From the IMG/VR virus record IMGVR_UViG_2657245588_000005: a DNA stretch of 44,413 nucleotides. One strand, given 5' to 3'. Of this stretch, positions 1-44,413 are shown piece after piece (positions within the stretch are counted from its first letter, which is position 1; each line of letters opens with the position of its first letter). The stretch is from a virus (Duplodnaviria; Heunggongvirae; Uroviricota; Caudoviricetes). The position numbers were made by a program, and so were the translations under genes. Below the pieces are notes generated by a model. It was not told where the DNA came from and ran no database searches. It saw nothing but the letters and a program-made list of their open reading frames with translations.

Positions 1-1119
1 TCAAATAACCAACTTAACCCATTCCTGACCTCGAGTATCGTTATAGCGATCGGTGGTTGCCTGGACTTTATGTCCTAGTAATGTTTTTGTATCGATACCC
101 TGTGCACGGTACAGCCGTTCTGATAGAGAGCGTTGTTCATGAAATGTTGGCGGAGTTTTTCCTGCTGGTGGAATTATCCCAGCCAGATCCCGTGCTTTGG
201 CAAAGTAGTCGCTCAGGTTGTCTTTACTCATCGGCTTCGGTTGTTTCTGGTGCCGACTATGGATTAGATATGGACTTAATATTCTGTCTCGGCACCCATC
301 AATAACTTCTTTTAACGTTATCCCAATGGCATCACAGCGTAGTGTAAGCGGTAACGCCAGACGCATTCCGGTTTTTCCCTGGGTGATATGCAAGTGTTCG
401 TTCCACACATCTGAAAAACGCATGTGGCAAATGTCATCACGGCGCTGACCAGTAACAATCGCAAGAAGCATTGCGTTACGGATAAAGTGTTTTTCAGGCG
501 TTGCATTGTAAATTTTTTGCCAGTCTTCCATGGTGAGCCTGGCTCTGGTTACTTTAGGGATCGGTTTACGGGTAGCCTCCGGAGGATTCCATCCAGGAGG
601 AACTTCCCCTGCATGCTGTGCTTCTTTATAAATATCAACCCATAATCCACGATTTACTCTCGCTGTGCTGACCATGTCTTTATCCAGCCACTCATCCAGT
701 ATTAATGCAAAGTCTCTTACTTCCAGTTCTTTCAATGGGTGGTTTCCCAGACGGGAAACCAGGTATGCAGCCATTCGAGTTTTTTCTTTGTGAGTTGTAG
801 CTGCAATATCTCCATTTTTCAGTCGCGTGTCCTGTATTTTCAGATATCGATCAACCCATGCCTTTAATCTGATACCCCGACGTTTTGTTGCTGACAGACT
901 TTCATCAATTTTGCGCATGAAATATTCAGCTTCTGCTGCAGCTATTCGCTGATTGGCTGTGGAAGCGATTTTTTCTGCCTTACCTTTGTCTGTTCCGAGT
1001 CCGTGAAATTTTCCAGTCACAGGATTTTTATACTGGTAGTAAACTCTGCCAGTTCTGCGATCAAACTTTTCGTAAAGACCGGCTACGTCAGTGCTGTTTT
1101 TTCGTGGCCTCGGTGACAT
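1..1119 (-). CDS. int: Phage integrase, tyrosine recombinase (lambda Int-like)
   Basis: 372-aa ORF with typical lambdoid integrase features; ATG at 1117-1119, stop at 1-3; overlapped at its 5' end by an excisionase-like ORF. Confidence 0.88.
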   Translation of the reverse strand: MSPRPRKNSTDVAGLYEKFDRRTGRVYYQYKNPVTGKFHGLGTDKGKAEKIASTANQRIAAAEAEYFMRKIDESLSATKRRGIRLKAWVDRYLKIQDTRLKNGDIAATTHKEKTRMAAYLVSRLGNHPLKELEVRDFALILDEWLDKDMVSTARVNRGLWVDIYKEAQHAGEVPPGWNPPEATRKPIPKVTRARLTMEDWQKIYNATPEKHFIRNAMLLAIVTGQRRDDICHMRFSDVWNEHLHITQGKTGMRLALPLTLRCDAIGITLKEVIDGCRDRILSPYLIHSRHQKQPKPMSKDNLSDYFAKARDLAGIIPPAGKTPPTFHEQRSLSERLYRAQGIDTKTLLGHKVQATTDRYNDTRGQEWVKLVI

Positions 1120-1357
1120 GAGTTAAAATCTCCTTCAGTGCATCATCATCGCCAGTATGAATTTCCGGCGCAATTCCCGTTTCACCAGGCCCAACAAATA
1201 CTGCTCGGCGATCTATCAGCCAACGCCCACGAATTTTTTGTGGCCTTGGAACGATGTATCCTAGTTTTCCGTATTTCACCAGGGTAGTGTTTGTTATTGG
1301 GAGACTGAACCGTTTTGGTTTCCACTCGTCGAGCGTTATCAGGTACTGTTCGCTCAT
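1088..1357 (-). CDS. xis: Excisionase-like protein (Xis)
   Basis: Small basic ORF directly upstream of int and overlapping its start; N-terminal 'YLITLDEW' resembles the lambda Xis 'YLTLQEW' motif. ATG at 1355-1357 preferred (GGAG about 9 nt upstream); the track starts at a GTG at 1366. Confidence 0.65.
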   Translation of the reverse strand: MSEQYLITLDEWKPKRFSLPITNTTLVKYGKLGYIVPRPQKIRGRWLIDRRAVFVGPGETGIAPEIHTGDDDALKEILTHVTEATKKQH

Positions 1358-1418
1358 GGCTATCACTCCGGAACGCGCCAGTTGCAGAATATCAACGACA
1401 ACTGGCGACGGTTGAACA

Positions 1419-3860
1419 TTAAAAATCAGCCTGACTCGGGATCAGTTTTTGCCAGATAACTGAAACGTATTTTGCCTGGTAACGGGCGTCATCAAGTGCA
1501 TTATGGCGCTCACCTTCGAATGGAATAGCCGTTCTGGCATCGAAGTCTATGGCTTTCCCCAGCTCAACGATTGTGCGTACATCGCGATCGTTGTAGTAAC
1601 GCCACGGGCAGGGGATCCCCTGCCGTTCGTATGAACGGCGCAAAATCGTGTTGTCGAAGTTGGCTCCATTTCCCCAGACCTGAACAAAAAATTCACCGGA
1701 GTTTTCGTCGATAAATTCCCGCAATTGTAACAGTGCATCATCTAACGGGATTTCATCGGTCATAATGGCAGATTGCGCTTCGCGTGATTGCTTAAGCCAC
1801 CATTTAATGGTGTCCCGATCAATGACTCCGCCAGCAGTTTCCAGATCGATAGTCTTACTAAATTCCGGTCCCATATCTCCGGTTTGCGGATCGAAAAATA
1901 TTGCACCTATTGAGATGATCGGGGCATCAGGATTTTTTCCCATGGTTTCAAGGTCGATCATTAGATGGTCACACGTCCTGCTGGTGGATGTGATTTCTTG
2001 ATGACCGTTCACCTTAATTGAGTGATCTGCCGTCTCGCCAGTTTCATTATCGCTATCGTGATGCTGATTGCCGCCAGTGTTCTCCTTGTGTGGATGTTCA
2101 GCGCCTTCCATTTCCTCCGGATCATCTTCCTGAACTTCAACCTGATACTCTTCATCGAATGTTTCCTGGTATGTTGCGTCGCCCATCACCGCGCCACAAT
2201 CAGGGCAGTTGCCGCCGCCGGTCTGACCGCAGGCGGTGCAGACTTTTTCCACTTCCTGTTGCGCCACTGGTTCGGATTGTTTCGTTTCTGGCTCGTTTTG
2301 TAACGCATTTGGGCTGTTTTGTTCCGCTTTTTGGTCGTTCCGTTCCGATTCATGCTGGTTCTGGTTCACAGAATCGCGAGTCTGGATCCCTTTGACCCAT
2401 TTCGGATCATTAGGGTCGCTAATCCCCTCAACAAATTCACCACGCGATACAGCAAGTAACTTATCGGCGTCAGGCTGGCTGATATTGGCTGCCTGCATAA
2501 TTTTGTTTACTTCGTCAGCGGTGACTTTTACTTGGTTAGCGGAACTCACCTGCGACTGAGCATCCAGCGACTGCGCGTTCTGGCCATGTTCAGTTGTATC
2601 CGGTTCCATTGTTTCAGTTGTTGCCTGTTCACCTGCCATTGCGTCAGATGGTTGTGGTTTTTCTTCTTCTGTTTCACGCTCAGTAACCACCTCGCGGTTA
2701 ATTTCTTCCAGGATATCTTTTTCCGGCGTATGCCGGGCAGCTGTGAGAGTTTCCTTGCTGGGGTTCTCGTGATCAGTTTCCGTCAAATAGGCGTTGATAT
2801 ACCCCTGAAGGCGTCCCGGGTAGTGATAAAATTCAGGGTGTGCGCTTCGGATAAGTGCAAAAATAGCGGCGCGGGAATAGTCCAGAATACCCGGGGTTGC
2901 ACGAAGTGCTGCGGACCATTCTTTGAACGGACTTTCTTTGTTCAGGACTACTTCTTTTGCGCGACGATAAACGCTGCCCGGAATTTCATAAATATTAAAA
3001 TCCATCGGAAGTGTGGCTGCTGCAATCTCCACATCCAGTGTGTCGAGGGTGTGTACTAAATTCGGATTGCGATCGGTTTTGTTCCCACCGCCAGCATTAG
3101 CACCGGAAGCCGTGCGGGTGATGCGTGAAACACGATTTCCTTTCATCCACTCTTTTGTCAGCAGACCCCGATCAGTGTAGTCAGCGTCTAGGTATGCTTC
3201 GAAAAAAGCAGTTATTAGTCCCAGGTCTGAATTACCAGGATTAGGGAAAACTTTGTCAGTGTCACGAACCAGTTTGTGGAGGTCGCGAATCTCCAGCGAG
3301 TCGAGCAGACTGGTTTTATGCGAAATAGCCAGGGCAGTAACAGCCGGTAGTTCTTCAGCCCGTGCAATGTGTAATGCCTGGAGTTCGTCGCGTGAAACGT
3401 GCGTTACTGGTTTTTCGCTGCCGTGTTGAGCAAGCCAACGAATGGGCAGTTCCTGACCGGAGACAGGCAGAAGCATGCTCTCCTCAATCTCAGTCATGGC
3501 TTCGCCGTTGATGTTGGTATTGTCAGTGCTGGCTGGTTTGTCCTGAACAGAGGGGGAAGGGCCGATAAATGTCATTGTGATGCCATCTTTCCCGCCTTTT
3601 TCATAGCGGTTGCAGAATTCAGTATCAAACACGCCTTCTGGCGGAAGGTCGTCAACAACGGGCAAATTGACGCGGACGGGTTTTTTAAAGTCGTCTTCAT
3701 CATAATCGTTGTCATCCATTGCGGTAATGCAGCGGGAGATTGCAACAGATAATTTTTTTGCTGTAGTCCAGTAAAAACCACCTTTAATTCCTAGGCGTTT
3801 TCTTACTTTGTCATTTTTTGCTTCGCAATATAGTGCAAATTCTTCTTTATCAGTGCTCAT
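1419..3860 (-). CDS. Large phage exonuclease with C-terminal DnaQ/DEDDh-like 3'-5' exonuclease domain (often annotated exodeoxyribonuclease VIII-like)
   Basis: 813 aa; C-terminal motifs 'MIDLETMG' (Exo I D-x-E), '[12 protein letters not shown]' (Exo II) and '[10 protein letters not shown]' (Exo III H-x4-D); acidic low-complexity middle and a CxxC-x-CPDCG zinc-ribbon-like motif; sits in the early-left operon where exo/recE normally lies. Confidence 0.7.
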
Positions 3861-3953
3861 TATTGGTAAACCTCATCACAGATTTAAGGGTGAACAAATC
3901 TCTGCCATTGCTGACATATAAGAATGAAACTGGATATTTATTACGGTGCTGTT

Positions 3954-4145
3954 TTAAAATCCTGCCGGGATTTCGTTATTATCCTGGTGAATAACTTTAT
4001 CGACCGGATAACAGTTGCCTGGAATTTTCTGTTCGGTTGCTGCTGCCATACATTCCTGCATTGTTCTGTGAACACTGACTGCAATATCAACTGGCTCTCC
4101 GGAAACAAGAAAAACCGTCAGAATAAGTGCAAATACTGGATTCAT
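3954..4145 (-). CDS. ydfD: YdfD-like small lysis protein (63 aa, N-terminal hydrophobic segment)
   Basis: Internal ATG at 4143-4145 gives 'MNPVFALILTVFLVSGEPVDIAV...'; start overlaps the dicB stop (ATGA); recalled similarity to Qin YdfD and conserved position downstream of dicB. Confidence 0.6.
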   Translation of the reverse strand: MNPVFALILTVFLVSGEPVDIAVSVHRTMQECMAAATEQKIPGNCYPVDKVIHQDNNEIPAGF

Positions 4146-4330
4146 TGTGCACATCCTTTTGGCATCAGACGTAAACGGGCCAGCATTGAAACAATGCATA
4201 CTTTATTTAATAACTCCCGTTCGTGTTTTCTTTTGTTAATGGCATCTTCAGTAAATACAGGATTACTGATAGTGACACCAATTTCAAAACAACCTTCAGA
4301 CGTATTAACGTTTGGTAATAACGTTTTCAT
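4142..4330 (-). CDS. dicB: Cell division inhibitor DicB
   Basis: 62-aa product 'MKTLLPNVNTSEGCFEIGVTISNPVFTEDAINKRK...LARLRLMPKGCAQ' matches the recalled Qin DicB sequence; GAGGG RBS upstream; dicF-like sequence immediately upstream on the same strand. Confidence 0.75.
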   Translation of the reverse strand: MKTLLPNVNTSEGCFEIGVTISNPVFTEDAINKRKHERELLNKVCIVSMLARLRLMPKGCAQ

Positions 4331-4499
4331 TATCGCGCCCTCAACAATGAGTTTTGTGATGCGGTGCCTGGTGCCTCCAGGTGACGTTAACCAGTTAACA
4401 ATTAACGCCGGATACAGAGAATCCACCCATAACACTGTTTTTGGTTTTAACTGTTCCGCGTGCGCTTAGCCGCATTCACCGCATCACAAAATTCACTTT

Positions 4500-4557
4500 A
4501 AAAAGGGCGGCAGAGCAGTCACGGAGTAAAACTGATACCGCCAAACGTCACCAGAAA
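4500..4557 (-). ncRNA. dicF: DicF small RNA (about 53 nt plus U-tail; ftsZ-targeting sRNA of the dicB operon)
   Basis: Minus-strand sequence UUUCUGGUGACGUUUGGCGGUAUCAGUUUUACUCCGUGACUGCUCUGCCGCCC followed by UUUUU (GC stem plus U-run terminator); matches recalled DicF and lies where dicF sits in Qin, between ydfC and dicB. Confidence 0.65.
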
Positions 4558-4898
4558 ATTGATAACAGAGGGCGTTGCAGTGGGGTTGTCACTTAAGCGT
4601 ATGGTCAACCTGACAACCCGGTGTCCTCAACGGGGGAAGGAATAACCCCGCCATACTTACCGCCGCGCCATTTCGCGGATTGCCACAACCGGAAGCGCAC
4701 GGTCGACGAAAATTTAACGACAGGCTATCTATGAACCAGCTACCTCGCCGTGCGCTTTCGCGTTATGGTCTGACTTTTCAGGGAAATATCCTTTCAGTAA
4801 ACTGTCAGTGCCGGATGCTCACCCGTGTCCGGCGCACGCACTCCACCTCACCCGTGGAGAACTCCTTAATTACCAACCTTAGCTTCGTTGGTTATCTA

Positions 4899-5117
4899 TT
4901 AACGCGGGTATGTAATCATTCTGGCAATGCTTAATGCCGCTGCTTTTTCCAGCCTGGTGATATCCTGCTCCAGAGCGGACAGATTTTCAGCCTGCTTAGC
5001 CCTGGCTTCATTGGCCCATTTCAAATCCTGCGCTGCATTAATTTTCTGGCGCATCCACTCATAAAGTTCATCATCGGTATAGTCTGGCGCGATGATGACG
5101 GGTTCTCGTTTCTGCAT
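4899..5117 (-). CDS. ydfC: YdfC-like small protein of the dicB operon
   Basis: 72-aa ORF with AAGGAG RBS; assigned by position upstream of dicF-dicB as in Qin; function unknown. Confidence 0.5.
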   Translation of the reverse strand: MQKREPVIIAPDYTDDELYEWMRQKINAAQDLKWANEARAKQAENLSALEQDITRLEKAAALSIARMITYPR

Positions 5118-5188
5118 GTCGGCTCCTTGTGGTTAGCGTTGCCTGCTTTTAACCACGTCAGGCGAGGTGGTATCCTCTGAGGGGTCTG

Positions 5189-5545
5189 TTACTCGAGAGG
5201 AAATTGGTTATGAATACAATCAAGTTTTCTTGCCCAGAATGTGGTGGCGAAGTCTTTGACACATCCTTTAAACCGCAGGGCTCTGACAGTTTCGCGGGAG
5301 CCATCTGCAAAAATTGTGGTCACCTTGTAACTGAAGATGAGTCCTCGCAGTTTGATGACGAAATCGTTGACAATATCTTCGGTGCACTCACCAGAGACTT
5401 TCTGAAGTAAAGGCGCATACCGCTTAGTTACCGCTCTGATAATTCTTACCTGTCCGGCAATGGCGCTGATATCAATATAAAGCGCCATCGCTGTTTCTTT
5501 GCTGATCCCTGGACGCCTTCCATTCTGATGTTTGACTTCGCCCAC
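5189..5545 (-). CDS. Alternative hypothetical protein (118 aa) downstream of cI on the same strand (rex/sieB-equivalent position)
   Basis: GTG start at 5543-5545 with AGAGGA 7 nt upstream; same orientation as the repressor. Mutually exclusive with the plus-strand zinc-ribbon ORF; codon-position composition does not separate them. Confidence 0.3.
   Translation of the reverse strand: MGEVKHQNGRRPGISKETAMALYIDISAIAGQVRIIRAVTKRYAPLLQKVSGECTEDIVNDFVIKLRGLIFSYKVTTIFADGSRETVRALRFKGCVKDFATTFWARKLDCIHNQFPLE
5210..5410 (+). CDS. Small zinc-ribbon protein (CPECGG...CKNCGH) with acidic tail; hypothetical
   Basis: 66 aa from ATG 5210 with GAGAGG RBS at 5195-5200; two CxxC pairs about 20 residues apart; possible hairpin plus T-run downstream (5460-5500). 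Overlaps the alternative minus-strand ORF 5189..5545; only one is likely real. Confidence 0.35.
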   Translation: MNTIKFSCPECGGEVFDTSFKPQGSDSFAGAICKNCGHLVTEDESSQFDDEIVDNIFGALTRDFLK

Positions 5546-5841
5546 TGAGAAATCCTCTGTTTCCCCTTAACGCCGGGGTAGCGGAACAAAAACCTGCTGC
5601 ATAGTTATTAAAGTTGAACCCTGCCGTCATGTTCTTACGCCTCGGGCTGGCTACTTAACCCCTGACCACTGCCTGGTAACTCGAAGTATTGCCCTGCATT
5701 CTGTAGGATGGGGTGAGGGAATGAATGAAGTTTAGAAAAACGAACTTTTCAGGTCAATGTTTTTTTATCAAAACATTTTAAGCAGGCAGCTGTTAAGCCA
5801 TCACCACGATGGCATACAGTTAATCAAATAGATGAGGTTGG

Positions 5842-6480
5842 TTAAATATCTTGTTGAATTTTAAAGCATACGCCCAATATGCAAGATAGATCATCCAGCA
5901 TAATTGAAGGGTAGCGAGGATTCGTGGGGACTAAAAGAATATCCGGCCCTTCTATCTCCAGTTTACGAATGACAGGTGTTGTGGTCCCTTTGGGTAAGGC
6001 AAGGACAATATTTCCTGGTTGTACGGTTCGATCGGGATCAACAAAAACTGTTGAACCATTTGGGATGGAAACTCCCCCACCAGATGTTGACATACTGTCA
6101 CTCTCTAGAACAACTGCAAAGGTATTGACCGGGATTTCTCCGACAAGCTGCACACAAGAGGTTATTGAGGAATTTTTCATATAATCACTCCAGCTTGCTG
6201 CCTGCTGAAGTGATAGTAGCGGAACCGTTTTTATCGGCGGTAAAGATAGATCAAGCGAATCACCTGTATTTAACTCTCCTCCATTAAGAAGCCAATTTTC
6301 GTTTACTTTCAATATTTTTGCCAGTGAACTTATGTAACGCGAGGACGGCGCTCCTCCACCGTTCATCCATTGACTTACGGAGCCTTTTGATGCGCCAGTG
6401 CCATTGACAAGGTCTTTGCCTTTCAGGTTTAGCGCATGCATACGTTGGGTTATGCGTTCAGATATAGTTTGCTTGCTCAT
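5842..6480 (-). CDS. CI-like repressor (N-terminal HTH, C-terminal S24 LexA-type autopeptidase domain)
   Basis: 212 aa; C-terminal 'LESDSMS...' Ser motif and 'PVIRKLE' Lys consistent with a Ser-Lys dyad; divergent from the cro-like gene across a promoter/operator-like intergenic region. Confidence 0.85.
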   Translation of the reverse strand: MSKQTISERITQRMHALNLKGKDLVNGTGASKGSVSQWMNGGGAPSSRYISSLAKILKVNENWLLNGGELNTGDSLDLSLPPIKTVPLLSLQQAASWSDYMKNSSITSCVQLVGEIPVNTFAVVLESDSMSTSGGGVSIPNGSTVFVDPDRTVQPGNIVLALPKGTTTPVIRKLEIEGPDILLVPTNPRYPSIMLDDLSCILGVCFKIQQDI

Positions 6481-6571
6481 GTTTTGATTTTAAAACACAG
6501 ATGGTTTTGTTTCTTGACTTTCTTTGGTTTTGATTATTAAACTTTTGACGTTCAGTTTTATGGAGCGACTC

Positions 6572-6814
6572 ATGAAAAAATCAGAAGTATTAGGCTATTT
6601 TGGCGGAGTTGTTAAAACAGCCGCAGCTCTAGGAACGTCAAAAACCACAGTCAGCATGTGGGGGGAAGAGGTTCCGTGGAAATGGGCGTTGCTAATTCAG
6701 GCAGTCACTGCCGGGGCGCTCAAATATGAGTTACACATACCGACGGTTGTCATTCCCGGTTCTGATCATAATCCGCCTTCTAACCAAGGGGGGATTCATG
6801 AAAATCAAGCATGA
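6572..6814 (+). CDS. Cro/YdaS-like HTH regulator
   Basis: Starts 'MKKSEVLGYFGGVVKTAAALGTSKTTVSMW' (HTH); GGAG RBS 6 nt upstream of ATG 6572; divergent from the cI-like gene. Confidence 0.7.
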   Translation: MKKSEVLGYFGGVVKTAAALGTSKTTVSMWGEEVPWKWALLIQAVTAGALKYELHIPTVVIPGSDHNPPSNQGGIHENQA

Positions 6815-7223
6815 ACACATCCGCATGGCGATGAATGCCTGGGCGCATCCGGACGGCGAAAAAGTACCGGCTGCGAAAATTACCAAAGCGTATTTCGAGC
6901 TGGGAATGACGTTCCCGGAACTGTATGACGACAGCCATCCGGAAGCCCTGGCTCGCAATACCCAGAAAATTTTCCGCTGGGTGGAGAAAGACACCCCTGA
7001 TGCAGTTGAAAAAATTCAGGCGTTGTTACCAGCGATCGAAAAGGCAATGCCACCTTTGCTGGTGGCCAGAATGCGCAGCCACAGTTCAGCTTATTTTCGG
7101 GAGTTGGTGGAGACGCGGGAGCGACTGGTGAGAGACGCTGATGATTTTGTCGCAGTGGCAATCGCCGGTTTCAATCAGATGAACCGTGGTGGCCCGGCAG
7201 GAAATGCTGTGGCAGTACATTGA
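6798..7223 (+). CDS. YdaT-like protein (cII-position regulator of the Rac-type immunity region)
   Basis: 141 aa from ATG 6798 with G-rich RBS; overlaps the cro-like 3' end; position and size as Rac YdaT. Confidence 0.55.
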   Translation: MKIKHEHIRMAMNAWAHPDGEKVPAAKITKAYFELGMTFPELYDDSHPEALARNTQKIFRWVEKDTPDAVEKIQALLPAIEKAMPPLLVARMRSHSSAYFRELVETRERLVRDADDFVAVAIAGFNQMNRGGPAGNAVAVH

Positions 7224-7294
7224 CTGACAATAGTCATATCGAATCGCTTCCGGCAACTCGTGAGTAAAAAGATTCGGTATCAGAAGAGGTGAGT

Positions 7295-8365
7295 ATGGCT
7301 AACGCCTGGCTCAGATTATGGCATGACATGCCAAATGACCCTAAGTGGCGAACAATTGCCAGGGTGTCAGGGCAGCCAATTGCAACAGTGATGGCAGTGT
7401 ATATCCACCTCCTGGTGAGCGCGTCACGAAATGTCACGCGAGGTCACATTGATGTCACGACAGAAGATTTGGCAAGTGCGCTCGACGTGACAGAAGAGGT
7501 AATTGATTCAATTTTGCAGACGATGCAGGGGCGGGTACTTGATGGTGATTTAATCACTGGATGGGAAAAACGCCAGGTGCTGAAAGAGGACAACGGCAAT
7601 ATTTCGCAAACCGCAAAATCTCCGGCAGAGCGCAAGAGGGCGCAGCGAGAGAGGGAAAGAAAGCGGGAACAAAATGGCGATTGTCACGGCGAGTCACGAA
7701 ATGTCACGCACATGTCACGACGAGTCACGACAGATAAAGATACAGATAAAGATACAGATCAAGAAGATCAAAACACTATGGTCCATGGCGTAAAAAACGC
7801 CACGAACCAGGCAGGGGATGTTCAGACCGTCACTCCTGGCCAGCCCGCAGGCACGACACCGGAAGCCGATTCAGCGTATGCGCTGAAAGCCGATTCGGGC
7901 GCTGTGCAGCAGGTGATGACCGCAAGGCAGGAGCAATCACACCAACTTCAGCAGCCTGAAGCCGATTCCGCCATTCAGCGGGAAGCCGATCGGGTAGTCC
8001 CGGAAAACACCGGGCAGCCTGTGGGACGAGTGGATTATCCTGATGTGTTCGAACAGGTCTGGCGGGAATACCCGTTGCGTGCCGGGGCAAACCCGAAGAA
8101 ATCCGCTTTCAGTGCCTGGAAAGCCAGATTACGCGAGGGGGTGCCACCAGAGGCCATGCTGGATGGCGTGAGGCGTTACGCAAGATACCTTGCGGCTACC
8201 GGGAAAACGGGAACGGAATTTGTTCAGCGAGCGACGACGTTTTTTGGACCGGACCGGAATTTTGAAAACCCCTGGCTGCTCCCGGTAAGCGGCACGAACA
8301 ACCAGCGTTGTGTGAATCATATTTCTGAACCGGATAACGAAATTCCGCCGGGCTTCAGGGGGTAA
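7295..8365 (+). CDS. Replication initiation / replisome organizer protein (lambda O-like / YdaU-like)
   Basis: 356 aa with AGAGGTGA RBS; two clusters of GTCACG iterons inside its 5' half (origin embedded in the gene, as in lambda O). Confidence 0.7.
   Translation: MANAWLRLWHDMPNDPKWRTIARVSGQPIATVMAVYIHLLVSASRNVTRGHIDVTTEDLASALDVTEEVIDSILQTMQGRVLDGDLITGWEKRQVLKEDNGNISQTAKSPAERKRAQRERERKREQNGDCHGESRNVTHMSRRVTTDKDTDKDTDQEDQNTMVHGVKNATNQAGDVQTVTPGQPAGTTPEADSAYALKADSGAVQQVMTARQEQSHQLQQPEADSAIQREADRVVPENTGQPVGRVDYPDVFEQVWREYPLRAGANPKKSAFSAWKARLREGVPPEAMLDGVRRYARYLAATGKTGTEFVQRATTFFGPDRNFENPWLLPVSGTNNQRCVNHISEPDNEIPPGFRG
7421..7491. repeat. Iteron cluster 1 (GTCACG repeats at about 10-11 bp spacing, plus one inverted copy)
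   Basis: GTCACG at 7423, 7433, 7454, variant GTCACA at 7443, and inverted CGTGAC at 7486. Confidence 0.6.
7680..7790. repeat. Iteron cluster 2 (five direct GTCACG copies at helical periodicity) with adjacent tandem GATAAAGATACAG repeat; candidate ori
   Basis: GTCACG at 7683, 7693, 7703, 7714 and 7724, followed by 'gataaagatacagataaagatacagatcaag'. Confidence 0.6.
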
Positions 8366-8405
8366 GTGTTAATTTCTGGTCATGAGGTAATTTTCAGGAG
8401 GGCTT

Positions 8406-8828
8406 GTGGCAAAAGTTTTTACACAAGAAGAGCGGGAAAAAATTAAAGGACAGGTTCTTGAACTCGTACGCCAGAGTGGGCGCGAGACGTTACGACAACT
8501 GGAAGCTAAAACTGGGGCAACAAGATATCTGATGAGCGTTCTGGCCAGAGAGCTGGTTGCCAGTGGCGATGTATACAATTCTGGCTACGGGTTATTCCCG
8601 TCTGAACAGGCTCGTAAAGACTGGCAAAATGCCCGCAAAAAATTATCGAGGGCAAAGCTGAAGAAACCGGTTGTGGTTGATCCGGACCTTATCTGGTCGT
8701 TACCTGACGGAGAAATACGTCGCTACGACAGTCGCCTAAACATAATCTGTCGCGAGTGCCGGAAGAGTGAAGCTATGCAGCGTGTACTGGCTTTCTATCA
8801 GGGTAATTTTCAGGAGGCGGTACTGTGA
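8406..8828 (+). CDS. Hypothetical phage protein (140 aa)
   Basis: GTG start at 8406 with CAGGAGGG RBS; no recognisable motif. Confidence 0.5.
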   Translation: MAKVFTQEEREKIKGQVLELVRQSGRETLRQLEAKTGATRYLMSVLARELVASGDVYNSGYGLFPSEQARKDWQNARKKLSRAKLKKPVVVDPDLIWSLPDGEIRRYDSRLNIICRECRKSEAMQRVLAFYQGNFQEAVL

Positions 8829-8885
8829 GTGAAATTAGCTATCAGGCTTCAATTACCGCTGGCATTCGCATCAAAGGAGAGGAGC

Positions 8886-9242
8886 ATGGAAATAAAACCA
8901 GAGGATGAGTTAAGCAATATCGTTTTATTTCCGGTAAAAGAGGATGACCCTCGTAATCAGGTTAATTTTCTTTATGAGCCATCGGAAAGACCATATTGTC
9001 ATCACGCCTCTGTCCGGGTTGACGAAAAAGAGCGTCAGGTCCGCTGTAAAATCTGCGGTGCAGTTGTGGAGCCATTTGACTGGATGCTCTCTGTGGCGAA
9101 AAGAGAAACCAGACTGGCAGATGATGTAAGGCTCTTGCGTCAGGAGGAGCGGGAAAGGCGAAAAAATATAGAAAAGCTAATTCAGATTGAGCGTAACGCG
9201 AAAGCGCGGATACGCAGGGCGACAAAATCCAGAACTGAATAA
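8886..9242 (+). CDS. Hypothetical phage protein with Cys/His motif and basic coiled-coil tail (118 aa)
   Basis: ATG 8886 with AAAGGAGAGGAG RBS; 'CHH...CKIC' motif. Confidence 0.5.
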   Translation: MEIKPEDELSNIVLFPVKEDDPRNQVNFLYEPSERPYCHHASVRVDEKERQVRCKICGAVVEPFDWMLSVAKRETRLADDVRLLRQEERERRKNIEKLIQIERNAKARIRRATKSRTE

Positions 9243-9335
9243 TTAAATTTAGCTCTGTTAAAAATTTAATCCTTAACCGGAGGGATTTCTGCACCCTCAG
9301 AACATCAGGAGGCCGCCCGAAAGGGCGGTAGTTAA

Positions 9336-9518
9336 ATGCGAAAGTTTAAAATAATTATTGAAACGGGAATAGCCGGTGGAGATTTCGAGGATGAATTCGA
9401 AGTGGATGATGATGCGACGCCTGATGAAATACATGACGAAGCAAAAGATATTTTCTTTAACTACTGCAATTACTCATATCACGAAATAAAAGACGAAGAG
9501 GAAGAACAAAATGGCTGA
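9336..9518 (+). CDS. Small acidic hypothetical protein (60 aa)
   Basis: ORF with Asp/Glu-rich composition; a stable hairpin (9311-9329) sits between an upstream AGGAGG and the start. Confidence 0.35.
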   Translation: MRKFKIIIETGIAGGDFEDEFEVDDDATPDEIHDEAKDIFFNYCNYSYHEIKDEEEEQNG

Positions 9519-9687
9519 TTTTGGTTCAACTAAATACAACGTCAGTTTTGAAGAATGGCATGAACTGTTAATGGACTATGCAGAGTTACGTGGTGGCAGT
9601 GCTGCTGATGCTGAAGCATGGCGTGATGATTATGAAGCAGGAAAAACTCCGGTCGAAGCATATTGTGATGAGTGGGGCGATGAATGA
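9511..9687 (+). CDS. Small hypothetical protein (58 aa, MADFGSTKYNVSFEEWHELL...)
   Basis: Not in the ORF track (under 60 aa); ATG 9511 with GAGGAAG RBS; stop overlaps the next start (ATGA). Confidence 0.4.
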   Translation: MADFGSTKYNVSFEEWHELLMDYAELRGGSAADAEAWRDDYEAGKTPVEAYCDEWGDE

Positions 9688-9941
9688 GCGAGGTTAATTA
9701 TCAGGAAGGGCATGAAACGGCGGGGCAAGCAAAAACAGTGGCATGGCGATATCGCTACGTGAAAAAAAAGGCGTTACGGACTTTCAGGAGAAGTAGTGGT
9801 CTGGTGACTGGAAATATGTACCGAAAAAAGAGGATTGTAACGACAGGCCGAACTATGAAATTCAGGCCTTATTCACTGCCCCGCCAGTCCCGGTTACATC
9901 AGAAGAACTGGTTAAAGCTGTGCACTTTTATGAACAACTAA
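9684..9941 (+). CDS. Hypothetical small protein; reading frame ambiguous (possible frameshifted or nonsense-interrupted gene)
   Basis: ATG 9684 is coupled to the upstream stop, but after the A8 run (9762-9769) this frame becomes Arg/Lys-rich junk-like, while the -1 frame (9797-10000) encodes a protein-like 67-aa segment behind an in-frame TAG at 9794. Confidence 0.3.
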   Translation: MSEVNYQEGHETAGQAKTVAWRYRYVKKKALRTFRRSSGLVTGNMYRKKRIVTTGRTMKFRPYSLPRQSRLHQKNWLKLCTFMNN

Positions 9942-10170
9942 AACGCGAAAATCCACCAGCATCCGGAAACCTGATTACAGATTCCCAGATAAGGCAATGA
10001 GCTACCTGGCGCAGAACGGGCTGATAAGTATGGGGAATGTTTTACGATGAATATTTAGACTAAAGAGTTTGTAACGCTATGTAAGTGATTTTTTCTGGTT
10101 TAGATATTTATATGTTCGGCCAAATTGAGGTGTGTTTAAATGTAATTGCACATTGATTGTAGGAGGAATA

Positions 10171-10350
10171 ATGAAAAACGCATTGCAGTTTTTGTTTGTT
10201 GCGTTCTGGTTGTTCGTATCATGTATGCCCATCATCTTCACAGCAAGGTATATGGAAAAAGTTGATGTTTTGATATTAATATTTGGATATATAAATGCCC
10301 TTTTTTTAGGGGTGTTCATGGCGGTCATGTGCATTGAATACTGGCGGTAA
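10171..10350 (+). CDS. Small hydrophobic membrane protein (59 aa, two predicted TM segments)
   Basis: ATG 10171 with perfect AGGAGG RBS; AT-rich promoter-like region upstream; sequence 'MKNALQFLFVAFWLFVSCMPIIFTARYMEKVDVLILIFGYINALFLGVFMAVMCIEYWR'. Confidence 0.5.
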   Translation: MKNALQFLFVAFWLFVSCMPIIFTARYMEKVDVLILIFGYINALFLGVFMAVMCIEYWR

Positions 10351-10609
10351 ATACAGCGAACGCCATTGGTTTAGTTGGATATTTACTGTGCCGGACAAAA
10401 ACGGTTTGCGGGGAAATCTTAGTTAAGTAGAATGACTGCGGGTGCTTGAGGCTATCTGTCTCAGGCATGAACACCAAAAGGCAGATAGAGAAAAGCCCCA
10501 GTTAACATTACGCGTCCTGCAAGACGCTTAACATTAATCTGAGGCTCAATCTATGAACGGCAAATCTAGGTTAGCCTCTTACGTGCCGAAAGGCAAGGAG
10601 AAGCAGGCT

Positions 10610-10765
10610 ATGAAGCAGCAAAAGGCGATGTTAATCGCCCTGATCGTCATCTGTTTAACCGTCATTGTGACGGCACTGGTAACGAGGAAAGACCTCTGCG
10701 AGGTACGAATCCGAACCGGCCAGACGGAGGTCGCTGTCTTCACAGCTTACGAACCTGAGGAGTAA
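10610..10765 (+). CDS. hokD: Hok/Gef-family type I membrane toxin (HokD/RelF-like)
   Basis: 51 aa 'MKQQKAMLIALIVICLTVIVTALVTRKDLCEVRIRTGQTEVAVFTAYEPEE'; AAGGAG RBS; in-frame upstream extension from 10553; intrinsic terminator downstream. Confidence 0.8.
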   Translation: MKQQKAMLIALIVICLTVIVTALVTRKDLCEVRIRTGQTEVAVFTAYEPEE

Positions 10766-10834
10766 GAGACCTGGCGGGGGAGAAATCCCTCGCCACCTCT
10801 GATGTGTCAGGCATCCTCAACGCACCCGCACGTA

Positions 10835-10860
10835 ACCCGCTTCGGCGGGTTTTGTTTTTT
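10835..10860 (+). terminator. Rho-independent terminator after hok
   Basis: ACCCGC-TTCG-GCGGGT hairpin followed by TTTTGTTTTTT. Confidence 0.7.
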
Positions 10861-10932
10861 CCTGGCATTCTGGTTTACAATTCGCACGCCAGCCTGAACA
10901 ACTGGCACCTGCTGCGCCAGCAGAGACAACCG

Positions 10933-11139
10933 ATGGCGCACGATACCAAATTACACAATTCTAATGATTCTGCCGTCTTTGCCAGTAGGTGCGGACGGCG
11001 TTTTCACGCATTCAAATCAGACTGGTTCCAGCATCCTCCATGCACTGAAGAGCAGGCGGAATGGATAATTCAGTGTTACCGCAGGCGCGGATACGAGGTT
11101 AAGAAAGCTCTTAGCCTCGACTACCGTCACTGGATAATC
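10933..11139 (+). pseudogene. nin-region small gene interrupted by the IS66-family insertion (5' portion)
   Basis: ORF from ATG 10933 runs into the IS left end at 11140; after the IS is removed the frame continues 23 codons to a TAA at 13672-13674, which overlaps the RBS of the next gene. Confidence 0.5.
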
Positions 11140-11220
11140 GTAAGCGTCGTCTCAGCACCGTCTGGCAGATCCTGAAATTCCTGAGAGAATAGTGGACACC
11201 AAATATGGTGGACGCTATCC

Positions 11221-11625
11221 ATGAAATCATTAACCGCAGTGCGTAAAAAAAGCCCTAATTATCCCGTTGAGTTCAAAATCAAAATGGTTGAACTCTCGCA
11301 TCGACCAGAGATCTCCGTAGCGCAACTCGCTCGTGAGCATGGGATCAACGATAATTTGCTGTTCAAGTGGCGCCAGTACTGGCGCGAAGGAAAACTACGT
11401 CCTCCTTCAACAACAGAAAACAACGTGCCTGAGCTGCTCCCGATAACACTTGATGCCGAAGATGTTGTCCCTACAACCTCCCCCCGGTCACAACCTGTAG
11501 CTGCTGCGACACCTGAATCACTCAATATCAGCTGTGAAGTGACGTTCCGGCACGGATCACTCCGTCTGAATGGTGCCATCAGCGAAAATATCCTGAACCT
11601 GCTGATACGGGAGCTCAAACGTTGA
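11221..11625 (+). CDS. IS66-family accessory protein TnpA (orf1)
   Basis: 134 aa with N-terminal HTH-like region; first ORF of the IS66 arrangement. Confidence 0.8.
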   Translation: MKSLTAVRKKSPNYPVEFKIKMVELSHRPEISVAQLAREHGINDNLLFKWRQYWREGKLRPPSTTENNVPELLPITLDAEDVVPTTSPRSQPVAAATPESLNISCEVTFRHGSLRLNGAISENILNLLIRELKR

Positions 11626-11969
11626 TCCCATTACCATCAGGGACAAAGATCTGGCTGGTCGCTGGCATCACCGATATGAGAAACGGCTTCAACGGCCTGG
11701 CGGCAAAGGTGCAGACGACGCTGAAAGACGATCCGATGTCAGGTCACGTTTTTATCTTCCGTGGGCGTAATGGCAGTCAGGTAAAGCTCCTCTGGTCTAC
11801 CGGCGATGGACTGTGTCTGCTGACCAAACGGCTGGAGCGCGGCCGCTTCGCCTGGCCGTCAGCCCGGGATGGCAAAGTGTTCCTCACACCGGCACAGCTG
11901 GCGATGCTGCTGGAAGGTATCGACTGGCGGCAGCCTAAAAGACTGCTTACGTCCCTGACTATGTTGTAA
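11622..11969 (+). CDS. IS66-family TnpB (orf2)
   Basis: 115 aa; overlaps orf1 stop; conserved IS66 orf2 size and position. Confidence 0.8.
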   Translation: MIPLPSGTKIWLVAGITDMRNGFNGLAAKVQTTLKDDPMSGHVFIFRGRNGSQVKLLWSTGDGLCLLTKRLERGRFAWPSARDGKVFLTPAQLAMLLEGIDWRQPKRLLTSLTML

Positions 11970-12017
11970 GCCTCTTTATCCTAGTCGACGCTGAATGAGC
12001 CTGGTAATATACCCGGT

Positions 12018-13553
12018 ATGAGCAGCTCACTTCCTGACGATATCAATGCACTGAAACGTCTCCTTGCCGAACAGGAGGCGCTGAACCGTGCCCTGCAGGA
12101 AAAGCTGAACGAGCGTGAACGCGAAATAGACCATCTGCAGGCACAGCTGGATAAGCTGCGCCGGATGAACTTCGGCAGCCGCTCGGAAAAAGTCTCCCGT
12201 CGTATCGCACAGATGGAAGCTGACCTGAAGGCACTTCAGAAAGAAAGTGATACCCTTACCGGTCGGGTTGACGACCCGGCCGTGCAGCGCCCGCTGCGTC
12301 AAACCCGCACCCGCAAACCGTTCCCCGAATCACTCCCCCGCGATGAAAAACGGCTGCTGCCGGCAGCGTCATGCTGCCCGGAATGTGGAGGCTCGCTGAG
12401 CTATCTGGGTGAGGATGCCGCTGAACAGCTGGAGCTGATGCGCAGCGCCTTCCGGGTTATCCGGACTGTACGTGAAAAGCATGCCTGTACTCAGTGCGAT
12501 GCCATCGTGCAGGCCCCCGCGCCTTCACGGCCCATCGAGCGGGGTATCGCAGGACCGGGGCTGCTGGCCCGCGTGCTGATCTCAAAGTATGCAGAGCACA
12601 CCCCGCTGTACCGCCAGTCTGAAATGTACGGCCGCCAGGGCGTGGAGCTGAGTCGTTCACTGCTGTCGGGCTGGGTGGATGCATGCTGCCGGCTACTGTC
12701 ACCGCTGGAAGAAGCGCTTCAGGACTATGTGCTGACTGACGGTAAGCTCCATGCTGATGACACGCCTGTCCCGGTGCTGTTGCCAGGCAATAAGAAAACG
12801 AAGACCGGGCGGTTATGGACCTACGTTCGTGACGACCGTAACGCCGGGTCAACGCTGGCGCCGGCGGTGTGGTTCGCTTACAGCCCGGACAGAAAAGGCA
12901 TCCATCCGCAGACCCATCTTGCGGGGTTCAGTGGTGTACTGCAGGCGGATGCATACGCCGGGTTCAACGAGCTGTACCGGGATGGCCGGATAACGGAAGC
13001 CGCCTGTTGGGCTCACGCCCGCCGTAAAATCCACGATGTGCACGTTCGCACCCCGTCAGCCCTGACGGAGGAAGCGCTGAAACGGATCGGCGAACTGTAC
13101 GCCATCGAGGCAGAGATAAGGGGAATGACGGCGGAGCAGCGCCTTGCCGAACGTCAGTTGAAAACGAAACCGCTGCTGAAATCCCTGGAAAGCTGGCTGC
13201 GTGAAAAGATGAAAACCCTGTCGCGACACTCAGAACTGGCGAAAGCGTTCGCATACGCCCTGAACCAGTGGCCGGCGCTGACGTACTATGCAGATGATGG
13301 CTGGGCTGAGGCGGACAATAACATCGCTGAAAATGCGTTGCGGATGGTCAGTCTGGGCCGCAAAAACTACCTGTTCTTCGGTTCGGATCATGGAGGAGAG
13401 CGGGGAGCGCTGCTGTACAGCCTGATCGGGACGTGCAAACTGAACGGAGTGGAGCCAGAAAGCTACCTCCGCTATGTCCTTGACGTCATAGCCGACTGGC
13501 CGATAAACCGGGTCGGCGAACTGCTCCCCCTGGCGCGTAGCACTGCCGACTGA
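12018..13553 (+). CDS. IS66-family transposase (TnpC, DDE)
   Basis: 511 aa with N-terminal coiled coil, CxxC zinc-finger region and DDE core, typical of IS66 TnpC. Confidence 0.88.
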
Positions 13554-13675
13554 ATAACACATCCCCGTCAATACGGTTCTTGCTGCACGCTTACGGATAA
13601 TCTCAGTCAGACTCCCTTACTCCGAACGCCCACCGCGTTCATCCCGCACATACCAGCAACGGATCTGGAGGTAAC

Positions 13676-14734
13676 GTGCGGATATTACTTCGACCTGTTC
13701 TGGTACCGGAACTCGGGCTGGTGGTCCTTAGGCCGGGCCGTGAATCCATGCAAGTATTTCATAACCCTCGAGTGCTGGTGGAGCCTGAACCGAAAAGCAT
13801 GCGCGGTCTGCCGTCCGGAGTCGTCCCTGCCGTTCGCCAGCCGCTGGCGGAGGATAAATCATTACTGCCATTTTTCAGCGATGATCGGGTGATTCGTGCT
13901 GCTGGCGGCGCTGGGGCACTGTCTGACTGGCTGTTGCGTCATGTCAAATCCTGCCAGTGGCCTCATGGTGACTATCATCACAGTGAAACCGTCATTCACC
14001 GTTACGGTACCGGCGCGATGGTGTTGTGCTGGCACTGTGACAACCAGTTGCGGGACCAGACATCAGAATCACTCGGGCAACTTGCTCATCAAAACTTGTC
14101 AGCATGGATGATTGACGTCATCCGTCACGCAATCAGCGGTACGCAGGAGAGGGAGTTATCGCTGGCCGAATTATCCTGGTGGGCGGTCTGCAATCAGGTG
14201 GCTGATGCGCTTCCGGAGTCTGTATTGTGTCGTTCACTGGGATTACCGGTGGAAAAAATCCGCTCCGTATACCGTGAGAGTGACATCGTACCGGGAGAAC
14301 AGACTGCCACCAGCATACTGAAGCAGCGCACAAAAAATATTGCGCTGCCACTTCACGTCCACCAGCAACAGCCCCCACTCCAGGAAAAGACGTTAGTAAG
14401 CATCGCCGTTGATCCGGAGTCTCCGGTTCAGTATCTCCAGCGCCAGAAACCACAACGGGAAGAGATGCCTGTATACACGCGCTGGGTAAAAACGCAGAAA
14501 TGCATGACGTGCGGTAATCAGGCAGATGATCCGCATCACATCATTGGTCATGGCCTGGGAGGTATGGGAACAAAGGCTGATGATTTGTTTGTTATTCCGC
14601 TGTGCCGTAAATGTCATAACGAACTGCACGCCGGGGTAAAAGATTTTGAAGAAAAACACGGCAGCCAGCTGTTGTTGCTGATTCGTTTTTTAATGCACGC
14701 GAGAAATTCGGGTGTCCTGAAGTGGAAAGCATGA
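13676..14734 (+). CDS. DUF968-family phage protein (YdfU-like) with C-terminal Cys/His HNH-like motif
   Basis: 352 aa; GTG start with GGAGG RBS; C-terminal 'CMTCGNQADDPHHIIGHG...CRKCHNELH'; immediately upstream of rusA as in Qin/DLP12-type nin regions. Confidence 0.6.
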   Translation: MRILLRPVLVPELGLVVLRPGRESMQVFHNPRVLVEPEPKSMRGLPSGVVPAVRQPLAEDKSLLPFFSDDRVIRAAGGAGALSDWLLRHVKSCQWPHGDYHHSETVIHRYGTGAMVLCWHCDNQLRDQTSESLGQLAHQNLSAWMIDVIRHAISGTQERELSLAELSWWAVCNQVADALPESVLCRSLGLPVEKIRSVYRESDIVPGEQTATSILKQRTKNIALPLHVHQQQPPLQEKTLVSIAVDPESPVQYLQRQKPQREEMPVYTRWVKTQKCMTCGNQADDPHHIIGHGLGGMGTKADDLFVIPLCRKCHNELHAGVKDFEEKHGSQLLLLIRFLMHARNSGVLKWKA

Positions 14735-15115
14735 ATGACTGAACGCATAGAATTTGTTTTGCCTTACCCGCCGACGGTGAATACCTACTGGCGACGTCAT
14801 GGCAATACGTATTTCATCTCGGAGGCCGGAAAGCGTTATCGCCGTGATGTGGCGCTAATTGTTCGCCAGCAGCGGCTGAAATTAAACCTGTCCGGAAGGC
14901 TGGCGATAAAGGTGATTGCAGAGCCACCGGATAAGCGTCGTCGCGACCTGGACAATATCCTGAAAGCACCGCTGGATGCGCTGACGCATGCGGGAGTGTT
15001 AATGGACGATGAGCAGTTTGATGAAATCAATATCGTTCGTGGTCAGCCAGTATCTGGTGGACGTCTGGGGGTGAAGATTTACCCCATAATGCATGAAGAG
15101 CAGGTCAAAAAATGA
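14735..15115 (+). CDS. rusA: Holliday junction resolvase RusA
   Basis: 126 aa with the RusA 'RRRDLDN' signature; start coupled to the upstream stop and stop overlapping the Q start. Confidence 0.85.
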   Translation: MTERIEFVLPYPPTVNTYWRRHGNTYFISEAGKRYRRDVALIVRQQRLKLNLSGRLAIKVIAEPPDKRRRDLDNILKAPLDALTHAGVLMDDEQFDEINIVRGQPVSGGRLGVKIYPIMHEEQVKK

Positions 15116-15933
15116 AACTGGAAGATTTACCGAAATACTACTCCCCAAAATCCCCTGGCCTGACCGATGCATCGGCCTCAACGTCAAAAGATGCGCTGAG
15201 TATCACTGATGTGATGGCCGCGCAGGGCATGACACAGAATCGGGCTGAGATGGGGTTTTCTGCGTTCCTGGGGAAAATGGGCATCAGTATGAATGACAGG
15301 GCGCGGGCAACAGAATTACTGGCAGATTATGCACTCAGTCGGTGCGATCGTGTTGCGGCGTTGAGAAAACTTCCGGCAGAAATAAAACCGTTAGTGATGC
15401 GCATTATGGCTTCGTACGCTTTTGAGGATTATGCCCGCAGCGCAGCGAGTAAAAAGCAGTGCCCTTGTTGCTATGGGGAAAAATTTATTGAAAGCGTAGT
15501 TTTTACAAACAAGGTCCAGTATCCGGATGGTAAGCCGCCGGTATGGGCAAAGTGTACGAAAGGTGTGTATTCGTCTTACTGGGAAGAATGGAAAAAAGTC
15601 AGGGAGGTGGTAAAAGTTGCCTGTCCGGAGTGTGGCGGAAAGGGTGAGGTTTCCACCGCCTGTAAGGATTGCCGTGGGCGTGGTGTCGCCATTCATCGTG
15701 AAGAGTCGGTAAAACGTGGTATGCCTGTTATCAGAGACTGCCAGCGTTGTGGTGGTCGTGGCTATGAAAGACTACCATCAACGGAGACATTTAATGCTAT
15801 ATGCGAGGTGACAAACCAGATAACACGCGCGTCATGGGAAAAAACAGTTAAGAAATTCTATGATGCGCTGGTGACCCGGTTTGATATTGAAGAAGCATGG
15901 GCTGAGCGGCAGTTAAAAAAGGTAACTAGGTAA
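15112..15933 (+). CDS. Late-gene antitermination protein Q (phage 21/82-type, zinc-finger)
   Basis: 273 aa with several CxxC pairs; immediately followed by a PR'-like promoter, a terminator and a tRNA. Confidence 0.8.
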   Translation: MKLEDLPKYYSPKSPGLTDASASTSKDALSITDVMAAQGMTQNRAEMGFSAFLGKMGISMNDRARATELLADYALSRCDRVAALRKLPAEIKPLVMRIMASYAFEDYARSAASKKQCPCCYGEKFIESVVFTNKVQYPDGKPPVWAKCTKGVYSSYWEEWKKVREVVKVACPECGGKGEVSTACKDCRGRGVAIHREESVKRGMPVIRDCQRCGGRGYERLPSTETFNAICEVTNQITRASWEKTVKKFYDALVTRFDIEEAWAERQLKKVTR

Positions 15934-15938
15934 CAAGG

Positions 15939-15966
15939 TTGATTTTTCCGGAATCTGTGGTAAATT
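15939..15966 (+). promoter_or_regulatory. Candidate late promoter PR' (-35 TTGATT, 16-bp spacer, -10 TAAATT)
   Basis: Hexamers at 15939-15944 and 15961-15966 directly after the Q stop; the -10 is identical to the recalled lambda PR' -10 (TAAATT). Confidence 0.45.
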
Positions 15967-16013
15967 CGTCATAATAATGGGCTTTTTATGCCTGACGTTA
16001 GAAGAGTTTCTAC

Positions 16014-16038
16014 AACCCGCCGCCGAGCGGGTTTTTTA
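16014..16038 (+). terminator. Intrinsic terminator downstream of the PR' candidate (tR'-like)
   Basis: CCCGC-CGCCGA-GCGGG hairpin followed by TTTTTT. Confidence 0.6.
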
Positions 16039-16076
16039 TTGCGGAATTAATTACGGACCGTTATTATTCTACTCCC

Positions 16077-16152
16077 GGCCCTTTAGCTCAGTGGTGAGAG
16101 CGAGCGACTCATAATCGCCAGGTCGCTGGTTCAAATCCAGCAAGGGCCACCA
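16077..16152 (+). tRNA. tRNA with CAT anticodon (Met or lysidine-modified Ile2; phage ileZ-like), with encoded CCA
   Basis: 76 nt folds by hand into a cloverleaf: 7-bp acceptor stem GGCCCTT/AAGGGCC, D-stem GCTC/GAGC, anticodon loop CTCATAA, T-arm GCTGG-TTCAAAT-CCAGC, 3' ACCA. Confidence 0.85.
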
Positions 16153-16252
16153 TCACAAACCGCCATTAGCTTATCAGGAAGAGCAGACGACACGATAACA
16201 GGGTTGTTGGTGCGGGGGCGGGTCCCCGATGGCGGTCCATTATCGGTATTCA

Positions 16253-16300
16253 GCGTTGTTAGCTCAGCCGGGCAGAGCAATTGCCTTCTAAGCAGCTGTG
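16253..16300 (+). pseudogene. tRNA-Arg(UCU)-like remnant (5' half only; T-arm and 3' acceptor strand degenerate)
   Basis: GCGTTGT-TA-GCTC...GAGC D-arm and anticodon arm with loop CTTCTAA resemble phage argN/argO tRNAs, but no complementary 3' acceptor strand or T-stem follows. Confidence 0.3.
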
Positions 16301-16494
16301 GTTGCACTCCTGTTGTTTCTGGTGGTGATGGTGGACTTCAGCAGCCGGATAATGTCGGTGCTGTCTGATGGTGTTTTGGTGGCGGGTGTGTGGTTGTTGC
16401 TTTCCCGTTGCTGAAAAAGAAAGCATCAGGCGATTAGCAGGGTATCAGTTACCCGTTGAAATTTTTAAATACCTCACAATTCCACAGCTTGATG

Positions 16495-16694
16495 ATTGTC
16501 TGGCTGCCGGAGAATTTGTTAAAAATTACATCGCATGGTGAATCCCCCTCAGCGGCGGGGCATCTGGCAAAGTGTATGATCCAGAGAACATGCAAATTCA
16601 GTAGACAGGCTGAATTTACCGGGAGGCCCCTGGCACCATGCGACAGACAGAAATTAGGCTATACTTCAGCCCCTCTCCGGAGGGGCTTTTCTGT
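16495..16694 (+). repeat. Structured element copy 1 (shared 5' and 3' arms, ends in an intrinsic terminator); candidate sRNA or late-leader module
   Basis: Shares with copy 2 the 5' block 'attgtctggc.gccgg...tttgttaaaaa..tcgcatggtgaatccccc' and the 3' block 'gaattcaccgggaggc.cc.ggcaccatgc...cagcccctctccggaggggct' followed by T-run; 5' GGTGAAT is complementary to 3' ATTCACC. Confidence 0.6.
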
Positions 16695-16961
16695 GCAGGA
16701 TGTGTCACAGTTTCCTGAATTCTGAGTACTGTCCTGTTACTCAGGGTGCTATATTTTCTGACGTGATGAAAGTCTGCCGGAAGGCGGAACGTATCGGAAA
16801 TGACCCAGTAGAGAAAACGTTGACTCAGATACCGATGCTGAGTTACCGGGAAACCGGCATCACATGACCGCTATCCTTCCAGGCTCGCTCCGGCGGGCCT
16901 TTTTACTGCAGAAAACAGTTTTCCCGTAAAATGCCACGTTGCTCATAATTCAGGCTGGCGA

Positions 16962-17160
16962 TTATTGTCTGGCCGGCGGGAAGTTTGTTAAAAAATTTCG
17001 CATGGTGAATCCCCCTGTGCGGAGGGGTAATCAGCGAGTAGGTATATGGGATAATCGCGGATTCAGGTGCTGGTACTGAATTCACCGGGAGGCACCCGGC
17101 ACCATGCAATGGCACATAGCGCCACTCTCCAGCCCCTCTCCGGAGGGGCTGTTTATATTG
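16962..17160 (+). repeat. Structured element copy 2 (diverged middle, same ends and terminator)
   Basis: Same conserved 5' and 3' blocks and the same terminator hairpin CCCCTCTCCGGAGGGG as copy 1. Confidence 0.6.
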
Positions 17161-17185
17161 ATTTTGTCAGATGTGAGTAAACTCC

Positions 17186-17521
17186 TTATGGACTTTGTTG
17201 TTTTAGTCCATAAGGACATATTTGCAGAATGCAACGGTTATTAAAGCATTCATTCAATACGTTATCTGTATTTGTAGGGCATTCCTGGCTGTTTTTGATT
17301 AAATTCCAGAATGTTTTATTGAATGGTACTACGTTGTAAATGGTTACAGGTAGCACTTTGTTATTGAGCATGATACCTGTGTGAGTCAGTGTAAATATAC
17401 TTTCAGGAGGTAAGAAAGCATCCGATTGATACCAGATTATTAATTTTACTTTACTCCATATGACTGAAAAAGATATTCCGCATGATGGCTGGATAACTGT
17501 ATCAATTACAATCCACTTCAT
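17186..17521 (-). CDS. Hypothetical protein (111 aa) in AT-rich DNA, antisense to the late operon (moron at the stx-equivalent site)
   Basis: ATG at 17519-17521 with AAGGAAG RBS 6 nt upstream; strongly AT-rich ORF and flank (17186-17760) compared with the surrounding phage DNA; no recognisable motif. Confidence 0.5.
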
Positions 17522-17781
17522 TTAGCTTCCTTGTTTATGCCTTGCTGGTGATGTTCTGAAAAGTATAAATGATATTTTTGAATATAAACCATAGAGCAGA
17601 ATTATTTTTCTGATGTTGTTTATTGTTTATTTAAATGCAGGGTGGTTTATATCTCGTCTTGTAGTTTATCCATGCATATCTGCTTGATGATCAGGTTTCT
17701 ATTTAAGGTATGGTTTTGTGTTTTTTCTGTGTTACATGTCTGGTATTTTAAAGAATTATTTTTCAGATGGTGGAAAGAACC

Positions 17782-17970
17782 ATGGCATTTAAACACTATG
17801 ATGTTGTCAGGGCGGCGCCGCCGTCAGATCTTGCGGAAAAGCTGACACATAAACTGAAAGAGGGCTGGCAGCCGTTTGGTAGTCCGGTGGCCATAACCCC
17901 TTATACCCTGATGCAGGCGATTGCAGCAGAAGGTGATGTGGTGGTCAGTGGTGCAACTGAGCCGGAGTGA
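17782..17970 (+). CDS. Small conserved phage protein upstream of the lysis cassette (possibly DUF1737-like)
   Basis: 62 aa from ATG 17782 with GGTGGAAAG RBS; 'MAFKHYDVVRAAPPSDLAEKLTHKLKEGWQPFGSPV...'. Confidence 0.45.
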   Translation: MAFKHYDVVRAAPPSDLAEKLTHKLKEGWQPFGSPVAITPYTLMQAIAAEGDVVVSGATEPE

Positions 17971-18277
17971 TACTACGTCATCGTACTGGCCCGGCATTCC
18001 AGACCATAAAAGACGGTCTGGCAGTGGGACTAAATGCACTGACGCTGACGGATATTACCAAAAATGCAACGTATGGCGTTGAGATAGAAAGTCTGGTGCT
18101 GGAGATAAATACACCGGCATCATCATAAAAAGTGAGCCAGTCAAATGGAAGGTATCGTTAAACTCACCGGTAGTGTCAGTGGATCGTCTGAGACGCTTGC
18201 ATGAGTTATCAGAGCCATCAGTAGTTAACTGGTGGCTTTTTTATTGTTGTCAGCTTCCGGATAACGGGAGACGGGGT

Positions 18278-18493
18278 ATGGACCAGATGGAAAAAATCAC
18301 AACAGGTGTGTCATACACCACGTCAGCGGTGGGAACGGGCTACTGGTTCCTGCAGTTGCTGGACAGGGTTTCCCCGTCTCAGTGGGCGGCAATAGGCGTG
18401 CTGGGGAGTCTGCTGTTTGGGCTGCTGACATATCTGACTAACCTGTATTTCAAAATCAGAGAGGACCGTCGTAAGGCGGCACGGGGAGAGTAA
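18278..18493 (+). CDS. Class II holin (phage 21 S21 pinholin family) with dual-start motif
   Basis: 71 aa '[71 protein letters not shown]'; M1 and M4 dual starts; two TM segments; matches recalled S21/EssD. Confidence 0.85.
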
Positions 18494-18497
18494 TTCA

Positions 18498-18848
18498 ATG
18501 ACTCAAAACTATGAACTGATTGTGAAAGGGATCCGCAATTTTGAGAATAAAGTTACGGTAACTTTAGCGTTACGGGACAAAAAACGCTTTGACGGTGAAA
18601 TTTTTGACCTGGACATCTCGCTGGACCGTGTTGAAGGTGCCGCGCTGGAGTTTTATGAGGCAGCAGCCAGAATGAGTATCAGACAGGTCTTCCTGGATGT
18701 TGCTGCCGGGTTATGTGAAGGGGATGAGCAGTCGCCGGAAAAGCGCCCCGTAATTTTAGAGGCGCAGAATGTATGGATAACCTACAAAGGAAAGCTACCG
18801 GGAAGAATTACTGGTTCTCTGAAGACTCCTCCGGAATCACAACCTTAA
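18498..18848 (+). CDS. Hypothetical protein (116 aa) between holin and endolysin
   Basis: ORF starting 5 nt after the holin stop; no motif recognised. Confidence 0.4.
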   Translation: MTQNYELIVKGIRNFENKVTVTLALRDKKRFDGEIFDLDISLDRVEGAALEFYEAAARMSIRQVFLDVAAGLCEGDEQSPEKRPVILEAQNVWITYKGKLPGRITGSLKTPPESQP

Positions 18849-18911
18849 GTCACTGACCGGAACAGATAAACCTGTCCGTGGGCAGAAACCGATAAATCCT
18901 GATAAATATCC

Positions 18912-19445
18912 ATGAACGCAAAAATCAGATACGGCCTGTCGGCTGCCGTTCTGGCACTGATTGCCGTCGGTGCGCCCGCGCCTGATATTCTCGACCAGTT
19001 TCTGGATGAAAAAGAAGGTAACCACACAACGGCATACCGCGATGGGTCCGGCATCTGGACCATCTGTCGGGGTGCCACGATGGTGGATGGAAAACCCGTT
19101 TTTCCCGGTATGAAACTGTCGAAGGAAAAATGCGACCAGGTCAACGCCATTGAGCGTGATAAGGCGCTGGCATGGGTGGAGCGCAATATTAAAGTACTAC
19201 TGACCGAACCACAAAAAGCGGGTATAGCGTCATTCTGTCCCTATAACATTGGCCCCGGTAAGTGTTTCCCGTCGACGTTTTATAAGCGGCTGAATGCCGG
19301 TGATCGTAAGGGCGCATGCGAGGCGATTCGCTGGTGGATAAAAGATGGTGGGCGCGATTGCCGCATACGTTCAAATAACTGCTATGGACAGGTTATTCGT
19401 CGTGACCAGGAAAGCGCATTAGCCTGTTGGGGGATAGAGCAGTGA
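18912..19445 (+). CDS. SAR-endolysin (phage lysozyme, GH24, R21-like) with N-terminal signal-anchor-release domain
   Basis: 177 aa; N-terminal '[14 protein letters not shown]' weakly hydrophobic Ala/Gly-rich segment typical of SAR domains; lysozyme-like body; paired with a pinholin. Confidence 0.8.
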
Positions 19446-19903
19446 GCAGAGTCGCCGCGATTATTTATGCTTTGGTTATCTGCATCATCGTCTGCCTGTC
19501 GTGGGCGGTCAATCATTACCGTGATAACGCCATCGCCTACAAAGAACAGCGTGATAAAAAAGTCAGTGAGCTGAAGCAGGCGATCGCCACTATCGCTGAC
19601 ATGCAGCAGCGTCAGCGTGATGTTGCTGCACTCGATGCAAAGTACTCGAGAGAATTAGCCAATGCGAAAGCTGAAAATGAAACTCTGCGCGCTGATGTTG
19701 CCGCTGGTCGTCGTCGGTTGCACATCAAAGCAGTCTGTCAGTCAGTGCGTGAAGCCACCACCGCCTCCGGCGTGGATAATGCAACCAGCCCCCGACTGGC
19801 AGACACCGCTGAACGGGATTATTTCACCCTCAGAGAGAGGCTGATCACAATGCAAAAACAACTGGAAGGAACCCAGAAGTATATTAATGAGCAGTGCAGA
19901 TAG
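19442..19903 (+). CDS. Spanin inner-membrane subunit Rz (i-spanin)
   Basis: GTG start overlapping the endolysin stop (GTGA); N-terminal TM segment and coiled-coil periplasmic domain; embedded Rz1 ORF in the +1 frame. Confidence 0.75.
19662..19844 (+). CDS. Spanin outer-membrane lipoprotein subunit Rz1 (o-spanin), embedded in Rz
   Basis: 60 aa with lipobox 'LVVVGC' and proline-rich mature region ([16 protein letters not shown]), entirely inside Rz in another frame. Confidence 0.7.
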
Positions 19904-19934
19904 AGCTGCCCATATCGATGGGCAACTCATGCAA

Positions 19935-20228
19935 TTATTGTGAGCAATACACACGCGCTTCCAGTGGAGTATAAATGCCTAAAGTAATAAAACCGAGAAA
20001 TCCATTTACGAATGTTTGCTGGGTTTCTGTTTTAACAACATTTTCTGCGCCGCCACAAATTTTGGCTGCATCAACAGTTTTCTCCTGTCCAATTCCCGAA
20101 ACGAAGAAATGATGGGTGATGGTTTCCTTTGGTGTTACTGCTGTCGGTTTGTTTCCAACAGTAAACGTCTGTTGAGCACATCCTGTAATAAGCATTGCCA
20201 GAGCGGCAGAAAACAACATTTTTTTCAT
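19935..20228 (-). CDS. bor: Bor lipoprotein (serum-resistance lysogenic-conversion protein)
   Basis: 97 aa 'MKKMLFSAALAMLITGCAQQTFTV...LEARVYCSQ' with lipobox ITGC; matches recalled lambda Bor; antisense to the late genes. Confidence 0.85.
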   Translation of the reverse strand: MKKMLFSAALAMLITGCAQQTFTVGNKPTAVTPKETITHHFFVSGIGQEKTVDAAKICGGAENVVKTETQQTFVNGFLGFITLGIYTPLEARVYCSQ

Positions 20229-20753
20229 CTTATTATCCTGCATTGTTAAAAACGGCAGAATCCTATGTGACAACAATTAAACGATAGTTAAATGGATTGA
20301 TGAAAATTAAAACTATATAGGTGGATGCTCAGCCTATTGGAGGTAGTCAGGATTTGAATGTCAGTCTGTTGTCGGCATTCTGGCAATGCAATTTGGATAA
20401 AGCGGGGATTAAAAAGATAGAGGCGAGCCGGTCAGGTAGAAATGAATCAGGCTCAAAGTGAAGCGGAAAAGGTCTGTGGCACAAGCTGATGCAGCCATAA
20501 TTACAGCCTGATGATTTGTGGAATGAAACATGTTGAACCTCCTTAATTGATGTTATTCGAGTGATGAAGGCATTCTGTCCTTCTATAGTGTCCAGTAAAT
20601 CAAACAGGAAACTTGTCCAACGTGTTGGACAAGCCTCTCCATTAGTGAGTTGTATTGATCACAACTCTACAAAGAATTCATTACTGGGTAGATGAAAATA
20701 GTTTCACTATGAATGGAGGAGGCTATGTCGGTGGCTTCTTCATTGGAGTACAT

Positions 20754-21104
20754 ATGCCCCCACGAATCCCACGCGCCTGCCGTAAGCGTGGATGTGCAGG
20801 TACAACCACAGACAGTTCTGGTTACTGCGATAAACATCGTGGCGAAGGATGGGTACAGCATCAACGCGGACTGAGCCGCCACCAGCGTGGCTATGGCTCG
20901 AAATGGGATGCCATACGTGCGCGCATACTGAAGCGTGATAATCATCTGTGTCAGAACTGCCTGCGCAATGGGAGAGCCGTTGAAGCCAGAACTGTGGACC
21001 ACATCATTCCGAAAGCTCATGGTGGCACGGATGCAGACAGTAACCTGCAGAGTCTGTGCTGGCCCTGTCATAAAGCAAAAACAGCGCGCGAACGCCTCAA
21101 TTGA
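20754..21104 (+). CDS. HNH endonuclease (terminase-associated)
   Basis: 116 aa from ATG 20754 (GGAG RBS); 'DHIIPKAHGGTDADSNLQSLCWPCHKAKT' HNH motif plus N-terminal Cys cluster; directly upstream of TerS/TerL. Confidence 0.75.
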   Translation: MPPRIPRACRKRGCAGTTTDSSGYCDKHRGEGWVQHQRGLSRHQRGYGSKWDAIRARILKRDNHLCQNCLRNGRAVEARTVDHIIPKAHGGTDADSNLQSLCWPCHKAKTARERLN

Positions 21105-21251
21105 TAACAGTTCCCATCTGTAGGGGAGGGGCAGGTCAAATCTCTGCAACCCTGGCTGCTCAGTACCGCCGCCTGACCTTTCCTCGCATCGCCGCAGGTT
21201 CGAAAACTTTTTTTTGGAATGTGATTAAATGATTGATAGGTAAAATCGATT

Positions 21252-21734
21252 ATGTCTGGACCCCCGAAAACCCCGCCACGCCTGCATTTGATACGAGGTA
21301 ACCCCTCAAAGCGGCCAGTTAAAGACTCCAAAAAAACCGCTAAAAAGGATGAAAAAGGTCTCCCTAAAATTCCGCAACATTTAGGGGCGCAGGGGAAGTA
21401 CTGGTTCAGGCGAATGGCGGAAGAGCTGAATGCGGAAGGGATCATTTCTCAGCTCGATGCACGTGCGCTCGAGTTACTGGTGGAAGCCTACACCGAATAC
21501 CGGCATCACTGCGAAATACTCGATGTTGAGGGTTATACCTACCGCACGGAAACGCAGAATGGCGATGTGCTGATCAAGGCACACCCGGCTGCTGCGATGA
21601 AGGCTGATGCCTGGAAGCGGATTCGGGCGATGCTTGCAGAGTTTGGTATGTCACCGGCAAGCCGGGCGAAAGTAAATACCGCCGGACCGGATGATGTTGA
21701 TCCGCTGGCAGAGCTTTTAAAAGCGAGAGACTGA
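21252..21734 (+). CDS. Terminase small subunit (P27-family)
   Basis: 160 aa; position between HNH and the large terminase; stop overlaps the TerL start. Confidence 0.7.
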   Translation: MSGPPKTPPRLHLIRGNPSKRPVKDSKKTAKKDEKGLPKIPQHLGAQGKYWFRRMAEELNAEGIISQLDARALELLVEAYTEYRHHCEILDVEGYTYRTETQNGDVLIKAHPAAAMKADAWKRIRAMLAEFGMSPASRAKVNTAGPDDVDPLAELLKARD

Positions 21735-23491
21735 TGGCAAAAGTGGCTGACGGGATCCGCTACGCCGAACGTGTTGTTGCAGGAGAAATTGTTGCTGGCG
21801 AATTTGTCCGTCTGGCCTGCCAGCGTTTTCTTGATGATCTGAAGTACGGCGAAGAGCGGGGGATTTATTTCAGTGAACCCCGTGCACAGCACATCCTTAA
21901 TTTCTACAAATTTGTACCCCATGTGAAAGGGGCGCTGGCAGGTCAGCCCATTGAGTTGATGGACTGGCATGTGTTTATCCTCATTAATATTTTTGGTTTT
22001 GTCATTCCGCTGGTGAATGAAGAAACCGGGGAAGTTGTCATGCGCAGCGATGGCAGTGGACGCCCGGTGATGGTGCGCCGGTTCCGGACAGCATACAACG
22101 AAGTTGCCCGTAAAAACGCAAAATCAACCCTGTCATCGGGTATCGGTCTGTATATGACGGGGGCAGATGGTGAAGGCGGGGCTGAGGTGTATTCAGCCGC
22201 AACCACGCGTGACCAGGCCAGAATTGTGTTTGAAGACGCCAAAAATATGGTCAGAAAAGCCCGGTCGACACTCGGGCGGTTGTTTGATTTCAACAAGCTG
22301 GCGATTTACCAGGAGCAGAGCGCATCAAAATTTGAACCGCTTTCCTCGGATGCAAACAACCTGGACGGTCTGAACATCCACTGCGCCATTATTGATGAGC
22401 TGCATGCTCATAAAACCCGTGACGTGTGGGACGTTCTGGAAACGGCAACCGGTGCCCGTCTGCAGTCTCTGTTATTTGGCATCACCACGGCTGGCTTTAA
22501 CAAGGAAGGGATTTGCTACGAGCAGCGCGATTACGCCATTAAGGTATTGCGAGGCTATAACAGCGACGTGGAGGGCGCGGTAAAAGACGACTCCTACTTT
22601 GCGATCATTTACACGCTCGATGAGGGAGATGATCCGTTTGATGAAACGGTCTGGCAGAAAGCGAATCCTGGCCTGGGCATCTGTAAACGCTGGGATGATC
22701 TGCGTCGTCTGGCGAAAAAAGCGAAGGAGCAGGTCTCTGCGCGGGTGAATTTTTTTACCAAACACATGAATGTGTGGGTCACTGCCGAATCTGCCTGGAT
22801 GGATATGATTAAGTGGGAGAAGTGCGAATACATTGCTCCACAACATGAGCTGAAAACATATCCCATGTGGGTCGGCGTCGACCTTGCTCATAAGATTGAT
22901 ATCTGTGCGGCGGCAAAACTCTGGCGAACCGATAACGGACATGTTCATGCTGATTTTAAATTCTGGCTTCCGGAAGGACGGCTGGAGCGATGCTCGCGGC
23001 AGCAGGCAGAACTTTACCGGAAGTGGGCGGAGATGGATAAGCTCATCCTGACGGATGGTGATGTTATCGATCATGCTCAGATAAAAAGTGACTTACTGGA
23101 ATGGATTGGCGGTGAAAACCTCAGGGAACTGGGATTTGACCCGTGGAGCGCAATGCAGTTCAGCCTGGCACTGGCTGAAGAAGGGATACCGCTGGTGGAG
23201 GTTCCGCAGACGGTCCGCAATCTGTCAGAGGCCATGAAGGAAACGGAATCACTGGTTTATGCCGGGCGTTTCCATCACAGCAATCATCCGGTCATGAACT
23301 GGATGATGTCTAACGTTACGGTAAAACCGGACAAAAACGACAACATCTTCCCGAATAAATCCACGCCTGAAGCCAAAATCGACGGCCCTGTTGCGCTTTT
23401 TACGGCCATGAGCCGCTTTCTGGTAAATGGCGGGGGCGTGAATGACTTTCTGTCCACGCTTGATCCTGATGAGGACCTGTTAATTCTGTGA
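21734..23491 (+). CDS. Terminase large subunit (HK97-type)
   Basis: 585 aa with Walker A-like 'RKNAKSTLSSGIGLY' and C-terminal nuclease region; canonical position. Confidence 0.9.
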   Translation: MAKVADGIRYAERVVAGEIVAGEFVRLACQRFLDDLKYGEERGIYFSEPRAQHILNFYKFVPHVKGALAGQPIELMDWHVFILINIFGFVIPLVNEETGEVVMRSDGSGRPVMVRRFRTAYNEVARKNAKSTLSSGIGLYMTGADGEGGAEVYSAATTRDQARIVFEDAKNMVRKARSTLGRLFDFNKLAIYQEQSASKFEPLSSDANNLDGLNIHCAIIDELHAHKTRDVWDVLETATGARLQSLLFGITTAGFNKEGICYEQRDYAIKVLRGYNSDVEGAVKDDSYFAIIYTLDEGDDPFDETVWQKANPGLGICKRWDDLRRLAKKAKEQVSARVNFFTKHMNVWVTAESAWMDMIKWEKCEYIAPQHELKTYPMWVGVDLAHKIDICAAAKLWRTDNGHVHADFKFWLPEGRLERCSRQQAELYRKWAEMDKLILTDGDVIDHAQIKSDLLEWIGGENLRELGFDPWSAMQFSLALAEEGIPLVEVPQTVRNLSEAMKETESLVYAGRFHHSNHPVMNWMMSNVTVKPDKNDNIFPNKSTPEAKIDGPVALFTAMSRFLVNGGGVNDFLSTLDPDEDLLIL

Positions 23492-23649
23492 AACAGCTTA
23501 TTACTGATATGACCGGGCTGATCGGTTTCGGTTTGCTCACTGCTGGCGTTTATCTGTATGCAGGTCTGCCAGCGTCTCTGATGCTGTCGGGCTGTTTGTT
23601 GCTGCTTTATGCACTGGTAGTGTCCATGAGGAGAAAACATGCTTCTTGA
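23488..23649 (+). CDS. Possible small hydrophobic protein between terminase and portal (53 aa)
   Basis: GTG at 23488 overlapping the TerL stop; hydrophobic product; not in the ORF track (under 60 aa). Confidence 0.25.
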   Translation: MKQLITDMTGLIGFGLLTAGVYLYAGLPASLMLSGCLLLLYALVVSMRRKHAS

Positions 23650-24865
23650 TGCTCTGTTTCGCAGTGAGTCTCTGGAAAATCCCTCGGTTCCGGTAACCGG
23701 AGAGGCCGCTGAGACGGATAATATTTTTGCCCGGGATGTGTATGTCAGTCCGGAAACATCCATGAAGCTGGCTGCTGTCTATGCCTGTATTTATGTTATT
23801 TCATCCAGTGTGGCTCAGATGCCCCTGCATGTGATGCGAAAAACGAATGAGCATGTTCAGCCTGCACGCGATCATCCGTTGTTCTGGCTCGTTCATGATG
23901 AACCTAATGCCTGGCAGACCAGCTATAAGTGGCGGGAACTGAAGCAGCGTCATGTGCTGGGGTGGGGCAATGGTTATACGTGGGTAAAACGTAATCGTCG
24001 TGGAGAGGTTACCAGCCTTGAATGCTGTATGCCATGGGAAACCACGTTACTTAACACCGGTGGGCGTCATACTTACGGGGTGTATAACGAAGAGGGTGCA
24101 TTTGCGGTAAGTCCGGACGACATGATCCATATCAGGGCGCTGGGAAACAATCAGAAAATGGGACTGAGCCCGATCATGCAGCATGCTGAAACCATTGGTA
24201 TGGGAATGAGTGGCCAGCAGTATACCAGCGCCTTTTTTAACGGTAATGCCCGTCCTGCCGGTATTATTTCTGTGAAAAATGAACTGAACGAACAGAGCTG
24301 GGGCAGGCTTAAAAATATGTGGCAGCGGGCGGTGACAGCGCTTCGCAGCCAGGAAAATAAAACCATGCTGTTGCCTGCGCAACTGGATTACCGCGCTCTG
24401 ACAGTTTCTCCGGTGGATGCTCAGATCATTGATATGACCAAGCTGAACAGGTCGATGATTGCAGGGATTTTTAATGTCCCGGCGCACATGATTAATGACC
24501 TGGAAAAAGCCACATTTTCGAATATTACGCAGCAGGCGATTCAGTTTGTTCGCTACACGATGATGCCCTGGGTTGCGAACTGGGAGCAGGAGCTTAACCG
24601 TCGCCTGTTTACCCGTACAGAACGGGCTGCCGGGTATTACGTTCGTTTTAACCTCACGGGGTTGCTCCGTGGGACCCCACAGGAGCGTGCGCAGTTCTAT
24701 CACTTTGCCATTACAGATGGCTGGATGAGTCGGAATGAAGCCAGGGCATTTGAGGATATGAACCCGGTTGACGGTCTGGATGAAATGCTGGTCAGCGTAA
24801 ATGCAGCAAATCCGTTGAATAACTTTAAAGATACGAAAGGCAAAGAGGAAAAGAACGATGAATGA
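23639..24865 (+). CDS. Portal protein (HK97 family)
   Basis: 408 aa with GAGGAG RBS; canonical position after the terminase. Confidence 0.9.
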   Translation: MLLDALFRSESLENPSVPVTGEAAETDNIFARDVYVSPETSMKLAAVYACIYVISSSVAQMPLHVMRKTNEHVQPARDHPLFWLVHDEPNAWQTSYKWRELKQRHVLGWGNGYTWVKRNRRGEVTSLECCMPWETTLLNTGGRHTYGVYNEEGAFAVSPDDMIHIRALGNNQKMGLSPIMQHAETIGMGMSGQQYTSAFFNGNARPAGIISVKNELNEQSWGRLKNMWQRAVTALRSQENKTMLLPAQLDYRALTVSPVDAQIIDMTKLNRSMIAGIFNVPAHMINDLEKATFSNITQQAIQFVRYTMMPWVANWEQELNRRLFTRTERAAGYYVRFNLTGLLRGTPQERAQFYHFAITDGWMSRNEARAFEDMNPVDGLDEMLVSVNAANPLNNFKDTKGKEEKNDE

Positions 24866-25457
24866 CCGTGAAACGCGCTGTTACAGCGGGGAGGTGCGGG
24901 CGGAACAATATGATAATGCCCCGACCCACATTCTGGGGTATGGCTCGGTATTTAACAGTCGTTCAGAACCTCTGTGGGGATTTCGTGAAATCATCAAGCC
25001 GGGGGCTTTTGATGATGTACTGAATGATGATGTACGTGGCTTGTTTAATCATGATCCTAATTTCATTCTCGGACGAAGTTCTGCCGGCACATTGTCATTG
25101 TCGGTGGATGAACGCGGTTTACGTTATGACATTGTTGCACCGGATACTCCGACTATTTGTGACCTGGTGCTGTCTCCAATGTTGCGTGGTGACATTAACC
25201 AGTCCTCGTTCGCGTTTCGTGTCGCCCGTGACGGAGAGAGCTGGTATGAAGACGACGAGGGGATTGTTATCCGGGAAATCACGCGCATTTCTCGTCTGTA
25301 TGACGTCAGCCCGGTGACATATCCGGCCTATCAGGACGCAGACTCCGGTGTCCGCTCAATGAAAGCCTGGCAGGAAGCGCGGGCGAGTGGTGCGCTGAAG
25401 AAAGCTGTTAATGAACGAATGGCGCGTGAGCGCCTTTTGACCCTTCTTAATGCATAA
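24858..25457 (+). CDS. Prohead maturation protease (HK97 family)
   Basis: 199 aa; overlaps the portal 3' end; precedes the major capsid gene. Confidence 0.85.
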   Translation: MNDRETRCYSGEVRAEQYDNAPTHILGYGSVFNSRSEPLWGFREIIKPGAFDDVLNDDVRGLFNHDPNFILGRSSAGTLSLSVDERGLRYDIVAPDTPTICDLVLSPMLRGDINQSSFAFRVARDGESWYEDDEGIVIREITRISRLYDVSPVTYPAYQDADSGVRSMKAWQEARASGALKKAVNERMARERLLTLLNA

Positions 25458-25471
25458 GGATACTACTGACG

Positions 25472-26689
25472 ATGAAACTTCATGAGATGAAGCAAAAACG
25501 AAACACCATTGCAAAGGATATGCGTGCACTGCATGAAAAAATTGGTGATAACGCATGGACTGATGAGCAACGGGCAGAGTGGAACAGGGCGAAAGCTGAG
25601 CTGGATGCGCTGGATGAGCAAATCGCCCGTGAAGAAGAGTTGCGCCGTCAGGATCAGGCATATGTGGATGAGTCCGGGCCGGAAGAGCGCCAGAATAATG
25701 AGGCGGAGAACGGGAAAAAGGCGGTGGAAGAGAAGCGTGCTGCGGCATTTAACCGTTTTCTGCGTGCCGGATTTGCAGAACTGAATGCTGAAGAGCGTAA
25801 TCTGATGCGTGAACTGCGGGCTCAGAGTGTAACAACGGATTCTCAGGGCGGATATACGGTGCCCACGCAGATGCGTAACAAAATCATTGACACCATGAAG
25901 GCTTATGGCGGGATTGCCAGTGTGGCGCAACTTCTGACCACATCAACCGGGCAGGATATCACCTGGTCAACGTCTGATGGCACGACTGAAGAGGGCGAAC
26001 TGCTGGCGGAAAATACAGCCGCAACGGAACAGGATGTGACGTTCGGGACCGCTATTCTGGGGGCTAAAAAGCTGTCATCAAAAATAATTCGTGTGTCCAA
26101 TGAGCTGCTCCAGGACAGTGGGGTGGATATTGAATCTTATCTGGCAAACCGTATTGCCCAGCGTATTGGTCGTGGAGAGGCAAAATATCTGGTTCAGGGG
26201 ACCGGAACGGGATCACCGTTACAGCCAAAAGGGCTGGCAGCGTCGGTGACGGGAACCATCCAGACTGCAGCCTCTGCCGCTTTCACCTGGAAAGAAATGA
26301 ATGCCCTGAAACATGCCATTGATCCGGCATATCGTGGTGGGCCGAAATACCGCTGGGCATTCAATGATGCCACATTGCAGACTATTGAAGAGATGGAGGA
26401 TGGACAGAAACGCCCGTTATGGCTGCCGGATATTGCAGGCGGTACGCCGGCTACTGTGCTGGGGATCCCTTATGTTATTGATCAGGCTATTGACGGGATT
26501 GGTACTGGAAAAAAATTCATTTTCCTGGGGGATTTCAACCGCTTTATCATTCGCCGCGTTACTTATATGGAACTGAAACGTCTGGTTGAGCGTTATGCTG
26601 AGTTTGATCAGGTGGCATTTCTGGCTTTCCATCGTTTTGACTGTGTGCTGGAAGATGTGGCAGCCATCAAGGCGCTCACTGGCAAATAA
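25472..26689 (+). CDS. Major capsid protein (HK97 fold) with N-terminal coiled-coil delta domain
   Basis: 405 aa; charged coiled-coil N-terminus then capsid body; strong terminator downstream. Confidence 0.9.
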   Translation: MKLHEMKQKRNTIAKDMRALHEKIGDNAWTDEQRAEWNRAKAELDALDEQIAREEELRRQDQAYVDESGPEERQNNEAENGKKAVEEKRAAAFNRFLRAGFAELNAEERNLMRELRAQSVTTDSQGGYTVPTQMRNKIIDTMKAYGGIASVAQLLTTSTGQDITWSTSDGTTEEGELLAENTAATEQDVTFGTAILGAKKLSSKIIRVSNELLQDSGVDIESYLANRIAQRIGRGEAKYLVQGTGTGSPLQPKGLAASVTGTIQTAASAAFTWKEMNALKHAIDPAYRGGPKYRWAFNDATLQTIEEMEDGQKRPLWLPDIAGGTPATVLGIPYVIDQAIDGIGTGKKFIFLGDFNRFIIRRVTYMELKRLVERYAEFDQVAFLAFHRFDCVLEDVAAIKALTGK

Positions 26690-26710
26690 CCACTCGTTGT
26701 TCAGTTACAG

Positions 26711-26732
26711 ACCGCGCCGACGCGGTTTTTTT
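26711..26732 (+). terminator. Rho-independent terminator after the major capsid gene
   Basis: ACCGCG-CCGA-CGCGGT hairpin followed by TTTTTTT. Confidence 0.75.
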
Positions 26733-26765
26733 ATGCCCGCACAGTGTTGCGGGCAGGAGTTTCTG

Positions 26766-27083
26766 ATGGCAGCAATAGTGGAAAAACTCAGGGCGCAGTG
26801 CCGTATTGATACAGATGATGCAACTGATGATGAGTTACTGATGCTGTATTTCCGGGCTGCCTGCCGCAAGGCAGAAAATTTTATCAACCGTAAGCTTTAT
26901 GAGGAGACGGTGCCGGAAGGTGATCCTGAAGGGGTGCTTATAGCTGATGATGTTTTGCTGGCGCTCATGTTGCTGGTCGGGCACTGGTGCGAAAACCGGG
27001 AAAATTCCTCAGATGTCAGTAAGGCACCAGTCCCGTTTGGTTTTTCTTCTCTGCTGGAGCCTTATCGTTTTATTCCTTTGTAG
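26766..27083 (+). CDS. Head-tail connector / DNA-packaging adaptor protein
   Basis: 105 aa from ATG 26766 with GCAGGAG RBS; first gene after the capsid terminator. Confidence 0.65.
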   Translation: MAAIVEKLRAQCRIDTDDATDDELLMLYFRAACRKAENFINRKLYEETVPEGDPEGVLIADDVLLALMLLVGHWCENRENSSDVSKAPVPFGFSSLLEPYRFIPL

Positions 27084-27091
27084 GAGGAGAC

Positions 27092-27430
27092 ATGCAGGCG
27101 GGCAGATTACGTGATCGCGTAATTATTCTGAATGTCACCACCGCCCGCTCTCCGTCAGGGCATCCGGTGGAGACGGTGACGGAGGGAGCTACCGTATGGG
27201 CAGAAGTTAAGGGTATCAGCGGGAGGGAGATAATCTCAGGCGGAGCAGAAACCGCTCAGGCTACGGTCAGAGTCTGGATGAGATTCCGGCGCGATGTGAC
27301 AGCGACTTCACGTCTGAAAGTGCTGACCGGTGCATTTAAAGGGGCCATTCTGGGTATAGAAGGTCCACCAATACCGGATGCACGCGCTACCCGGCTTGAA
27401 ATACTCTGCAGCCTGAAGGGGAATGTGTGA
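27092..27430 (+). CDS. Head-tail joining (head closure) protein
   Basis: 112 aa with AGGAGGAG RBS; position in the HK97-like module. Confidence 0.65.
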   Translation: MQAGRLRDRVIILNVTTARSPSGHPVETVTEGATVWAEVKGISGREIISGGAETAQATVRVWMRFRRDVTATSRLKVLTGAFKGAILGIEGPPIPDARATRLEILCSLKGNV

Positions 27431-27876
27431 TGGATTTCAGTCTTGATTTTTCCGGCCTGGCGGATATTGCACGGGATTTGGAGACGCTCAGCAGGGCAGA
27501 AAACAATAAGGTTCTGCGCGATGCCACCCGTGCCGGTGCTGAAGTTATGCGGGATGCAGTTGTTGAACGTGCGCCGGAGCGAACCGGGAAACTGAAGAAA
27601 AATGTGGTTGTTCTCACTCAGCGTTCAAAGCGTCGGGGGGAAATTATCTCGGGTGTCCACATTCGCGGACGGAACCTGCGAACCGGAAACAGTGATAACA
27701 GCATGAAAGCCAGCGATCCCCGAAATGCATTTTACTGGCGCTTTGTGGAGCTGGGAACGATAAACATGCCCGCGCATCCATTCATTCGCCCGGCTTTCGA
27801 TACGACAGAGGAGCTGGCGGCGCAGGTTGCCATACAGCGAATGAATCAGGCTATTGATGAGGTCTTAAGTAAATGA
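27430..27876 (+). CDS. Tail component (HK97 gp10-like)
   Basis: ATG overlapping the upstream stop; conserved position. Confidence 0.6.
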   Translation: MDFSLDFSGLADIARDLETLSRAENNKVLRDATRAGAEVMRDAVVERAPERTGKLKKNVVVLTQRSKRRGEIISGVHIRGRNLRTGNSDNSMKASDPRNAFYWRFVELGTINMPAHPFIRPAFDTTEELAAQVAIQRMNQAIDEVLSK

Positions 27877-28217
27877 GGGAGGGCACACTGTATTCCCTGT
27901 TGTCTCAGCTGGCCGGAGGACAGGTTTATCCTTATGTGGTCCCGCTGACGGAGGGAAAGCCTGCAGTATCTCCGCCGTGGCTGGTGTTTTCTGTGGTGTC
28001 TGACACGGTATCTGATGTGCTTGATGGGCAGGCTGAATCCAGAATTACCGTGCAGATCGATGTCTGGGCGACAGTACCTGATGACGCAGATAATATTCGT
28101 GAGCAGGCGCTTGATGCGGTAAGAAAACTGGCACCCTCCGTTATTTCTAAAACGCAGGGTTATGATCCTGACTCCCGTCTGAGCAGAGCCACGCTTGAAT
28201 TCCAGGTAATAGCCTGA
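27873..28217 (+). CDS. Tail completion protein (gp11-like)
   Basis: 114 aa; start overlaps the upstream stop; terminator downstream. Confidence 0.6.
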   Translation: MREGTLYSLLSQLAGGQVYPYVVPLTEGKPAVSPPWLVFSVVSDTVSDVLDGQAESRITVQIDVWATVPDDADNIREQALDAVRKLAPSVISKTQGYDPDSRLSRATLEFQVIA

Positions 28218-28237
28218 GGTCATTAATGATTTTACCC

Positions 28238-28260
28238 ACCCGCCGCTGGCGGGTTTTTTT
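28238..28260 (+). terminator. Rho-independent terminator before the major tail gene
   Basis: CCCGCC-GCTG-GCGGG hairpin followed by TTTTTTT. Confidence 0.7.
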
Positions 28261-28277
28261 ATTTTCAGGAGACGAGT

Positions 28278-28982
28278 ATGTCCTCTAATTTTGAGCGTTC
28301 GCAACTGACGAAAATTATGATTTCGTCTGCACCGGTAACAGCAGAAACCCTGGATTCTGCCAGCTATCTTGGCCTGAGCTGTACAATCAAAGAGGTGCAG
28401 TTTACCGCAGGACAAAAGCAGGATATTGATGTCACCACGCTGTATTCTGTTGAGCAGGAAAATATTAACGGTCTTGGGGCTGCTTCAGAGATTTCCATGT
28501 CAGGCAACTTTTATCTGAATGCTGCCCAGAACGCGTTGCGCAGTGCCTATGACAATGACACCACGTATGGCTTTAAAGTTATTTTTCCGTCAGGCAACGG
28601 ATTTACCTTTATGGCAGAGGTGCGTCAGCATACCTGGTCTGCAGGAACCAATGGTGTTGTGGCTGCAACGTTTTCTCTGCGCCTGAAAGGTAAGCCTGTG
28701 CTGACGACAGAGCAGCTGAAAGTGAAGGTCGATTTAAAAAGCACGCTGCGGGTTGCTTCCGGAGCGAAACTTGAAATGGCGGTTGAGGCTGTGGGTGGTG
28801 TGCCGCCTTATTCTTATGCCTGGAAAAAAGGTGGTTCTCCTGTTTCCGGACAGACGGCGGCAACGTTCAGTAAGGCATCAGCAGCATCCGGTGATGCCGG
28901 TGCGTATACCTGCGAGATTTCTGATTCAGCGAGCCCGGTTAACAAAGTGACCTCCACTTCCTGCACTGTAACCGTCAGTTAA
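28278..28982 (+). CDS. Major tail protein (lambda V-like) with C-terminal Ig-like domain
   Basis: 234 aa with AGGAGA RBS; C-terminal Ig-like segment ('AVGGVPPYSYAWKKGG...AGAYTCEISD'); precedes the G/GT chaperone pair. Confidence 0.75.
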   Translation: MSSNFERSQLTKIMISSAPVTAETLDSASYLGLSCTIKEVQFTAGQKQDIDVTTLYSVEQENINGLGAASEISMSGNFYLNAAQNALRSAYDNDTTYGFKVIFPSGNGFTFMAEVRQHTWSAGTNGVVAATFSLRLKGKPVLTTEQLKVKVDLKSTLRVASGAKLEMAVEAVGGVPPYSYAWKKGGSPVSGQTAATFSKASAASGDAGAYTCEISDSASPVNKVTSTSCTVTVS

Positions 28983-29368
28983 TGAGGATGGATGTGATGA
29001 CTAAAAATATCCGTAATCTGGCACTGGCAACGATGTCGGGGTTTCGCCATAAAACCGTTGATGTGCCTGAATGGGAGGGAGCAACGGTTGTGTTACGGGA
29101 ACCTTCTGCAGAAGCCTGGTTGCGCTGGCAGGAGATCGTTAAAGCAAAAGATGATGAGACACCGTTATCCGTTGCGGAGCGCGCCCGCCGAAATCTGGAG
29201 GCAGATGTTGAACTGTTCATTGATGTTCTGTGTGATACCGGACTGCAACCCGTATTTTCAGAGGATGATCGTGAACAGGTGATTGCCGTGTATGGCCCGG
29301 TGCATGCGCGGCTTCTTCGGCAGTCTCTGGAACTGATCAGTGATGCCGGCGAGGTTAAAAAAAAGTAG
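28982..29368 (+). CDS. Tail assembly chaperone (lambda G-like)
   Basis: 128 aa; ends '...EVKKK*' with an A AAA AAG slippery heptamer just before the stop; the T-like ORF follows in the -1 frame. Confidence 0.7.
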   Translation: MRMDVMTKNIRNLALATMSGFRHKTVDVPEWEGATVVLREPSAEAWLRWQEIVKAKDDETPLSVAERARRNLEADVELFIDVLCDTGLQPVFSEDDREQVIAVYGPVHARLLRQSLELISDAGEVKKK

Positions 29369-29670
29369 CGCTTCCGGGGATGCGTTTTCTGATGATGCTG
29401 GCGCTCAGGATGGGGCGCACATTGTCAGAGTTACGCCGGGAAATGTCCGCATCAGAAATCATGATGTGGGCAGAATTTGACAGGTTCAGCCCGCTGGGGG
29501 ACGAACGGGCTGATTTCCGGGCTGCCCAGATTGTTTCAGCTATTTACGGTGCGCAGGGGGTCAAAGTGTCACTGAATGATGCGCTTCTTCAGTGGGAGAA
29601 GGAGCAGACAGAAGGCGCTTCAGATCCATTTGCCGGACTGGAAAACGCGCTTTTAATAGTGTCTCAGTGA
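29359..29670 (+). CDS. Tail assembly protein T region, expressed as a G-T fusion by programmed -1 frameshift
   Basis: The -1 frame is open from the slippery site (A AAA AAG at 29359-29365) through 29670; this frame has no credible independent start. Confidence 0.6.
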   Translation, partial: KKVALPGMRFLMMLALRMGRTLSELRREMSASEIMMWAEFDRFSPLGDERADFRAAQIVSAIYGAQGVKVSLNDALLQWEKEQTEGASDPFAGLENALLIVSQ

Positions 29671-29710
29671 GTCAACATAACCGCTTCGGCGGTTTTTTTT
29701 CGTCCGGAGA

Positions 29711-32700
29711 ATGAGTGTGGCGACATTACGTGAACTGATTATTAAAATCTCGGCAAACTCCCGGTCATTCCAGTCAGAGATCTCCCGGGCTTCGCGTATG
29801 GGGCAGGATTACTACCGCACCATGCAGAACGGAGGCCAACAGTCTGCTGCTGCCTCCCGTGAAATGCGGCGTGCACTGGCAGAAGTGACGGATCAGATAA
29901 ATACAGCTAAATCTTCGGCACTGAATATGGCGGGGGCATTTGCCGGGGCTTTTGCTACCGGTCATCTTATTTCTCTCGCCGATGAGTGGAATTCAGTAAA
30001 TGCCCGTCTGAAGCAGGCCTCACAGTCCAGTGATGATTTTCAGGCATCACAGCGTGAATTAATGGCGATCAGCCAGAGAACGGGGACGGCGTTTTCTGAT
30101 AACGCCAGCCTTTTTGCCCGTTCTGCAGCTTCCATGCGGGAGTATGGTTACAGTTCTGAGGAGGTACTGAAAGTCACCGAGGCGATCTCCACGGGCCTGA
30201 AATTATCCGGTGCCAGTACAGCAGAAGCCAGTTCGGTGATCATGCAGTTCAGTCAGGCACTGGCGCAGGGAGTGCTGCGCGGTGAAGAGTTTAACTCGGT
30301 GAATGAGAACGGCGATCGTGTTATTCGTGCGCTGGCTGCGGGAATGGGGGTTGCCCGTAAGGATCTGAAGGCCATGGCGGATAACGGAAAACTGACCGCC
30401 GATAAGGTTGTTCCTGCACTGATTAGTCAGCTTGGGGCGTTGCGTGATGAATATGCAGCAATGCCTGATACTGTTTCATCCTCTGCAACCAAAGTTGAAA
30501 ACGCCTTTATGGCCTGGGTTGGTGGTGCGAACGAGGCAAGCGGAGTGACAAAGACACTCTCCGGTGTGCTGAATGGTGTTGCAGACAATATTGATACCGT
30601 GGCTGCTGCAGCTGGCGCACTGGTTGCCGTCGGGGTAGCCCGATATTTTGGCAATATGGCGTCGTCTGCTGGATCTGCAACTGCCGGATTAATTACTGCA
30701 GCCAGAAACGAAGTGGCTCTTGCTGAAGCGCAACTTCGGGGGACACAGATAGCAACCGCCAGAGCGCGTGCGGCGGTTTATCGTGCGCAACAGGCGGTTG
30801 TTGCTGCTCGCGGTACCGAAAGGCAGGCCGCAGCAGAAGCGAAGCTGACAGCTGCTCAGGCGTCACTTACCCGTAATATTGCGGCCAGAACAGCGGCGCA
30901 GACAACGCTGAATACTGTCACGTCAGTGGGGAGTCGTCTGTTAAGTGGTGCGCTGGGGCTGGTTGGTGGTGTGCCGGGACTCGTCATGCTGGGGGCGACG
31001 GCCTGGTACACGATGTATCAGAATCAGGAGCAGGCCAGAGAATCTGCACGCCAGTATGCCGCAACAATCGACGAAATTCGCCAGAAAACGTCGGCAATGT
31101 CGCTTCCTGAAGCGTCAGATAATGAGGAAAAGACGCGGCAGGCACTTGATGAGCAAAACAGGTTAATTGACGAGCAGAAAAGTAAGATTAAATCCTTACA
31201 GGAAAAAATTGCTGGCTATCAGTATGTGCTGGCAAACCCGGGCTGGACAACCGATAACGGTTTTATGATTAACCACATGACGTCGGTAAAAACAGTCACA
31301 GAAGGGCTTGCAGAAGCAACAAATCAACTGGCAGTTGAACAGTCCCGTCTCACACAAATGCAGGGCAAAGCGCAATCCATTCAGGATGTGCTTGCCGGGC
31401 TGGAGGAGCGGCGGGTTGCGTTGATCCGTCAACAGGCGGCGGAACAAAACAAAGCGTATCAGTCCCTGTTGATCATGAATGGGCAGCATACCGAGTTTAA
31501 TCGCCTTCTTGGGCTTGGTAATGAATTACTTCAGCAGCGACAGGGGTTGGTGAATGTACCGTTACGGCTACCACAGGCAACCCTGGATGATAAACAGCAG
31601 ACCGCACTGAATAACAGCAAGCGCGAACTGGCTCTGTCCCGCCTTAAGGGGGAAGCGCGTGAGCGTGCTCGACTGGGCTATGCTGCGGATGATCTTGGCT
31701 TTGTGGGAGAGGCGTATCAGACAGCCAGACAGAATTATATCAATAACTCACTGGATGCCTGGCGAAATAACCAGGCAAATAAACCCAAAGCGCATAAAAA
31801 GACCGAAGCGGAAAAAACAGAAGATATTTATAAACGGCTGATTAAACAGCAAAAAGAACAGATAGCACTGGCAGGGCAGAATACTGAACTGGCTAAGATG
31901 AAATATCAGGTCAGTCAGGGCGAATTATCAACCCTGTCAGAAGCGCAGAAAAAAACGCTTTTGCAGAATGCAGCACTCATCGACCAGAAAAAGATTCGTG
32001 AGCAGCTTGCTGCGTATGAAAGCAGCCTGGCGGACAGTAATGCCAGTACCCGGGCGTCTAACGACGCGCAGTTACTGGGATATGGTGAAGGCTCACGGAT
32101 GCGTGAACGACTCCAGGAAATGTGGAGTATCCGGCATGAGTTTGAGCAGAAAAATAACGAGCTGCTGAGACAGTATCAGGCCGGAGAAATTGAAGAAGCC
32201 CTGTGGAAACAGGAGAAAGAACTGAATAAAAAATATCTGGAAGAGCGTCTCAGCGATCAGCAGGATTATTATGCAAAGGCCGATGCTTTACGTAATAACT
32301 GGAATGCAGGACTCCAGGAGGGGCTGACCAACTGGGCAGACAGTGCCACCGATTATGCTTCGCAGGCGGCAGATGCTGTCGTTTCCACTATGGACGGGCT
32401 GGTATCAAATATTTCCGATGCACTGGCCGGAAATGTTGTGGACTGGAGGAACTGGGGGAGTTCAGTTCTCCGGGAAGTTTCAAAAATTCTGATGAATGCA
32501 GCCATTGTTAACGGACTGAAATCACTCTCCGGTGCCGGAGGGTGGCTTGGTACGGTCGGCGGATGGATTTCGGGGGCAGTGGCAAACGCAAAAGGTGGTG
32601 TTTACACATCGGCAAATCTGAGTGCTTACAGTAACACTATTGTGGATACACCGACGTATTTTGCTTTTGCGAAGGGGGCCGGGTTGATGGGCGAGGCCGG

Positions 32701-32944
32701 GCCTGAAGCAATCATGCCACTGACACGGGCAGCGGACGGCTCTCTTGGGGTCAGGGCCATTGGAGATGTGAATGGTGGCGGTGGATTTGTTTATTCTCCC
32801 GTGTATCACATCAGCATTCAGAATCAAGGGAGCAATGGCGAGATAGATGCGCGCTCAGCCAGGGGACTGGTGGATCTGATCGACAGCAGGGTTGTGTCAA
32901 TTATGCAGTCATCGCGTCGGGATGGAGGATTGTACAGTGCCTGA
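29711..32944 (+). CDS. Tail tape measure protein (lambda H-like)
   Basis: 1077 aa, Ala/Gln-rich coiled-coil protein in the canonical position after G/GT. Confidence 0.9.
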   Translation: MSVATLRELIIKISANSRSFQSEISRASRMGQDYYRTMQNGGQQSAAASREMRRALAEVTDQINTAKSSALNMAGAFAGAFATGHLISLADEWNSVNARLKQASQSSDDFQASQRELMAISQRTGTAFSDNASLFARSAASMREYGYSSEEVLKVTEAISTGLKLSGASTAEASSVIMQFSQALAQGVLRGEEFNSVNENGDRVIRALAAGMGVARKDLKAMADNGKLTADKVVPALISQLGALRDEYAAMPDTVSSSATKVENAFMAWVGGANEASGVTKTLSGVLNGVADNIDTVAAAAGALVAVGVARYFGNMASSAGSATAGLITAARNEVALAEAQLRGTQIATARARAAVYRAQQAVVAARGTERQAAAEAKLTAAQASLTRNIAARTAAQTTLNTVTSVGSRLLSGALGLVGGVPGLVMLGATAWYTMYQNQEQARESARQYAATIDEIRQKTSAMSLPEASDNEEKTRQALDEQNRLIDEQKSKIKSLQEKIAGYQYVLANPGWTTDNGFMINHMTSVKTVTEGLAEATNQLAVEQSRLTQMQGKAQSIQDVLAGLEERRVALIRQQAAEQNKAYQSLLIMNGQHTEFNRLLGLGNELLQQRQGLVNVPLRLPQATLDDKQQTALNNSKRELALSRLKGEARERARLGYAADDLGFVGEAYQTARQNYINNSLDAWRNNQANKPKAHKKTEAEKTEDIYKRLIKQQKEQIALAGQNTELAKMKYQVSQGELSTLSEAQKKTLLQNAALIDQKKIREQLAAYESSLADSNASTRASNDAQLLGYGEGSRMRERLQEMWSIRHEFEQKNNELLRQYQAGEIEEALWKQEKELNKKYLEERLSDQQDYYAKADALRNNWNAGLQEGLTNWADSATDYASQAADAVVSTMDGLVSNISDALAGNVVDWRNWGSSVLREVSKILMNAAIVNGLKSLSGAGGWLGTVGGWISGAVANAKGGVYTSANLSAYSNTIVDTPTYFAFAKGAGLMGEAGPEAIMPLTRAADGSLGVRAIGDVNGGGGFVYSPVYHISIQNQGSNGEIDARSARGLVDLIDSRVVSIMQSSRRDGGLYSA

Positions 32945-33278
32945 GCCTGAAGTTTTTAACTGGATCCCCCGTGAGGGGATGGAGACGACACGAAAGCCAT
33001 CAGTTATTACGGTAAAGTTTGGTGACGGATATGAACAGCGACGGGCTGGTGGTCTGAATGCGGATCTGAAAACGTTTAAACCGGTATTTCGTGTCACAGA
33101 TGAATATTCCCGTGCCGCGCTGGACAGTTTTTTATCCCGTCATGCCGGGATTCGTGCTTTTTTGTGGCGTCCGCCAAAACACAACAGGACTGTCCGGGTT
33201 GTCTGCAGGGAGTGGAGCATTTCGGATAATGCCATGTATACCGATTTTAACTGTACCTTTGAAGAGGTCACTCACTGA
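32937..33278 (+). CDS. Minor tail protein M
   Basis: GTG start at 32937 (GGAGGA 7 nt upstream) overlapping the tape measure stop; lambda M-like size and position. Confidence 0.75.
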   Translation: MPEPEVFNWIPREGMETTRKPSVITVKFGDGYEQRRAGGLNADLKTFKPVFRVTDEYSRAALDSFLSRHAGIRAFLWRPPKHNRTVRVVCREWSISDNAMYTDFNCTFEEVTH

Positions 33279-33976
33279 TGCAGGATATACAGCAGGAAAC
33301 ACTCAATGAGTGCACTAAAACGGAGCAATCCGCGCTGGTCGTGCTCTGGGAAATTGATCTGACAGAGGTCGGCGGAGATCGTTATTTCTTCTGTAATGAG
33401 CAGAACGAAAAAGGTGAACCAGTCACCTGGCAGGGGCGGCAGTATCAGGCTTATCCCATTCAGGGAAGCGGATTTGAGATGAACGGCAAAGGAGCCAGTG
33501 CAAGGCCAACGCTTAAAGTCTCTAATCTGTACGGCATGGTCACCGGGATGGCGGAAGATATGCAGAGTCTGGTCGGCGGAACGGTGGTCCGGCGTAAGGT
33601 TTACGCCCGTTTTCTGGATGCGGTGAACTTCGTCAACGGAAACAGTTACGCCGATCCGGAGCAGGAGGTGATCAGCCGCTGGCGCATTGAGCAGTGCAGC
33701 GAACTGAGCGCGGTGAGTGCCTCCTTTGTACTGTCCACGCCGACGGAAACGGATGGCGCTGTTTTTCCGGGACGTATCATGCTGGCCAACACCTGCACCT
33801 GGACCTATCGCGGTGACGAGTGCGGTTATAGCGGTCCGGCTGTCGCGGATGAATATGACCAGCCAACGTCCGATATCACGAAGGATAAATGCAGCAAATG
33901 CCTGAGCGGTTGTAAGTTCCGCAATAACGTCGGCAACTTTGGCGGCTTCCTTTCCATTAACAAACTTTCGCAGTAA
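33278..33976 (+). CDS. Minor tail protein L
   Basis: 232 aa with C-terminal Cys cluster (CSKCLSGCKF) typical of lambda L. Confidence 0.85.
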   Translation: MQDIQQETLNECTKTEQSALVVLWEIDLTEVGGDRYFFCNEQNEKGEPVTWQGRQYQAYPIQGSGFEMNGKGASARPTLKVSNLYGMVTGMAEDMQSLVGGTVVRRKVYARFLDAVNFVNGNSYADPEQEVISRWRIEQCSELSAVSASFVLSTPTETDGAVFPGRIMLANTCTWTYRGDECGYSGPAVADEYDQPTSDITKDKCSKCLSGCKFRNNVGNFGGFLSINKLSQ

Positions 33977-33981
33977 ATCCC

Positions 33982-34725
33982 ATGACACAGACAGAATCAG
34001 CGATTCTGGCGCACGCCCGGCGATGTGCGCCAGCGGAGTCGTGCGGCTTCGTGGTAAGCACGCCGGAGGGGGAAAGATATTTTCCCTGCGTGAATATCTC
34101 CGGTGAGCCGGAGGCGTATTTCCGTATGTCGCCGGAAGACTGGCTGCAGGCAGAAATGCAGGGTGAGATTGTGGCGCTGGTCCACAGCCACCCCGGTGGT
34201 CTGCCCTGGCTGAGTGAGGCCGACCGGCGGCTGCAGGTGCAGAGTGATTTGCCGTGGTGGCTGGTCTGCCGGGGGGCGATTCACAAGTTCCGCTGTGTGC
34301 CGCATCTTACCGGGCGGCGCTTTGAGCACGGGGTGACGGACTGTTACACGCTGCTCCGGGATGCTTACCATCTGGCGGGAATTGAGATGCCTGATTTTCA
34401 TCGTGAGGATGACTGGTGGCGTAACGGCCAGAATCTCTATCTGGATAATCTGGAGGCGACGGGGCTGTATCAGGTGCCGTTGTCAGCGGCACAGCCGGGC
34501 GATGTGCTGCTGTGCTGTTTTGGTTCATCGGTGCCGAATCACGCCGCAATTTACTGCGGCGACGGCGAGCTGCTGCACCATATTCCTGAACAACTGAGCA
34601 AACGAGAGAGGTACACCGACAAATGGCAGCGACGCACACACTCCCTCTGGCGTCACCGGGCATGGCACGTATCTGCCTTTACGGGGATTTGCAACGATTT
34701 GGCCGCCGCATCGACCTTCGTGTGA
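33982..34725 (+). CDS. Tail assembly protein K (MPN/JAB plus NlpC/P60 domains)
   Basis: 247 aa; 'HSHPGG' JAB-like motif and a C-terminal Cys/His (NlpC/P60-like) region; lambda K position. Confidence 0.85.
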   Translation: MTQTESAILAHARRCAPAESCGFVVSTPEGERYFPCVNISGEPEAYFRMSPEDWLQAEMQGEIVALVHSHPGGLPWLSEADRRLQVQSDLPWWLVCRGAIHKFRCVPHLTGRRFEHGVTDCYTLLRDAYHLAGIEMPDFHREDDWWRNGQNLYLDNLEATGLYQVPLSAAQPGDVLLCCFGSSVPNHAAIYCGDGELLHHIPEQLSKRERYTDKWQRRTHSLWRHRAWHVSAFTGICNDLAAASTFV

Positions 34726-35270
34726 AAACGGGGGCCGAAGCCATCCGGGCGCTGGCCATGCAGATCCCGGCGTTTCGTCAGAAACTGAGCGATGGCTGGT
34801 ATCAGGTGCGCATTGCCGGGCGTGATGCAGGCGAAAACGAATTATCAGCCCGTCTTAATGAGCCGCTGAAAAATGGTGCCGTGATCCACATCGTTCCGCG
34901 TCTTGCGGGAGCAAAAAGTGGCGGTGTGTTTCAGGCGGTGCTGGGTGCGGCGCTGATTGCAGTGGCGTGGTGGAACCCTGTGGGCTGGCTGGGAGCTGCG
35001 GCTGTATCGGGCATGTATGCTGCGGGGGCCAGTATGATCCTTGGCGGTGTGGCGCAGATGCTGGCACCGAAAGCCAGAACTCCCCGTACACAGACAACGG
35101 ATAACGGTAAGCAGAACACCTATTTCTCCTCACTGGATAACATGGTTGCCCAGGGCAATGTTCTGCCCGTTCTGTACGGTGAAATGCGCGTGGGGTCGCG
35201 GGTGGCTTCTCAGGAGATCAGCACGGCAGACGAAGGGGACGGTGGTCAGGTTGTGGTGATTGGTCGCTGA
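34623..35270 (+). CDS. Tail assembly protein I
   Basis: 215 aa overlapping the K 3' end (start may be the internal ATG at 34662); Gly/Ala-rich hydrophobic C-terminal half; lambda I position. Confidence 0.75.
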   Translation: MAATHTLPLASPGMARICLYGDLQRFGRRIDLRVKTGAEAIRALAMQIPAFRQKLSDGWYQVRIAGRDAGENELSARLNEPLKNGAVIHIVPRLAGAKSGGVFQAVLGAALIAVAWWNPVGWLGAAAVSGMYAAGASMILGGVAQMLAPKARTPRTQTTDNGKQNTYFSSLDNMVAQGNVLPVLYGEMRVGSRVASQEISTADEGDGGQVVVIGR

Positions 35271-35287
35271 TGCAAAACGTTTTATGT

Positions 35288-35318
35288 GAAACCGCCTCAG
35301 GGCGGTTTTGTCGTTTCT
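35288..35318 (+). terminator. Terminator-like hairpin between I and J
   Basis: AAACCGCC-TCAG-GGCGGTTT hairpin followed by a T-rich tract. Confidence 0.5.
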
Positions 35319-35330
35319 GGAGCGTGAGGA

Positions 35331-38300
35331 ATGGGTAAAGGCAGCAGTAAGGGGCATACCCCGCGCGAAGCGAAGGACAACCTGAAATCATCCCAGATGC
35401 TGAGCGTGATAGACGCCATCAGTGAAGGGCCGGTTGAAGGTCCGGTGGATGGATTAAAAAGCGTGCTGCTGAACAGTACGCCGGTGCTGGACACTGAGGG
35501 GAATACCAACATCTCCGGTGTCACGGTGGTGTTCCGTGCCGGTGAGCAGGAGCAGACACCGCCGGAGGGGTTTGAATCCTCCGGCTCCGAGACGGTGCTG
35601 GGTACGGAAGTGAAATATGACACGCCGATCACCCGCACCATCACGTCTGCAAACATCGACCGTCTGCGCTTTACCTTCGGTGTGCAGGCACTGGTGGAAA
35701 CCACCTCAAAGGGGGACCGGAATCCGTCGGAAGTTCGCCTGCTGGTTCAGATACAGCGTAATGGTGGCTGGGTGACGGAAAAAGACATCACCATTAAGGG
35801 CAAAACCACCTCGCAGTATCTGGCCTCGGTGGTGGTGGATAACCTGCCGCCGCGCCCGTTTAATATCCGGATGCGCAGGATGACGCCGGACAGCACCACA
35901 GACCAGCTGCAGAACAAAACGCTCTGGTCGTCATACACCGAAATCATCGATGTGAAACAGTGCTACCCGAACACGGCACTGGTCGGCGTACAGGTGGATT
36001 CGGAGCAGTTCGGCAGCCAGCAGGTGAGCCGTAATTATCATCTGCGCGGGCGCATTCTGCAGGTGCCGTCGAACTATAACCCGCAGACGCGGCAATACAG
36101 CGGTATCTGGGACGGAACGTTTAAGCCGGCATACAGCAACAACATGGCCTGGTGTCTGTGGGATATGCTGACCCATCCGCGCTACGGCATGGGGAAACGT
36201 CTTGGTGCGGCGGATGTGGACAAATGGGCGCTGTATGTCATCGGCCAGTATTGCGATCAGTCGGTGCCGGACGGTTTTGGCGGCACGGAGCCGCGCATCA
36301 CCTGTAATGCGTACCTGACCACACAGCGCAAGGCGTGGGATGTGCTCAGTGATTTCTGCTCTGCGATGCGCTGTATGCCGGTATGGAACGGGCAGACGCT
36401 GACGTTCGTGCAGGACCGACCGTCGGATAAGGTGTGGACCTATAACCGCAGTAATGTGGTGATGCCGGATGATGGTGCGCCGTTCCGCTACAGCTTCAGC
36501 GCCCTGAAGGACCGCCATAATGCCGTTGAGGTGAACTGGATTGACCCGAATAACGGCTGGGAGACGGCGACAGAGCTTGTGGAGGACACGCAGGCCATTG
36601 CCCGTTACGGTCGTAACGTCACGAAGATGGATGCTTTTGGCTGTACCAGCCGGGGGCAGGCACACCGCGCCGGGCTGTGGCTGATTAAAACAGAACTGCT
36701 GGAAACGCAGACCGTGGACTTCAGCGTGGGTGCCGAAGGGCTTCGCCATGTACCGGGCGATGTCATTGAAATCTGCGATGATGACTATGCCGGTATCCGC
36801 ACCGGCGGGCGCGTGCTGGCGGTAAACAGCCAGACCCGGACGCTGACGCTCGACCGTGAAATCACGCTGCCATCTTCCGGCACCACGCTGATAAGCCTGG
36901 TTGACGGGCAGGGGAGTCCGGTCAGCGTGGAGGTTCAGTCCGTCACCGACGGCGTGAAGGTGAAAGTGAGCCGTGTTCCTGACGGCGTTGCTGAATACAG
37001 CGTATGGGGGCTGAAGCTGTCGACGTTGCGCCAGCGCCTGTTCCGCTGCGTGAGTATCCGTGAGAACGACGACGGCACGTATGCCATCACCGCCGTGCAG
37101 CATGTACCGGAAAAAGAGGCCATCGTGGATAACGGGGCGCACTTTGACGGCGACCAGAGCGGCACGGTAAATGGTGTCACGCCGCCAGCGGTGCAGCACC
37201 TGACCGCAGAAGTCACCGCAGACAGCGGGGAATACCAGGTGCTGGCGCGCTGGGACACGCCGAAGGTGGTGAAGGGCGTGAGCTTCCTGCTTCGCCTGAC
37301 CGTGGCAGCGGATGACGGCCGTGAGCGGCTGGTCAGCACGGCCCGGACGACGGAAACCACTTACCGCTTCACACAACTGGCTCTGGGGAACTACAGGCTG
37401 ACAGTCCGGGCAGTAAATGCGTGGGGGCAGCAGGGCGATCCGGCGTCGGTATCGTTCCGGATTGCCGCACCGGCAGCGCCGTCGCGGATTGAGCTGACGC
37501 CGGGCTATTTTCAGATAACCGCCACGCCGCATCTTGCGGTTTATGACCCGACGGTACAGTTTGAGTTCTGGTTCTCGGAAAAACGGATTGCGGATATCAG
37601 GCAGGTTGAAACCAGCGCGCGTTATCTTGGTACGGCACTGTACTGGATAGCCGCCAGTATCAATATCAAACCGGGCCATGATTATTATTTTTACGTTCGC
37701 AGTGTGAACACCGTTGGCAAATCGGCATTCGTGGAGGCTGTCGGTCAGCCGAGTGATGATGCATCCGGTTATCTGGATTTTTTCAAAGGCGAGATAGGGA
37801 AAACCCATCTGGCTCAGGAGCTGTGGACGCAGATTGATAACGGTCAGCTTGCGCCTGACCTGACTGAAATCAGGACGTCCATAACGGATGTCAGCAATGA
37901 AATCACGCAGACCGTCAATAAGAAACTGGAAGACCAGAGTGCGGCAATCCAGCAGATACAGAAGGTTCAGGTTGATACAAATAATAACCTGAACAGCATG
38001 TGGGCAGTGAAGCTGCAGCAGATGCAGGACGGACGCCTTTATATTGCGGGTATCGGTGCCGGTATTGAGAACACCCCTGACGGCATGCAGAGTCAGGTGC
38101 TGCTGGCGGCAGACAGGATTGCGATGATTAATCCTGCGAATGGCAACACAAAGCCGATGTTTGTTGGTCAGGGCGATCAGATATTCATGAATGAAGTGTT
38201 CCTGAAACGCCTGACGGCCCCCACCATTACCAGCGGTGGCAGTCCTCCGGTATTTTCCCTGACATCAGACGGAAAGCTGACCGCTAAAAATGCGGATATC

Positions 38301-38828
38301 AGTGGTAGTGTGAATGCGAACTCAGGAACGCTCAACAATGTCACGATTAACCAGAACTGTACGATTAAGGGCATGCTGGAGGCGACCCAGGTCAGAGGGG
38401 ATTTCGTTAAAGCTGTATCAAAAGCCTTCCCGAAAAAAGTCGGTACGTGGGGTAACACGGAAACACCAAACGGTACGGTTACAGTCACCATCAGCGATGA
38501 TCATAACTTTGACCGCCAGATTATTATTCCGCCCATTATCTTTAACGGAATAGCGTATAGCGATCCGGGAAGTGGTAATAACCCGGGAGGTACAAGATAC
38601 ACGGGTTATGGTTTTGAAGTTCGCAAAAACGGCGTATTAATCGCATCCAGAGAAACTAAAGGGGCCATTCCCGGTAGTTACAGTGCGGTTATTGATATGC
38701 CGAGTGGCAGGGGAAGCGTCACTCTGGAGTTTAAGATTTTCCAGAAAGGCAATCAGGGGGCAGGCAATATCACCGACTGTACGGTGATTGTGACCAAAAA
38801 GGCTGCTTCCGGCATCAGTATTCGTTGA
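35331..38828 (+). CDS. Host specificity protein J (central tail fibre / tail tip)
   Basis: 1165 aa; lambda J-like size and position, with fibronectin-like repeats in the middle. Confidence 0.9.
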
Positions 38829-38850
38829 AATTGTTATAACCCCAATAAAG

Positions 38851-38875
38851 GGCGTCAGGAATGACGCCTTTTTTA
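38851..38875 (+). terminator. Rho-independent terminator after J
   Basis: GGCGTCA-GGAA-TGACGCC hairpin followed by TTTTTT. Confidence 0.75.
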
Positions 38876-38898
38876 TTGCAGAAAAGCGAGAGGTAATT

Positions 38899-39498
38899 AT
38901 GCGTAAAGTTTGTGCAGCCATTTTGTCCGCAGCCATCTGTCTGGTCGTATCCGGTGCGCCTTCATGGGCGTCTGAACATCAGTCCACGCTGAGCGCGGGG
39001 TATCTTCATGCCTCGACGAACGTTCCCGGCAGCGATGATCTTAACGGGATTAACGTGAAATACCGCTATGAGTTTACGGACACGCTGGGGATGGTGACGT
39101 CATTCAGCTATGCAGAAGACAAGAATCGCCAGCTGACTCATTACAGCGATACCCGCTGGCATGAAGATTCCGTGCGTAATCGCTGGTTCAGCGTGATGGC
39201 GGGGCCGTCTGTGCGCGTGAATGAATGGTTCAGCGCGTATGCGATGGCGGGTGTGGCTTACAGCCGTGTTTCGACTTTCTCCGGGGATTATCTCCGCGTA
39301 ACTGACAACAAGGGGAAAACGCACGAAGTGCTGACCGGAAGTGATGACGGTCGCCGCAGCAACACGTCTCTGGCGTGGGGGGCTGGCGTGCAGTTTAACC
39401 CGACCGAATCCGTGGCCATTGATATTGCTTATGAAGGCTCCGGCAGTGGTGACTGGCGCACTGACGGTTTCATCATGGGTGTCGGTTATAAGTTCTGA
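38899..39498 (+). CDS. lom: Outer membrane protein Lom (Ail/Lom family; lysogenic-conversion gene)
   Basis: 199 aa with signal peptide and beta-barrel-like alternating pattern, C-terminal 'GVGYKF'; flanked by terminators like lambda lom. Confidence 0.85.
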   Translation: MRKVCAAILSAAICLVVSGAPSWASEHQSTLSAGYLHASTNVPGSDDLNGINVKYRYEFTDTLGMVTSFSYAEDKNRQLTHYSDTRWHEDSVRNRWFSVMAGPSVRVNEWFSAYAMAGVAYSRVSTFSGDYLRVTDNKGKTHEVLTGSDDGRRSNTSLAWGAGVQFNPTESVAIDIAYEGSGSGDWRTDGFIMGVGYKF

Positions 39499-39524
39499 TT
39501 AGCCAGGTAACACAGTGTTATGAC

Positions 39525-39552
39525 AGCCCGCCGGTTCAGGCGGGCTTTTTTG
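39525..39552 (+). terminator. Rho-independent terminator after lom
   Basis: GCCCGCC-GGTTCA-GGCGGGC hairpin followed by TTTTTT. Confidence 0.75.
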
Positions 39553-39556
39553 TGGG

Positions 39557-42500
39557 GTGAATATGGCAGTAAAGATTTCAGGTGTACTGAAAGACGGTGC
39601 AGGTAAACCGGTACAGAACTGCACAATCCAGCTGAAAGCAAAACGTAACAGCACCACGGTGGTGGTGAACACGGTGGCCTCAGAAAATCCGGATGAAGCC
39701 GGGCGTTACAGCATGGACGTTGAGTACGGTCAGTACAGCGTTATTCTGTTGGTGGAAGGATTCCCGCCGTCACATGCCGGGACCATCACCGTGTATGAAG
39801 ATTCCCGACCCGGTACGCTGAATGATTTTCTCGGTGCCATGACGGAGGATGATGCCCGTCCTGAGGCACTGCGCCGTTTTGAACTGATGGTGGAAGAGGT
39901 GGCGCGTAACGCGTCCGCGGTGGCGCAGAACACGGCAGCCGCGAAGAAGTCAGCCAGCGATGCCGGCACATCAGCCCGTGAGGCGGCAACCCGTGCGACT
40001 GATGCTGCAGGCTCAGCACGTGCAGCCAGCACGTCAGCCGGACAGGCCGCGTCGTCGGCTCAGTCAGCGTCTTCCAGCGCAGGAACGGCATCAACAAAGG
40101 CCACTGAAGCATCAAAAAGTGCTGCCGCCGCAGAGTCTTCAAAAAGCGCGGCAGCCACCAGTGCCGGTGCAGCGAAAACGTCGGAAATGAATGCCGCAGC
40201 ATCACAAAAATCTGCGGCCACTTCTGCATCCACCGCGACCACGAAAGCGTCAGAAGCTGCCACCTCAGCCCGGGATGCGTCGGCTTCAAAAGTGGCGGCA
40301 AAATCATCAGAAACGAGCGCTGCCTCGAGCGCCGGCAGTGCAGCTTCCTCGGCAACGGCAGCAGGAAATTCCGCGAAGGCCGCAAAAACGTCTGAGACGA
40401 ATGCGGATAACAGCGCACAGGCGGCAGCAGACTCACAAACTGCATCGGCAAACTCCGCGACAGCAGCCAAAAAATCAGAAACCAACGCGAAAAATAGTGA
40501 GGCAGCAGCAAAGGTCAGCGAAACCAACGCTAAAGCGTCAGAGAACAAGGCGAAAGAATATCTCGACAAGGTCGGGGGACTCGTCAGCCCGATGACGCAA
40601 TACGATTGGCCCGTTGTTACTGGTAATGAGTCTTTTTACATAAAGATCGCGAAACTTTCCGATCCCGGAAGCGGCAATTGCCATGTAACGCTAATGGTTA
40701 CTAATGCTGGTAACTACGGCTCCCCTTACGGAAACATTGACTTTATCGAGATCTCGGCGCGCGGTCTGCCTTCTTTGCTTAGTGCGGATAATGTTTCTCG
40801 TCATCTGAGTATACGCCGCTTAGGGTCAACCGGGCTGACCGATAACAACCAGATGCGTTACGGCCTGGTTAAAGGTGATGGCTTTATTGAGGTTTGGGCC
40901 TTCCAGCGCGCATTTATCAACGGCGCAAAGGTTGCGGTGCTGGCGCAGACGGCACGCCCGGAATTATACATTCCAGACGGATTTGTTAAGCAAACCGCCG
41001 CGCCTTCTGGATATGTTGAAGGCCCCGTTGTAAGGATTTACGACCAGGTAAACAAGCCGACTAAAGCAGATTTGGGTCTTTCTAATGCTATGCTTACAGG
41101 CGCTTTCGGTCTTGGCGGTAGCGGGATATCAACAAACGGCAAGATGAGCGATGTAGAGATCTTAAAAGCTCTGCGTGACAAAGGTGGTCATTTCTGGCGC
41201 GGTGATAAGCCGACCGGAAGCACGGCGACCATTTATAGCCACGGTTCTGGTATATTCTCGCGGTGCGGCGATACGTGGTCAGCGATCAATATCGACTACT
41301 CAACCGCGAAGATTAAGATCTATGCCGGCAACGATGCCCGGCTTAACAACGGGACTTTTAGCGTCAATGAGCTATACGGCTCGGCAAACAAGCCGTCGAA
41401 ATCGGATGTTGGACTTGGCAACGTAACGAACGATGCGCAGGTAAAAAAAACCGGCGATACAATGACCGGTGACTTGACAATCAAAAAAGGTACACCGTCA
41501 GTCTTCCTGCGGGCAGACAGTGGAGTCACCGCTTTGCGGTTTTATACTGGCGATAACACAGAGCGCGGCATAATCTATGCTGGTCCTAACACTGATTCGC
41601 TTGGCGAAGTTCGCATCAGGGCAAAGACAGCAGGGGGGACATCAGGAGGGGATCTTGTTGTTCGTCACGACGGGAGGGTTGAAGTCCGTGATCTCACAGT
41701 AGCGTATAAAATTAAAAGCAGAACGATTGAGATTGCAAATACCGACACTGACTCATCGGCAACTACGCTCAGCATCTATGGAGTACAGCACACGCCGTTG
41801 GTTTTAACGCGTTCTGGTTCTTCTGAAAATGTGTCCATTGGGTTTAAGTTAGACAACATGAACCCAAAGTATCTTGGAATTGATACTAATGGGGATCTGG
41901 CTTTTGGTGAGAGTCCTGATCAGAAACAAAACAGCAAATTGATCACGCAAGCGAAACTCGACAAGGGATTAACGATTGGTGGTCAACTGGCTTTCAAAGG
42001 TACGACAGCGTTTTCAGCCGTTGCTACGTTCAGTGCCGGGATAGCAGGAGCCATCGAGCCGGAAAACATTGACGGCCAGACGGTTAATCTTAACAACCTG
42101 ACCATCATCAAGTCAGATGCCGGGGCAGTTAAATACTATATTTGTCCATCCTCTGCAGGTGGTGCAAATATCACCAACAAGCCTGACGGCGTAACAGGTA
42201 ACTTTTTGCTCCGTGTTGAATCGACTCGTAAGGTTAGGGATTCAGATTATGCGAACATGCAAACGCTGATTAACAGCGACACAAAACGTATATACGTTCG
42301 CTTTGTTGTTAATGGAAACTGGACAGCGTGGAGTCAGGTTGTTGTTTCCGGATGGAATCAGGATGTAACCGTCAGGTCGTTAACCTCGACGACTCCATCA
42401 AAATTAGGTGGCGGGCGGATTGATGTGCTTGGAAGTACGTCAGATTATGGCAGCATGAATTGTACCGTTCGTGGTGTTGATAGCACTGGAACCAATTCGG

Positions 42501-43339
42501 CGTGGTCGGTAGGCACATCAGAAAGCACAGGCAAAAAGTTGTTCCTGAAAAACCACAGAAGCAGCGCTCAAGTGCTGTTAAATGGCGATGATGGAGCGGT
42601 TCAACTACTAAGTGGCACTGTTAACGGTGCTACAGCGCAGGCGCTAACCATCAACAAAGATGAGGTTAACTCAACTGCCGATTTAGTAATTAGAAAACAA
42701 ACAGGGACTGGCAATCGTTTTGCTTTACTTAATTCAGGTAATTCAGAACTGCCAGTTAGCATCGCGGTCTGGGGGTCAAGTGATCGACAAAACGTTTTTG
42801 AGGTTGCAACGTCTGCTGCGTATCTGTTTTATGCGCAAAGAACACCAGCAGGCCAGTTGTTTGATGTAAATGGCGCTATTAATTGCACAACGCTGAATCA
42901 GTCATCAGACCGCGACCTTAAAGACGATATTCGCGTTATCAGCGACGCGACGAAAGCAATCCGCAAAATGAACGGTTACACCTACACGCTCAAGGAAAAC
43001 GGCCTGCCTTATGCTGGCGTTATTGCACAGGAAGTAATGGAGGCGATACCAGAAGCTGTGGGATCGTTTACTCATTATGGTGAAGAGTTGCAAGGTCCGA
43101 CCGTTGACGGCAACAAGCTACGCGAAGAAACGCGCTATCTTAATGTTGACTACGCCGCCGTGACGGGTTTACTTGTTCAGGTCGCCCGTGAAACAGATGA
43201 TCGCGTTACCGCGCTGGAAGAGGAAAACACAACGCTACGTCAAAATCTGGCAACAGCAGGCACCCGGATCAGCACTCTGGAAAATCAGGTAAGCGAACTG
43301 GTTGCACTTGTCCGGCAGTTAACAGGAAGCGAACATTGA
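39557..43339 (+). CDS. Side tail fibre protein (lambda Stf-like N-terminus and Ala/Ser-rich repeats; C-terminal self-cleaving intramolecular chaperone domain, S74-like)
   Basis: 1260 aa; long Ala/Ser/Thr-rich repeat tract (protein about 110-340, DNA about 39900-40570); C-terminal 'SSDRDLKDDIRVISDATKAIRKMNGYTY...' resembles the endosialidase-type chaperone domain. Confidence 0.85.
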   Translation: MNMAVKISGVLKDGAGKPVQNCTIQLKAKRNSTTVVVNTVASENPDEAGRYSMDVEYGQYSVILLVEGFPPSHAGTITVYEDSRPGTLNDFLGAMTEDDARPEALRRFELMVEEVARNASAVAQNTAAAKKSASDAGTSAREAATRATDAAGSARAASTSAGQAASSAQSASSSAGTASTKATEASKSAAAAESSKSAAATSAGAAKTSEMNAAASQKSAATSASTATTKASEAATSARDASASKVAAKSSETSAASSAGSAASSATAAGNSAKAAKTSETNADNSAQAAADSQTASANSATAAKKSETNAKNSEAAAKVSETNAKASENKAKEYLDKVGGLVSPMTQYDWPVVTGNESFYIKIAKLSDPGSGNCHVTLMVTNAGNYGSPYGNIDFIEISARGLPSLLSADNVSRHLSIRRLGSTGLTDNNQMRYGLVKGDGFIEVWAFQRAFINGAKVAVLAQTARPELYIPDGFVKQTAAPSGYVEGPVVRIYDQVNKPTKADLGLSNAMLTGAFGLGGSGISTNGKMSDVEILKALRDKGGHFWRGDKPTGSTATIYSHGSGIFSRCGDTWSAINIDYSTAKIKIYAGNDARLNNGTFSVNELYGSANKPSKSDVGLGNVTNDAQVKKTGDTMTGDLTIKKGTPSVFLRADSGVTALRFYTGDNTERGIIYAGPNTDSLGEVRIRAKTAGGTSGGDLVVRHDGRVEVRDLTVAYKIKSRTIEIANTDTDSSATTLSIYGVQHTPLVLTRSGSSENVSIGFKLDNMNPKYLGIDTNGDLAFGESPDQKQNSKLITQAKLDKGLTIGGQLAFKGTTAFSAVATFSAGIAGAIEPENIDGQTVNLNNLTIIKSDAGAVKYYICPSSAGGANITNKPDGVTGNFLLRVESTRKVRDSDYANMQTLINSDTKRIYVRFVVNGNWTAWSQVVVSGWNQDVTVRSLTSTTPSKLGGGRIDVLGSTSDYGSMNCTVRGVDSTGTNSAWSVGTSESTGKKLFLKNHRSSAQVLLNGDDGAVQLLSGTVNGATAQALTINKDEVNSTADLVIRKQTGTGNRFALLNSGNSELPVSIAVWGSSDRQNVFEVATSAAYLFYAQRTPAGQLFDVNGAINCTTLNQSSDRDLKDDIRVISDATKAIRKMNGYTYTLKENGLPYAGVIAQEVMEAIPEAVGSFTHYGEELQGPTVDGNKLREETRYLNVDYAAVTGLLVQVARETDDRVTALEEENTTLRQNLATAGTRISTLENQVSELVALVRQLTGSEH

Positions 43340-43522
43340 TATCCTTCAAGCTCTGAAGGAGGCTGTTCCCGGTACGTTCAGACTGTTGTTGAGCTGGAAA
43401 TCGCAACGGAGGAAGAAACCTTGTTGCTGGAAGCCTGGAAGAAGTATCGGGTGTTGCTGAACCGTGTTGATACATCAGTAGCACCGGATATTGAGTGGCC
43501 TGCTGTCCCTGTTATGGAGTAA
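43340..43522 (+). pseudogene. Remnant of tail fibre assembly gene (tfa) 3' end
   Basis: In frame directly after the tail fibre stop; ends '...[31 protein letters not shown]', the conserved Tfa C-terminus; no credible start or RBS. Confidence 0.5.
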
Positions 43523-43625
43523 TCGTTTTGAGATACGCCGCATACACGTTGTATGCAATAACGTGCTGCGGCTTGGTAAATTTTAGCTAGTTTCAGCAGG
43601 AGACATAAAAAACTTCAATATAAGA

Positions 43626-44413
43626 TTAAGCATCACGTATTGCCAACCTGATTTTTGACTGATACCAATTGGGGCCTTCTGCAATTATTTCTTCCTCAAC
43701 ATGCATGATGGGATGCATTTCAATTTCAGAGTTTTTGACTTTTAGATCTAGTCCATATTTTTTTGAAATTTGTAAAACTTCATTTTTGAAATCCTTATCT
43801 GCGAAAGGTGAAATCCTTATTTCTTCCAACAGATTATTAAGAGATACAGGGACTAGTTTTCCCTTTACAGGTGGAGTGTTAAAGGTATTCTCTTGAAAAA
43901 TAGCTCTAAACTCTTTTTCGTGTTCGAAAGATGGTCTCTTGTTAAAGAATACATCTGATTCTGGATTGTATTGTTTTATCCAGAAATTTTTGACGTATTT
44001 TACGTGTTTTAATTGTAGTTTGTTTAGATTATTATTTTCAAGTTGGCTTTGGAGGTTTTTTTCTTTGATTTTATGACAACGCCTTTAGCGGGGTTTTTAC
44101 AATACAGCTTCCACATAGCTTCAGATTCATGTTCGTTACAATGCCAGCAACTTATATATGTCCTCTCGCTTATTTCCTTAGGTGTCTTTAAATTGAATGC
44201 CATGAAAGGCTCTAAGTCCATGCCGGCACCATGAGTAGCGCATAGTTTTTCCTGTGTCTCAATGAATTTTTTATAGCCAGTATGTCCCCAAGCAAATTCA
44301 CCTTCGAACGGATCTTCAAAATTTTTTGCTGAGCAAAAAAATAAAGCATTTTGTTCGAGTAACATAGAGAATTTCTCTATGTCAAGATATCGCCATATAT
44401 ACTCAGTGTGCAT
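43626..44413 (-). pseudogene. DUF2971-like protein gene split by a frameshift at a homopolymer (129-aa N-terminal ORF plus downstream open frame), in AT-rich cargo DNA
   Basis: ATG at 44411-44413; N-terminal 'YLDIEKFSMLLEQNALFFCSAKNFEDPFEGEF' and 'YISCWHCNEHESEAMWKLYC' resemble recalled DUF2971 motifs; the frame stops at 44024-44026, but a second frame is open from 44023 down to 43626; the T7 run at 44056-44062 is the likely shift point. Confidence 0.45.

Follow-up and report, generated by a model that had tools for sequence, protein, structure and literature searches.

The 724-bp region at positions 5118 to 5841 of the window, a 44,413-nucleotide stretch of viral DNA, is likely a two-strand coding module in which two overlapping open reading frames (ORFs) are both real protein genes, as judged by comparing homologous sequences. 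The window is a Rac/Qin-like lambdoid prophage with E. coli as its host. A small zinc-ribbon gene on the plus strand lies wholly inside a conserved gene on the minus strand (Table 1). The original prediction described the two ORFs as mutually exclusive and proposed to decide between them by conservation and substitution patterns across homologous prophages. That comparison was run; it indicates selection on both frames, not one, and rejects both single-gene readings.

Table 1. Features in and around the overlapping gene pair, in window coordinates (gene spans include the stop codon for the two overlapping genes)
Feature	Position	Strand	Basis
DicF	4505-4556		Rfam match (76.7 bits); follows ydfC and precedes dicB and ydfD
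ydfC, next early-left cistron	4899-5117	-	PGAP annotation; PHROG 1744
Upstream element, interleaved inverted repeats GCCTG..ACCAC..CAGGC..GGTGG	5141-5176	+	Cross-lineage conservation
Probable minus-strand gene, conserved 99-aa core	5189-5488	-	ORF from ATG 5486-5488 (Met20 of the 118-aa ORF) to stop 5189-5191; PHROG 21318; RM9872 annotation; selection
Shine-Dalgarno site GAGAGG of the zinc-ribbon gene	5195-5200	+	9 nt before ATG
Probable C4 zinc-ribbon gene (ECs_2282 family)	5210-5410	+	66-aa ORF from ATG 5210 to TAA 5408-5410; NF047912; PGAP; selection
Terminator-like hairpin and T-rich tract	5460-5503	+	8-bp stem; covariation
Optional 19-codon N-terminal extension of the minus gene	5489-5545	-	118-aa ORF from GTG 5545; Shine-Dalgarno site AGAGGA 7 nt upstream of GTG; E. 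coli lineage only
Conserved 5' leader of the early-left transcript	5560-5715	-	Common to lambdoid prophages of many immunity types
Early-left promoter, pL-like	5729-5757	-	-35 TTGACC (5757-5752), 17-nt spacer, -10 TAAACT (5734-5729); consensus scan 9/12
Operator OL, palindrome TGTTTT-N6-AAAACA	5758-5775	.	Exact repeat beside the cro-like gene
CI/LexA-like repressor gene	5842-6480	-	HTH_3 and Peptidase_S24; DicA-like N-terminus

Both ORFs are present in the sequence as predicted, with their GAGAGG and AGAGGA sites. The mirroring of the two frames, already pointed out in the original prediction, is exact codon by codon: the bases of plus codon j are those of minus codon 113-j, so that plus position 1 is minus position 3. 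Codon-position composition does fail to separate the frames, the 44, 20, and 60 changes at plus positions 1, 2, and 3 being ambiguous in mirror frames, and class-wise rates and simulations are therefore needed. The zinc-ribbon ORF encodes the cysteine pairs CPEC (residues 8-11) and CKNC (residues 33-36), with the spacing CxxC-x21-CxxC. In the 19-codon extension of the minus ORF, the substitutions are not coding-like (7, 2, and 4 at codon positions 1, 2, and 3), and no alignment is possible beyond E. coli. A 1-nt deletion near 5537, seen in nine loci, disrupts this extension and leaves the ORF starting at ATG-5488 unaffected.

The databases each show half of this arrangement. RefSeq/PGAP annotates only the plus ORF, as an "ECs_2282 family putative zinc-binding protein" (WP_001092153.1), exactly at 5210-5410 in identical E. 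coli chromosomes, and the GenBank phage record ON470619 has only the minus ORF. In strain RM9872, the plus ORF carries a nonsense mutation, and there PGAP calls the minus ORF, with a length of 99 aa. The plus product is a member of the ECs_2282 family (NCBIfam ID NF047912), for which the family entry gives no function; it scores 57.3 bits against a cut-off of 37 (E = 1e-15), with residues 4-59 on profile positions 1-56 of 60, and the match takes in both CxxC pairs. The minus product is a full-core match to PHROG 21318 (E = 8.8e-67, residues 20-118 on profile positions 1-99 of 99), a family of unknown function derived from gene calls alone, and the minus family includes the hypothetical proteins URE76712.1 and WP_001240336.1. 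Because annotation pipelines do not allow an antisense gene to be fully embedded in another gene, one ORF is kept in each database and the other is dropped. Most of the 724-bp region is present in at least 823 complete E. coli genomes. The embedding of NF047912 members antisense in a second conserved ORF is mentioned neither in RefSeq nor in the searchable literature, and the literature searched has no mention of ECs2282, the WP accessions, or NF047912. The published survey of embedded antisense genes in E. coli left out phages.

For the comparison we used 46 distinct sequences from about 12 lineages of Escherichia, Citrobacter, Klebsiella, Enterobacter, and metagenomes, in which the minus protein diverges down to about 35% identity. 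Events were counted by parsimony on a neighbor-joining tree built from 279 nt, and prophage recombination could distort these counts. Both ORFs are found in all of the roughly 12 lineages, apart from two lineages within E. coli in which a nonsense mutation interrupts the plus ORF (E14* in about 20 of 94 loci, E44* in one) and the zinc-ribbon gene is therefore dispensable. In every lineage examined, the zinc-ribbon ORF has 66 codons, with its ATG, four cysteines, and a stop at the same codon, and none of C8, C11, C33, and C36 varies among the 46 distinct sequences or in three further lineages. A profile search with the minus-protein alignment against 1.84 billion cluster representatives yielded 11 matches, and all minus-family members traceable to DNA have the zinc-ribbon ORF; in this search and among the DNA-traced members, neither family was found without the other. 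A scan of the GTDB species representatives gave two spurious loci and nothing else. The minus gene has the orientation of the operon around it, both in the pL context and in Citrobacter and Klebsiella, where the module lies just after cro in the rightward operon. Its C-terminal end shifts by a few codons between lineages.

Purifying selection on the minus frame is seen most directly in the nonoverlapped codons 20-45 (5411-5488), where transversions per opportunity at minus codon position 3 are 21/28.5 for synonymous versus 1/23.5 for nonsynonymous changes (p = 3.4e-5). This signature is found in the minus frame and in none of the other five frames. The minus frame has no stop in any of the 46 distinct sequences, whereas in simulations of plus-only selection it stays open in 0 of 300 runs and gains stops at 25-29 tips on average. 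Given the codon usage of E. coli, avoidance of TTA, CTA, and TCA in all of nine lineages has a probability of 5.5e-7; the leucine codons in the plus frame are almost only CTT and CTC. No indels occur from the conserved Met onward, while upstream of it the alignment collapses, and distant homologues start at the equivalent Met, preceded by GGAG-type Shine-Dalgarno sites. The strictest test within the overlap, comparing synonymous and nonsynonymous transversions at minus third positions, is null (p = 0.74). Within the overlap, N/S is 0.29 for the plus frame and 0.69 for the minus frame. The equivalent third-position contrast for the plus frame is weak and is gone once remote lineages are added (0.47 versus 0.44).

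With third-position tests in the overlap null or weak, the case for double constraint rests on the comparison with the neutral rate. Transversions per opportunity in the overlap are 0.47 for changes silent in the plus frame only, 0.30 for those silent in the minus frame only, and 0.18-0.44 for those replacing residues in both. Doubly silent changes occur at a rate of 1.5, and outside the overlap the neutral reference stands at 1.33; the neutral rate is drawn from 26 neighboring codons and 6 doubly silent sites. Changes silent in a single frame are thus about 3-fold below the neutral rate (2-3 fold when plus-silent, 3-4 fold when minus-silent).

This depletion bears on the most durable of the alternatives, itself unlikely, in which there is translation from both strands but only the N-terminal 25-30 residues of the minus protein serve its function. 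The overlapped part would then not be selected as protein and would stay open for ribosome cover against Rho-dependent polarity on ydfC-DicF-dicB, or for translational coupling. Such an account agrees with the limitation of the clear minus signature to nonoverlapped codons, with the null third-position test in the overlap, and with the drift of the minus C-terminal end among lineages. However, the shortage of plus-synonymous transversions goes well past the stop-creating ones (24 observed versus 40-56 expected under a plus-only model), and the plus-synonymous transitions that were accepted tend to replace minus-protein residues conservatively (P = 0.0085, each site counted once). Additionally, the overlapped part, a beta-hairpin and the last helix, is the best-predicted part of the AlphaFold model of the minus protein (pLDDT 70-80), and a 27-nt block within it (5315-5341) is near-invariant at all three codon positions.

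We give slightly less credit to the RefSeq/PGAP view, in which only the zinc-ribbon gene is real and the minus ORF is a mirror-frame "shadow". The minus stops mirror the rare sense codons TTA, CTA, and TCA, so a shadow ORF tends to stay open, and mirror-frame ORFs are a known annotation artifact (discussed in 10.1101/724807). The stronger plus signature in the overlap and the null result for minus third positions fit this view, as does the fact that the sole family model for the minus product is a PHROG made from gene calls. It conflicts with the purifying selection on minus codons at sites where the plus ORF is absent, and with the conserved start Met and Shine-Dalgarno site and the lack of indels. 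A shadow would also have to remain uninterrupted across all lineages, at protein identities as low as about 35%, against the simulations and codon usage given above. Finally, the 2-3 fold rarity of plus-synonymous transversions and the conservative nature of the accepted plus-synonymous transitions in the minus protein both point to constraint in the second frame.

The converse view, taken by the GenBank phage records and PHROG 21318, is that only the minus gene is real and the zinc ribbon is a chance antisense ORF, and this we hold to be less probable again. The four cysteines, forming two CPxCG-like knuckles, are invariant; their codons vary between TGT and TGC only, so that the minus codons at those places are limited to ACA and GCA, the third base that keeps cysteine. 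The plus start and stop positions are fixed. The stop lies at codon 67 as TAA, TAG, or TGA, for which the minus frame has Leu, Leu, or Ser, and this variation costs the minus protein a change from Leu to Ser. The ATG is retained even where the minus ORF has already ended: in Citrobacter and Klebsiella, the Shine-Dalgarno site of the zinc-ribbon gene, also conserved, is past the end of the minus ORF. In simulations of minus-only selection, the four cysteines, the ATG, and the stop are kept in 0 of 300 runs, and 37-41 tips gain stops. Transversions silent in the minus frame only number 20 versus 55-74 expected under a minus-only model, 3-4 fold too rare, and accepted minus-silent changes lean to conservative replacements in the plus protein (P = 0.0005, each site counted once). 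The plus product also matches a curated NCBIfam model above its cut-off. On the other side stand the two independent plus nonsense alleles, one of them common, with the minus ORF unbroken, the codirectionality of the minus ORF with its operon in every context, the lack of a strong plus-strand promoter in our scan, and the low-confidence zinc-ribbon model (pLDDT 59).

Very improbable is a reading in which one ORF is coding and the silent-site constraint comes from a nucleic acid function, be it an RNA structure, a binding site for a protein, or a recombination linker. Conserved noncoding elements do lie nearby (the hairpin at 5460-5488, the element at 5141-5176, and the leader at 5560-5715), and block 5315-5341 shows conservation at all of its positions. 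Against this reading, silent changes are depleted along the full 198-nt overlap and not in a single block, sites silent in both frames change at the neutral rate, accepted changes track amino acid similarity in the second frame, and there is no Rfam match. The open frame, Cys codons, and start/stop conservation of the second ORF would also be left unexplained.

The preferred reading, a module of two protein genes, has a different place in the prophage from the one first proposed. In lambda, rex lies between cI and OL. The pair was thought to occupy the rex-like slot in the repressor operon, downstream of a cI-like gene. That gene is indeed found, as a repressor-like gene with HTH and Peptidase_S24 domains, but OL/pL come directly after it and the pair lies downstream of OL/pL. 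The minus gene, downstream of OL/pL and the conserved leader, is therefore the first early-left cistron, in the slot that corresponds to the ydfA/ydaG position of Qin/Rac. The zinc-ribbon gene does run convergently into the early-left operon, as had been suggested for the plus-strand call, in the same arrangement as sieB in Rac.

The spacer at 5546-5841 was expected to be AT rich and to hold the early-left promoter and operators. The operator palindrome and the -35/-10 pair adjoining it support the second part, with a repressor-controlled leftward promoter; the AT richness applies to 5723-5841 (35% G+C) and not to 5546-5722 (51% G+C). The exact TGTTTT-N6-AAAACA palindrome occurs twice in the 44-kb window, at OL and at 6480-6497, where it adjoins the divergent cro-like gene, and degenerate operator copies are found at 6502-6543. 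Of the 5,426 complete E. coli genomes, about 4,000 contain a match to the leader segment. It lies between racR and ydaG in K-12 Rac and elsewhere upstream of ydfA/DUF1391 genes, and in prophages of other immunity types its conservation starts just downstream of the pL-like promoter. A structured RNA in the leader was rejected: folding of its 177 nt gives an MFE z-score of +0.8, RNAalifold on seven diverged leader copies finds a single compensatory pair, and Rfam has no matching family. A short upstream ORF in the leader (18-20 codons with a conserved TAA), read by eye in six of seven copies, was rejected as a candidate, being frameshifted in the window.

The zinc-ribbon gene is flanked by conserved signals. 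The upstream element ends in an extended -10-like sequence, TGGTATCCT (5168-5176), and stays conserved in lineages that, in their coding DNA, have diverged from the window to about 60%. A different 66-aa gene on the plus strand follows this element in the BL21(DE3) prophage, and window positions 5140-5176 are 100% identical in many E. coli genomes without the zinc-ribbon gene. The element may act as a promoter; no -35 hexamer of good quality accompanies the proposed -10, and a consensus scan of 5118-5209 for a plus-strand promoter gave nothing usable. A purine-rich AGGA/GAGG motif lies 7-10 nt upstream of the zinc-ribbon ATG in all lineages.

Downstream, 50 nt past the zinc-ribbon stop, the arms ATGGCGCT (5460-5467) and AGCGCCAT (5481-5488) can form a hairpin followed by a T-rich tract (5489-5503), the 3' arm falling on the complement of the minus gene's start codon. 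The stem is found in all lineages, with compensatory changes to GATGCT/AGCATC in lineage L121 and AACGCT/AGCGTT in lineage L117. Paired cells make up 81% of the stem; with a shifted partner, the figure falls to 25-42%. In 15 distinct sequences, a G-T combination replaces one pair and would be read as G.U in the plus-strand RNA and A.C in the minus-strand RNA. The putative hairpin thus combines the stem, U-tract, and covariation of an intrinsic terminator with a long loop and an interrupted U-tract. Its 13-nt loop accounts for its absence from the consensus terminator scan.

From this anatomy, a working picture of promoter activity, expression timing, antisense control, and the roles of the two proteins can be proposed on sequence grounds. 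The early-left order would be OL/pL (5729-5776), leader, minus gene, ydfC, DicF, dicB, ydfD, a recE-like exonuclease gene, xis, and int. The zinc-ribbon gene would be a small transcription unit of its own, with the upstream element, Shine-Dalgarno site, ORF, and hairpin with T-tract, reaching from just past the minus stop codon to the minus start codon. As this unit spans the minus gene from end to end, the zinc-ribbon mRNA would be a full-length antisense RNA that includes the ribosome-binding site. While the prophage is repressed and pL is off, the plus unit might be expressed like opposite-strand morons at this place (sieB in Rac), and its transcript, together with convergent transcription, might hold down a leaky first early-left gene. 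Upon derepression, strong pL transcription would override the plus unit and the minus protein would be made, the two products being expressed in alternation.

A bolder version, unlikely in our view, makes the pair an ancient obligate sense/antisense couple that co-evolved residue by residue as a functional unit, for example as a lysogeny/lytic toggle or in a toxin-antidote-like manner. The zinc-ribbon mRNA would silence the early-left gene in cis, and the hydropathically complementary proteins might bind each other. If so, the locus would be among the best comparative cases of a long-lived antisense overlapping pair in a bacterial virus, hidden by annotation rules in hundreds of E. coli genomes.

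As for the products, the zinc-ribbon protein, which has an acidic tail, is probably a small factor that binds nucleic acid or protein, and the minus protein is predicted with moderate confidence to fold as helix-helix-beta-hairpin-helix (overall AlphaFold pLDDT 68). A Foldseek search of the minus-protein model against viral structures had no match at E ≤ 0.001, and profile searches of the PDB gave nothing below E = 0.3. Assigning a function by homology with Pfam, NCBIfam, PHROGs, and PADLOC, using the products and their alignments, was given up, the searches returning the two self-families and zinc-ribbon noise.

Genes embedded antisense in other genes have been described in E. coli O157:H7, where laoB, pop/ompA, and three further genes (PMC9927249) are reported from expression data. 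They share with our pair a protein ORF fully embedded antisense in another, an arrangement excluded by the annotation rule. In contrast, the case made here is a comparative one: the partners co-occur across at least four genera, with apparent selection in both frames.

The nog1/citC and asa loci are further antisense embedded overlapping genes. These described cases are taxonomically young ORFs overprinted on old genes. Few antisense protein-coding pairs of bacteria and phages have good support, and these are disputed; the support mostly comes from expression of young ORFs. The present pair would supply the opposite type of evidence, two small families, each bearing a selection signature, that co-occur across genera and were not found apart. 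The pair is also short (200 bp) and lies in the switch region of a genetically tractable prophage. Its anatomy suggests a simple device, a moron mRNA doubling as an antisense silencer of the first early-left gene, and similar moron/antisense arrangements may exist elsewhere in temperate phages.

Cis-antisense control is known from lambda cII/OOP and type I toxin-antitoxin loci, whose antisense RNAs carry no conserved protein. By analogy of mechanism, the plus unit may resemble them in giving a short, convergent, hairpin-ended transcript complementary to a neighboring mRNA; it differs in that the transcript would also cover the ribosome-binding site of the mRNA and encode a conserved protein.

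Compared with lambda rexAB, the minus gene is likewise on the repressor strand and near the repressor gene, but here OL/pL and the repressor gene have no gene between them, leaving no rex-equivalent slot. Its promoter-proximal leftward position is that of N in lambda; in related prophages, ydfA (DUF1391) or ydaG takes this slot. Neither product has Rex or N family similarity in Pfam, NCBIfam, or PHROGs, the conserved minus core has no obvious arginine-rich motif, and in 5546-5722 no boxA/boxB was recognized by eye and no significant fold was found.

The zinc-ribbon gene has the place and orientation of Rac sieB, convergent to pL past the first small early-left genes. The SieB domain (Pfam ID PF14163) is in neither product according to Pfam, NCBIfam, PHROGs, and PADLOC, and sieB abuts its neighbors, whereas the zinc-ribbon gene lies within one. 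The sieB gene of P22 is under the control of a cis-antisense RNA, sas (PMC12197685); that partner is a noncoding RNA, and here it is a second protein gene. The same-strand genes upstream of the zinc-ribbon gene otherwise belong to PHROGs of unknown function, and Pfam SieB appears once, in an Enterobacter prophage whose SieB gene immediately precedes the zinc-ribbon gene in the same orientation.

The window represents an E. coli prophage of the lambdoid, Rac/Qin-like type, and positions 4400 to 6600 are 100% identical to phage vB_EcoS-813R8 and to many chromosomes of E. coli. Both overlapping ORFs of the original prediction are found in the sequence at the positions given for them and with the motifs named, and they lie in an exact mirror register, the same three bases forming plus codon j and minus codon 113-j. 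In RefSeq/PGAP, the plus ORF alone is called, under the name "ECs_2282 family putative zinc-binding protein" (57.3 bits against NCBIfam NF047912, cutoff 37), and a GenBank phage record calls only the minus ORF, whose residues 20 to 118 match PHROG 21318. PGAP calls the minus ORF (99 aa) instead in strain RM9872, where a nonsense mutation interrupts the plus ORF. With NF047912 and PHROG 21318, each ORF is already in a catalogued, uncharacterized family; no informative family, PDB, or fold matches were found for the proteins, and treatment of the two ORFs as a pair was not found in the database records or literature searched.

Features of the region around the ORF pair (L numbers are comparison loci from related prophages, with their own coordinates)
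Feature	Position	Strand	Remark
cro-like gene	from 6573	plus	
CI/LexA-like repressor gene	5842-6480	minus	HTH + Peptidase_S24
Spacer	5546-5841		between repressor gene and ORF pair
-35/-10 pair TTGACC/TAAACT	5757-5729	minus	
Conserved leader	5560-5715	minus	155 nt; immediately downstream of the early-left promoter (pL)
52-aa ORF	5472-5630	minus	
Contested ORF pair	5189-5545		between spacer and ydfC
Hairpin + T-rich tract	5460-5467/5481-5488	plus	about 50 nt past the plus stop
Upstream element	5141-5176	plus	36 nt; also L122 1501-1537
ydfC	4899-5117	minus	
DicF sRNA	4505-4556		Rfam, 76.7 bits
STnc100 sRNA match	4353-4493	minus	Rfam, sub-threshold
dicB, ydfD, recE-like exonuclease, xis, int			in that order beyond DicF, reading leftwards; RefSeq/PGAP annotation
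Plus-ORF nonsense alleles	5249 (codon 14); 5339 (codon 44)		loci listed: L006, L068, L072, L088
Two-strand module after cro-like gene	L090 3001-3285; L091 3001-3285		
Toxin-antitoxin insertions	L003/L004 2207-2871; L005 2224-2695; L125 854-1333		

Sequence comparison suggests that both ORFs are probably selected protein genes. Citrobacter, Klebsiella, and Enterobacter have diverged copies of both products, identified by protein searches at 57 to 70% identity; the DNA of these loci was compared, together with 19 viral contigs recovered by DNA pattern. A profile search yielded remote members, with the minus protein just 35 to 40% identical, for which seven further loci were added. Both ORFs are present in every comparison locus examined, and neither family was found without the other among the loci compared. 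The plus ORF always has 66 codons, an ATG, the CxxC-x21-CxxC pattern, and its stop at codon 67, and the minus ORF has 93 to 126 codons from a start equivalent to Met20. Selection counts are parsimony substitutions on a neighbor-joining tree, to be read with the caveat that the tree derives from short sequences and that prophages recombine.

The cleanest test of the minus frame is the stretch without plus-ORF overlap (5411-5488, minus codons 20 to 45). Here, minus codon position 3 shows 21 transversions in 28.5 synonymous opportunities versus 1 in 23.5 nonsynonymous ones (p=3.4e-5); there is no such contrast in the other five frames, the mirror plus frame included, and there are no indels across the alignment of this stretch. 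The alignment breaks down directly upstream of the conserved Met, where far lineages have GGAG-type Shine-Dalgarno sites. Since the 19-codon extension from the GTG at 5545 occurs in E. coli only, has a noncoding-like substitution pattern, and is disrupted by a 1-nt deletion in nine loci, the conservative minus gene call is 5189-5488.

The four Cys codons of the plus ORF vary only between TGT and TGC, and the minus codons opposite them encode Thr or Ala via ACA or GCA only, A being the single third base of the four with which Cys is kept. Ser45 alternates between TCC, AGC, and TCG, and the fixed stop varies between TAA, TAG, and TGA, imposing Leu, Leu, and Ser on the minus protein. In Citrobacter and Klebsiella, the minus ORF ends upstream of the plus ATG and Shine-Dalgarno motif, and both are kept there too. 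A weakness of the double-coding case is the existence in E. coli of two nonsense alleles of the plus ORF, of which one is frequent: codon 14 (GAA to TAA) is affected in about 20 of 94 loci, O145 strain RM9872 among them, and codon 44 in one. The minus ORF is intact in both, the codon 14 allele changing Phe to Leu in its product. These alleles are frame-specific knockouts already available, and the double-coding reading is directly testable.

Within the overlap, transversions per opportunity were counted over 46 distinct 279-nt sequences. The rates are 0.47 for changes silent in the plus frame only, 0.30 for those silent in the minus frame only, 0.18 to 0.44 for those replacing in both frames, and 1.5 for those silent in both, with 1.33 at minus-synonymous sites outside the overlap, the neutral reference. 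Simulations on the same tree, with the neutral rate calibrated on nonoverlapped synonymous sites, applied selection to one frame only and permitted the amino acids observed per site. With plus-only selection, none of 300 runs kept the minus frame open at every tip; minus-frame stops arose in a mean of 25 to 29 tips (observed, 0), and there were 40 to 56 plus-silent transversions (observed, 24). Minus-only selection retained the four Cys everywhere in 0 of 300 runs, giving plus-frame stops in 37 to 41 tips, versus 4 sequences from 2 events observed, and 55 to 74 minus-silent transversions versus 20. With both frames conserved and each single-frame simulation failing, the view of the ORFs as mutually exclusive is not upheld.

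The avoidance of TTA, CTA, and TCA in the plus gene by nine lineages has a chance probability of 5.5e-7 under E. coli codon usage, and its Leu codons are nearly all CTT or CTC, not the usual CTG. Where an accepted change is silent in one frame, the replacement it causes in the other tends to be conservative (P=0.0085 for the minus protein and P=0.0005 for the plus protein when each site is counted once), and 27 nt (5315-5341) are almost invariant at all three codon positions. Within-position tests inside the overlap, contrasting synonymous and nonsynonymous third-position transversions, are null for the minus frame (p=0.74) and weak for the plus frame (p=0.023), where the contrast is gone once remote lineages are added (0.47 versus 0.44). 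Such results are expected if one frame or the other filters nearly every change; they also make the double-constraint argument dependent on the neutral reference.

The element upstream of the plus ORF consists of interleaved, pseudoknot-like inverted repeats (GCCTG..ACCAC..CAGGC..GGTGG) and has TGGTATCCT, similar to an extended -10, at its end. Conservation of the element extends across genera, including lineages with coding DNA diverged to about 60%, and compensatory changes (GCCGGG/CCCGGC) occur in comparison locus L117. It is also carried by many E. coli prophages that lack the zinc-ribbon gene, and its BL21(DE3) copy stands ahead of another plus-strand 66-aa gene, which has an identical AACCAAGAAGGA ribosome-binding site. 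Its role might be that of a promoter bearing a regulator site; alternatively, it might belong to the early-left transcript as an RNA element. The hairpin beyond the plus stop is retained in all lineages with compensatory changes, and 15 distinct sequences have G-T at one pair, a G.U only with the plus strand as RNA. The 3' arm of the hairpin is complementary to the minus-gene ATG, so the plus unit would be antisense to the whole minus cistron, ribosome-binding site included.

As originally proposed, an operator and early-left promoter (OL/pL) are predicted in the spacer. The window contains only two exact copies of the palindrome TGTTTT-N6-AAAACA, which flank the repressor gene on opposite sides (5758-5775 and 6480-6497), and the former copy adjoins the minus-strand TTGACC/TAAACT pair. 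The supposed AT richness of the spacer holds for the OL/pL part (35% G+C) and not for 5546-5722 (51% G+C). Of 5,426 complete E. coli genomes, about 4,000 match the conserved leader; for the whole query containing it, a single genome has as many as 8 matching places. The promoters and operators ahead of the leader copies are of many different immunity types. The K-12 Rac copy is placed between racR and ydaG, and other copies precede ydfA/DUF1391 genes, which puts the minus gene, downstream of pL and leader, in the slot of the first early-left cistron and not in the rex-like slot suggested for the pair. The true rex-like slot is the interval between repressor gene and leader, where related prophages have inserted toxin-antitoxin pairs (HigB/HigA-like, RelE/RelB). 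No Rfam family matches the leader, its fold is not significant, and covariation is almost absent.

The zinc-ribbon unit may behave as other opposite-strand morons at this place. The sieB gene in Rac has the same orientation, and one Enterobacter prophage has a Pfam-SieB gene directly upstream of the zinc-ribbon gene on the same strand. In the repressed prophage, zinc-ribbon mRNA and convergent transcription might damp the first early-left gene, and derepressed pL would then override this damping; our confidence in this regulatory reading is considerably lower than in the two-gene claim. A close mechanistic precedent is the cis-antisense control of lambda cII by OOP. That of P22 sas/sieB (PMC12197685) is also among the closest. 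The antisense genes reported from E. coli O157:H7 are described on the basis of expression of ORFs embedded within annotated genes, whereas this pair rests on co-occurrence and two-frame constraint across genera.

In the Citrobacter amalonaticus and Klebsiella variicola prophages (L090 and L091), the whole two-strand module belongs to the rightward (replication) operon, directly behind the cro-like gene, rather than following pL; the minus ORF is again codirectional with the operon. Most leader copies contain a short upstream ORF of 18 to 20 codons with a conserved TAA end in GGCGTTAAGGGG; this ORF is frameshifted in the window. The 52-aa ORF, beginning at the leader ATG (5630) and overlapping the minus-gene start out of frame, appears to result from this window-specific frameshift and is probably not a gene. 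For the repressor, the RefSeq/PGAP annotation has a "LexA family protein" of 113 aa (5842-6180) with the peptidase domain only; the intact ORF has 212 aa, including a DicA-like HTH domain, and its start in a GenBank phage record is 6441. The STnc100 match (38.8 bits, gathering score 47, E=3.6e-6) lies just downstream of DicF and upstream of dicB.

Follow-up and report, generated by a model that had tools for sequence, protein, structure and literature searches.

We analysed a 44,413-nt stretch of phage DNA (the window; all positions refer to its full length), in which an open reading frame on the plus strand at 7295..8365, also annotated as a coding sequence by PGAP, encodes a replication initiator of 356 aa. 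The gene is labelled "hypothetical protein" in the RefSeq record examined; its product matches PHROG 3729, "replication initiation protein", with E 7e-257, and its NCBI cluster is named "phage replisome organizer". Pfam scans of the protein returned no family at threshold.

From the N-terminus, the protein comprises a winged-helix domain (aa 1–94; 7295..7576, plus strand) of DnaD-NTD/RepA_N-like fold by structural superposition on the DnaD NTD or a RepA_N NTD, a basic helix (aa 110–127, ERKRAQRERERKRE; 7622..7675, plus strand; residues 110–126 in the AF2 model), a linker predicted to be disordered and a helical C-terminal domain (aa 245–332; 8027..8290, plus strand; AF2 pLDDT 85–96), presumed to be the module that recruits a host factor or helicase. 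It ends in a tail (..QRCVNHISEPDNEIPPGFRG; 8291..8362, plus strand) that matches the last ~22–24 residues of host DnaT.

Two phased iteron arrays inside the initiator gene

The hexamer GTCACG occurs 26 times in the window, and nine of these copies (eight on the plus and one on the minus strand) lie within 307 bp of the initiator gene. Array 1 (7423..7459, plus strand) consists of four sites at spacings of 10, 10 and 11 bp, with GTCACG at 7423, 7433 and 7454 and a degenerate GTCACA at 7443. An inverted copy on the minus strand (7486..7491, CGTGAC on the plus strand) is located 26 bp 3′ of array 1. Array 2 (7683..7729, plus strand) contains five exact hexamers at 7683, 7693, 7703, 7714 and 7724, at spacings of 10, 10, 11 and 10 bp. 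The nine exact copies and the single GTCACA agree with a preliminary description of this DNA, which had reported nine or ten copies in two clusters at 10–11 bp within the 5′ half of the gene; the clusters occupy nt 129–197 and 389–435 of its 1071 nt.

Clustering and helical phasing of GTCACG are far beyond chance and unique in the window. When 26 sites were placed randomly, none of 100,000 trials gave nine within 307 bp. A scan of the whole window for 6-mer chains at helical spacing detected only the GTCACG arrays, the tract adjacent to array 2 and one three-copy GAAGCA chain (9613-9655); block shuffles, used as the null, yielded 0.16 chains of three or more copies and none of four or more.

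Array 1 codes for the last part of helix 3 and the N-domain loop at aa 46–55, the inverted copy encodes D64-V65-T66 in the turn between helices 56–63 and 67–77, and array 2 encodes the start of the disordered linker. The array-1-encoded loop has lower pLDDT and carries insertions of 7 or 14 aa in homologues. The hexamers occupy all three reading frames, as do those of array 2 taken by themselves, and yield the peptides SR / VT / GH and CH / SR / VT, so that they constitute no peptide repeat. The iterons encode a loop at the surface of the N-domain as well as a disordered linker, segments that seem to accept any peptide that the iterons dictate.

An A+T-rich tract and a palindrome follow array 2

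Directly 3′ of array 2 lies a tract that is both A+T-rich and purine-rich (7730..7780, no strand assigned; 71% A+T and 71% purine on the plus strand). It opens with a tandem repeat, (ACAGATAAAGAT)x2.9, at 7730-7764; the tandem repeats that the preliminary description had placed after the second cluster, GATAAAGATACAG, are this same repeat read in another register. GC content reaches the minimum of the gene here, 27.5% at 7740-7779 compared to 54% gene-wide, and we regard the tract as a candidate DNA-unwinding element. Homologues carry equivalent GATAAA, ACAGAT or AAG tracts, and the copy number of the tandem repeat ranges from 2 to 5 among E. coli copies.

The tract is followed by a palindrome (7779..7809, no strand assigned) with 13-nt arms and a 5-nt loop, TGGTCCATGGCGT aaaaa ACGCCACGAACCA, which folds as single-stranded DNA with −8.7 kcal/mol (z −2.8). 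The arrays, the tract and the palindrome are all contained in the 5′ 45% of the gene. Homologous genes show an excess of perfect hairpins, with stems that differ, at nt 401–500, where 14 and 13 of 70 loci per bin contain one, compared to a baseline of ~3 of 70 in most other position bins. A generic hairpin score does not discriminate between regions (6.6 for nt 401–640 versus 6.2 for nt 1–240). In a promoter and terminator scan the palindrome was the sole notable match, as a minus-strand terminator-like hairpin, and the signals of that scan were not above those of shuffles. An Rfam search found no RNA family within the initiator gene, and neither a DnaA-box cluster nor an IHF site is present near the arrays.

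Conservation of the repeats in orthologues and across the family

We compared the gene with its orthologues in phages phi1 (Pseudomonas) and pAEv1818 (Aeromonas), whose nucleotide identity of only 64–70% excludes recent horizontal copying. Absence of the repeats from orthologues was the refuting outcome named in the preliminary description, and it did not occur: both phages, whose initiators carry different C-domains, retain both arrays and an A/T-purine tract. Of ten degenerate codons with their third base in a hexamer, nine are identical in all three sequences (window, phi1 and pAEv1818), as against 8 of 63 outside the hexamers (Fisher p=2e-6). The residue at aa 52 is I, V or A, while the hexamer is kept or completed in the DNA. 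The inverted copy is kept in phi1 and is degenerate in pAEv1818, where a perfect copy lies 10 bp downstream. Taken together, the occupation of all three frames and the conservation at synonymous sites indicate, from sequence comparison, that the repeats act as DNA, beyond their coding role.

The family is large, with ~1000 clusters at 50% identity (E<=1e-10) in proteobacterial phages. Across 75 homologous loci, each from a different species, the two-array layout is kept with the N-domain gene, and the word differs by N-domain subfamily in at least five classes (GTCACG, GTAACG, CGAACG, GCAACG and GTGACG). Array 2 is present in nearly all of these loci at nt ~330–490; a word occurring at least three times in the linker region (nt 311–560) was found in 66 of 75. 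In 36 of these 66, the same 6-mer recurs at least twice at nt 106–250, compared to a permutation mean of 10.3 with a maximum of 21, and to 1 of 65 in a control region. Spacings are 10 bp in 142 cases and 11 bp in 35. Iteron number shifts in 21-nt steps, equal to two iterons, by which both reading frame and helical phase are preserved. Array 1 is not detectable in some distant family members. Array 1 lies inside the N-domain coding sequence, so that its word co-varies with the N-domain partly by construction, and shared ancestry is a further confounder of the co-variation.

Residues 114 and 117 of the basic helix vary together with the iteron word and have the highest mutual information outside iteron-encoded residues, a signal that is confounded by phylogeny; we take this sequence co-variation as a hint only. 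At these two positions the window protein has K and Q, the CGAACG class A and W. The module of N-domain and iterons is joined to differing C-domains, and these C-domains and the adjacent genes, which encode a DnaB-type helicase, a primase-helicase or a DnaC-like protein, are freely exchanged across the family. The C-domain of the window protein shares 64% aa identity with that of the Rep protein of Shigella phage 75/02 Stx, which has another N-domain and other repeats and is followed by a dnaC gene. The N-domain is the sole constant gene across the 75 loci; a DUF977 neighbour appears in two loci only.

The module is found in 678 of 5426 complete E. coli genomes (~1 in 8). In array 2 of 77 E. 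coli copies, base changes are located mostly in the spacers and not in the hexamers. A Viral_contigs scan with the N-domain alignment gave 80 loci, each an E. coli copy at 100% identity, and covers within-species variation only. We further searched a plasmid collection for a natural mini-replicon. The 11 matching records comprise large plasmids, chromosomes with a wrong label and phage-like circles of 51 kb from Pseudomonas; with no small plasmid among them that has the module as its only replicon, the collection offers no natural proof of autonomous replication.

A DnaT-type tail and no helicase loader

The preliminary description had stated that no helicase loader gene follows the initiator gene. 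This holds not only downstream, where neither a DnaB, a DnaC nor a P-like gene is present, but for the entire 44-kb prophage, in which no helicase or loader gene was found. The C-terminal tail of the initiator matches the NCBIfam DnaT profile with E 7e-4 at profile positions 156–179 of 179; at 19.3 bits versus a cut-off of 201, it falls below the threshold of the DnaT family (NF002770). The tail also matches the PDB DnaT chains 6aep, 2ru8 and 9zbt, and 14 C-domain homologues show little or no variation in its motif. The three-helix domain of DnaT that binds single-stranded DNA (PF17948) is absent from the window protein and present in the Rep protein of pAEv1818. Neither a 2026 preprimosome paper nor a 2014 review assigns a role to the C-terminal tail of DnaT. 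We consider the tail, on the strength of this profile and motif similarity, a concrete lead to the route by which a host factor may be recruited.

Interpretation as a replication origin

The locus combines (i) at least three direct repeats at helical-turn spacing, (ii) an adjacent A+T-rich region and (iii) a repeat word that tracks the DNA-binding domain of the initiator, three of the features by which an iteron-type theta origin is recognized. Synonymous conservation, retention of the arrays across genera and the change of the word with the N-domain subfamily point the same way, and we are fairly confident that the GTCACG arrays, the A+T tract and the palindrome make up the replication origin of this lambdoid prophage, located inside the gene of its own initiator. 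The comparison with relatives thereby lends strong support to the earlier proposal that an iteron origin lies within the initiator gene, in the manner of lambda.

We propose the following sequence of events. Upon induction, rightward early transcription through cro, the cII-like gene and rep would supply the initiator, whose N-terminal part, winged helix and basic helix, would bind the hexamer iterons. Since one iteron falls on each helical turn, the sites share one face of the DNA, and oligomerization of the initiator on the five sites of array 2 would bend it. The array 2 complex might be bridged to array 1, 260 bp upstream; such bridging cannot be essential family-wide, as array 1 is undetected in some distant members. 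Bending would then melt the adjacent 51-bp, 71% A+T tract. The C-domain with its DnaT-like tail would bring in the host DnaB-DnaC helicase system, the phage encoding neither helicase nor loader.

Three other explanations of the repeats were weighed against this reading. The arrays could be initiator sites that serve mainly for control, either autoregulation of rep by a roadblock or handcuffing against re-initiation, with initiation taking place elsewhere. Plasmid iterons serve in both initiation and control (PMC3401445), and for array 1 at least, an accessory or regulatory role would agree with its position in coding sequence, 260 bp away from the A/T tract, and with its absence from some distant members. 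However, the 44-kb prophage contains no other phased repeat array, the A/T-rich tract always directly follows array 2 and is often accompanied by a palindrome, as in the canonical origin layout, and homologous systems with the same gene plan use their internal repeats as origin (PMC5703833, PMC6316719), so that a mainly regulatory function appears unlikely.

Two sets of about five direct repeats 10–11 bp apart also occur in some plasmid centromeres and in pac/cos accessory sites, and the repeats could accordingly be sites for another factor, such as a partition or centromere-like protein, terminase or a host regulator, that hitch-hike with the initiator gene. We judge this very improbable: over the 75 loci the N-domain alone is constant while the neighbours differ (DUF977 in two, various helicases), the iteron word follows the N-domain subfamily, the prophage has no annotated par genes, its terminase module (HNH and P27-type small subunit) is ~10 kb away and the arrays are accompanied by no DnaA-box or IHF-site cluster. 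That the repeats have no function as DNA and represent a peptide motif or debris of replication slippage in a low-constraint linker deserves next to no credence. Array 2 and the tract do lie in the predicted disordered linker, and the copy number of the ACAGATAAAGAT tract varies as that of slippage products does; yet hexamers are found in each of the three frames, synonymous positions are conserved between genera (p=2e-6), helical spacing is maintained in 75 species and E. coli substitutions spare the hexamers. A peptide repeat in particular is ruled out by the reading-frame analysis and the synonymous-site test.

Beyond the embedded origin, the data permit a wider reading that we put forward as a speculation with the odds against it: in a large initiator family, the domain that recognizes the origin words may contain them within its own coding sequence, residues 114 and 117 on one face of the basic helix may read the variable first three bases of NNNACG, and the DnaT-type tail may couple the complex at the origin to host machinery, either DnaC-DnaB or PriA restart, so that no phage loader would be needed. 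If true, initiator and iteron would be linked by a simple code open to re-programming, and helicase would be brought to a sequence-specific origin in a new way.

The arrangement itself is textbook, as in lambda, and an origin within the initiator gene does not overturn current understanding; it is seen here in a widespread initiator family unstudied experimentally. In the openly accessible literature we found neither an account of this origin family nor a replication assay for this initiator family. The description of origin and module is usable as annotation for E. coli prophages and for relatives in O157, Shigella, Pseudomonas and Aeromonas phages. With at least five words on one architecture, the family constitutes a natural series of matched initiator/iteron variants for the evolution of origin specificity, suited also to building compatible orthogonal replicons. 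The DnaT-type tail on a loader-less phage initiator offers a lead to how phages tap host helicase loading.

Comparison with known replication systems

In lambda, ori lies inside O, in the linker region between the DNA-binding N-domain and the helicase-recruiting C-domain, and an A+T-rich unwinding region comes after a group of several initiator sites (PMC6022878). The window shares this layout inside the initiator gene, at its linker-coding part and with the A+T-rich region after the sites, as well as the gene order of cI-like repressor, cro, cII-like gene and initiator and the exchange of N-domain and iterons as one module among relatives. It differs in its 9–10 short direct hexamers, 10–11 bp apart in two arrays, of which one lies within the part coding for the N-domain, and in the absence of a loader, whereas lambda brings its own, P. 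The label "O-like" given in the preliminary description is therefore apt for position and role and not for homology: judged from profile searches, the initiator, with its DnaD-NTD/RepA_N-like N-domain, is not a homologue of lambda O. The lambda O family (Pfam Phage_rep_O) was missing from the output of a Pfam scan run with max_evalue 10, a negative that excludes only a meaningful match, as HMMER filters remove most matches above ~E 0.1.

The closest mechanistic parallels are the RepA_N plasmid initiators and phage replisome organizers such as SPP1 G38P. RepA_N itself (PF06970) gave no match in the Pfam scans. Compared to the RepA_N initiators of Firmicutes, exemplified by pSK41 Rep, the window family occurs in Proteobacteria in a temperate-phage context, its locus has a further, second array in the part that encodes the N-domain, and its C-domain has a DnaT-type tail in place of a DnaG-interacting domain. 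At SPP1 oriL, gp38 binds direct repeats inside its own gene that are flanked by an A+T-rich unwinding element (PMC6316719). A search with aa 1–129 gave a weak match to Phage_rep_org_N (PF09681; aa 5–123, 16.6 bits versus a cut-off of 23.3), and TIGR01714 likewise scored below its curated threshold (15.5 versus 49.8 bits). As the Phage_rep_org_N alignment covers the whole profile, distant kinship is likely, though the curated cut-off is missed. SPP1 has its own loader gp39 and helicase gp40; the window prophage has neither.

DnaT works with PriA and PriB at abandoned forks and not at a sequence-specific origin (PMC13377028). The last 22–24 residues of the window protein (..SEPDxxIPPGFRG) represent the same motif as in E. 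coli DnaT; unlike DnaT, the window protein carries the tail only, without the DnaT domain. The entire C-terminal DNA-binding domain of DnaT is present in relatives of the initiator, in pAEv1818 (E 5e-17, PDB DnaT and PF17948) and in prophage variants of E. coli O157. A DnaC-like gene directly follows rep in phages 75/02 Stx and pAEv1818, mirroring the host dnaT-dnaC operon (PMC13377028).

Phased hexamers within the initiator gene

Exact copies of the hexamer GTCACG lie on the plus strand of the initiator gene (7295–8365) at nucleotides 7423, 7433, 7454, 7683, 7693, 7703, 7714 and 7724, together with an exact inverted copy at 7486 and a one-off variant, GTCACA, at 7443 in array 1. Successive hexamers are spaced by 10, 10 and 11 bp in array 1 (7423–7459) and by 10, 10, 11 and 10 bp in array 2 (7683–7729). 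Nine of the 26 GTCACG copies in the window fall inside 307 bp, a clustering reached in 0 of 100,000 random placements. The preliminary description had reported this repeat as two clusters at 10–11 bp spacing, and our sequence recount and the placement and shuffle tests reproduce every detail. Across the window, 6-mer chains at helical spacing were restricted to both arrays, the adjoining A+T-rich tract and a three-copy GAAGCA chain (9613–9655), where shuffling predicts 0.16 chains of at least three copies and none of at least four. The GAAGCA chain, the only further phased chain, has 21-bp spacing, lies within a small ORF (9511–9687) and is probably a short in-frame coding repeat.

A peptide repeat as the source of the hexamers is ruled out, since a single DNA word is read in three frames: TCA-CGA (S-R), GTC-ACG (V-T), GGT-CAC (G-H) and GTC-ACG (V-T) in array 1, and T-GTC-AC (C-H), TCA-CG (S-R), GTC-ACG (V-T), TCA-CG (S-R) and GTC-ACG (V-T) in array 2. 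A tblastn search of phage records with the first 160 residues picked out Pseudomonas phages (phi1 and its relatives) and Aeromonas phage pAEv1818, whose N-domains are ~70% identical in amino acid sequence. Absence of the repeats from such orthologous genes would have spoken against an origin; in phi1-type and pAEv1818 genes, which share just 64–70% nucleotide identity with the window over codons 1–125, four direct GTCACG-type sites and one inverted site are kept at the window's codons, and the linker carries three or four GTCACG followed by an A/T-purine tract. We compared the degenerate codons whose amino acid is shared by the three genes: they are identical throughout in 9 of 10 cases where the third base falls within a hexamer, compared to 8 of 63 elsewhere (Fisher p=2e-6). 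Residue 52 varies (I, V, A), and the first base of its codon completes the hexamer in both orthologues. In E. coli (77 copies, 24 variants), substitutions are found mainly in the spacers. Taken together, these comparisons indicate that the repeats function as DNA elements.

A+T-rich tract and palindrome

Continuous with the end of array 2, the unit ACAGATAAAGAT is repeated 2.9 times (7730–7764). The repeat is part of 51 bp with an A+T content and a purine content of 71% each, where GC falls to its lowest value in the gene (27.5% vs 54% gene-wide). The copy number of this unit ranges from ~2 to 5 among the E. coli copies. Two GATC (Dam) sites, 9 bp apart at 7757 and 7766, lie inside the tract (GATCAAGAAGATC); the only other GATC between 7200 and 8400 is at 7988. 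A palindrome with 13-nt arms (7779–7809) follows 3′ of the tract and folds as single-stranded DNA with −8.7 kcal/mol (z −2.8). We counted perfect hairpins (stem ≥6, loop 3–5) per 50-nt bin in 70 homologous loci. They are enriched just 3′ of the A/T tract (14/70 loci at nt 401–450 and 13/70 at nt 451–500), with ~3 in most remaining bins except nt 1–50 (9) and nt 551–600 (8), which makes a palindrome the third recurrent element of these loci. The sequence of the stems varies from locus to locus.

Initiator fold and placement of the DNA signals

A Pfam search of the initiator returned no family above threshold; the best lead, Phage_rep_org_N, is full-length yet sub-threshold (aa 1–129, E 0.008). 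PHROG 3729 (‘replication initiation protein’) and the NCBI cluster name (‘phage replisome organizer’) agree on its role, and the RefSeq record examined labels the gene ‘hypothetical protein’. AlphaFold2 predicts with confidence a helical N-domain with a helix-turn-helix (56–63, 67–77) and a beta wing (78–88), followed by a basic helix (110–127), a disordered linker (128–244) and a confident helical C-domain (245–332). Array 1 covers the codons of loop 46–55 and of the last part of helix 3, where confidence within the N-domain is lowest and where homologues carry insertions; the disordered linker is encoded by array 2 together with the tract and the palindrome. In the model, the DNA signals thus sit in the protein segments of least structural constraint.

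Excluding iteron-encoded residues, columns 117 and 114 track the iteron class best among ~60 homologues. Both residues face the same side of the basic helix (window 7622–7675), with the pairs (114/117) K/Q for GTCACG, A/W for CGAACG, V/Y for GTAACG, T/Y for GTGACG and S/H for GCAACG. They are possible specificity determinants, a signal confounded by shared ancestry.

A two-array plan across the family

With an alignment of five N-domains as query, a scan limited to a single genome from each species gave 80 loci (37–99% identity), mainly from Gamma-, Beta- and Alphaproteobacteria; a few lie on MAG contigs that carry the labels of other phyla. At 50% identity, the N-domain family comprises 2252 clusters (E≤1e-3) or 1013 (E≤1e-10). 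The commonest 6-mer in the first 750 nt nearly always forms two arrays, at ~nt 129–190 and ~nt 330–490. A word is present at least three times in nt 311–560 of 66/75 loci, and in 36 of these 66 the same 6-mer recurs at least twice in nt 106–250. Permuting words among loci gave 10.3 such cases on average and at most 21; the control region (nt 561–705) gave 1/65. Successive copies in the 75 loci are separated by 10 bp (n=142), 11 bp (n=35), 21 bp (n=13) or 20 bp (n=8). The word differs between subfamilies (GTCACG in 27 loci, mostly ≥65% identical to the window, CGAACG in 22, GTAACG in 6, GTGACG in 4, GCAACG in 3 and GGAACG in 2) and has the general form NNNACG, with little information in the flanking bases. 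Ralstonia phage Firinga (GCAACG) and a Manatee Spring phage (CGAACGC) likewise show the pattern. Iteron number varies by 21-nt steps: for example, a 7-residue insert, TCHGVSR, in E. coli and E. albertii variants adds two phased sites and keeps the frame.

Gene neighbourhood and proposed helicase recruitment

The prophage is lambdoid, of the Qin/DicB type with HK97-type head genes, and extends from an integrase gene (1–1119) to the tail fibres. Its early right region comprises, in order, a cI-like repressor gene (HTH and S24 peptidase; 5842–6480, minus strand), a P22-Cro-like gene, a YdaT/cII-like gene, the initiator gene (356 aa), a DUF977/Ren-like gene and small genes of unassigned function. 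The repressor ORF is complete (212 aa, HTH_3 and Peptidase_S24); RefSeq annotates just its 3′ 339 nt (5842–6180) in an identical sequence, as ‘LexA family protein’, so that the annotated start looks too far downstream. Over nucleotides 1–11139, an annotated E. coli chromosome matches the window at 100% identity, the sole nearby difference being an inserted IS66-family element (11140–13594; HTH_Tnp_1 orfA, TnpB_IS66 and a 511-aa DDE_Tnp_IS66 transposase). The insertion point falls in the area of a small hypothetical gene that immediately precedes the DUF968 gene. The otherwise identical prophage of E. coli 4/2-1 is without the element. Typical cargo of Qin-type prophages is present as the DicF antisense sRNA (4505–4556, minus strand, Rfam 76.7 bits), adjoining dicB and ydfD, and the sok antitoxin RNA (10440–10615, plus strand, 112 bits) upstream of hokD.

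We found no helicase or loader gene in the prophage; the preliminary description had noted that no DnaC/P-type loader gene follows the O-like gene. Among relatives, the N-domain and iteron module is fused to unrelated C-domains and partnered by genes for a primase-helicase (phi1), an IstB/DnaC-like ATPase (pAEv1818) and others; its neighbour is a DnaB-type helicase in Firinga and in nine or more genomic loci. From residue 158 on, the window's C-domain has a counterpart of 64% identity in Shigella phage 75/02 Stx, where it is joined to another N-domain and the gene has other repeats: the N-domain part holds two copies of GGGGCTTC, the linker holds inverted copies of the GAAGCCCC type, and after these come a (CAGGAA)n tract, the same palindrome as in the window and a DnaC gene. 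In this phage (L002, 3078–3105 and 3331–3360), two copies of AAGGGGCT spaced by 11 bp lie in the part coding for the N-domain, and two copies of its reverse complement, also spaced by 11 bp, lie in the linker directly before (CAGGAA)n. This gene follows the two-array logic of the window with the second array inverted.

The last 22–24 residues of the initiator (..VNHISEPDNEIPPGFRG; aa 333–356, window 8291–8362) match the C-terminus of host DnaT, SEPDxxIPPGFRG, and homologues of the C-domain keep the motif with little or no variation. A second locus (L004 3001–3846) belongs with this observation. pAEv1818 and E. coli O157 variants carry the whole DnaT DNA-binding domain instead of the tail only. 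In 75/02 Stx and pAEv1818, a DnaC-like gene directly follows the initiator gene, an adjacency that mirrors the host operon, where dnaC follows dnaT in E. coli (cited in PMC13377028). From these observations, we infer that the C-terminal module may engage the DnaC–DnaB or restart-primosome machinery, which in this prophage would be the host's own. We offer this recruitment step as a hypothesis, since the literature searched assigns the DnaT tail no function.

Comparison with known replication origins

Strong comparative evidence argues that the locus is an iteron-type phage origin embedded in its initiator gene, and the arrays are quite probably its initiator-binding sites. Of the earlier reading as an iteron origin inside an O-like gene, as in lambda, the origin is upheld by this evidence, whereas the kinship is not: the Pfam search gave no match to the lambda O family. 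By curated sequence criteria, the initiator falls outside Phage_rep_O, Phage_rep_org_N, RepA_N and DnaT; the locus qualifies by fold and architecture. This kind of origin is well known and the present family is uncharacterised, our literature search having found no published description of it. Attractive features for follow-up are the range of initiator and iteron specificities that the family provides by nature and a recruitment tail that may mimic DnaT.

The lambda origin places four iterons and a 39-bp high-AT region inside O (PMC6022878), and gp38 of SPP1 binds oriL direct repeats within gene 38, beside an A+T-rich unwinding element (PMC6316719). In pSK41 Rep (RepA_N), a DnaD-like winged-helix N-domain binds four Rep boxes central in rep, a dispensable linker is encoded by the origin and the C-domain is host-specific (PMC5703833). 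The present locus shares this plan, but is set apart by (i) direct repeats as short as a hexamer, spaced by one helical turn, (ii) a second array within the N-domain coding sequence, (iii) the absence of a loader gene from the phage and (iv) a DnaT-type tail on the initiator.

What the first reader, a model, noticed from the sequence alone, without database searches (positions are those of the whole stretch)
9950..10860. Self-contained toxin-like moron in the nin region: small two-TM membrane protein plus a Hok-family toxin
An AT-rich promoter-like region (about 10040-10160) precedes a 59-aa hydrophobic protein with a perfect AGGAGG RBS, followed about 260 bp later by a Hok/Gef-type toxin gene and a strong intrinsic terminator. 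In K-12 Qin, hokD sits behind relBE; here there is no relBE and the upstream partner is an unrelated small membrane protein. The usual mok reading frame is not obvious, since the upstream extension of hok is in-frame, and no sok antisense is evident by eye. Whether this hok is regulated, and whether the small membrane protein is itself a toxin or exclusion factor, is open.
Basis: partly seen in the sequence, partly recalled or inferred. Interest (0 to 1): 0.5.

Follow-up and report, generated by a model that had tools for sequence, protein, structure and literature searches.

The report
Ordinary hokD/sok locus plus orphan membrane gene
The "toxin-like moron" is a textbook hok/mok/sok toxin-antitoxin locus, the undisrupted form of E. 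coli K-12 hokD, lying next to a separate, probably real but uncharacterised 59-residue membrane-protein gene found only in Escherichia prophages.

Summary

The hok unit (10405-10857) is a complete canonical hok/mok/sok type I toxin-antitoxin locus:
- Rfam sok/hok-leader hit of 112 bits.
- 92% DNA identity to the annotated, experimentally validated hokW/mokW/sokW of phage 933W/Sp5.
- Own promoter, and an in-frame 70-codon mok, which is the normal mok arrangement.
- Sok on the opposite strand (about 10561 to 10491) with a TTGCCT-17-TAACCT promoter.
- Predicted tac/fbi, ucb/SD and dcb/SD pairings that reproduce the published mRNA switch.

HokD is 100% identical to K-12 HokD. K-12 keeps only the part from 14 nt upstream of hok, a known relBE-associated rearrangement.

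The small ORF is a separate unit. It matches no described family and is absent from the RefSeq annotations I checked. A 41%-identical, gap-free 59-aa paralogue exists in phylogroup B2 strains, also next to a hok remnant. Between the two, only this frame stays open and dN/dS is about 0.23, so it is probably a real gene of unknown function. No promoter of its own was detected.

Low interest overall.

The parts
9684..10050 (+). Context: frameshifted remnant of the upstream nin-region gene. The intact homologue is 171 aa (PHROG 660, function unknown). Its stop, TGA at 10048-10050, marks the left edge of the AT-rich spacer.
   Evidence: RefSeq marks it 'frameshifted; internal stop' in strain M217. 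The intact version is in strain E-1246 and matches phrog_660 at 2.4e-74.
10051..10170 (+). AT-rich spacer upstream of the small ORF, carrying the Shine-Dalgarno AGGAGG at 10161-10166. No convincing sigma-70 promoter.
   Evidence: GC 0.33-0.35. Promoter scans found nothing usable. The SD is AGGGGG in 2 of 5 alleles.
10171..10350 (+). 59-aa orphan small membrane protein, predicted to be a two-helix hairpin (helices 2-24 and 31-58). Residues invariant in the 10-sequence family alignment include W13, S17, C18, P20-I22, T24, F38, G39, N42-L44, E56, W58 and R59; G47, F49 and I55 are invariant in at least 90% of sequences.
   Evidence: ORF. No match in Pfam, PHROGs, NCBIfam, PADLOC or PDB. 41%-identical gap-free paralogue P0037/P0043. 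Only frame open in both copies, pN/pS 0.49, dN/dS about 0.23, Fisher p = 4e-4. AlphaFold2 pLDDT 72.
10405..10433 (+). hok mRNA promoter: -35 TTTGCG/TTGCGG (10405-10411) and -10 TAGAAT (10428-10433), with the inferred +1 at about 10440.
   Evidence: Relaxed hexamer scan. Homology to the 933W hokW module starts at about 10398, just upstream. The Rfam model begins at 10440.
10440..10857 (+). Full-length hok (mok-hok) mRNA. Elements: tac 10440-10451; ucb 10493-10500; Sok-target hairpin about 10502-10539; mok SD GAGGCU 10541-10546; dcb 10573-10578; hok SD GGAG 10597-10600; fbi 10815-10827; terminator hairpin 10834-10851 plus T-run.
   Evidence: Rfam RF01794, 112 bits, at 10440-10615 on the hok-sense strand. 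The minimum-free-energy fold of the full-length RNA pairs tac with fbi and the mok SD with ucb. 3'-truncated RNAs ending at 10815 or 10800 pair tac with ucb and the SD with dcb; one ending at 10810 did not switch. Terminator.
10553..10765 (+). mok: a 70-codon reading frame that is an in-frame N-terminal extension of hok and translationally coupled to it.
   Evidence: Same coordinates by alignment as the annotated mokW of 933W. K-12 mokC and hokC also share a stop. PHROG 251 'MokW-like host killing' at 7.7e-33.
10610..10765 (+). hok toxin gene (HokD, 51 aa).
   Evidence: Pfam HOK_GEF 3e-23. 100% identical to K-12 HokD. RefSeq annotation 'type I toxin-antitoxin system toxin HokD', WP_000813254.1.
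10491..10561 (-). Sok antisense RNA, about 71 nt. Its 5' tail is complementary to the mok start region and is followed by a long terminator-type hairpin.
   Evidence: Mapped from the annotated sokW misc_RNA of 933W through alignment A1. Predicted fold -31.5 kcal/mol. sokW was shown experimentally to neutralise HokW (PMC8621323).
10568..10596 (-). Sok promoter: -35 TTGCCT (10596 down to 10591), 17-nt spacer, -10 TAACCT (10573 down to 10568).
   Evidence: Read from the minus-strand sequence. This stretch is invariant between the window and 933W. The position fits the annotated sokW 5' end, 7 nt downstream of the -10.

Best explanation
Two adjacent but separable units lie in the nin-equivalent region of a Qin-like lambdoid prophage.

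Unit 1 (10405-10857) is a complete, canonical hok/mok/sok type I toxin-antitoxin locus. It is the undisrupted form of K-12 hokD.
- A stable hok mRNA is made from its own promoter. It is kept untranslatable by 5'-3' (tac/fbi) pairing, with the mok Shine-Dalgarno sequestered by ucb.
- Slow 3' trimming removes fbi. tac then pairs with ucb, which frees the mok translation-initiation region.
- Mok translation would then drive Hok translation, unless the short-lived antisense Sok RNA binds the mok start region and triggers RNase III cleavage.
- If Sok supply stops, Hok (a membrane-depolarising peptide) is made.

The sequence elements and predicted pairings are shown here. The RNA decay kinetics, RNase III step and killing are inferred from R1 hok/sok and from the 92%-identical hokW/sokW.

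Unit 2 (10171-10350) is a genuine but uncharacterised 59-aa inner-membrane helical-hairpin protein. Its family is restricted to Escherichia/Shigella lambdoid prophages. It is most likely expressed by read-through of the early-right (nin) transcript rather than from its own promoter. My best guess is that it acts at the inner membrane as a small phage accessory or modulator protein, not as a partner that Hok requires. The gene's reality is supported by evidence. Its expression route and function are inference.
For: hok/sok:
- Rfam RF01794 at 112 bits, E = 6.5e-25, and Pfam HOK_GEF at 3e-23.
- 92% identity to 933W mokW/hokW/sokW, with the Sok body and promoter region nearly invariant.
- Promoter hexamers for hok and sok.
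- Predicted folds give tac-fbi plus SD-ucb in the full-length RNA, and tac-ucb plus SD-dcb in the truncated RNA. This is the switch described for R1 (PMC9841398).
- HokW toxicity and sokW antitoxin activity are experimentally shown (PMC8621323).
- K-12 retains only 10596-10859. This agrees with the report that relBE integration truncated an ancestral 70-codon hokD (PMC6379469).
- hok genes are known to be enriched in prophages (bioRxiv 10.1101/2025.08.07.668861).

Separate units:
- The hok module occurs with unrelated upstream neighbours in 933W, mEp460, Tritos, Rac-442/2 and 689R5.

Small ORF is real:
- A paralogue of identical length with 41% identity and no gaps, while the flanks need many gaps to align.
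- It is the only one of six frames open in both copies. pS 0.70 against pN 0.34, Fisher p = 4e-4. Amino-acid identity exceeded in only 386 of 20000 column shuffles.
- ATG, TAA and an SD-like purine run are present in both copies.
- Intact in all 80 IMG/VR loci and in nearly all of more than 1000 contigs of each subfamily.
- AlphaFold2 predicts a two-helix hairpin.
Against: For the small ORF:
- Within-lineage polymorphism shows no purifying selection: 5 nonsynonymous to 1 synonymous site in 80 loci, and 4 of 4 nonsynonymous among 5 genome alleles.
- Only two diverged lineages exist, so the dN/dS test rests on one pairwise comparison, and the permutation p is only about 0.02.
- NCBI's RefSeq annotation does not call the gene in any record I inspected.
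- No promoter was detected, and I found no expression data.
- Its function is unsupported by any homology.

For hok/sok:
- Promoter strength, transcript ends and Sok activity were not measured for this allele.
- The 5' tail of this Sok differs from SokW at the mok start region.
- One of the three 3'-truncated RNAs I folded (ending at 10810) did not adopt the open conformation.
- Chromosomal hok loci have been reported not to mediate post-segregational killing (cited).
Confidence: 0.8

Rival explanations
1. The small membrane protein and Hok form one functional two-gene membrane-targeting cassette, with the small protein acting as a co-toxin, an immunity or modulator of Hok, or an exclusion factor expressed together with hok.
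For: Every locus examined has the hok leader directly downstream of the small ORF: 76 of 76 informative IMG/VR loci, 52 with complete hok and 24 cut at the hok ATG by an IS. The diverged B2 paralogue also sits about 55 nt upstream of a hok 3' remnant (80.6% identity, E = 5.6e-12). No terminator separates the two genes.
Against: The linkage amounts to only two independent lineages; all other copies are 95% or more identical by descent. The hok module has its own promoter and occurs widely without this ORF. In B2 strains the small ORF stays intact although hok, mok and sok are deleted, so it does not depend on hok. In K-12-type Qin the hok coding sequence sits several kb away, behind relBE.
Confidence: 0.12
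2. The 59-codon ORF is not a gene. It is a chance open frame in a T-rich, AT-rich spacer, whose sequence is conserved for other reasons such as recent common descent or DNA- or RNA-level function.
For: RefSeq annotation never calls it. Some phage annotations call the opposite-strand ORF instead. Within-lineage substitutions are mostly nonsynonymous. There are no homologues outside Escherichia/Shigella among 1.84 billion representative proteins. No promoter was found. T-rich DNA readily encodes hydrophobic peptides.
Against: Between the two diverged copies, start, stop and length are preserved with no indel over 180 nt, while both flanks need many gaps. All five other frames contain 2-9 stop-containing codons across the two copies. 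Identity by codon position is 34, 42 and 28 of 59 (second highest, third lowest), and pN is below pS with p = 4e-4. The opposite-strand ORF is closed in the paralogue.
Confidence: 0.2
3. The small ORF is itself a type I toxin with its own, so far unrecognised, antisense RNA, so the locus would carry two toxin-antitoxin systems in tandem.
For: It is small and hydrophobic and lies in a prophage next to another type I system.
Against: No match to any Pfam type I toxin family at E up to 0.1. No terminator-like or promoter-like site on the minus strand around it. No Rfam hit in 10051-10400 apart from chance-level ones. It has two TM helices, whereas known type I toxins, to my knowledge, mostly have one. 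It persists intact in a decayed B2 remnant where no partner is evident.
Confidence: 0.05

Closest known systems
hokW/mokW/sokW of Stx2 phage 933W / Sakai prophage Sp5 (type I toxin-antitoxin system, experimentally validated)
   Same: 92% DNA identity over window 10397-10829. Same promoter region, tac, Sok body, Sok promoter, in-frame 70-codon mok, 51-aa Hok and fbi. Also located in a lambdoid prophage.
   Different: The first codons of mok, and therefore the 5' tail of Sok, differ (alignment A1 columns 173-187). A few C-terminal Hok residues differ. The sequence after the fbi diverges. The genomic position differs: here it is the nin-equivalent region of a Qin-like prophage, and the upstream neighbour is unrelated.
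hokD (relF) of cryptic prophage Qin, E. coli K-12
   Same: The Hok protein is 100% identical. Homology of 98% runs from 14 nt upstream of the hok ATG through the terminator (10596-10859). Same prophage type: dicB-dicF-ydfC on one side and the ydfU (DUF968) and Q genes on the other, seen in the 99.97%-identical M217 prophage.
   Different: K-12 lacks the hok promoter, tac, mok start and sok, and has relBE immediately upstream. This window has the intact locus and no relBE. In K-12-type relatives (ATCC 8739, PhiR42_1) the left half of the locus, including the small ORF and sok, ends at 10611 against an IS. The rearrangement is already published (PMC6379469).
hok/sok (parB) of plasmid R1, the paradigm
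   Same: All named regulatory elements (tac, fbi, ucb, dcb, mok SD GAGG, overlapping mok, antisense Sok covering the mok start) are identifiable and give the predicted closed-to-open switch (against PMC9841398).
   Different: Prophage rather than plasmid location. Only distant sequence similarity; HokW is reported as 44% identical to R1 Hok. Post-segregational killing has not been shown for chromosomal loci.
Small phage-encoded two-TM membrane proteins (for example class II holins/pinholins, small superinfection-exclusion proteins). This comparison is for the 59-aa ORF only and is analogy from my own knowledge.
   Same: Size, two predicted TM helices, a small-residue zipper-like motif in TM2 (G39, A43, G47), and a prophage location.
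   Different: No sequence or profile match to any holin or other family. There is no charged C-terminal tail; the protein ends ...IEYWR. TM1 is strongly hydrophobic. The gene lies far from the lysis cassette. Structure search gives only non-specific hairpins (best E = 0.86).

Membership tests
[quoted passage not shown] | Hok/Gef-family toxin peptide of about 50 aa | tested here: met
   Pfam HOK_GEF 3e-23, 81.6 bits against a cut-off of 22. Identical to K-12 HokD.
[quoted passage not shown] | Overlapping mok reading frame with its own SD, starting upstream of hok | tested here: met
   The 70-codon ORF 10553-10765 has GAGG 7 nt upstream. It is co-linear with annotated mokW and in frame with hok, as K-12 mokC is with hokC.
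[quoted passage not shown] | Antisense Sok RNA with its own promoter, overlapping the mok translation-initiation region | tested here: met
   Maps to 10561-10491 on the minus strand by alignment to sokW. Promoter TTGCCT-17-TAACCT and a hairpin of -31.5 kcal/mol. This is computational only; the transcript was not observed.
[quoted passage not shown] | Conserved hok mRNA leader structure | tested here: met
   Rfam RF01794 covariance model, 112.4 bits against a gathering score of 59, full model length, on the hok-sense strand.
[quoted passage not shown] | tac/fbi long-range 5'-3' pairing and the ucb/dcb switch after 3' processing | tested here: met
   Minimum-free-energy folds. Full-length RNA: 10440-10451 pairs with 10815-10827, and the SD with 10494-10500. 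RNAs truncated at 10815 or 10800: tac pairs with 10493-10499, and the SD with 10573-10578. An RNA truncated at 10810 kept the SD paired with ucb.
[quoted passage not shown] | Hok toxicity neutralised by Sok; killing or growth arrest when Sok decays | not testable with these tools
   Shown for the 92%-identical hokW/sokW (PMC8621323). Not shown for this allele.
Moron (autonomous promoter-gene-terminator insert in a phage genome) comprising the small ORF plus hok | Own promoter directly upstream of the first gene | tested here: inconclusive
   0 consensus promoter sites in 9900-10950. In the relaxed scan the best candidates upstream of the small ORF place the -10 on its start codon. Weak or non-sigma-70 promoters cannot be excluded.
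Moron (autonomous promoter-gene-terminator insert in a phage genome) comprising the small ORF plus hok | The unit moves as one block between otherwise syntenic phage genomes | tested here: not met
   The hok module alone (from about 10398) is shared with 933W, mEp460, Tritos, Rac-442/2 and 689R5, which have other upstream neighbours. The small ORF persists without a functional hok in B2 strains.
Moron (autonomous promoter-gene-terminator insert in a phage genome) comprising the small ORF plus hok | Atypical base composition and a terminator at the 3' end | tested here: met
   GC 0.33-0.35 over the spacer and small ORF. Terminator at 10834-10851, although this terminator belongs to the hok mRNA.
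Type I toxin (for the 59-aa ORF) | Match to a known toxin family, or an overlapping or adjacent antisense RNA gene | tested here: not met
   No Pfam, NCBIfam, PHROG or PADLOC match. No minus-strand promoter or terminator sites, and no Rfam hit above chance in 10051-10400.
Holin/pinholin (for the 59-aa ORF) | Holin family match, charged cytoplasmic C-terminal tail, position in the lysis cassette | tested here: not met
   No profile match. The C-terminus is ...CIEYWR. In the 99.97%-identical M217 prophage the holin and lysozyme genes lie about 5 kb downstream.

The most novel reading that the evidence does not exclude
The 59-aa helical-hairpin protein and its B2 paralogue define a new family of prophage small membrane proteins functionally tied to hok loci. 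For example, it might modulate Hok insertion or pore formation, or act as a second membrane-active factor in lysis or exclusion. That would explain why both diverged copies sit directly upstream of hok, and why the gene is kept intact in a prophage remnant where everything around it has decayed.
Probability: 0.1. Interest if true: 0.55.

Novelty: already known. Interest (0 to 1): 0.22.

Why it matters
The Hok part adds nothing new. It is a clean example of the intact hokD/mok/sok locus from which the K-12 relBE-hokD arrangement was derived.

What remains is a probably genuine 59-aa membrane protein that the RefSeq annotation skips. One subfamily is present in about 29% of complete E. coli genomes (1569 of 5426) and the other in about 19% (1045 of 5426). 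If it is expressed, it adds one more uncharacterised small membrane protein to the E. coli prophage repertoire, and it is a cheap target for tagging and toxicity or exclusion assays.

Tried and rejected
- Profile searches of the small protein against Pfam, PHROGs, NCBIfam, PADLOC and PDB sequences found nothing.
- The afdb50 fold library was unavailable. The BFVD fold search returned only generic hairpins, best E = 0.86.
- A profile search with both subfamilies found no third subfamily. The exhaustive HMMER scan of 1.84 billion representatives found only the two subfamilies plus low-complexity noise.
- The genome-contig scan gave only two Shigella copies and one degraded E. coli copy with frameshifts. 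That copy was uninformative.
- Literature searches for the peptide strings returned no papers.
- Within-lineage dN/dS has too little diversity and looks neutral.
- I looked for a third, analogous small hydrophobic ORF upstream of other hok modules. Only a non-homologous 30-aa ORF in mEp460 and Tritos turned up. I recorded it as a side observation, not as evidence.
- The minus-strand 85-aa ORF (10077-10334), annotated 'hornerin' in two phage records, was rejected because its frame is closed in the paralogue.
- A sub-threshold Rfam isrK hit on the hok 3' UTR (27 bits against a gathering score of 50) was not pursued.
Full report
**Observation**

- GC drops to 0.33-0.35 across 10000-10300.
- A 59-codon ORF (10171-10350, MKNALQFLFVAFWLFVSCMPIIFTARYMEKVDVLILIFGYINALFLGVFMAVMCIEYWR) follows AGGAGG (10161-10166).
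- 259 nt downstream, a Hok gene (10610-10765) matches Pfam HOK_GEF at 3e-23.
- A hairpin at 10834-10851 plus a T-run is the only terminator-like site in 9900-10950.
- No relB or relE is present anywhere in the window, and the Hok peptide is 100% identical to K-12 HokD.
- The 'promoter-like' label for 10040-10160 rests on AT-richness alone. Neither the standard scan nor a relaxed hexamer scan finds a usable sigma-70 site upstream of the small ORF.

**The hok unit is canonical**

Homology:
- The Rfam model RF01794 ('sok', in practice the hok mRNA leader, since it matches the hok-sense strand and ends on the hok ATG) hits 10440-10615 at 112 bits over its full length.
- Window 10397-10829 is about 92% identical to the mokW/hokW/sokW locus of phage 933W.
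- In that locus mokW (213 nt) and hokW (156 nt) share a stop codon, and sokW is annotated antisense across the mokW start.

Transferred through the alignment, the elements are:
- Sok = about 10561 down to 10491 on the minus strand.

K-12 mokC, hokC and sokC have the same geometry: a shared stop, and sokC overlapping the mokC start by 9 nt. An in-frame mok is therefore the normal arrangement, not an anomaly.

Promoters read from the sequence:
- hok: TTGCGG-16-TAGAAT (10406-10433), 7 nt before the mRNA 5' end at 10440.
- sok, on the minus strand: TTGCCT (10596-10591), 17 nt, TAACCT (10573-10568), 7 nt before the annotated Sok 5' end.

RNA folds:
- The 418-nt full-length RNA (10440-10857) pairs its 5' end (tac, 10440-10451) with 10815-10827 (fbi). 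The mok Shine-Dalgarno (10541-10546) pairs with 10494-10500 (ucb).
- With the 3' end removed (RNAs ending at 10815 or 10800), tac pairs with 10493-10499 and the SD pairs with 10573-10578 (dcb). A third truncation, ending at 10810, kept the SD paired with ucb.
- This closed-to-open switch is the one described for R1 hok mRNA (PMC9841398).

Supporting literature:
- HokW toxicity and its neutralisation by sokW expressed from its own promoter have been shown experimentally (PMC8621323).
- hok loci are known to be enriched in prophages (bioRxiv 10.1101/2025.08.07.668861).

**Relation to K-12**

- K-12 Qin shares only 10596-10859 with this window, that is, from 14 nt upstream of the hok ATG to the terminator. 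relE lies immediately upstream there.
- In ATCC 8739 and phage PhiR42_1 the left part (small ORF, hok promoter, leader, sok) is present but stops at 10611 against an IS. It is followed by ydfW, flxA, ydfV and relBE.
- 24 of 76 informative IMG/VR loci have this same break, and 52 of 76 have the intact locus.
- The window therefore carries the undisrupted locus. The literature already states that relBE integration shortened an ancestral 70-codon hokD (PMC6379469).
- The exact 911-nt segment is common. 290 RefSeq records have a best match at 99% identity or more, all 25 listed hits are 100% identical over the full length, and 1068 of 5426 complete E. coli genomes hold at least 80% of it.

**The two genes are separate units**

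- Homology of the hok module with other phages begins at about 10393-10421. That is just upstream of, or at, the hok promoter, and downstream of the small ORF.
- In 933W, Rac-442/2 and 689R5 the annotated upstream neighbours are unrelated. In mEp460 and Tritos the upstream interval has no annotated gene at all, and none of the ORFs I extracted upstream of hok in these five phages matches the small-ORF family.
- No terminator lies between the small ORF and hok, so read-through into hok is possible, but hok does not depend on it.

**The small ORF**

Database status:
- No match in Pfam, PHROGs, NCBIfam, PADLOC or PDB sequences.
- Named only 'hypothetical' or 'putative membrane protein' in sequence databases.
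- Not called in any of the RefSeq records inspected.
- Two phage records call the opposite-strand ORF instead.
- The DNA segment is present in 1569 of 5426 complete E. coli genomes, always at 95% identity or more.

The paralogue:
- An exhaustive HMMER scan found one diverged relative, P0037/P0043. It is also exactly 59 aa, is 41% identical and aligns without gaps.
- It occurs in 1045 genomes. The strains listed (CFT073, Nissle 1917, 536, ST131) are ones I recognise as phylogroup B2.
- It lies in a prophage remnant of about 1.5 kb next to ttcA, which to my knowledge is the Rac attachment site, between an integrase fragment and a DUF1627 fragment.
- About 55 nt downstream of it is the 3' half of a hok gene (80.6% identical to 10678-10739, with an internal stop). 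The hok promoter, leader, sok and 5' half are deleted.

Evidence for coding, from comparing the two copies:
- Start, stop and length are preserved with no indel, while both flanks need many gaps to align.
- The ORF's frame is the only one of six without stops in either copy.
- Identity by codon position is 34, 42 and 28 of 59.
- pS is 0.70 against pN 0.34, giving Jukes-Cantor dN/dS of about 0.23 and Fisher p = 4e-4.
- Amino-acid identity exceeds column-shuffled alignments in all but 386 of 20000 trials.
- I take this as good, though not conclusive, evidence for a real gene.

Evidence that does not help:
- Shallow polymorphism looks neutral: 5 nonsynonymous to 1 synonymous site in 80 IMG/VR loci, and 4 of 4 nonsynonymous among 5 genome alleles.
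- The B2 ORF is invariant among the four complete-genome alleles compared.

Structure:
- AlphaFold2 predicts a hairpin with helices 2-24 and 31-58 at pLDDT 72.
- Fold search returns only generic hairpins.
- Family-wide invariant residues (W13, S17, C18, P20-I22, T24, F38, G39, N42-L44, E56, W58, R59), with G47 conserved in at least 90% of sequences, include a G39/A43/G47 small-residue spacing in helix 2.
- The charge distribution suggests both termini face the cytoplasm (my inference).

**Mechanism and rivals**

- The hok/mok/sok mechanism can be stated with high confidence by homology and predicted structure.
- For the small protein I commit only to an inner-membrane hairpin protein, most likely expressed with the early-right (nin) transcript and acting as a small accessory membrane factor.
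- A functional partnership with Hok is possible, because both diverged copies adjoin hok and 76 of 76 loci keep the hok leader downstream.
- That partnership rests on two lineages only. It is weakened by hok modules that lack the ORF, and by the ORF surviving without hok.
- A chance ORF remains possible (about 0.2). A second type I toxin is unlikely: no antisense signals and no family match.

**Verdict**

The finding is largely ordinary. It is a known, canonical, widespread hokD/mok/sok locus in its ancestral form, plus an adjacent orphan small membrane-protein gene of unknown function. The second is a modest annotation-level novelty.

Noticed in passing
window 11140-13594: A 2455-bp IS66-family element (HTH_Tnp_1 ORF at 11221-11625, TnpB_IS66 ORF at 11622-11969) is inserted relative to the otherwise 99.97-100% identical prophage of strain M217. 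The junctions overlap by 8 bp, consistent with a target-site duplication. It interrupts the small gene downstream of hok that is annotated 'hypothetical' or 'toxin to Rem' elsewhere.
   Followed up: partly
window 10596-10611; loci L003, L005, L072-L077: In K-12-type Qin relatives an IS abuts the hok start codon at 10611, while K-12 hokD homology resumes at 10596 behind relBE. The two junctions therefore share 16 bp. 24 of 76 IMG/VR loci carry this split, which leaves an orphan sok with the hok leader next to the small ORF.
   Followed up: partly
L011 829-1008 and 1063-1124; L012 (CFT073) about 4253-5570: Strains I recognise as phylogroup B2 (CFT073, Nissle 1917, 536, ST131; 1045 genomes have this segment) hold a prophage remnant of about 1.5 kb at ttcA. 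It consists of integrase and DUF1627 fragments, an intact 59-aa paralogue of the small ORF, and a hok 3' remnant. RefSeq annotates nothing there.
   Followed up: yes
window 10077-10334, minus strand: An 85-aa ORF antisense to the small ORF is annotated as 'hornerin' or 'hypothetical protein' in phage records ON470612 and PV340562. Its frame contains stops in the paralogous locus, so it is probably a mis-call.
   Followed up: yes
window 9684-10050: The gene upstream of the small ORF is a frameshifted pseudogene here. The intact 171-aa form (PHROG 660, function unknown) exists in strain E-1246.
   Followed up: partly
window 10774-10855, + strand: The hok 3' UTR (fbi plus terminator) gives a sub-threshold Rfam hit to the Salmonella prophage sRNA IsrK (27 bits against a gathering score of 50, E = 0.002). 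This hints that IsrK-like sRNAs may derive from hok 3' ends.
   Followed up: no
window 10748-10751: Hok codon 47 is TAC followed by G. TACG is, from my own knowledge, the sequence context edited by TadA. A recent preprint reports Tyr-to-Cys A-to-I recoding in hokB and a similar event in hokC, hokD and hokE, so this allele may also be editable.
   Followed up: no
L019 1386-1478 (mEp460) and L021 1385-1477 (Tritos): Immediately upstream of their hok modules, both phages have an unannotated 30-aa strongly hydrophobic ORF (MVLVLKCALAI[TA]AVMAIYCLA[IV]VLMDRLSD). It is unrelated to the 59-aa family. This may be a second case of a small hydrophobic ORF next to hok, or chance.
   Followed up: no
window 4505-4556 (-), 16077-16149 (+), 16503-16696 (+), 16972-17160 (+): Other Rfam hits above the gathering score: DicF sRNA, one tRNA, and two tandem copies of the sRNA STnc100. 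The STnc100 copies lie downstream of the position of the Q antiterminator gene as annotated in the 99.97%-identical M217 prophage.
   Followed up: no

Follow-up and report, generated by a model that had tools for sequence, protein, structure and literature searches.

The DNA analyzed here (the window) is a 44,413-nucleotide stretch of a lambdoid prophage, IMG/VR virus record IMGVR_UViG_2657245588_000005. Between its Q and tRNA genes and the lysis genes, an initial annotation had noticed two diverged copies of an element of about 200 bp. The question raised by this locus is whether these copies encode a structured small RNA, derive from the late promoter region PR' or represent mobile repeats of the MITE type. 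As that annotation had described, copies A (16495–16694) and B (16962–17160) have a common 5' block (TTGTCTGG / ATTGTCTGG...TTTGTTAAAAA...GCATGGTGAATCCCCC) and a common 3' block (CTGAATTYACCGGGAGGCNCCNGGCACCATGC), and their middles are unlike. The 3' block indeed pairs with the 5' block: GCATGGTG and CACCATGC form a closing helix that is present in the minimum-free-energy (MFE) fold of both A (−62.5 kcal/mol, z −3.0) and B (−69.8 kcal/mol, z −3.2). Both copies end in the same intrinsic terminator, AGCCCCTCTCCGGAGGGGCT plus a T-run, and both of these sites were called as terminators, the U-tail of B being weak (CUGUUUAUAUU).

The whole window was scanned against Rfam at gathering thresholds. 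Both copies were identified as RF02076 ("Gammaproteobacterial sRNA STnc100"; gathering score 47 bits), copy A at 16503–16696 with 138 bits (E 1.8e-30) and copy B at 16972–17160 with 132.5 bits (E 4.8e-29). They reach about three times the gathering score and cover the full model (positions 1–206), and A and B are clear STnc100 members. In addition, published qPCR primers for STnc_100 match unit B exactly at 17001–17020 and 17074–17093. The idea of a structured, terminator-ended small RNA was thus borne out, and the Rfam search that had been proposed as a check showed the element to be already catalogued.

A permissive scan revealed a further, diverged unit (M) between A and B, which the initial annotation had missed when it counted two copies. 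Unit M matches RF02076 over the full model at 16732–16907 with 30 bits, which is below the gathering score of 47 (E 4e-4 when 2.3 kb were searched and 4.7e-5 when 261 nt were searched). Part of unit M is also recovered by a profile HMM for which only A and B were used (E 2e-4), and iterated sequence profiles find it at about 1e-8 to 2e-8. The MFE fold of unit M retains the closing helix P0, the helices P1 and P4 and the terminator. Three pairs of its P0 differ on both sides from the GCAUGGUG/CACCAUGC helix of A and B with the pairing intact, and a CCGG-GAAA-CCGG hairpin stands at the place of P4. Unit M is a degenerate STnc100 relative and could be a decaying pseudogene. As this third unit lies between A and B, we conclude that the locus is a head-to-tail array of three. 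The linkers that separate P0 from the terminator read GACAGACAGAAAUUAGGCUAUACUUCA in A, GACCGCUAUCCUUCC in M and AAUGGCACAUAGCGCCACUCUC in B. The coordinates of all features are given in Table 1.

Table 1. Positions of the Q gene, the PR'–tR' module, the tRNA gene and the elements of units A, M and B in the window.
Feature	Position	Strand	Evidence
Late antiterminator Q gene	15112–15933	+	Pfam PF03589 Antiterm, E 1.2e-54; RefSeq "antitermination protein"
PR'-like promoter: −35 TTGATT 15939–15944, −10 TAAATT 15961–15966	within 15939–16039	+	read from sequence
tR'-like terminator: 16014–16033 plus T-run	within 15939–16039	+	called by terminator scan
tRNA, CAT anticodon	16077–16152	+	ARAGORN; Rfam tRNA 72.5 bits; RefSeq tRNA-Ile
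Unit A promoter: −35 TTGTCT 16496–16501, TG 16517–16518, −10 TAAAAA 16520–16525	16496–16525	+	read from sequence
Unit A RNA	16533–16691	+	STnc100 138 bits; terminator called
Unit A P0	16533–16540 with 16634–16641		
Unit A P1	16544–16559		
Unit A variable P2 region	16560–16593		
Unit A P3	16594–16617		
Unit A P4	16619–16633		
Unit A linker	16642–16667		
Unit A terminator	16668–16687 plus U-run		
Unit M extended −10 (TGCTATATT)	16747–16755	+	read from sequence
Unit M RNA, diverged	16761–16905	+	STnc100 30 bits; sequence profiles; terminator called
Unit M P0 (ACGUGAUG with CAUCACAU)	16761–16768 with 16858–16865		
Unit M P1	16773–16788		
Unit M P4	16846–16857		
Unit M linker	16866–16880		
Unit M terminator	16881–16900 plus U-run		
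Unit B promoter: −35 TTGTCT 16965–16970, TG 16986–16987, −10 TAAAAA 16989–16994	16965–16994	+	read from sequence
Unit B RNA	17000–17160	+	STnc100 132.5 bits; terminator called
Unit B P0	17000–17007 with 17100–17107		
Unit B P1	17012–17027		
Unit B P2	17034–17058		
Unit B P3	17059–17083		
Unit B P4	17085–17099		
Unit B linker	17108–17129		
Unit B terminator	17130–17151 plus U-rich tail		

The array region is identical to that of many E. coli chromosomes and of phages such as vB_EcoS-640R1, and its identity to the same region of mEp460 is 99%. The Q gene (PF03589) is followed by the PR'–tR' module, the tRNA(CAU) gene, an ORF of the DUF3927 family and the units A–M–B. Past unit B come a minus-strand iraM-like ORF, DUF1737, holin, lysozyme, Rz and bor/iss; the holin, lysozyme and Rz genes downstream of the array are annotated in RefSeq. 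The array therefore occupies the moron site typical of STnc100, between Q/PR' and the lysis genes. The PR'-like promoter and terminator that had been reported directly after Q were confirmed, and this module is separate from the STnc100 units. The terminator scan found 13 terminator-like sites in the region against 2.2 expected from shuffles, and the stretch from Q to the lysis genes holds four on the plus strand (16014, 16668, 16881 and 17130). The Rfam scan of 15900–18200 at E ≤5 gave the three STnc100 units and the tRNA as the only credible matches; those to Trp_leader, snoRNA and Plastid-ycf2 are sub-threshold noise. Neither of the ~55-nt anti-sRNAs AsxR (RF02703) and AgvB (RF02702) was detected: the window scan at gathering thresholds was negative for both, and so was the scan of 15900–18200 at E ≤5. 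As a control, the same scan recovered AsxR in 933W with 88.1 bits.

To examine the structure across homologues, we collected 240 loci by pattern scans of species-representative genomes and viral contigs. Iterated nhmmer searches identified 228 units in 168 of them, in the genera Escherichia, Klebsiella, Raoultella, Enterobacter, Kosakonia, Citrobacter, Leclercia, Superficieibacter, Trabulsiella, Atlantibacter, Silvania and Erwinia. The RNA parts of 106 units less than 97% identical to each other were aligned with MAFFT, independently of the Rfam alignment, and analyzed by RNAalifold. The consensus consists of an 8-bp closing helix P0 around P1 (CCCCC/GGGG), P2 with a constant base (GCG/CGC) and a variable arm, P3, and P4 (CCGGG-AGGCA-CCCGG). 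When folded individually, A, M and B each adopt this architecture.

The folding and covariation check that had been suggested for the paired arms gave a clear answer, as 22 of the 27 pairs of the RNAalifold structure carry compensatory double changes among the 106 units. On the structure, 94.7% of the cells are paired, compared with 40–46% when the partners are slid by 1–3 columns; the corresponding values are 342 against 65–98 for double-change cells and 0.367 against 0.07–0.11 for the covariation score. None of the 500 shuffles reached any of the covariation measures. The compensatory covariation shows selection on RNA pairing, and the closing helix, the internal hairpins and the covariation are those of the STnc100 consensus structure. 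From Erwinia to Escherichia, approximately 15 unpaired nucleotides of the core are at least 90% conserved, among them GAAU, GCGG in the P1 loop and GGGAGGCA in the P4 loop. Meanwhile, the linker 3' of P0 is unalignable between subfamilies, and the terminator sequence is also subfamily-specific. The linker and the P2 arm form a mosaic: a single P2-arm class combines with as many as 8 linker classes and a single linker class with as many as 5 P2 classes, i.e., the classes recombine freely.

For the promoters, 105 units were scanned for sigma-70-like matches (at least 9 of 13) at offsets from −60 to +40 relative to P0. The matches pile up where the −10 element ends 5–8 nt before P0 (6, 22, 10 and 10% of units), and at every other offset they are found in at most 3% of units. 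The TGTTAAAAA motif, in which a possible extended −10 had been seen, falls at this very position. The promoters of units A and B agree with the pile-up, and the −10 of unit M ends 6 nt before the closing helix, within the same range. The promoter sequences differ by genus (for example, TTGACA-N17-TATTAAT versus TTGTCT-N18-TAAAAA with an upstream TG), and what is conserved across genera is the position and function of the promoter, beyond mere sequence. As judged from sequence signals, each unit therefore has its own promoter and its own intrinsic terminator, as expected for STnc100. The total number of promoter-like matches in the region is not above that in shuffles. Minus-strand promoter-like matches within the unit promoters (TTAACA-16-GACAAT) mirror the TTGTTAA motif.

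Published ends of related RNAs agree with these positions. The sRNAs PasD2 (NC_011601, 741157–741328) and PasD1 (1060260–1060432) have 5' ends that were estimated from RNA-seq, and in the Rfam alignment both starts (741157 and 1060260) correspond to the first G of GCAUGGUG, i.e., the start of P0. Their 3' ends lie in the U-run of the terminator. RpoD ChIP-exo signal has also been reported at STnc100 promoters of Salmonella LT2. From the promoter position, the PasD1 and PasD2 ends and the ChIP-exo signal, we predict that the window RNAs should start at approximately 16533, 16761 and 17000. The view of the ~200-bp element as a structured RNA accordingly stands for its RNA part only: the first ~35 bp of each copy are promoter DNA rather than RNA. 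By the same reasoning, the first ~30 positions of the Rfam STnc100 model appear to be promoter DNA.

The array is not peculiar to the window. It is covered to at least 80% in 671 of 5426 complete E. coli genomes, and some unit-like match is present in 2861 of the 5426, at up to 12 places per genome. The loci fetched comprised 151 singletons, 10 doublets, 15 triplets and 3 quadruplets, all of the arrays head-to-tail and with a start-to-start spacing of mostly 207–271 bp. Such arrays of 2–4 units occur in several genera, including Superficieibacter and Leclercia. Some viral contigs contain a second triple of the A–M–B type, with different flanking units and a similar middle unit. In Leclercia and Atlantibacter, the relatives are located downstream of a Q gene, and in Raoultella a relative is located upstream of a holin gene.

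Few sRNA families are annotated as often as STnc100, and the literature gives a validated direct target for no member of it. In EDL933, 11 STnc100 copies are transcribed, one of them confirmed by northern blot. EcOnc27 of the Sakai prophage Sp5, named sRNA103 in EDL933/933W, lies downstream of stx2B and was confirmed by Hfq-CRAC and northern blot; overexpression of sRNA103 raises the fimZ and espA transcripts, and the stx2-linked STnc100 copy is associated with clinical outcome. In our scan, the STnc100 copy of 933W reached 207.7 bits; it is located 75 nt downstream of stx2B and is directly followed by the convergent AsxR. The window units share with STnc100/EcOnc27/sRNA103 the core, the promoter motif TTTGTTAAAAA and the place between PR' and the lysis genes, and the linker of unit A resembles that of 933W (ACAGAAATTAGGCTATAC versus ACAGAGATTAGGCATATAC). 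In contrast to 933W, the window has neither stx genes nor a convergent AsxR or AgvB partner and carries three tandem units instead, and the P2 arms and linkers of its units are otherwise unlike the 933W copy. Tree et al. (2014) described convergent sRNA "dyads" in eight Sakai prophages, in which AsxR or AgvB faces a unit of this kind; the dyads occupy the moron site 3' of PR'. Our scan of 933W confirmed this layout there. The site of these dyads, upstream of the lysis genes, is that of the window array, and their sense member belongs to the same family as the window units; the window differs by a co-oriented triple array without an antisense anti-sRNA gene. The literature considered here emphasizes convergent dyads or dispersed copies, as opposed to the tandem arrays found here.

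PasD1 and PasD2 of EPEC E2348/69 were verified by northern blot and also found by RIL-seq. Hfq-dependent stability has been reported for the Pas sRNAs collectively, although the PasD2 mRNA level was not reduced in an hfq mutant (Table S2 of that study). The predicted PasD seed, UGUGAG, is located just 5' of the terminator, between it and P0. A 2026 preprint derives PasD and STnc100 from a common ancestor. The sub-threshold matches of PasD1 and PasD2 to the Rfam STnc100 model (37.7 and 41.4 bits) agree with this common ancestry. The PasD genes have the same architecture as the window units and the same neighborhood, with a DUF3927 ORF, then the unit, then a holin gene. The differences are that the sequence similarity is only distant, with the core motifs alone in common, and that the PasD copies lie in separate prophages and the window units in tandem. 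The window units are also not near-identical to PasD, and in none of them does the linker carry UGUGAG.

The best explanation of the locus, to which we assign a probability of roughly 0.8, is a tandem array of three STnc100-family sRNA genes, each of which is its own transcription unit with the variable linker as the probable seed. The array consists of moron-site genes of a lambdoid prophage, and the family is already known. In the mechanism that we propose, transcription from a sigma-70 promoter with an (extended) −10 would begin with the first base of the 8-bp closing helix, and the following ~110 nt would fold into a conserved multi-helix core in which P0 encloses P1 to P4. A linker of 15–26 nt, different in each unit, would come next, and the intrinsic terminator would end the RNA at roughly 145–160 nt. 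The conserved core would serve as a scaffold that stabilises the RNA or binds a partner. The linker, which varies between units and immediately precedes the terminator, may, as the PasD seed suggests, be the seed for pairing with target mRNAs, which would fit the measured mosaic exchange of linkers and P2 arms. If the linker is the seed, A, M and B would have different targets. By analogy with the published relatives, the window RNAs would be expressed in lysogens, bound by Hfq and dependent on Hfq for their stability. The three terminators would stop the units' own transcripts short of the lysis genes and would also stop PR' transcripts that are not antiterminated, and Q-modified polymerase would read through them.

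This last property could also be the main one. In that case, the units would chiefly be a terminator or insulator cassette that silences the holin and endolysin genes in the lysogen, with the RNAs as by-products. The four plus-strand terminators between Q and the lysis genes agree with such a role, as does the fact that the units always lie upstream of the lysis cassette in lambdoid prophages. However, a terminator needs neither its own promoter nor a core of ~110 nt with 22 covarying pairs and loop nucleotides that are invariant across genera. Moreover, some family members have non-phage-type genes as neighbors, in Kosakonia a KdgM porin gene and in Erwinia an alpha/beta hydrolase gene. We consider this role improbable as the main function; as a side effect it is plausible and compatible with the sRNA explanation. 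The placement of a conserved, structured domain immediately before a terminator would likewise be expected of a cis-acting leader (attenuator, riboswitch or put-like element) that gates read-through from its own promoter or from PR'. In E. coli-type units, the 3' strand of P1 (GGAGGGGC) even repeats the 3' strand of the terminator, and alternative pairings can be drawn. Between subfamilies, however, the terminators vary (CCCCTCTCCGGAGGGG, GCCTGCTTTTNCGAGCAGGC and others) and the linker cannot be aligned while P1 stays constant; therefore, no antiterminator pairing is conserved. In the arrays, the "downstream gene" of a unit is the next unit, and elsewhere the downstream genes vary by locus. 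As the relatives also build up as individual, Hfq-bound transcripts of about 170 nt, we regard a leader function as very unlikely. It is still harder to credit that the units encode small proteins, with GGGAGG of P4 as the Shine-Dalgarno sequence for the ATG of CACCATGC 11 nt downstream. A and B do contain GGAGG-N11-ATG, and several STnc100 copies of EDL933 have ribosome footprints, with ribosomal coverage values of up to 3.2. Nevertheless, most genera lack the ATG and have CACCACAC, CACCACGC and other sequences instead, which covary with the 5' strand of P0. In A and B, the reading frames cross the terminator without an in-frame stop inside the RNA and give unrelated peptides, and Pfam gives no match for a 55-aa ORF lying over unit M. 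We rejected the ORFs that overlap the units as genes, since they are not conserved, have no Pfam match and contain an ATG that covaries as part of P0. Over the units, RefSeq has only "hypothetical protein" entries, and these are spurious.

Two further origins had been considered in the initial annotation. In phage lambda, the constitutive promoter PR', the short 6S RNA and the strong terminator tR' lie downstream of Q, and the promoter, the ~160-nt RNA and the strong terminator of the window units past Q resemble this layout. The copies might accordingly be short PR' transcripts of the lambda 6S or StxS type, or else recombination scars of PR'–tR' modules from two phages. Lambda 6S and StxS are likewise short terminator-ended RNAs made from a constitutive promoter downstream of Q. 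They start at PR' itself, whereas the window units have their own promoters, unlike the PR' of the window, 0.5–1 kb past PR'–tR' and beyond the tRNA gene, and a transcript of this type was therefore rejected. In Atlantibacter (L006), a similar PR'–tR' module also lies directly after Q and is followed by an STnc100 unit 190 nt later, and in 933W the unit stands after stx2B, far from PR'. As a separate PR'–tR' module directly follows Q in two genera, with the STnc100 units further downstream, we do not regard the units as PR'-derived, and neither of the two versions seems credible to us. The weakest candidate is a MITE-like mobile repeat without RNA function. It would account for the multiplicity of units within genomes, with as many as 12 places in a single E. 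coli genome, and for the varied contexts of the units. Against it, the units are co-oriented with the late operon wherever the context was examined, the arrays are always head-to-tail, and the compensatory changes reflect selection on RNA pairing. Of the four inverted repeats found in 15800–18000 none brackets a unit, and no target-site duplications flank the units. A mobile repeat is thus most improbable.

The array of STnc100-family sRNA genes is real but ordinary as a finding, since the repeats are copies of a catalogued family of prophage small-RNA genes, together with a third, degenerate copy. It adds little to a family that is frequently annotated and whose relatives have been confirmed by northern blot, Hfq-CRAC and RIL-seq. 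What it does add is modest: a third unit, tandem arrays that recur elsewhere, a 5' end placed at P0 and the mosaicism of scaffold and linker. Described in this structure-aware way, as a scaffold with a variable linker and mosaic exchange, the family offers a concrete basis for the design of experiments.

The ~15 conserved unpaired nucleotides exceed what a passive 5' stabiliser would need, and for this reason function may reside in the core and not in the linker. Tentatively, and with a rather low likelihood in our judgment, the core with its five covarying helices may be a module dedicated to binding a host or phage protein, or the ribosome via the invariant GGAGG. If so, STnc100 and PasD would be regulators with a fixed scaffold plus an exchangeable seed, and tandem arrays such as this one would be multiplex cassettes that deliver several seeds or decoy copies from one moron site.

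Between the two reported copies of the STnc100 (Rfam RF02076) sRNA gene, A and B, lies a third, diverged STnc100-like unit, M, which has its own extended -10 and its own terminator. The 55-aa ORF overlapping this middle unit had no Pfam match.

The first 29 positions of RF02076 appear to be promoter DNA (-35 and -10) and not RNA, a reading based on the 5' ends of PasD1 and PasD2, distant STnc100 relatives of EPEC, and on the promoter pile-up. Neither copy in the window pairs canonically in the outermost helix of the Rfam model (positions 14-16). In units of the E. coli type, the internal helix P1 has a 3' strand (CGGNGGGG) nearly identical to that of the terminator (CGGAGGGGC), so that, judging from the sequence, the P1 and terminator strands could cross-pair. 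The subfamilies with other terminators lack this repeat.

Features of the window and head-to-tail STnc100-like arrays in homologous loci
Feature	Position	Strand	Remark
DicF sRNA	4505-4556	-	76.7 bits
sok antisense RNA	10440-10615	+	112 bits; adjoins hokD
511-aa ORF	12018-13553		inserted upstream of DUF968-RusA-Q genes
PR'-like promoter and tR'-like terminator	15939-16039		directly after Q
tRNA-Arg(UCU)-like half gene	~16258-16295
DUF3927 ORF	16298-16414		3' of the tRNA-like half gene
RF02076 positions 1-29	16503-16532; 16972-16999
P1 3' strand vs terminator 3' strand	16552-16560 vs 16679-16687; 17019-17027 vs 17142-17150
55-aa ORF	16700-16867		overlaps unit M
Unit M	16732-16907
Perfect 12-bp inverted repeat	17183-17216
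111-aa ORF, AT-rich	17186-17521	-	RefSeq: anti-adapter protein IraM
67-aa DUF1737 ORF	17767-17970		upstream of holin gene
Array, L053	6322-7007
Array, L077	2788-3216
Array, L126	2264-3386
Array, L087
Array, L049

Upstream of the array, the PR'-like/tR'-like module would, from its sequence, yield a short StxS-like transcript; as in the window, a recognisably similar module stands downstream of a Q gene in Atlantibacter (L006 4580-4668). The stretch that resembles a tRNA-Arg(UCU)-like gene in its 5' half only (GTTAGCTCAGCCGGGCAGAGCAATTGCCTTCTAAGCAG) drew no ARAGORN call; it is probably what is left of a tRNA cluster of the ileZ-argN-argO type, such as Stx-like phages have. On the other side of the array, the IraM-annotated ORF, which had no Pfam match, is a convergent moron at the site that AsxR/AgvB or nanS-p occupies in Stx phages, and the inverted repeat follows the stop codon of this ORF. 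The homologous feature of the DUF1737 ORF is marked as incomplete in RefSeq. The sok and DicF RNAs are found in the same prophage, away from the array, and the 511-aa ORF is one that we take to resemble an IS66-family transposase.

Head-to-tail arrays of two to four STnc100-like units were found in Superficieibacter, in other Enterobacteriaceae and in viral contigs, whereas the E. coli literature consulted here describes dyads or dispersed copies. Family members of Kosakonia (L041), Erwinia (L076) and Trabulsiella (L057) adjoin genes that do not look phage-derived. Among these neighbours, Pfam identifies genes for a KdgM porin and for an alpha/beta hydrolase, and a further ORF is one that we take for an autotransporter; given such neighbours, the STnc100 family is not restricted to the late regions of intact prophages.

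Follow-up and report, generated by a model that had tools for sequence, protein, structure and literature searches.

An iraL allele encoding a member of the IraM/IraL anti-adaptor family lies antisense to the late genes of a lambdoid prophage

Between the antitermination gene Q and the lysis cassette of the lambdoid prophage analysed here (the window, 44,413 nt at its full length) lies an AT-rich segment whose one sizeable gene runs against the late genes, which raises the question of what this gene encodes and how it would be expressed in a lysogen. The ORF listing places an intact coding sequence of 111 aa, with an ATG start and a TAA stop codon, at 17186-17521 on the minus strand; we refer to it as iraL on the grounds given below. 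The remaining ORFs of the segment are all 67 aa or shorter, and the RefSeq annotation there consists of the iraL ORF alone. The G+C content is 0.339 in the ORF versus 0.506 in the whole window, and 0.298 in the 245-nt intergenic region that separates iraL from the next gene and holds its promoter (17522-17766, unstranded). A 300-nt G+C profile falls to 0.33-0.39 solely at ~17100-17850, and iraL thus occupies an island of 32-34% G+C inside a lambdoid prophage of 51% G+C.

Late transcription crosses the iraL locus on the opposite strand, and the late region begins with the gene for antitermination protein Q (15112-15933, plus strand; Pfam PF03589, E = 1.2e-54, and RefSeq), which is followed in the plus orientation by a tR'-like terminator (16014-16033) and one tRNA (16077-16152). 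A copy of the small RNA STnc100 (16972-17160, plus strand; Rfam RF02076, 132.5 bits against a gathering score of 47) is convergent with iraL, and its terminator hairpin, located by a terminator scan at 17130-17151, lies 35 nt past the iraL stop codon; the same scan found no canonical terminator for iraL itself on the minus strand. The first late-strand gene after iraL is a DUF1737 ORF (17767-17970, plus strand; Pfam PF08410), an N-terminal remnant of a nanS-p esterase gene that is 90% identical to residues 1-62 of the 632-aa nanS-p product of phage Stx2_EH1910 and is marked incomplete by RefSeq. The lysis cassette then opens with a class II holin of the phage 21 S type (18278-18493, plus strand; Pfam PF04971, with RefSeq coordinates transferred from L001), and YdfR, lysozyme and Rz also belong to the late region. 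Since Q, the DUF1737 remnant, the holin, lysozyme and Rz are all encoded on the plus strand, iraL is antisense to the late genes. A sequence-only reading of this DNA had described a strongly AT-rich segment between Q and the holin with a sole convincing ORF of 111 aa on the strand opposite to the late operon, preceded by an AAGGAAG ribosome-binding site. Coordinates, orientation, composition and the want of a rival ORF all agree with that description, as does the ribosome-binding site, which occupies 17526-17532 (minus strand) and precedes the ATG by 4 nt in both the sequence and the alignment.

The same reading recognised no motif in the protein, a view that gives way on comparison with curated families and solved structures. 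NCBIfam model NF007393, 'anti-adapter protein IraM' (PRK09919), matched with 162 bits against a curated cutoff of 121, aligning residues 1-110 of the window protein to profile positions 1-113 of 114. Chain A of PDB entry 8TWD, which comprises IraM residues 1-78, matched residues 1-78 of the window protein without gaps (E = 8.7e-32), and RefSeq lists an identical protein from E. coli M217, WP_001333560.1, under the name 'anti-adapter protein IraM'. The protein is identical to IraL (c1429, formerly ycgW) of uropathogenic E. coli CFT073 at 109 of 111 positions (98%), versus 63% identity to IraM of K-12. A Pfam scan of the ORF returned no family, Pfam being without a model where NCBIfam covers the family, and the PHROGs match, phrog_4407, is described as 'unknown function'. 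A single-sequence AlphaFold model had a mean pLDDT of 36, too poor for use of its fold; the N-terminal PmrD-like beta-barrel (IraM residues 1-78) is instead predicted from the match to 8TWD, which supports the assignment at the level of sequence. Across the iraL, iraM and Stx2-phage clades of the family dN/dS ranges from 0.09 to 0.17, and the protein is therefore under purifying selection. Hryckowian et al. defined iraL by at least 95% nucleotide identity to the CFT073 gene across the whole coding sequence; as the window sequence differs from CFT073 iraL at four of 336 nt (98.8% identity), versus ~71% identity to K-12 iraM, the ORF is iraL. Taken together, we regard it as very probable that the ORF is an iraL allele, a paralogue of K-12 iraM and a moron of a lambdoid prophage at the potB/potC site, and that its product works by the mechanism described for CFT073 IraL. 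The gene itself is already known: its name and characterisation date from 2014, and its product is annotated by RefSeq as an anti-adapter protein.

The likeness to CFT073 extends well beyond the coding sequence. The 701-nt locus is ~98% identical to that of CFT073 with no indels, and the two share the gene order Q, tRNA(s), a DUF3927 ORF, STnc100, iraL on the minus strand, a truncated DUF1737 ORF, a small ORF and the holin. IraL has the same length in both and, compared with IraM, carries QQSP as a C-terminal extension in each, and the untranslated region, the -10 hexamer, the neighbouring genes and the potB-site prophage are likewise shared. The window protein differs in having V25 and I98 where CFT073 IraL has I and T, respectively; the ribosome-binding site is AAGGAAG rather than AAGGAAA, the likely -35 hexamer is TTTATA rather than TTTACA, and upstream the window carries two full STnc100 copies and one tRNA, versus one STnc100 copy, three tRNAs and an IS200 in CFT073. 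The relationship to IraM of K-12 (b1160), an anti-adaptor of Mg2+ starvation, is more distant. Family, N-terminal domain and target (RssB) are the same, and C81, C92, C97 and C102 of the IraM tail are conserved in the window protein, but K-12 IraM has 107 aa rather than 111, homology ends at the edges of the coding sequence, promoter and flanks differ, and the K-12 gene adjoins e14, outside a late operon. Judged from these sequence comparisons, the window gene is not an orthologue of K-12 iraM. No STnc100 was found near K-12 iraM even at permissive thresholds, and we do not claim the K-12 gene as a remnant of an STnc100/ira pair, given that its homology stops at the coding sequence and STnc100 is missing.

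What IraL does is known from CFT073, in which it binds RssB, an adaptor resembling response regulators, and stabilises the stress sigma factor RpoS (sigma-S) in logarithmic phase (Hryckowian et al. 2014, mBio 5:e01043-14, PMC4045071). Deletion of iraL lowered the log-phase sigma-S level and reduced its half-life from ~5 to 2.5 min, while re-introduction of iraL with its native promoter restored sigma-S stability; the interaction with RssB was demonstrated by two-hybrid analysis and co-purification (pull-down) and involved the N-terminal receiver domain only (PMC4045071). For the K-12 homologue, residues 1-78 form a PmrD-like beta-barrel in the IraM-RssB complex 8TWD, in which the barrel spans the two RssB domains as well as the helical linker and covers the alpha4-beta5-alpha5 face of the receiver, so that sigma-S is kept off this surface (PMC10844676). 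IraM and IraL thus differ in their reported contacts with RssB, IraM engaging both domains and IraL the N-terminal domain only (PMC4045071). We compared the window protein with IraM at the RssB-contact residues listed in PMC10844676 (clusters I-III and P66). In cluster I, which contacts the receiver domain, all five residues (I4, I6, W22, K26, I42) are identical. Cluster II retains C14, F18 and W30 (three of five) with T13S and L75I, cluster III retains I61 and Y62 (two of four) with H63N and I64V, the latter pair altering half of the four linker-contact residues relative to K-12 IraM, and P66 is identical. Divergence is confined to contacts with the linker and the C-terminal domain, a pattern that fits the N-terminal-only binding of RssB reported for IraL. 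With all five receiver-domain contacts conserved, the window protein may be expected to act as CFT073 IraL does: by binding the N-terminal receiver domain of RssB it would prevent the delivery of sigma-S to the protease ClpXP, and sigma-S would be stabilised during exponential growth.

Other proteins resemble IraL in fold or in outcome. PmrD, a connector protein, binds the receiver domain of a response-regulator-type protein, PmrA, as IraM does with RssB. It differs in its partner and in the result of binding, which is the protection of phosphorylated PmrA from dephosphorylation. A search of PDB sequences detected no match between PmrD and the window protein; in structure, no protein of the PDB other than PmrD (4HN7) shares the IraM fold (PMC10844676). 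IraP and IraD likewise inhibit RssB and stabilise sigma-S (PMC4045071, PMC10844676), but are unrelated in sequence, bind in other modes (PMC4045071) and are not morons of prophage late regions.

A consensus promoter scan did not detect the iraL promoter, which we located through homology to the transcription start mapped in CFT073. [quoted passage not shown] As the CFT073 5' RACE product ACATCACCAGCAAGGCATAAACAAGGAA (PMC4045071) exactly matches positions 17554-17527 of the window minus strand, transcription is predicted to start at the A at 17554, giving a 5' untranslated region of 33 nt (17522-17554, minus strand). A -10 hexamer, TATACT, lies 7 nt upstream of this start (17562-17567, minus strand) and is the same in all six aligned loci, and the region 17522-17766 as a whole is ~98% identical to CFT073. 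The likely -35 hexamer is TTTATA (17583-17588, minus strand), where CFT073, ATCC 25922, THO-008, 2020C08-115 and O55:H7 DEC5E have TTTACA, the differing base lying at 17584; the window hexamer fits the consensus at four of six positions, versus five of six for that of CFT073. Its assignment is uncertain, because the spacer between it and TATACT is short at 15 nt. The base immediately upstream of the start site also differs between the window and CFT073, and the ribosome-binding site reads AAGGAAA in CFT073 and four further loci. In a lysogen, iraL would be transcribed on the minus strand from its own sigma-70 promoter starting at 17554, while during lytic growth Q-antiterminated late transcription would be expected to cross the gene head-on. 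H-NS-type silencing and temperature control probably act on the AT-rich promoter. In published expression data, iraL (c1429) mRNA was detected in CFT073 and increased by 1.6 log2 when cells were shifted to 37 C, and the IraL level was higher in a CFT073 fur mutant. The sequence-only reading had expected the gene to be expressed independently of lytic transcription; the near-identical CFT073 gene does have its own sigma-70 promoter, active in growing lysogens (PMC4045071), but the likely -35 of the window allele differs, so that its expression can be put forward only by analogy. An exact copy of the window's 60-nt promoter haplotype was present in 283 of 1429 iraL-bearing complete genomes, and one of the CFT073 haplotype in 255. 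Roughly 20% of iraL-bearing complete genomes therefore share the -35 variant of the window.

This variant bears on the question of whether the allele is active at all. The encoded protein could be the same while the allele is weakly expressed or silent, if T in place of C in the likely -35 weakens the promoter and leaves little control over sigma-S. TTTATA stands against TTTACA in five sampled loci, among them the characterised CFT073 promoter, and the authors of the CFT073 study, who noted a -35 point mutation in iraL2, a second iraL copy of JJ1886, and also in other strains, doubted the expression of such copies and stated that whether they are expressed was unknown to them (PMC4045071). However, a haplotype found in 283 complete genomes, with the ORF intact in the sampled annotated copies, gives no sign of decay; the untranslated region and the -10 hexamer have been kept, the Shine-Dalgarno sequence is even slightly stronger, AT-rich upstream DNA could offset a weak -35, and the short spacer leaves the hexamer assignment itself in doubt. 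We consider a silent allele unlikely on balance, though it is the most serious of the alternatives. Less probable still is that iraL, like K-12 IraM, responds to Mg2+ starvation through induction by PhoP/PhoQ, instead of or besides acting constitutively in log phase. This idea draws on a PhoP-box-like direct repeat, TGTTTATTGTTTATTTA, at 17617-17633 (plus strand), which agrees with the consensus at 11 of 12 positions, and on a comparable match that the promoter of the Stx2-phage paralogue has at an equal distance. A fit of 11/12 is marginal in AT-rich DNA, being reached in 4% of shuffles, and the repeat lies at -63 to -79 from the predicted start, with no overlap of the -35. In typical PhoP-activated promoters the PhoP box overlaps the -35. 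The region upstream of K-12 iraM is, moreover, non-homologous to that of the window, and IraL was defined by its action in unstressed log phase (PMC4045071). We treat the repeat as a weak lead only.

The remaining two explanations concern the nature of the gene product rather than its expression. The sequence-only reading had offered phage exclusion as one possible role. Late-region morons of temperate phages often encode exclusion functions, and position is what speaks for such an anti-phage defence factor here. Against it, PADLOC returned no match among 5,027 defence models even at E = 1, and a protein 98% identical to that of the window has a demonstrated and different activity, on RssB and RpoS; an exclusion role is accordingly highly improbable and that part of the proposal is not upheld. 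An ORF arising by chance in AT-rich non-coding DNA can be dismissed with still greater assurance. AT-rich prophage spacers often hold spurious ORF calls, and several calls of this kind overlap the neighbouring STnc100 copies. However, when 17100-17800 was shuffled 2000 times by mononucleotide, just 10 of the shuffled sequences contained an ATG ORF of 111 codons or more, so that a chance ORF of this length is not expected even in DNA of such composition. Together with dN/dS values of 0.09-0.17 over three clades, the solved structure of a homologue (8TWD) and the genetic and biochemical data for the 98%-identical CFT073 gene (PMC4045071), the shuffles refute this reading.

The prophage that carries iraL in the window is 99.6-99.98% identical to a prophage of E. 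coli M217, the integrase end of which adjoins potC; because this near-identical prophage abuts potC, the window represents the same potB-site phage type as CFT073. Window and M217 are not co-linear throughout, differing by an IS66-family insertion and a divergent tail-fibre end. To place the gene among related phages, the locus was surveyed in mEp460_ev081, Evi and H-19B, which keep Q, tRNAs, STnc100 and the holin and have no ira gene: its position holds other ORFs in mEp460_ev081, none in Evi and nanS-p in H-19B. Since these relatives retain the flanks without the gene, ira is facultative cargo. Presence or absence between conserved flanks, a G+C content of 0.32 versus 0.51 and a transcription start of its own, assigned by homology, are the marks of a moron, and with the foreign composition, the opposite orientation and the site between Q and the holin they sustain the earlier proposal of horizontally acquired cargo, as does the finding from the survey suggested at the time that the flanks are constant and the cargo varies. 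The proposed role in lysogenic conversion is also supported, in that the CFT073 homologue is transcribed in lysogens and alters host physiology (PMC4045071).

The description of the locus as a site equivalent to that of stx needs refinement. The segment does fall within the cargo region between Q and the holin, but in Stx2 phages that carry an ira gene, this gene adjoins stx2AB and does not replace it. In Stx2_EH1910 and phiSTEC1575-Stx2k the order is tRNAs, stx2A, stx2B, STnc100, ira on the minus strand and then nanS-p or the holin, and both phages thus carry ira and stxAB together, so that mutual exclusion of the two was not found. In H-19B, STnc100 directly follows stx1B. As ira and stx2AB coexist in this order, the ira slot is the next one downstream of that for stx, past STnc100. 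The paralogue found in such phages (2851, 1717, Stx2c phages, some Stx2a phages and an Stx2k phage) is 72-74% identical in amino acid sequence to the window protein, has a related promoter region and likewise lies on the minus strand directly after STnc100 and before nanS-p or the holin; it differs in its length of 107 aa and in its location immediately downstream of stx2AB, with STnc100 between. We found no characterisation of this paralogue in the literature searched.

The family is widespread in both phages and hosts. A tblastn search with the window protein of 50,697 phage records revealed 46 with a family member. Identical iraL copies occur in four phages, vB_EcoS-640R1, -813R8, -733R4 and -716R1, and ~41 records carry a third clade of 107-aa proteins with 72-74% amino acid identity, often unannotated. 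The carriers of this third clade are nearly all Stx2 phages, mostly Stx2c, together with 2851, 1717 and several Stx2a phages. The ira paralogue that stands beside stx2 in Stx2c and Stx2a phages is thus a third clade of the family and one that appears unstudied. At least one family member was present in 4757 of 5426 complete E. coli genomes. A copy of the iraL type (at least 90% nucleotide identity) was found in about 1,430-1,440 of the 5,426, and most of the remaining genomes have only iraM (~71% nucleotide identity) or the O157/Stx2-phage type (~77%). In a spread sample of 40 genomes all listed copies were annotated as anti-adapter protein, with the match in KR2009 covering 27% of the query.

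The convergent arrangement of STnc100 and ira recurs in CFT073 and in two Stx2 phages examined for gene order, and the pair as such was found in the window and in CFT073, as well as immediately after stx2AB in ~40 deposited genomes of Stx2 phages. It is conceivable, if rather doubtful at present, that convergent ira and STnc100 constitute a functional module of lambdoid late regions, Stx2 phages included, which couples sigma-S stability to the transcriptional state of the prophage. In such a module, ira would be expressed in the lysogen and sigma-S raised, while upon induction Q-antiterminated transcription would pass the STnc100 terminators and proceed head-on through ira, switching it off. 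If so, the stability of sigma-S in the host would be tied to the lysogenic or lytic state of its prophage, the physiology of the host during toxin production by Stx2 phages would be tied to the same switch, and the Stx2-phage paralogue would be a third RssB anti-adaptor of this family. For the iraL gene of the window, the analysis offers a worked example of how an antisense ORF of odd composition in a phage late region may prove to be the hijacking of a host regulator, one that would stabilise the general stress sigma factor, with a proposed relevance to the niche adaptation of uropathogenic E. coli and Shigella.

The DNA flanking iraL (17186-17521, minus strand), the RssB anti-adaptor gene of the prophage, carries a single tRNA gene at 16077-16152 (plus strand), one of the three that are usual at this place in the uropathogenic E. 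coli CFT073 and in Stx phages. As ARAGORN calls this gene tRNA-Met (CAT) while RefSeq annotates it as tRNA-Ile, it is probably a lysidine tRNA of the ileZ type. It is followed by a 38-aa DUF3927/TciB-like ORF (16298-16414, plus strand) and, in the remaining interval before iraL, by a plus-strand tandem array of three copies of the prophage sRNA STnc100 (RF02076) at 16503-16696, 16732-16907, and 16972-17160. Two of these copies are full (138 and 132.5 bits) and one is degenerate (30 bits), each being closed by a GC-rich terminator hairpin, whereas CFT073 has only one copy. STnc100 has been linked to PasD sRNAs in a 2026 preprint. Some of the coding sequences annotated over these RNAs in public records look spurious, including a RefSeq pseudo-CDS equivalent to 16990-17115 (minus strand) of the window.

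On the promoter side of iraL, a PhoP-box-like direct repeat, TGTTTATTGTTTATTTA (17617-17633, plus strand; 11/12), occupies positions -79 to -63 relative to the inferred iraL start, and the promoter of the paralogue in Stx2 phages has a PhoP-box-like match at the same distance, although the repeat in the window barely exceeds chance (P about 0.04). Beyond it are two plus-strand ORFs left by an internal deletion in nanS-p (yjhS), a phage esterase gene of ~632 codons. The 67-aa DUF1737 ORF (17767-17970) is the N-terminal remnant, 90% identical to residues 1-62, while the 53-aa ORF (17967-18128) is the C-terminal remnant, corresponding to NanS-p residues 596-626 and aligning to positions 582-632 of the phrog_143 profile. 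A second minus-strand moron, the serum-survival lipoprotein gene bor/iss (19935-20228), is found downstream of the lysis genes and likewise sits within a G+C dip (about 0.38-0.43).

Comparison with the otherwise near-identical prophage of E. coli M217 revealed that the latter lacks an IS66-family element of 2455 bp present in the early/nin region of the window (11140-13594), and that the corresponding site in M217 falls within a 92-aa hypothetical ORF. The element contains tnpA-like (11221-11625), tnpB-like (11622-11969), and tnpC-like (12018-13553) genes, has the ends GTAAGCGT, is flanked by the 8-bp target duplication GGATAATC, and accounts for the 57-63% G+C block of the window. The two prophages also diverge piecewise at the tail-fibre end (38361-44413), with 97% then 90% identity and alignment gaps at 38361-38810, 41478-42052, and beyond 42848.

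The IraM-family proteins of Stx2 phages form a third clade of 107 aa, with 72-74% amino acid identity to IraL, of which we found no discussion in the literature searched. Their genes, frequently unannotated, are on the minus strand, immediately following stx2B and a copy of STnc100, and occur in L006 (6377-6700), L005 (4288-4611), and about 40 other Stx2 phage records. Carriers include Stx2c phages, phages 2851 and 1717, several Stx2a phages, and an Stx2k phage.

Follow-up and report, generated by a model that had tools for sequence, protein, structure and literature searches.

A truncated tfa 3' end behind an S74-type side tail fibre gene: a probable recombination relic that acts as a crossover site

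The window analysed here is a stretch of 44,413 nucleotides from a virus of the Caudoviricetes (IMG/VR record IMGVR_UViG_2657245588_000005). Near its right-hand end lies a side tail fibre gene, stf, with an anchor like that of lambda, and directly behind the fibre stop codon lies what appears to be the 3' end of a tfa gene. A preliminary description, made from the letters alone, had taken this arrangement for a recombination scar. The features needed to follow the argument are these:

39371..40404, plus strand: left block common to lambda (end of lom and stf codons 1 to ~286) and left edge of the replaced cassette, from blastn
39557..43339, plus strand: side tail fibre gene stf, 1260 aa, with a GTG start and a TGA stop, from the ORF list and Pfam
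42905..43336, plus strand: S74 chaperone domain and coiled-coil tail, from PF13884, the S16 alignment and tblastn to coliphage fibres
43337..43339, plus strand: stf stop codon TGA, with T as the next base, read from the sequence
43340..43375, plus strand: 36-nt spacer inside the junction interval, with no DNA match to any tfa
43376..43522, plus strand: tfa 3' stub, read as a pseudogene fragment; 48 codons equivalent to lambda Tfa 147-194 (the conserved helical C-terminal domain), plus TAA
43523..43572, plus strand: lambda-homologous sequence 3' of tfa, kept with the stub, with blastn homology to 43571

The fibre gene combines a lambda-like N-terminal anchor, a foreign shaft and tip, and a C-terminal intramolecular chaperone. 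In the anchor, the Pfam domain phage_tail_N matches residues 3-136 (E=5e-72); at the other end, Peptidase_S74 (PF13884) matches residues 1117-1168 (E=3.4e-13, with 50.1 bits against a gathering cut-off of 22), which bears out the chaperone-type ending proposed in the preliminary description. The S-D-x-x-x-K motif is present as S1117-D-R-D-L-K1122, and SSDRDLKDDI of the fibre aligns with SSDRRIKKDI of the phage S16 fibre chain 6F45_A; we take Ser1117 and Lys1122 to be the putative autocleavage pair, on the catalytic roles published for the S74 family. The chaperone has its closest relatives in fibres of virulent coliphages of large and medium size: tblastn gives 60-75% identity over ~130 residues with those of slur09, WildeMaa, slur16 and naam. 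In weaker homologues the alignment runs on until at most five residues remain before the stf stop, up to 43321. S74 intramolecular chaperones do the equivalent of Tfa's job in cis and are then cleaved off. Since the motif is present here, the fibre is predicted to fold and trim itself, and Tfa would be dispensable for it.

At least 39 of 55 related loci have an unbroken fibre ORF, which argues for maintenance of the fibre. The gene is itself a mosaic—the N-terminal ~330 and the last ~310 codons are common to the loci, and the middle (~40536..42400, plus strand) has been replaced in several classes, with loci L003, L005 and L008 among those that differ from the window; hence the range of fibre lengths, from 830 to 1262 aa. 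Annotation of the fibre is inconsistent. In L001 (NZ_CP043942.1) PGAP has two features over 2482..6240, a pseudogene for the N-terminal part and a 'tail fiber domain-containing protein' for the C-terminal part; other genomes have a single 'pyocin knob domain-containing S74 family peptidase', and some of the genomes with split annotation are otherwise identical across the junction.

Behind the fibre TGA, 60 sense codons are open in the stf frame (43340..43519, plus strand) and are closed by a TAA at 43520-43522, just as first described. The accompanying claim that this stretch ends in the conserved C-terminus of Tfa stands for the greater part of it, but not for all—the demonstrable Tfa portion is 48 of the 60 codons, from 43376 on, and codons 1-12 after the fibre stop (43340-43375) have no match in the stf frame. 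Residues 13-57 of the stretch match profile positions 86-130, out of 131, of the Pfam family Caudo_TAP (E=8.1e-20), and 43376..43519 matches residues 147-194 of lambda Tfa, also named orf-194, with 83% amino acid identity (tblastn, E=1e-21). At the DNA level, 43377..43571 is 90% identical to lambda 22412..22606 (blastn, E=1e-73), a match that continues through the tfa stop and for 49 nt further. The sole solved relative, chain 5YVQ_B of Mu TfaU, matches the stub with residues 133-174 of its 175, and the conserved C-terminal helical domain of Tfa, of the WKxYRVLLxRVD...WP type, is present. Given the matches from Pfam, tblastn, blastn and 5YVQ_B, the Tfa similarity of the stub is not a matter of chance.

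Tfa proteins are modular: a variable N-terminal domain binds the fibre tip, and a conserved helical C-terminal domain trimerises (PMC9608196). Coding sequence for the N-terminal part was sought by tblastn with lambda, ESSI2 and APSE Tfa, and nothing N-terminal of residue 147 was found in any frame anywhere in the window, so a hidden intact tfa is ruled out. The stub thus falls short of the whole Caudo_TAP family (PF02413), which includes the N-terminal fibre-binding domain, and neither a start codon nor a ribosome-binding site of its own lies at or overlaps the fibre stop. Neither the stub nor the fibre matches NCBIfam. On this evidence, 43376..43522 is very probably a non-functional 3' stub of a lambda-type tfa gene—a fragment of Caudo_TAP by sequence, and no functional member of it.

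Homology to lambda in this region is confined to two blocks, 39371..40404 and 43377..43571. The left block is 86% identical to lambda 19458..20491 (blastn), and at the protein level the match to lambda Stf is limited to fibre residues 1-286, at 85%; in related loci conservation of the 5' block reaches as far as ~40536. Between the two blocks, 2972 nt stand in for 1920 nt of lambda, which there encode Stf from residue ~287 and Tfa residues 1-146. The alignment with lambda, the S74 tip and a pseudogene call by PGAP together support what the preliminary description had proposed, namely that a distal Stf-Tfa module was replaced by a chaperone-containing tip. Because the chaperone homologues reach 43321 and Tfa homology begins at 43376, the alignments place the presumed illegitimate join within 43322..43375, with the stop codon inside that interval.

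The 36-nt spacer lies there too. A word-11 blastn search of the phage collection returned tfa homology only from 43377 on, and an exact-pattern scan of IMG/VR found the spacer elsewhere only at the same junction, in one lom-stub deletion derivative, and in two unrelated chance matches. In the +1 frame the spacer is loosely alignable to the Tfa segment 'SLMQVASEHIAP', which precedes 'LQDA' (tblastn with ESSI2 and APSE Tfa); its addition in that frame gains no more than 0.7-2 bits against the Pfam and PHROG profiles, and its three polymorphisms all leave the +1 translation unchanged, while each alters an amino acid in the stf frame. These observations are suggestive of a spacer that may itself be derived from tfa, in the +1 frame and then frameshifted, in which case the relic would extend to the stop codon. 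In the deletion derivative (L072, IMGVR_UViG_2908572912_000001, match at 10275-10294 on the minus strand), lom now continues in frame into the stub (…GINVKY followed by PSSPEGGCSWYVQTV…), and the whole fibre gene is gone, apparently by deletion through the short repeat ATATCC.

The arrangement is widespread. Stop codon, spacer and proximal stub are identical in the cultured phages Ayreon, mEp460 and PhiR70_1; the viability of these phages is no proof of Tfa-free fibre assembly, because the side fibres of lambda are dispensable for plaque formation in the laboratory, as in lambda PaPa. The junction is found in all 53 IMG/VR and reference loci that have the same fibre end and enough downstream sequence, in a sample retrieved by an exact 24-nt pattern at the stf end and hence made up of loci whose stf termini have not diverged there. 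Among complete E. coli genomes it is present in 804 of 5426 (~15%), at 1376 places, all with at least 95% identity. Coding sequence for the Tfa N-terminus lies next to the fibre in none of the 54 related loci, where every tblastn match starts at residue 147; the window, too, has no intact tfa, in keeping with what was first reported. The replacement event is old, single and widely inherited, and is not private to this prophage.

Annotation pipelines have already met the stub. In RefSeq the equivalent of 43388..43522 is carried as a pseudogene, labelled by PGAP 'tail fiber assembly protein; incomplete; missing N-terminus'. In the literature we found no description of this junction, or of the stf of mEp460, Ayreon or the PhiR phages, and a preprint on in-situ mutagenesis has nothing on chaperones. 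As a feature, the stub is known in kind, through truncated tfa genes and tfa-mediated exchange, and is an ordinary, common recombination scar.

Variation within the stub is unevenly distributed. Its proximal part (43340-~43405) is nearly invariant; further along it is pieced together from many Tfa C-terminal alleles, among them …PAVPVME, …PALP, …LEEPNTM, …PTNPVRE, …PVAPIG, …PEEPDTV and …VNPVWPPPSKR. The 47 loci compared reduce to 35 distinct sequences, in which five consecutive segments fall into 9, 14, 9, 20 and 24 classes, and 24 different flanks follow the stub downstream. Over the first 130 nt of the stub the four-gamete test fails for 41 of 91 informative site pairs, with an Rm of at least 5 recombination events. 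Nucleotide diversity is low (0-0.05) over 43166-43405, a stretch partly fixed by the retrieval pattern; it is 0.07-0.17 in the chaperone domain to the left and 0.15 in 43406-43435 to the right.

Partners for such exchange are plentiful, with a tfa 3' end in 4247 of 5426 complete E. coli genomes and a median of two places per genome. Lambda is known to recombine with the Rac and Qin prophages via tfa homology, and in lambda x Rac recombinants the right junction lay in the 95%-identical tfa region in one third of cases (PMC3945230, De Paepe et al. 2014). The stub also has the form expected of the boundary, or 'linker', of a mosaic module—a conserved stretch to which different flanks have been joined in different lineages. 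From the near-invariant proximal part, the mosaic distal part and the recombination events just counted, our best reading is that the stub is in practice a crossover site, a passive right-hand homology arm by which the fibre cassette moves between backbones.

Downstream of the stub stop, homology to lambda continues into a GC-rich hairpin of 36 nt (43537..43572, plus strand; GCCGCATACACGTTGTATGCAATAACGTGCTGCGGC), which begins 15 nt past the stop and is common to lambda just 3' of tfa. The 106-nt region around it folds with -30.3 kcal/mol (z=-2.9). About half of the related loci have the hairpin, and the differences among them preserve the stem; lambda, for example, has AAACGTT/AACGTTC where the window has ACACGTT/AACGTGC. 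The hairpin has no clear T-run and drew no call in the terminator scan; the tail-fibre transcript may end there or be stabilised by it.

Beyond the hairpin, on the minus strand, lies an AT-rich (34% GC) cargo gene of the DUF2971 family (43626..44413). In the window a frameshift in a homopolymer run near 44060 breaks this gene into ORFs 44024..44413 and 43626..43829; strain WL164 has an intact 246-aa copy at the same position. In several related loci the first tfa 3' stub is followed, ~1 kb further downstream, by a second (L024 at 6208..6477, L009 at 13112..13285, and L025, L041, L043, L035, L055 and L065), and L065 has a third as well. A minus-strand ORF of 222 aa, by its look a putative methyltransferase, lies between the two stubs of L024 and of L009, and the second stub of L024 is an ATG-started ORF of 89 aa. 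The repeated stubs look like layered scars of successive exchanges.

These observations can be drawn together in one history. The lambda-like phages of this group would share an ancestor in which a single illegitimate join within 43322..43375 put a foreign shaft and a tip with an S74 chaperone beside the interior of tfa, at about codon 147, and in which the left end of the cassette was joined inside stf after about 286 codons. The variable N-terminal fibre-binding domain of Tfa would have been lost together with the old tip, leaving a remnant that lacks its own promoter-proximal start, has coding sequence for nothing but the conserved helical C-terminal domain, and is presumably untranslated. 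Thereafter, repeated homologous crossovers in the stub would have spread the fibre cassette onto many downstream backbones; the stub can keep working as a right-hand homology arm because it is ~90% identical to the 3' ends of intact tfa genes in most E. coli genomes. We hold this account as a whole—a dead tfa relic from a single join, later used as a crossover arm—with high confidence.

Other explanations would give the remnant a function of its own. In one of them selection keeps the stub and hairpin in place, the use being either transfer of the S74 fibre cassette between lambdoid genomes, with the stub as a portable homology arm, or an untranslated 3' end for the tail operon transcript, which it would terminate or stabilise; a stub stands behind every sampled copy of the fibre end, recombination inside it is heavy, the lambda-like hairpin varies so as to preserve its stem, and extra stubs bracket cargo genes in related loci. 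Universal presence, however, is already expected from a single origin and a junction core that has diverged little (pi at most 0.035), the hairpin is missing from about half of the loci and, as noted, has no clear T-run and no terminator call, and selection for evolvability is hard to demonstrate; we regard retention by selection as quite unlikely. The more general proposal that tfa stubs, whether behind self-chaperoning fibres or bracketing cargo, are selected portable homology arms for swapping cassettes and cargo with E. coli tfa genes is in our view unlikely. Were the stub instead the source of a small protein of 32-33 aa that supplied the C-terminal helices of Tfa, it might start, for example, at TTG 43421 or TTG 43424; the ORF list and translation show no ATG, GTG or TTG upstream of 43421 in the stub frame. 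TTG 43421 opens a 33-aa ORF (43421..43522) with an SD-like GGAGGA (43408-43413) 8 nt upstream, so that the earlier statement that there was no plausible start or ribosome-binding site went slightly too far; it remains apt in that this TTG is poorly conserved: of 38 distinct related sequences, 30 have TCG instead, and 10 are without the second TTG. GGAGGA merely spells Thr-Glu-Glu codons and occurs in intact tfa genes too. PHROGs does contain families of short (78-88 aa) Tfa-C-like proteins, and the 89-aa ORF mentioned above is a Tfa-C ORF too; a product from the first stub, however, would be missing the fibre-binding domain, it would serve an S74 fibre that has its own trimerising chaperone, and PGAP calls no gene there. 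A scan for promoters and terminators on the plus strand near the stub returned nothing. We consider such a protein very unlikely.

Translation could also reach the stub from the fibre gene, if programmed readthrough of the TGA placed 60 residues, with a helical domain of Tfa type, on a fraction of the fibre subunits before the chaperone is cleaved. In its favour, all 60 codons can be read in the stf frame without a stop, the related loci that were recovered by a search not requiring TGA all have TGA there, and a published structural comparison finds similar helical-bundle architectures in Tfa-type and intramolecular chaperones (PMC9608196). The chance of such an opening is not small: the stf frame comes up one time in three and a run of 12 random codons has a ~0.56 probability of containing no stop, which gives ~0.2 for both, so that the in-frame relation to stf is statistically unremarkable and an accident of the join. 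The preliminary description had found nothing to suggest readthrough, and stop context, RNA fold and substitutions all agree with it. In E. coli, termination at TGA is efficient when T follows. The fold of the 101 nt spanning and following the stf stop is no more stable than that of shuffled sequence (z=-0.10), and the changes counted in the stf frame are 0 synonymous against 3 non-synonymous in the spacer, where every polymorphism in the first 12 codons thus alters an amino acid, and 1 against 4 in 43376-43414; they point to the absence of coding constraint in that frame wherever the sequence is unique to the junction. One copy of the stub, L017, is frameshifted, and in L072 the deletion has taken the whole fibre gene, both of which speak against such constraint as well. 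The extension would, moreover, sit on a domain that is predicted to be removed by autoproteolysis. Neither a leaky context, nor a stimulatory structure, nor constraint on the extension is found, and readthrough strikes us as extremely improbable. That 52 of 53 stubs are open to the native tfa stop could be taken for constraint, but it does not demonstrate any, as the same is expected where distal parts are imported repeatedly from functional tfa alleles. That the stub is an error of sequencing or assembly, or that a recent mutation private to this prophage masks an intact tfa, has a negligible probability and is ruled out by the same arrangement, base for base, in independently sequenced phages and hundreds of complete genomes.

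Set against known systems, the stub is closest to the stf-tfa region of lambda, with which it shares its position after J-lom-stf, 83% identity in protein and 90% in DNA, and the 49 nt of 3' sequence that were kept. Unlike lambda tfa, it lacks residues 1-146 and the ATGA start that overlaps the stf stop, and unlike in lambda the distal ~970 residues of the preceding fibre are unrelated to lambda Stf. The stub corresponds to the conserved C-terminal region of Mu TfaU (PDB 5YVQ), which is proposed to trimerise and drive assembly (PMC9608196); it has no N-terminal beta-sandwich, in contrast to TfaU, and is known here as sequence only. The fibre itself shares Peptidase_S74 and the SSDRxxK motif with S74 fibres and tailspikes such as the K1F endosialidase, the L-shaped fibre pb1 of T5 and gp37 of S16; what sets it apart from them is that the unit is grafted on a lambda Stf anchor in a temperate siphovirus, with a relic of the replaced chaperone system behind it. 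Among tfa fragments in the cryptic prophages of E. coli, truncation by exchange of tail-fibre modules and the same PGAP label are familiar; this one differs in being one specific and very widespread allele, made up of the S74 fibre stop, the 36-nt spacer and tfa from codon 147.

A change of receptor specificity relative to lambda Stf is likely, and may reasonably be expected from two things: the nearest relatives of the chaperone are in fibres of virulent coliphages, and the BASEL study reported frequent transfer of a 'T5-like RBD + IMC' unit between phages of Tequintavirus, Gordonclarkvirinae and Wifcevirus (PMC11990801). The preliminary description had pointed the same way.

The junction leaves general understanding unchanged and raises no new question; its value is practical. 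For annotation, the 60 in-frame codons should neither be merged into the fibre gene nor be called as a gene. The mosaic of the stub offers a clean natural example of exchange via the conserved 3' end of tfa, a route already demonstrated in experiments with lambda and cryptic prophages. As the marker of the right-hand edge of a fibre cassette that has reached ~15% of complete E. coli genomes, the stub is useful in the engineering of lambda-type fibres and in tracing host-range modules.

Follow-up and report, generated by a model that had tools for sequence, protein, structure and literature searches.

The terminal cargo gene of the 44,413-nucleotide stretch of Caudoviricetes DNA analyzed here (IMG/VR record IMGVR_UViG_2657245588_000005, referred to below as the window) is a minus-strand DUF2971 gene whose reading frame is interrupted at a homopolymer. 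It is probable that the gene is a pseudogene of a single-gene prophage cargo encoding a DarT-like ADP-ribosyltransferase (ART), and that the interruption is a real, inherited change of the tract from T8 to T7 which reflects decay rather than switching.

Organization of the interrupted cargo gene

The cargo end of the window is AT-rich, as had been noted in a sequence-only reading of this DNA: the GC content was 0.348 for positions 43560-44413 against 0.509 for positions 1-43522, and in a sliding window it fell from ∼0.50 to 0.32-0.37 at the window end. Translation of the minus strand revealed an ORF of 129 codons (44413..44024) beginning with MHTEY and ending with KANLKIII and a stop codon. 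The -1 frame (reverse-complement frame 2) is free of stop codons from just 5' of a T7 run at 44056-44062 to a TAA at 43626-43628. This run, which is A7 on the coding strand, is the sole homopolymer at the ORF junction, and one base inserted in it generated a single ORF of 262 aa, within which the break falls at codon 119/120. But for a few substitutions, the restored ORF corresponds to the gene as it is annotated in E. coli genomes with an unbroken copy. The positions of the ORF, the second open frame and the tract were thus as first described, and the suggestion that one base restores a protein of the usual family size (∼262 aa) was borne out, the homologues being 254-270 aa in length and six clusters of them exactly 262 aa. 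The features of the region are as follows.

43626..44413, minus strand: the whole DUF2971 (predicted ADP-ribosyltransferase-like) gene, a probable pseudogene, restored to 262 aa by T8 (Pfam PF11185, PADLOC PDC-S31, intact orthologous alleles)
44024..44413, minus strand: 5' ORF of 129 codons plus TAA, comprising residues 1-119 followed by 10 out-of-frame residues (TSKANLKIII)
44056..44062: T7 homopolymer, the frameshift site; intact alleles have T8 here, and two genomes have T6
43626..44055, minus strand: 3' part in the -1 frame, residues 120-262 of the restored protein, ending at the TAA 43626-43628
43995..43997, minus strand: codon of Tyr140, invariant in a 63-sequence alignment and candidate ART motif II, 3' of the frameshift
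43911..43919, minus strand: codons of Glu166-Lys-Glu168, the invariant ExE, candidate catalytic glutamates of ART motif III, 3' of the frameshift
44335..44341: another homopolymer within the gene (plus strand A7, coding strand T7), unbroken here and 8 nt long in four related genomes
43523..43625: spacer from the tail-fibre-assembly remnant to the stop of the convergent DUF2971 gene, in which the GC content starts to drop

The start codon of the gene, ATG at 44413-44411, forms the final bases of the window, and in genomes identical to the window the sequence AAGGAG is placed 6 nt 5' of it. Judged from sequence, this ATG is the true start of the DUF2971 gene because of the exact 262-aa length of the six homologue clusters, with which the upstream AAGGAG agrees. 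The PGAP annotation starts the gene at M17, resulting in 246 aa for the intact and 113 aa for the broken allele, and this start is probably too far downstream. The window itself seems to be cut precisely at gene boundaries, with the stop of the integrase gene at base 1 and the ATG of the DUF2971 gene at 44413. No terminator-like site was called in the stretch of genomic locus L001 that is identical to the spacer 43523..43625.

On the other side of the spacer, the tail fibre is encoded by one unbroken ORF of 1260 aa in the window (39557-43339, plus strand), whose C-terminus carries in relatives the annotation of an S74 peptidase of the intramolecular-chaperone type. It is directly followed by a C-terminal remnant, 45 codons long, of a tail-fibre-assembly gene (43388-43522, plus strand), which looks like the recombination scar of a fibre-tip swap. 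In the closest complete genomes, PGAP splits the tail fibre into a partial N-terminal pseudogene and a separate S74-peptidase protein, and two genomes carry IS1 in the region. The genomes closest to the window are ES4 and EC28, with 99.7% identity over its last 8.4 kb. Comparison with the CP029973 prophage that occupies this integration site revealed a mosaic, in which only the tail and the cargo end could be aligned (95-100%), and the early and head regions of the window gave no alignment to that prophage.

Family, predicted fold and conserved residues

The restored protein matched Pfam PF11185 (DUF2971) over residues 100-170 with 29.2 bits (E 2.4e-6), above the gathering score of 22, and the match crosses the frameshift; the family assignment proposed for the gene was therefore confirmed by the HMM search. 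The DUF2971-like motifs ascribed earlier to the N-terminal ORF were substantiated in part, as the ORF is colinear with homologous family members, but by itself the 129-aa ORF gave no Pfam match at E≤1. The 3' fragment by itself gave a weak match to PF11185 under the threshold (14.6 bits, E 0.089). Four HMMs of the PADLOC entry PDC-S31 matched the restored protein, the best being PDLC04993 (E 9.6e-22, residues 80-233), along with PDLC04994 (E 4.2e-10), PDLC04991 (E 1.8e-7), and PDLC04990 (E 3.5e-6), and a match to phrog_34615 was also obtained (E 2e-30). A scan of both cargo proteins (DUF2971 and its neighbor DUF4236) against NCBIfam gave no match.

A search of 5.8 billion proteins identified 74 homologues. 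The top 25 were 254-292 aa in length, one truncated form excepted, and were colinear with the query from end to end over 90-100% of its length. The hosts of the homologues include Enterobacter, Pseudomonas, Herbaspirillum, Acinetobacter, and Pectobacterium in addition to metagenomes, and many of the proteins carry a precomputed PF11185 assignment or the name "DUF2971 domain-containing protein." The homologues being full-length, the alternative that the 129-aa form is the conserved product was not upheld; as far as the compared sequences tell, the protein of ∼262 aa and not the 129-aa form is the normal product of this family. Among 50,697 phage records, tblastn with the intact protein found one weak match, of 26% identity, in an Acinetobacter phage, and a nucleotide search of phages matched nothing but the tail-fibre-assembly remnant; hence, the gene is unreported from isolated phages.

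Structure prediction of the restored protein (pLDDT 92.8) showed the DarT ADP-ribosyltransferases to be its nearest folds, with modest Foldseek TM-scores to DarT-type structures (0.36-0.46). The model points to a member of the ADP-ribosyltransferase superfamily that would be DarT-like and belong to the H-Y-E clade. The link to DarT is at the level of the fold only, as PDB sequences, searched with a profile built from the aligned family, yielded nothing but a chance match (E 0.32). A 2025 survey predicted DUF2971 to belong to the H-Y-E clade of ADP-ribosyltransferases near DarT/AbiGi, noting a Tyr that is strictly conserved and an ExE motif (PMC12522546). The residues found to be invariant in the 63-sequence alignment were D34, C89, W90, W101, Y140, K159, E166, E168, R170, and P203; following the assignment in the survey (PMC12522546), we infer that Y140 represents ART motif II and that E166 and E168 represent motif III at the NAD+ site. 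In T8 alleles, the conserved Tyr and ExE are present on one polypeptide, and in the window allele they are out of frame with the start. The 129-aa product retains the N-terminal strands and should be catalytically dead, because Tyr140 and Glu166-x-Glu168 fall after the break.

Among characterized proteins, Aristaios, an abortive-infection system of Lactococcus that consists of a single gene, is a DUF2971 protein for which an ART fold has been predicted (PMC11381338). It has in common with the present gene the Pfam family PF11185, the single-gene organization, the predicted ART fold, and carriage on a mobile element. Aristaios, however, is 316 aa long and is carried by a Gram-positive plasmid (pUCCL641_199 of Lactococcus), whereas the restored protein has 262 aa and is encoded by an E. 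coli lambdoid prophage. Moreover, Aristaios is experimentally active, while the window allele is frameshifted and its subfamily is a defence candidate, and the documented relationship consists of the shared Pfam family and the fold prediction. The DarT structures (PDB 7omv, 7yk3, and 8baq) showed 8-13% identity to the restored protein, without a match at the sequence level. Compared with DarT, the restored protein has large helical insertions and an extra C-terminal part of ∼90 aa, and DUF2971 proteins contain an ExE where the literature describes a single catalytic Glu in DarT. No gene for a DarG macrodomain protein was found in any context examined (E. coli neighbors and homologue loci). Membership in DarTG was ruled out, the neighbors being the tail-fibre-assembly remnant and the DUF4236 protein, with no DarG.

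The PDC systems are 145 candidates predicted by "guilt by embedding" in BREX, DISARM or type I RM loci (bioRxiv 10.1101/2024.01.29.577857). The PDC-S31 entries were predicted from such embedding, whereas the gene described here is prophage cargo and is unembedded. A literature search for "PDC-S31" found nothing, and one for "DUF4236" returned one paper with the term in passing. For the intact form we infer an enzymatic activity, a target, and a role in defence, the anti-phage role of the PDC-S31 subfamily being that of a candidate.

The DUF4236 neighbor and the mobile cassette

Genomes identical to the window continue beyond its edge with a 211-bp spacer, a DUF4236 gene, a frameshifted DinI-like gene, tRNA-Pro, and yejM. 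It had been anticipated that a promoter and any partner genes would lie there; a candidate partner was indeed present in the DUF4236 gene, but the 211-bp spacer yielded no convincing promoter, and in a promoter and terminator scan of the cassette the counts were no higher than in shuffled sequences. The DUF4236 gene encodes 400 aa, has DUF4236 as its only Pfam match, is on the same strand as the DUF2971 gene and is intact, also in T7 genomes. It is present in 121 of 5426 E. coli genomes, the same count as obtained for DUF2971, and in each of the 23 E. coli loci read the two genes lie side by side in the same orientation. At least five integration contexts of the cassette were observed, namely, yejM/proL, prfC, Rac/ompN, thrW/proA, and a DUF3800 island, and the persistence of the adjacency in these contexts indicates that the two genes travel as one cassette in E. 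coli.

It is therefore conceivable that DUF4236 and DUF2971 form a two-gene system, e.g., a sensor or antitoxin with an ART effector, in which the frameshift disables or unbalances the pair, and the constant linkage and the intact state of DUF4236 in T7 genomes agree with such an arrangement. The DUF2971 homologues of 82, 80, 79, and 53% identity, however, have no DUF4236 neighbor. In Enterobacter soli, such a stand-alone homologue follows ogr at the terminus of a P2-like prophage; others are located in Pseudomonas prophage regions and in an island that also carries a fragment of an integrase gene, an Mrr-like gene, and a methylase/HD gene. DUF4236 was also without a PADLOC match, the two genes are separated by a 211-bp spacer with a hairpin, and both PDC-S31 and Aristaios are single-gene entries. 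On balance, a two-gene system appears rather unlikely, though it is a live rival, and a stand-alone effector is favored because of the orthologues lacking a DUF4236 neighbor and the absence of a PADLOC match for DUF4236; the constant linkage to DUF4236 in E. coli counts against the stand-alone reading.

Several further observations were made around the cassette. A 29-nt sequence, CCTTAAGAACCAG[A/C]CTATTATGGCTGGTT, is present just outside the window as direct repeats on the minus strand of L001 (9204-9232 and 11222-11250) that agree at 28 of the 29 positions. The terminator hairpin immediately 3' of tRNA-Pro constitutes one copy; the other, which is without a T-run, is placed in the DUF4236-DUF2971 spacer and may derive from a captured flank of proL or from a terminator that has degenerated. 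The repeat was rejected as an att site or true prophage end, as the spacer copy accompanies the cassette into other integration sites, and the integrase end has no third copy. In the four yejM-site prophages that were aligned, the DinI-like gene (L001 10768-11015, outside the window) has lost 1 bp, and all other annotations read for prophages at this site flag it as "frameshifted." It is intact in 4114, where a LexA-box-like CTGT-N8-ACAG is found upstream, and O25b:H4 has an additional 8-bp duplication.

A second, different DUF2971 gene of 318 aa, annotated as intact, is present in strain 51008369SK1 (L019 44365-45321). It is positioned just outside the integrase end of the proL prophage beside a recombinase fragment, and DUF2971 genes are thus found at both ends of this integration hotspot. 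In Pseudomonas nitroreducens (L018 2248-2910 and 6909-8651), a homologue of 51% identity adjoins a gene for a 580-aa SMC_N/AAA_15/AAA_23 ATPase and has another DUF2971 gene (220 aa) at a distance of ∼3 kb, in a prophage-like, defence-island-like neighborhood.

Tract alleles in E. coli and the fate of the gene

The DUF2971 gene is present in 121 of 5426 complete E. coli genomes, always as a single copy and always on the chromosome. Queries with the exact context of the tract identified T8 in 84 of these carriers, T7 in 34 and other alleles in three, two of which are T6. The T8 allele of strain WL164 reads through as ...KSKKKNLQSQLENN... and bears the RefSeq name "DUF2971 domain-containing protein," and one intact allele was found on 878 contigs. 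Comparison of T7 and T8 at homologous loci, suggested with the first description of the gene, thus showed an intact state in 84 genomes and the interrupted state in 34, which supports the inherited inactivating frameshift among the explanations then offered. The last 1074 bp of the window are 100% identical in 17 complete E. coli genomes, all T7, which originate from dogs, cats, humans, sewage, and grain in various countries.

The history of the tract was reconstructed from a 2.2-kb cassette aligned from 20 genomes, using a neighbor-joining (NJ) tree and Fitch parsimony. All sampled T7 and T6 alleles belong to one shallow clade, with ≤10 substitutions in 2.2 kb, and every one whose neighborhood was read is located in a lambdoid prophage at tRNA-Pro (proL)/yejM. 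The same clade also contains the T8 alleles of 4114 (beside prfC) and Ec1115 (at yejM). Six further genomes with 99.3% identity to the window, placed by identity and not by haplotype, have an intact T8. O25b:H4 (T7) and 4114 (T8) show no difference in the gene except the tract, and CT282 (T7) and Ec1115 (T8) are separated by one SNP besides the tract, located outside the gene. On the NJ tree, at least 3-4 changes in tract length were required, and the simplest history starts with one contraction in the ancestor of the yejM-site clade, followed by a change from T7 to T8 in the Ec1115 group and a step from T7 to T6. Short gene conversion between co-resident prophages could also be the source of the T7/T8 pattern. 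No length change was observed among the deeper T8 alleles sampled. The T7/T8 tract is, on these observations, supported as a mutational hotspot. Moreover, the E. coli run is A8, in comparison with the interrupted in-frame A7 (AAG AAA AAA ACA) of orthologues with 80-82% identity, and the longer, more slippery run is hence specific to E. coli.

Additional lesions were observed in relatives of the window allele. The second homopolymer (44335-44341) is expanded to 8 in PSJ-29, 65COLEC, DETEC-P169, and 98218, which are double-frameshift alleles present on two haplotypes and in two independent assembly pairs. In strain HCM-28C-2 (L029 4126-4823), which has a T7 allele, the DUF4236-DUF2971 spacer is interrupted by IS1A, a further erosion of the cassette. 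The pattern of lesions agrees better with decay or relaxed selection than with a regulated switch, because the OFF relatives have gained second frameshifts and IS1 and are accompanied by a frameshifted DinI-like neighbor.

The slippage-prone nature of the tract, one of the explanations proposed at the outset, was consequently upheld insofar as T6, T7, and T8 occur within one shallow clade, but high-frequency phase variation was disfavored. In Haemophilus and Neisseria, homopolymer length sets the phase-variable restriction-modification genes of "phasevarions" ON or OFF, and the present tract resembles these in being a mononucleotide tract in a coding region with length polymorphism among close relatives, as is expected of a contingency locus. 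The A8/A7 tract might accordingly be an evolved, selected, and reversible switch of a costly or toxic DarT-like defence gene, with T7 or T6 turning an abortive-infection enzyme OFF in the lysogen and T8 turning it back ON, and low-level -1 slippage might leave a trace of enzyme in the OFF state. Along with the elongated run of E. coli, this is consistent with the recurrent length changes among cassettes that are otherwise identical or one SNP apart, and the T7-to-T8 restoration in the Ec1115 group, which belongs to the most parsimonious history, is not predicted by pure decay and counts against it. However, the same T7 is shared by the 17 genomes across hosts and countries, among them five assemblies labeled Ec-050-T0, -T5, and -T20; the tract is constant among the deeper T8 alleles sampled, the OFF alleles have become pseudogene-like, and gene conversion could yield the same pattern. 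In contrast to phasevarions, the tract is 7-8 nt long, the host is mismatch-repair proficient, and the OFF state is stably inherited and followed by secondary lesions. Classical rates of phase-variation switching are not expected of an 8-nt A/T run in mismatch-repair-proficient E. coli. A selected switch is, in our judgment, improbable.

It is still less likely, and indeed doubtful in the extreme, that the T7 allele is down-tuned rather than dead, providing some full-length enzyme through a -1 slip on AAG AAA AAA A or through transcriptional slippage. With a -1 shift on the A run, the resulting protein would be identical to that of the T8 allele (KSKKKNLQ...), the 3' frame is stop-free with no other lesion in the window allele, and runs of A are known slippery sites. 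Nevertheless, the homologues and the 84 E. coli T8 alleles consist of one ORF each, the heptamer as read in frame, G AAA AAA, departs from the canonical X XXY YYZ, the 81 nt downstream are unstructured (MFE -3.4 kcal/mol, z -0.44 vs. shuffles), and no SD-like element is present in the sequence upstream of the tract. The runs from which efficient transcriptional slippage is known are longer than the seven bases found here. The site therefore does not show the features of programmed frameshifting, and a trace of full-length product may arise by incidental slippage. Finally, although homopolymers are the commonest site of long-read errors and scattered single-base deletions occur in some related assemblies (FXCREC004), an error of sequencing or assembly with T8 as the true sequence, the remaining option offered earlier, was excluded because exact T7 is found in 34 complete genomes from many laboratories, including the 17 identical over 1074 bp, and the exact truncated protein on 355 contigs as the 113-aa form of PGAP and on 138 as the 129-aa form, in assemblies from NCBI, ENA, and Logan.

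The overall evidence favors an inactivated member of a known family of defence candidates that has undergone ordinary pseudogenization. In its intact form, the gene would be a 262-aa single-gene "moron" of the PDC-S31 family, with an ART fold nearest to that of DarT, a DNA ADP-ribosyltransferase toxin. On phage infection, the enzyme may ADP-ribosylate nucleic acid or an essential factor using NAD+, which would block the replication of a superinfecting phage and benefit the lysogen. The loss of one base from the A8/T8 tract has produced T7, with translation predicted to end after 129 codons, before Tyr140 and Glu166-x-Glu168. The lesion is stably inherited in the prophage lineage at tRNA-Pro (proL)/yejM, in which the change at the hotspot tract was joined by more lesions in relatives.

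The gene occupies the classic moron slot past the tail fibre and would provide a worked example of the loss of prophage-borne defence candidates. The homopolymer knockout is present in ∼28% of E. coli carrier genomes, including, by the names in their records, clinically important strains of ST167 and ST131 type. Annotation-based defence censuses would miscount the locus, as the broken allele is named a 113-aa "hypothetical protein" by PGAP. Should the tract prove to be a true switch, E. coli would offer in it an unusual instance of a defence gene under homopolymer phase variation. The intact T8 allele, available in 84 complete genomes, offers a ready test of PDC-S31/DUF2971 defence in E. coli.
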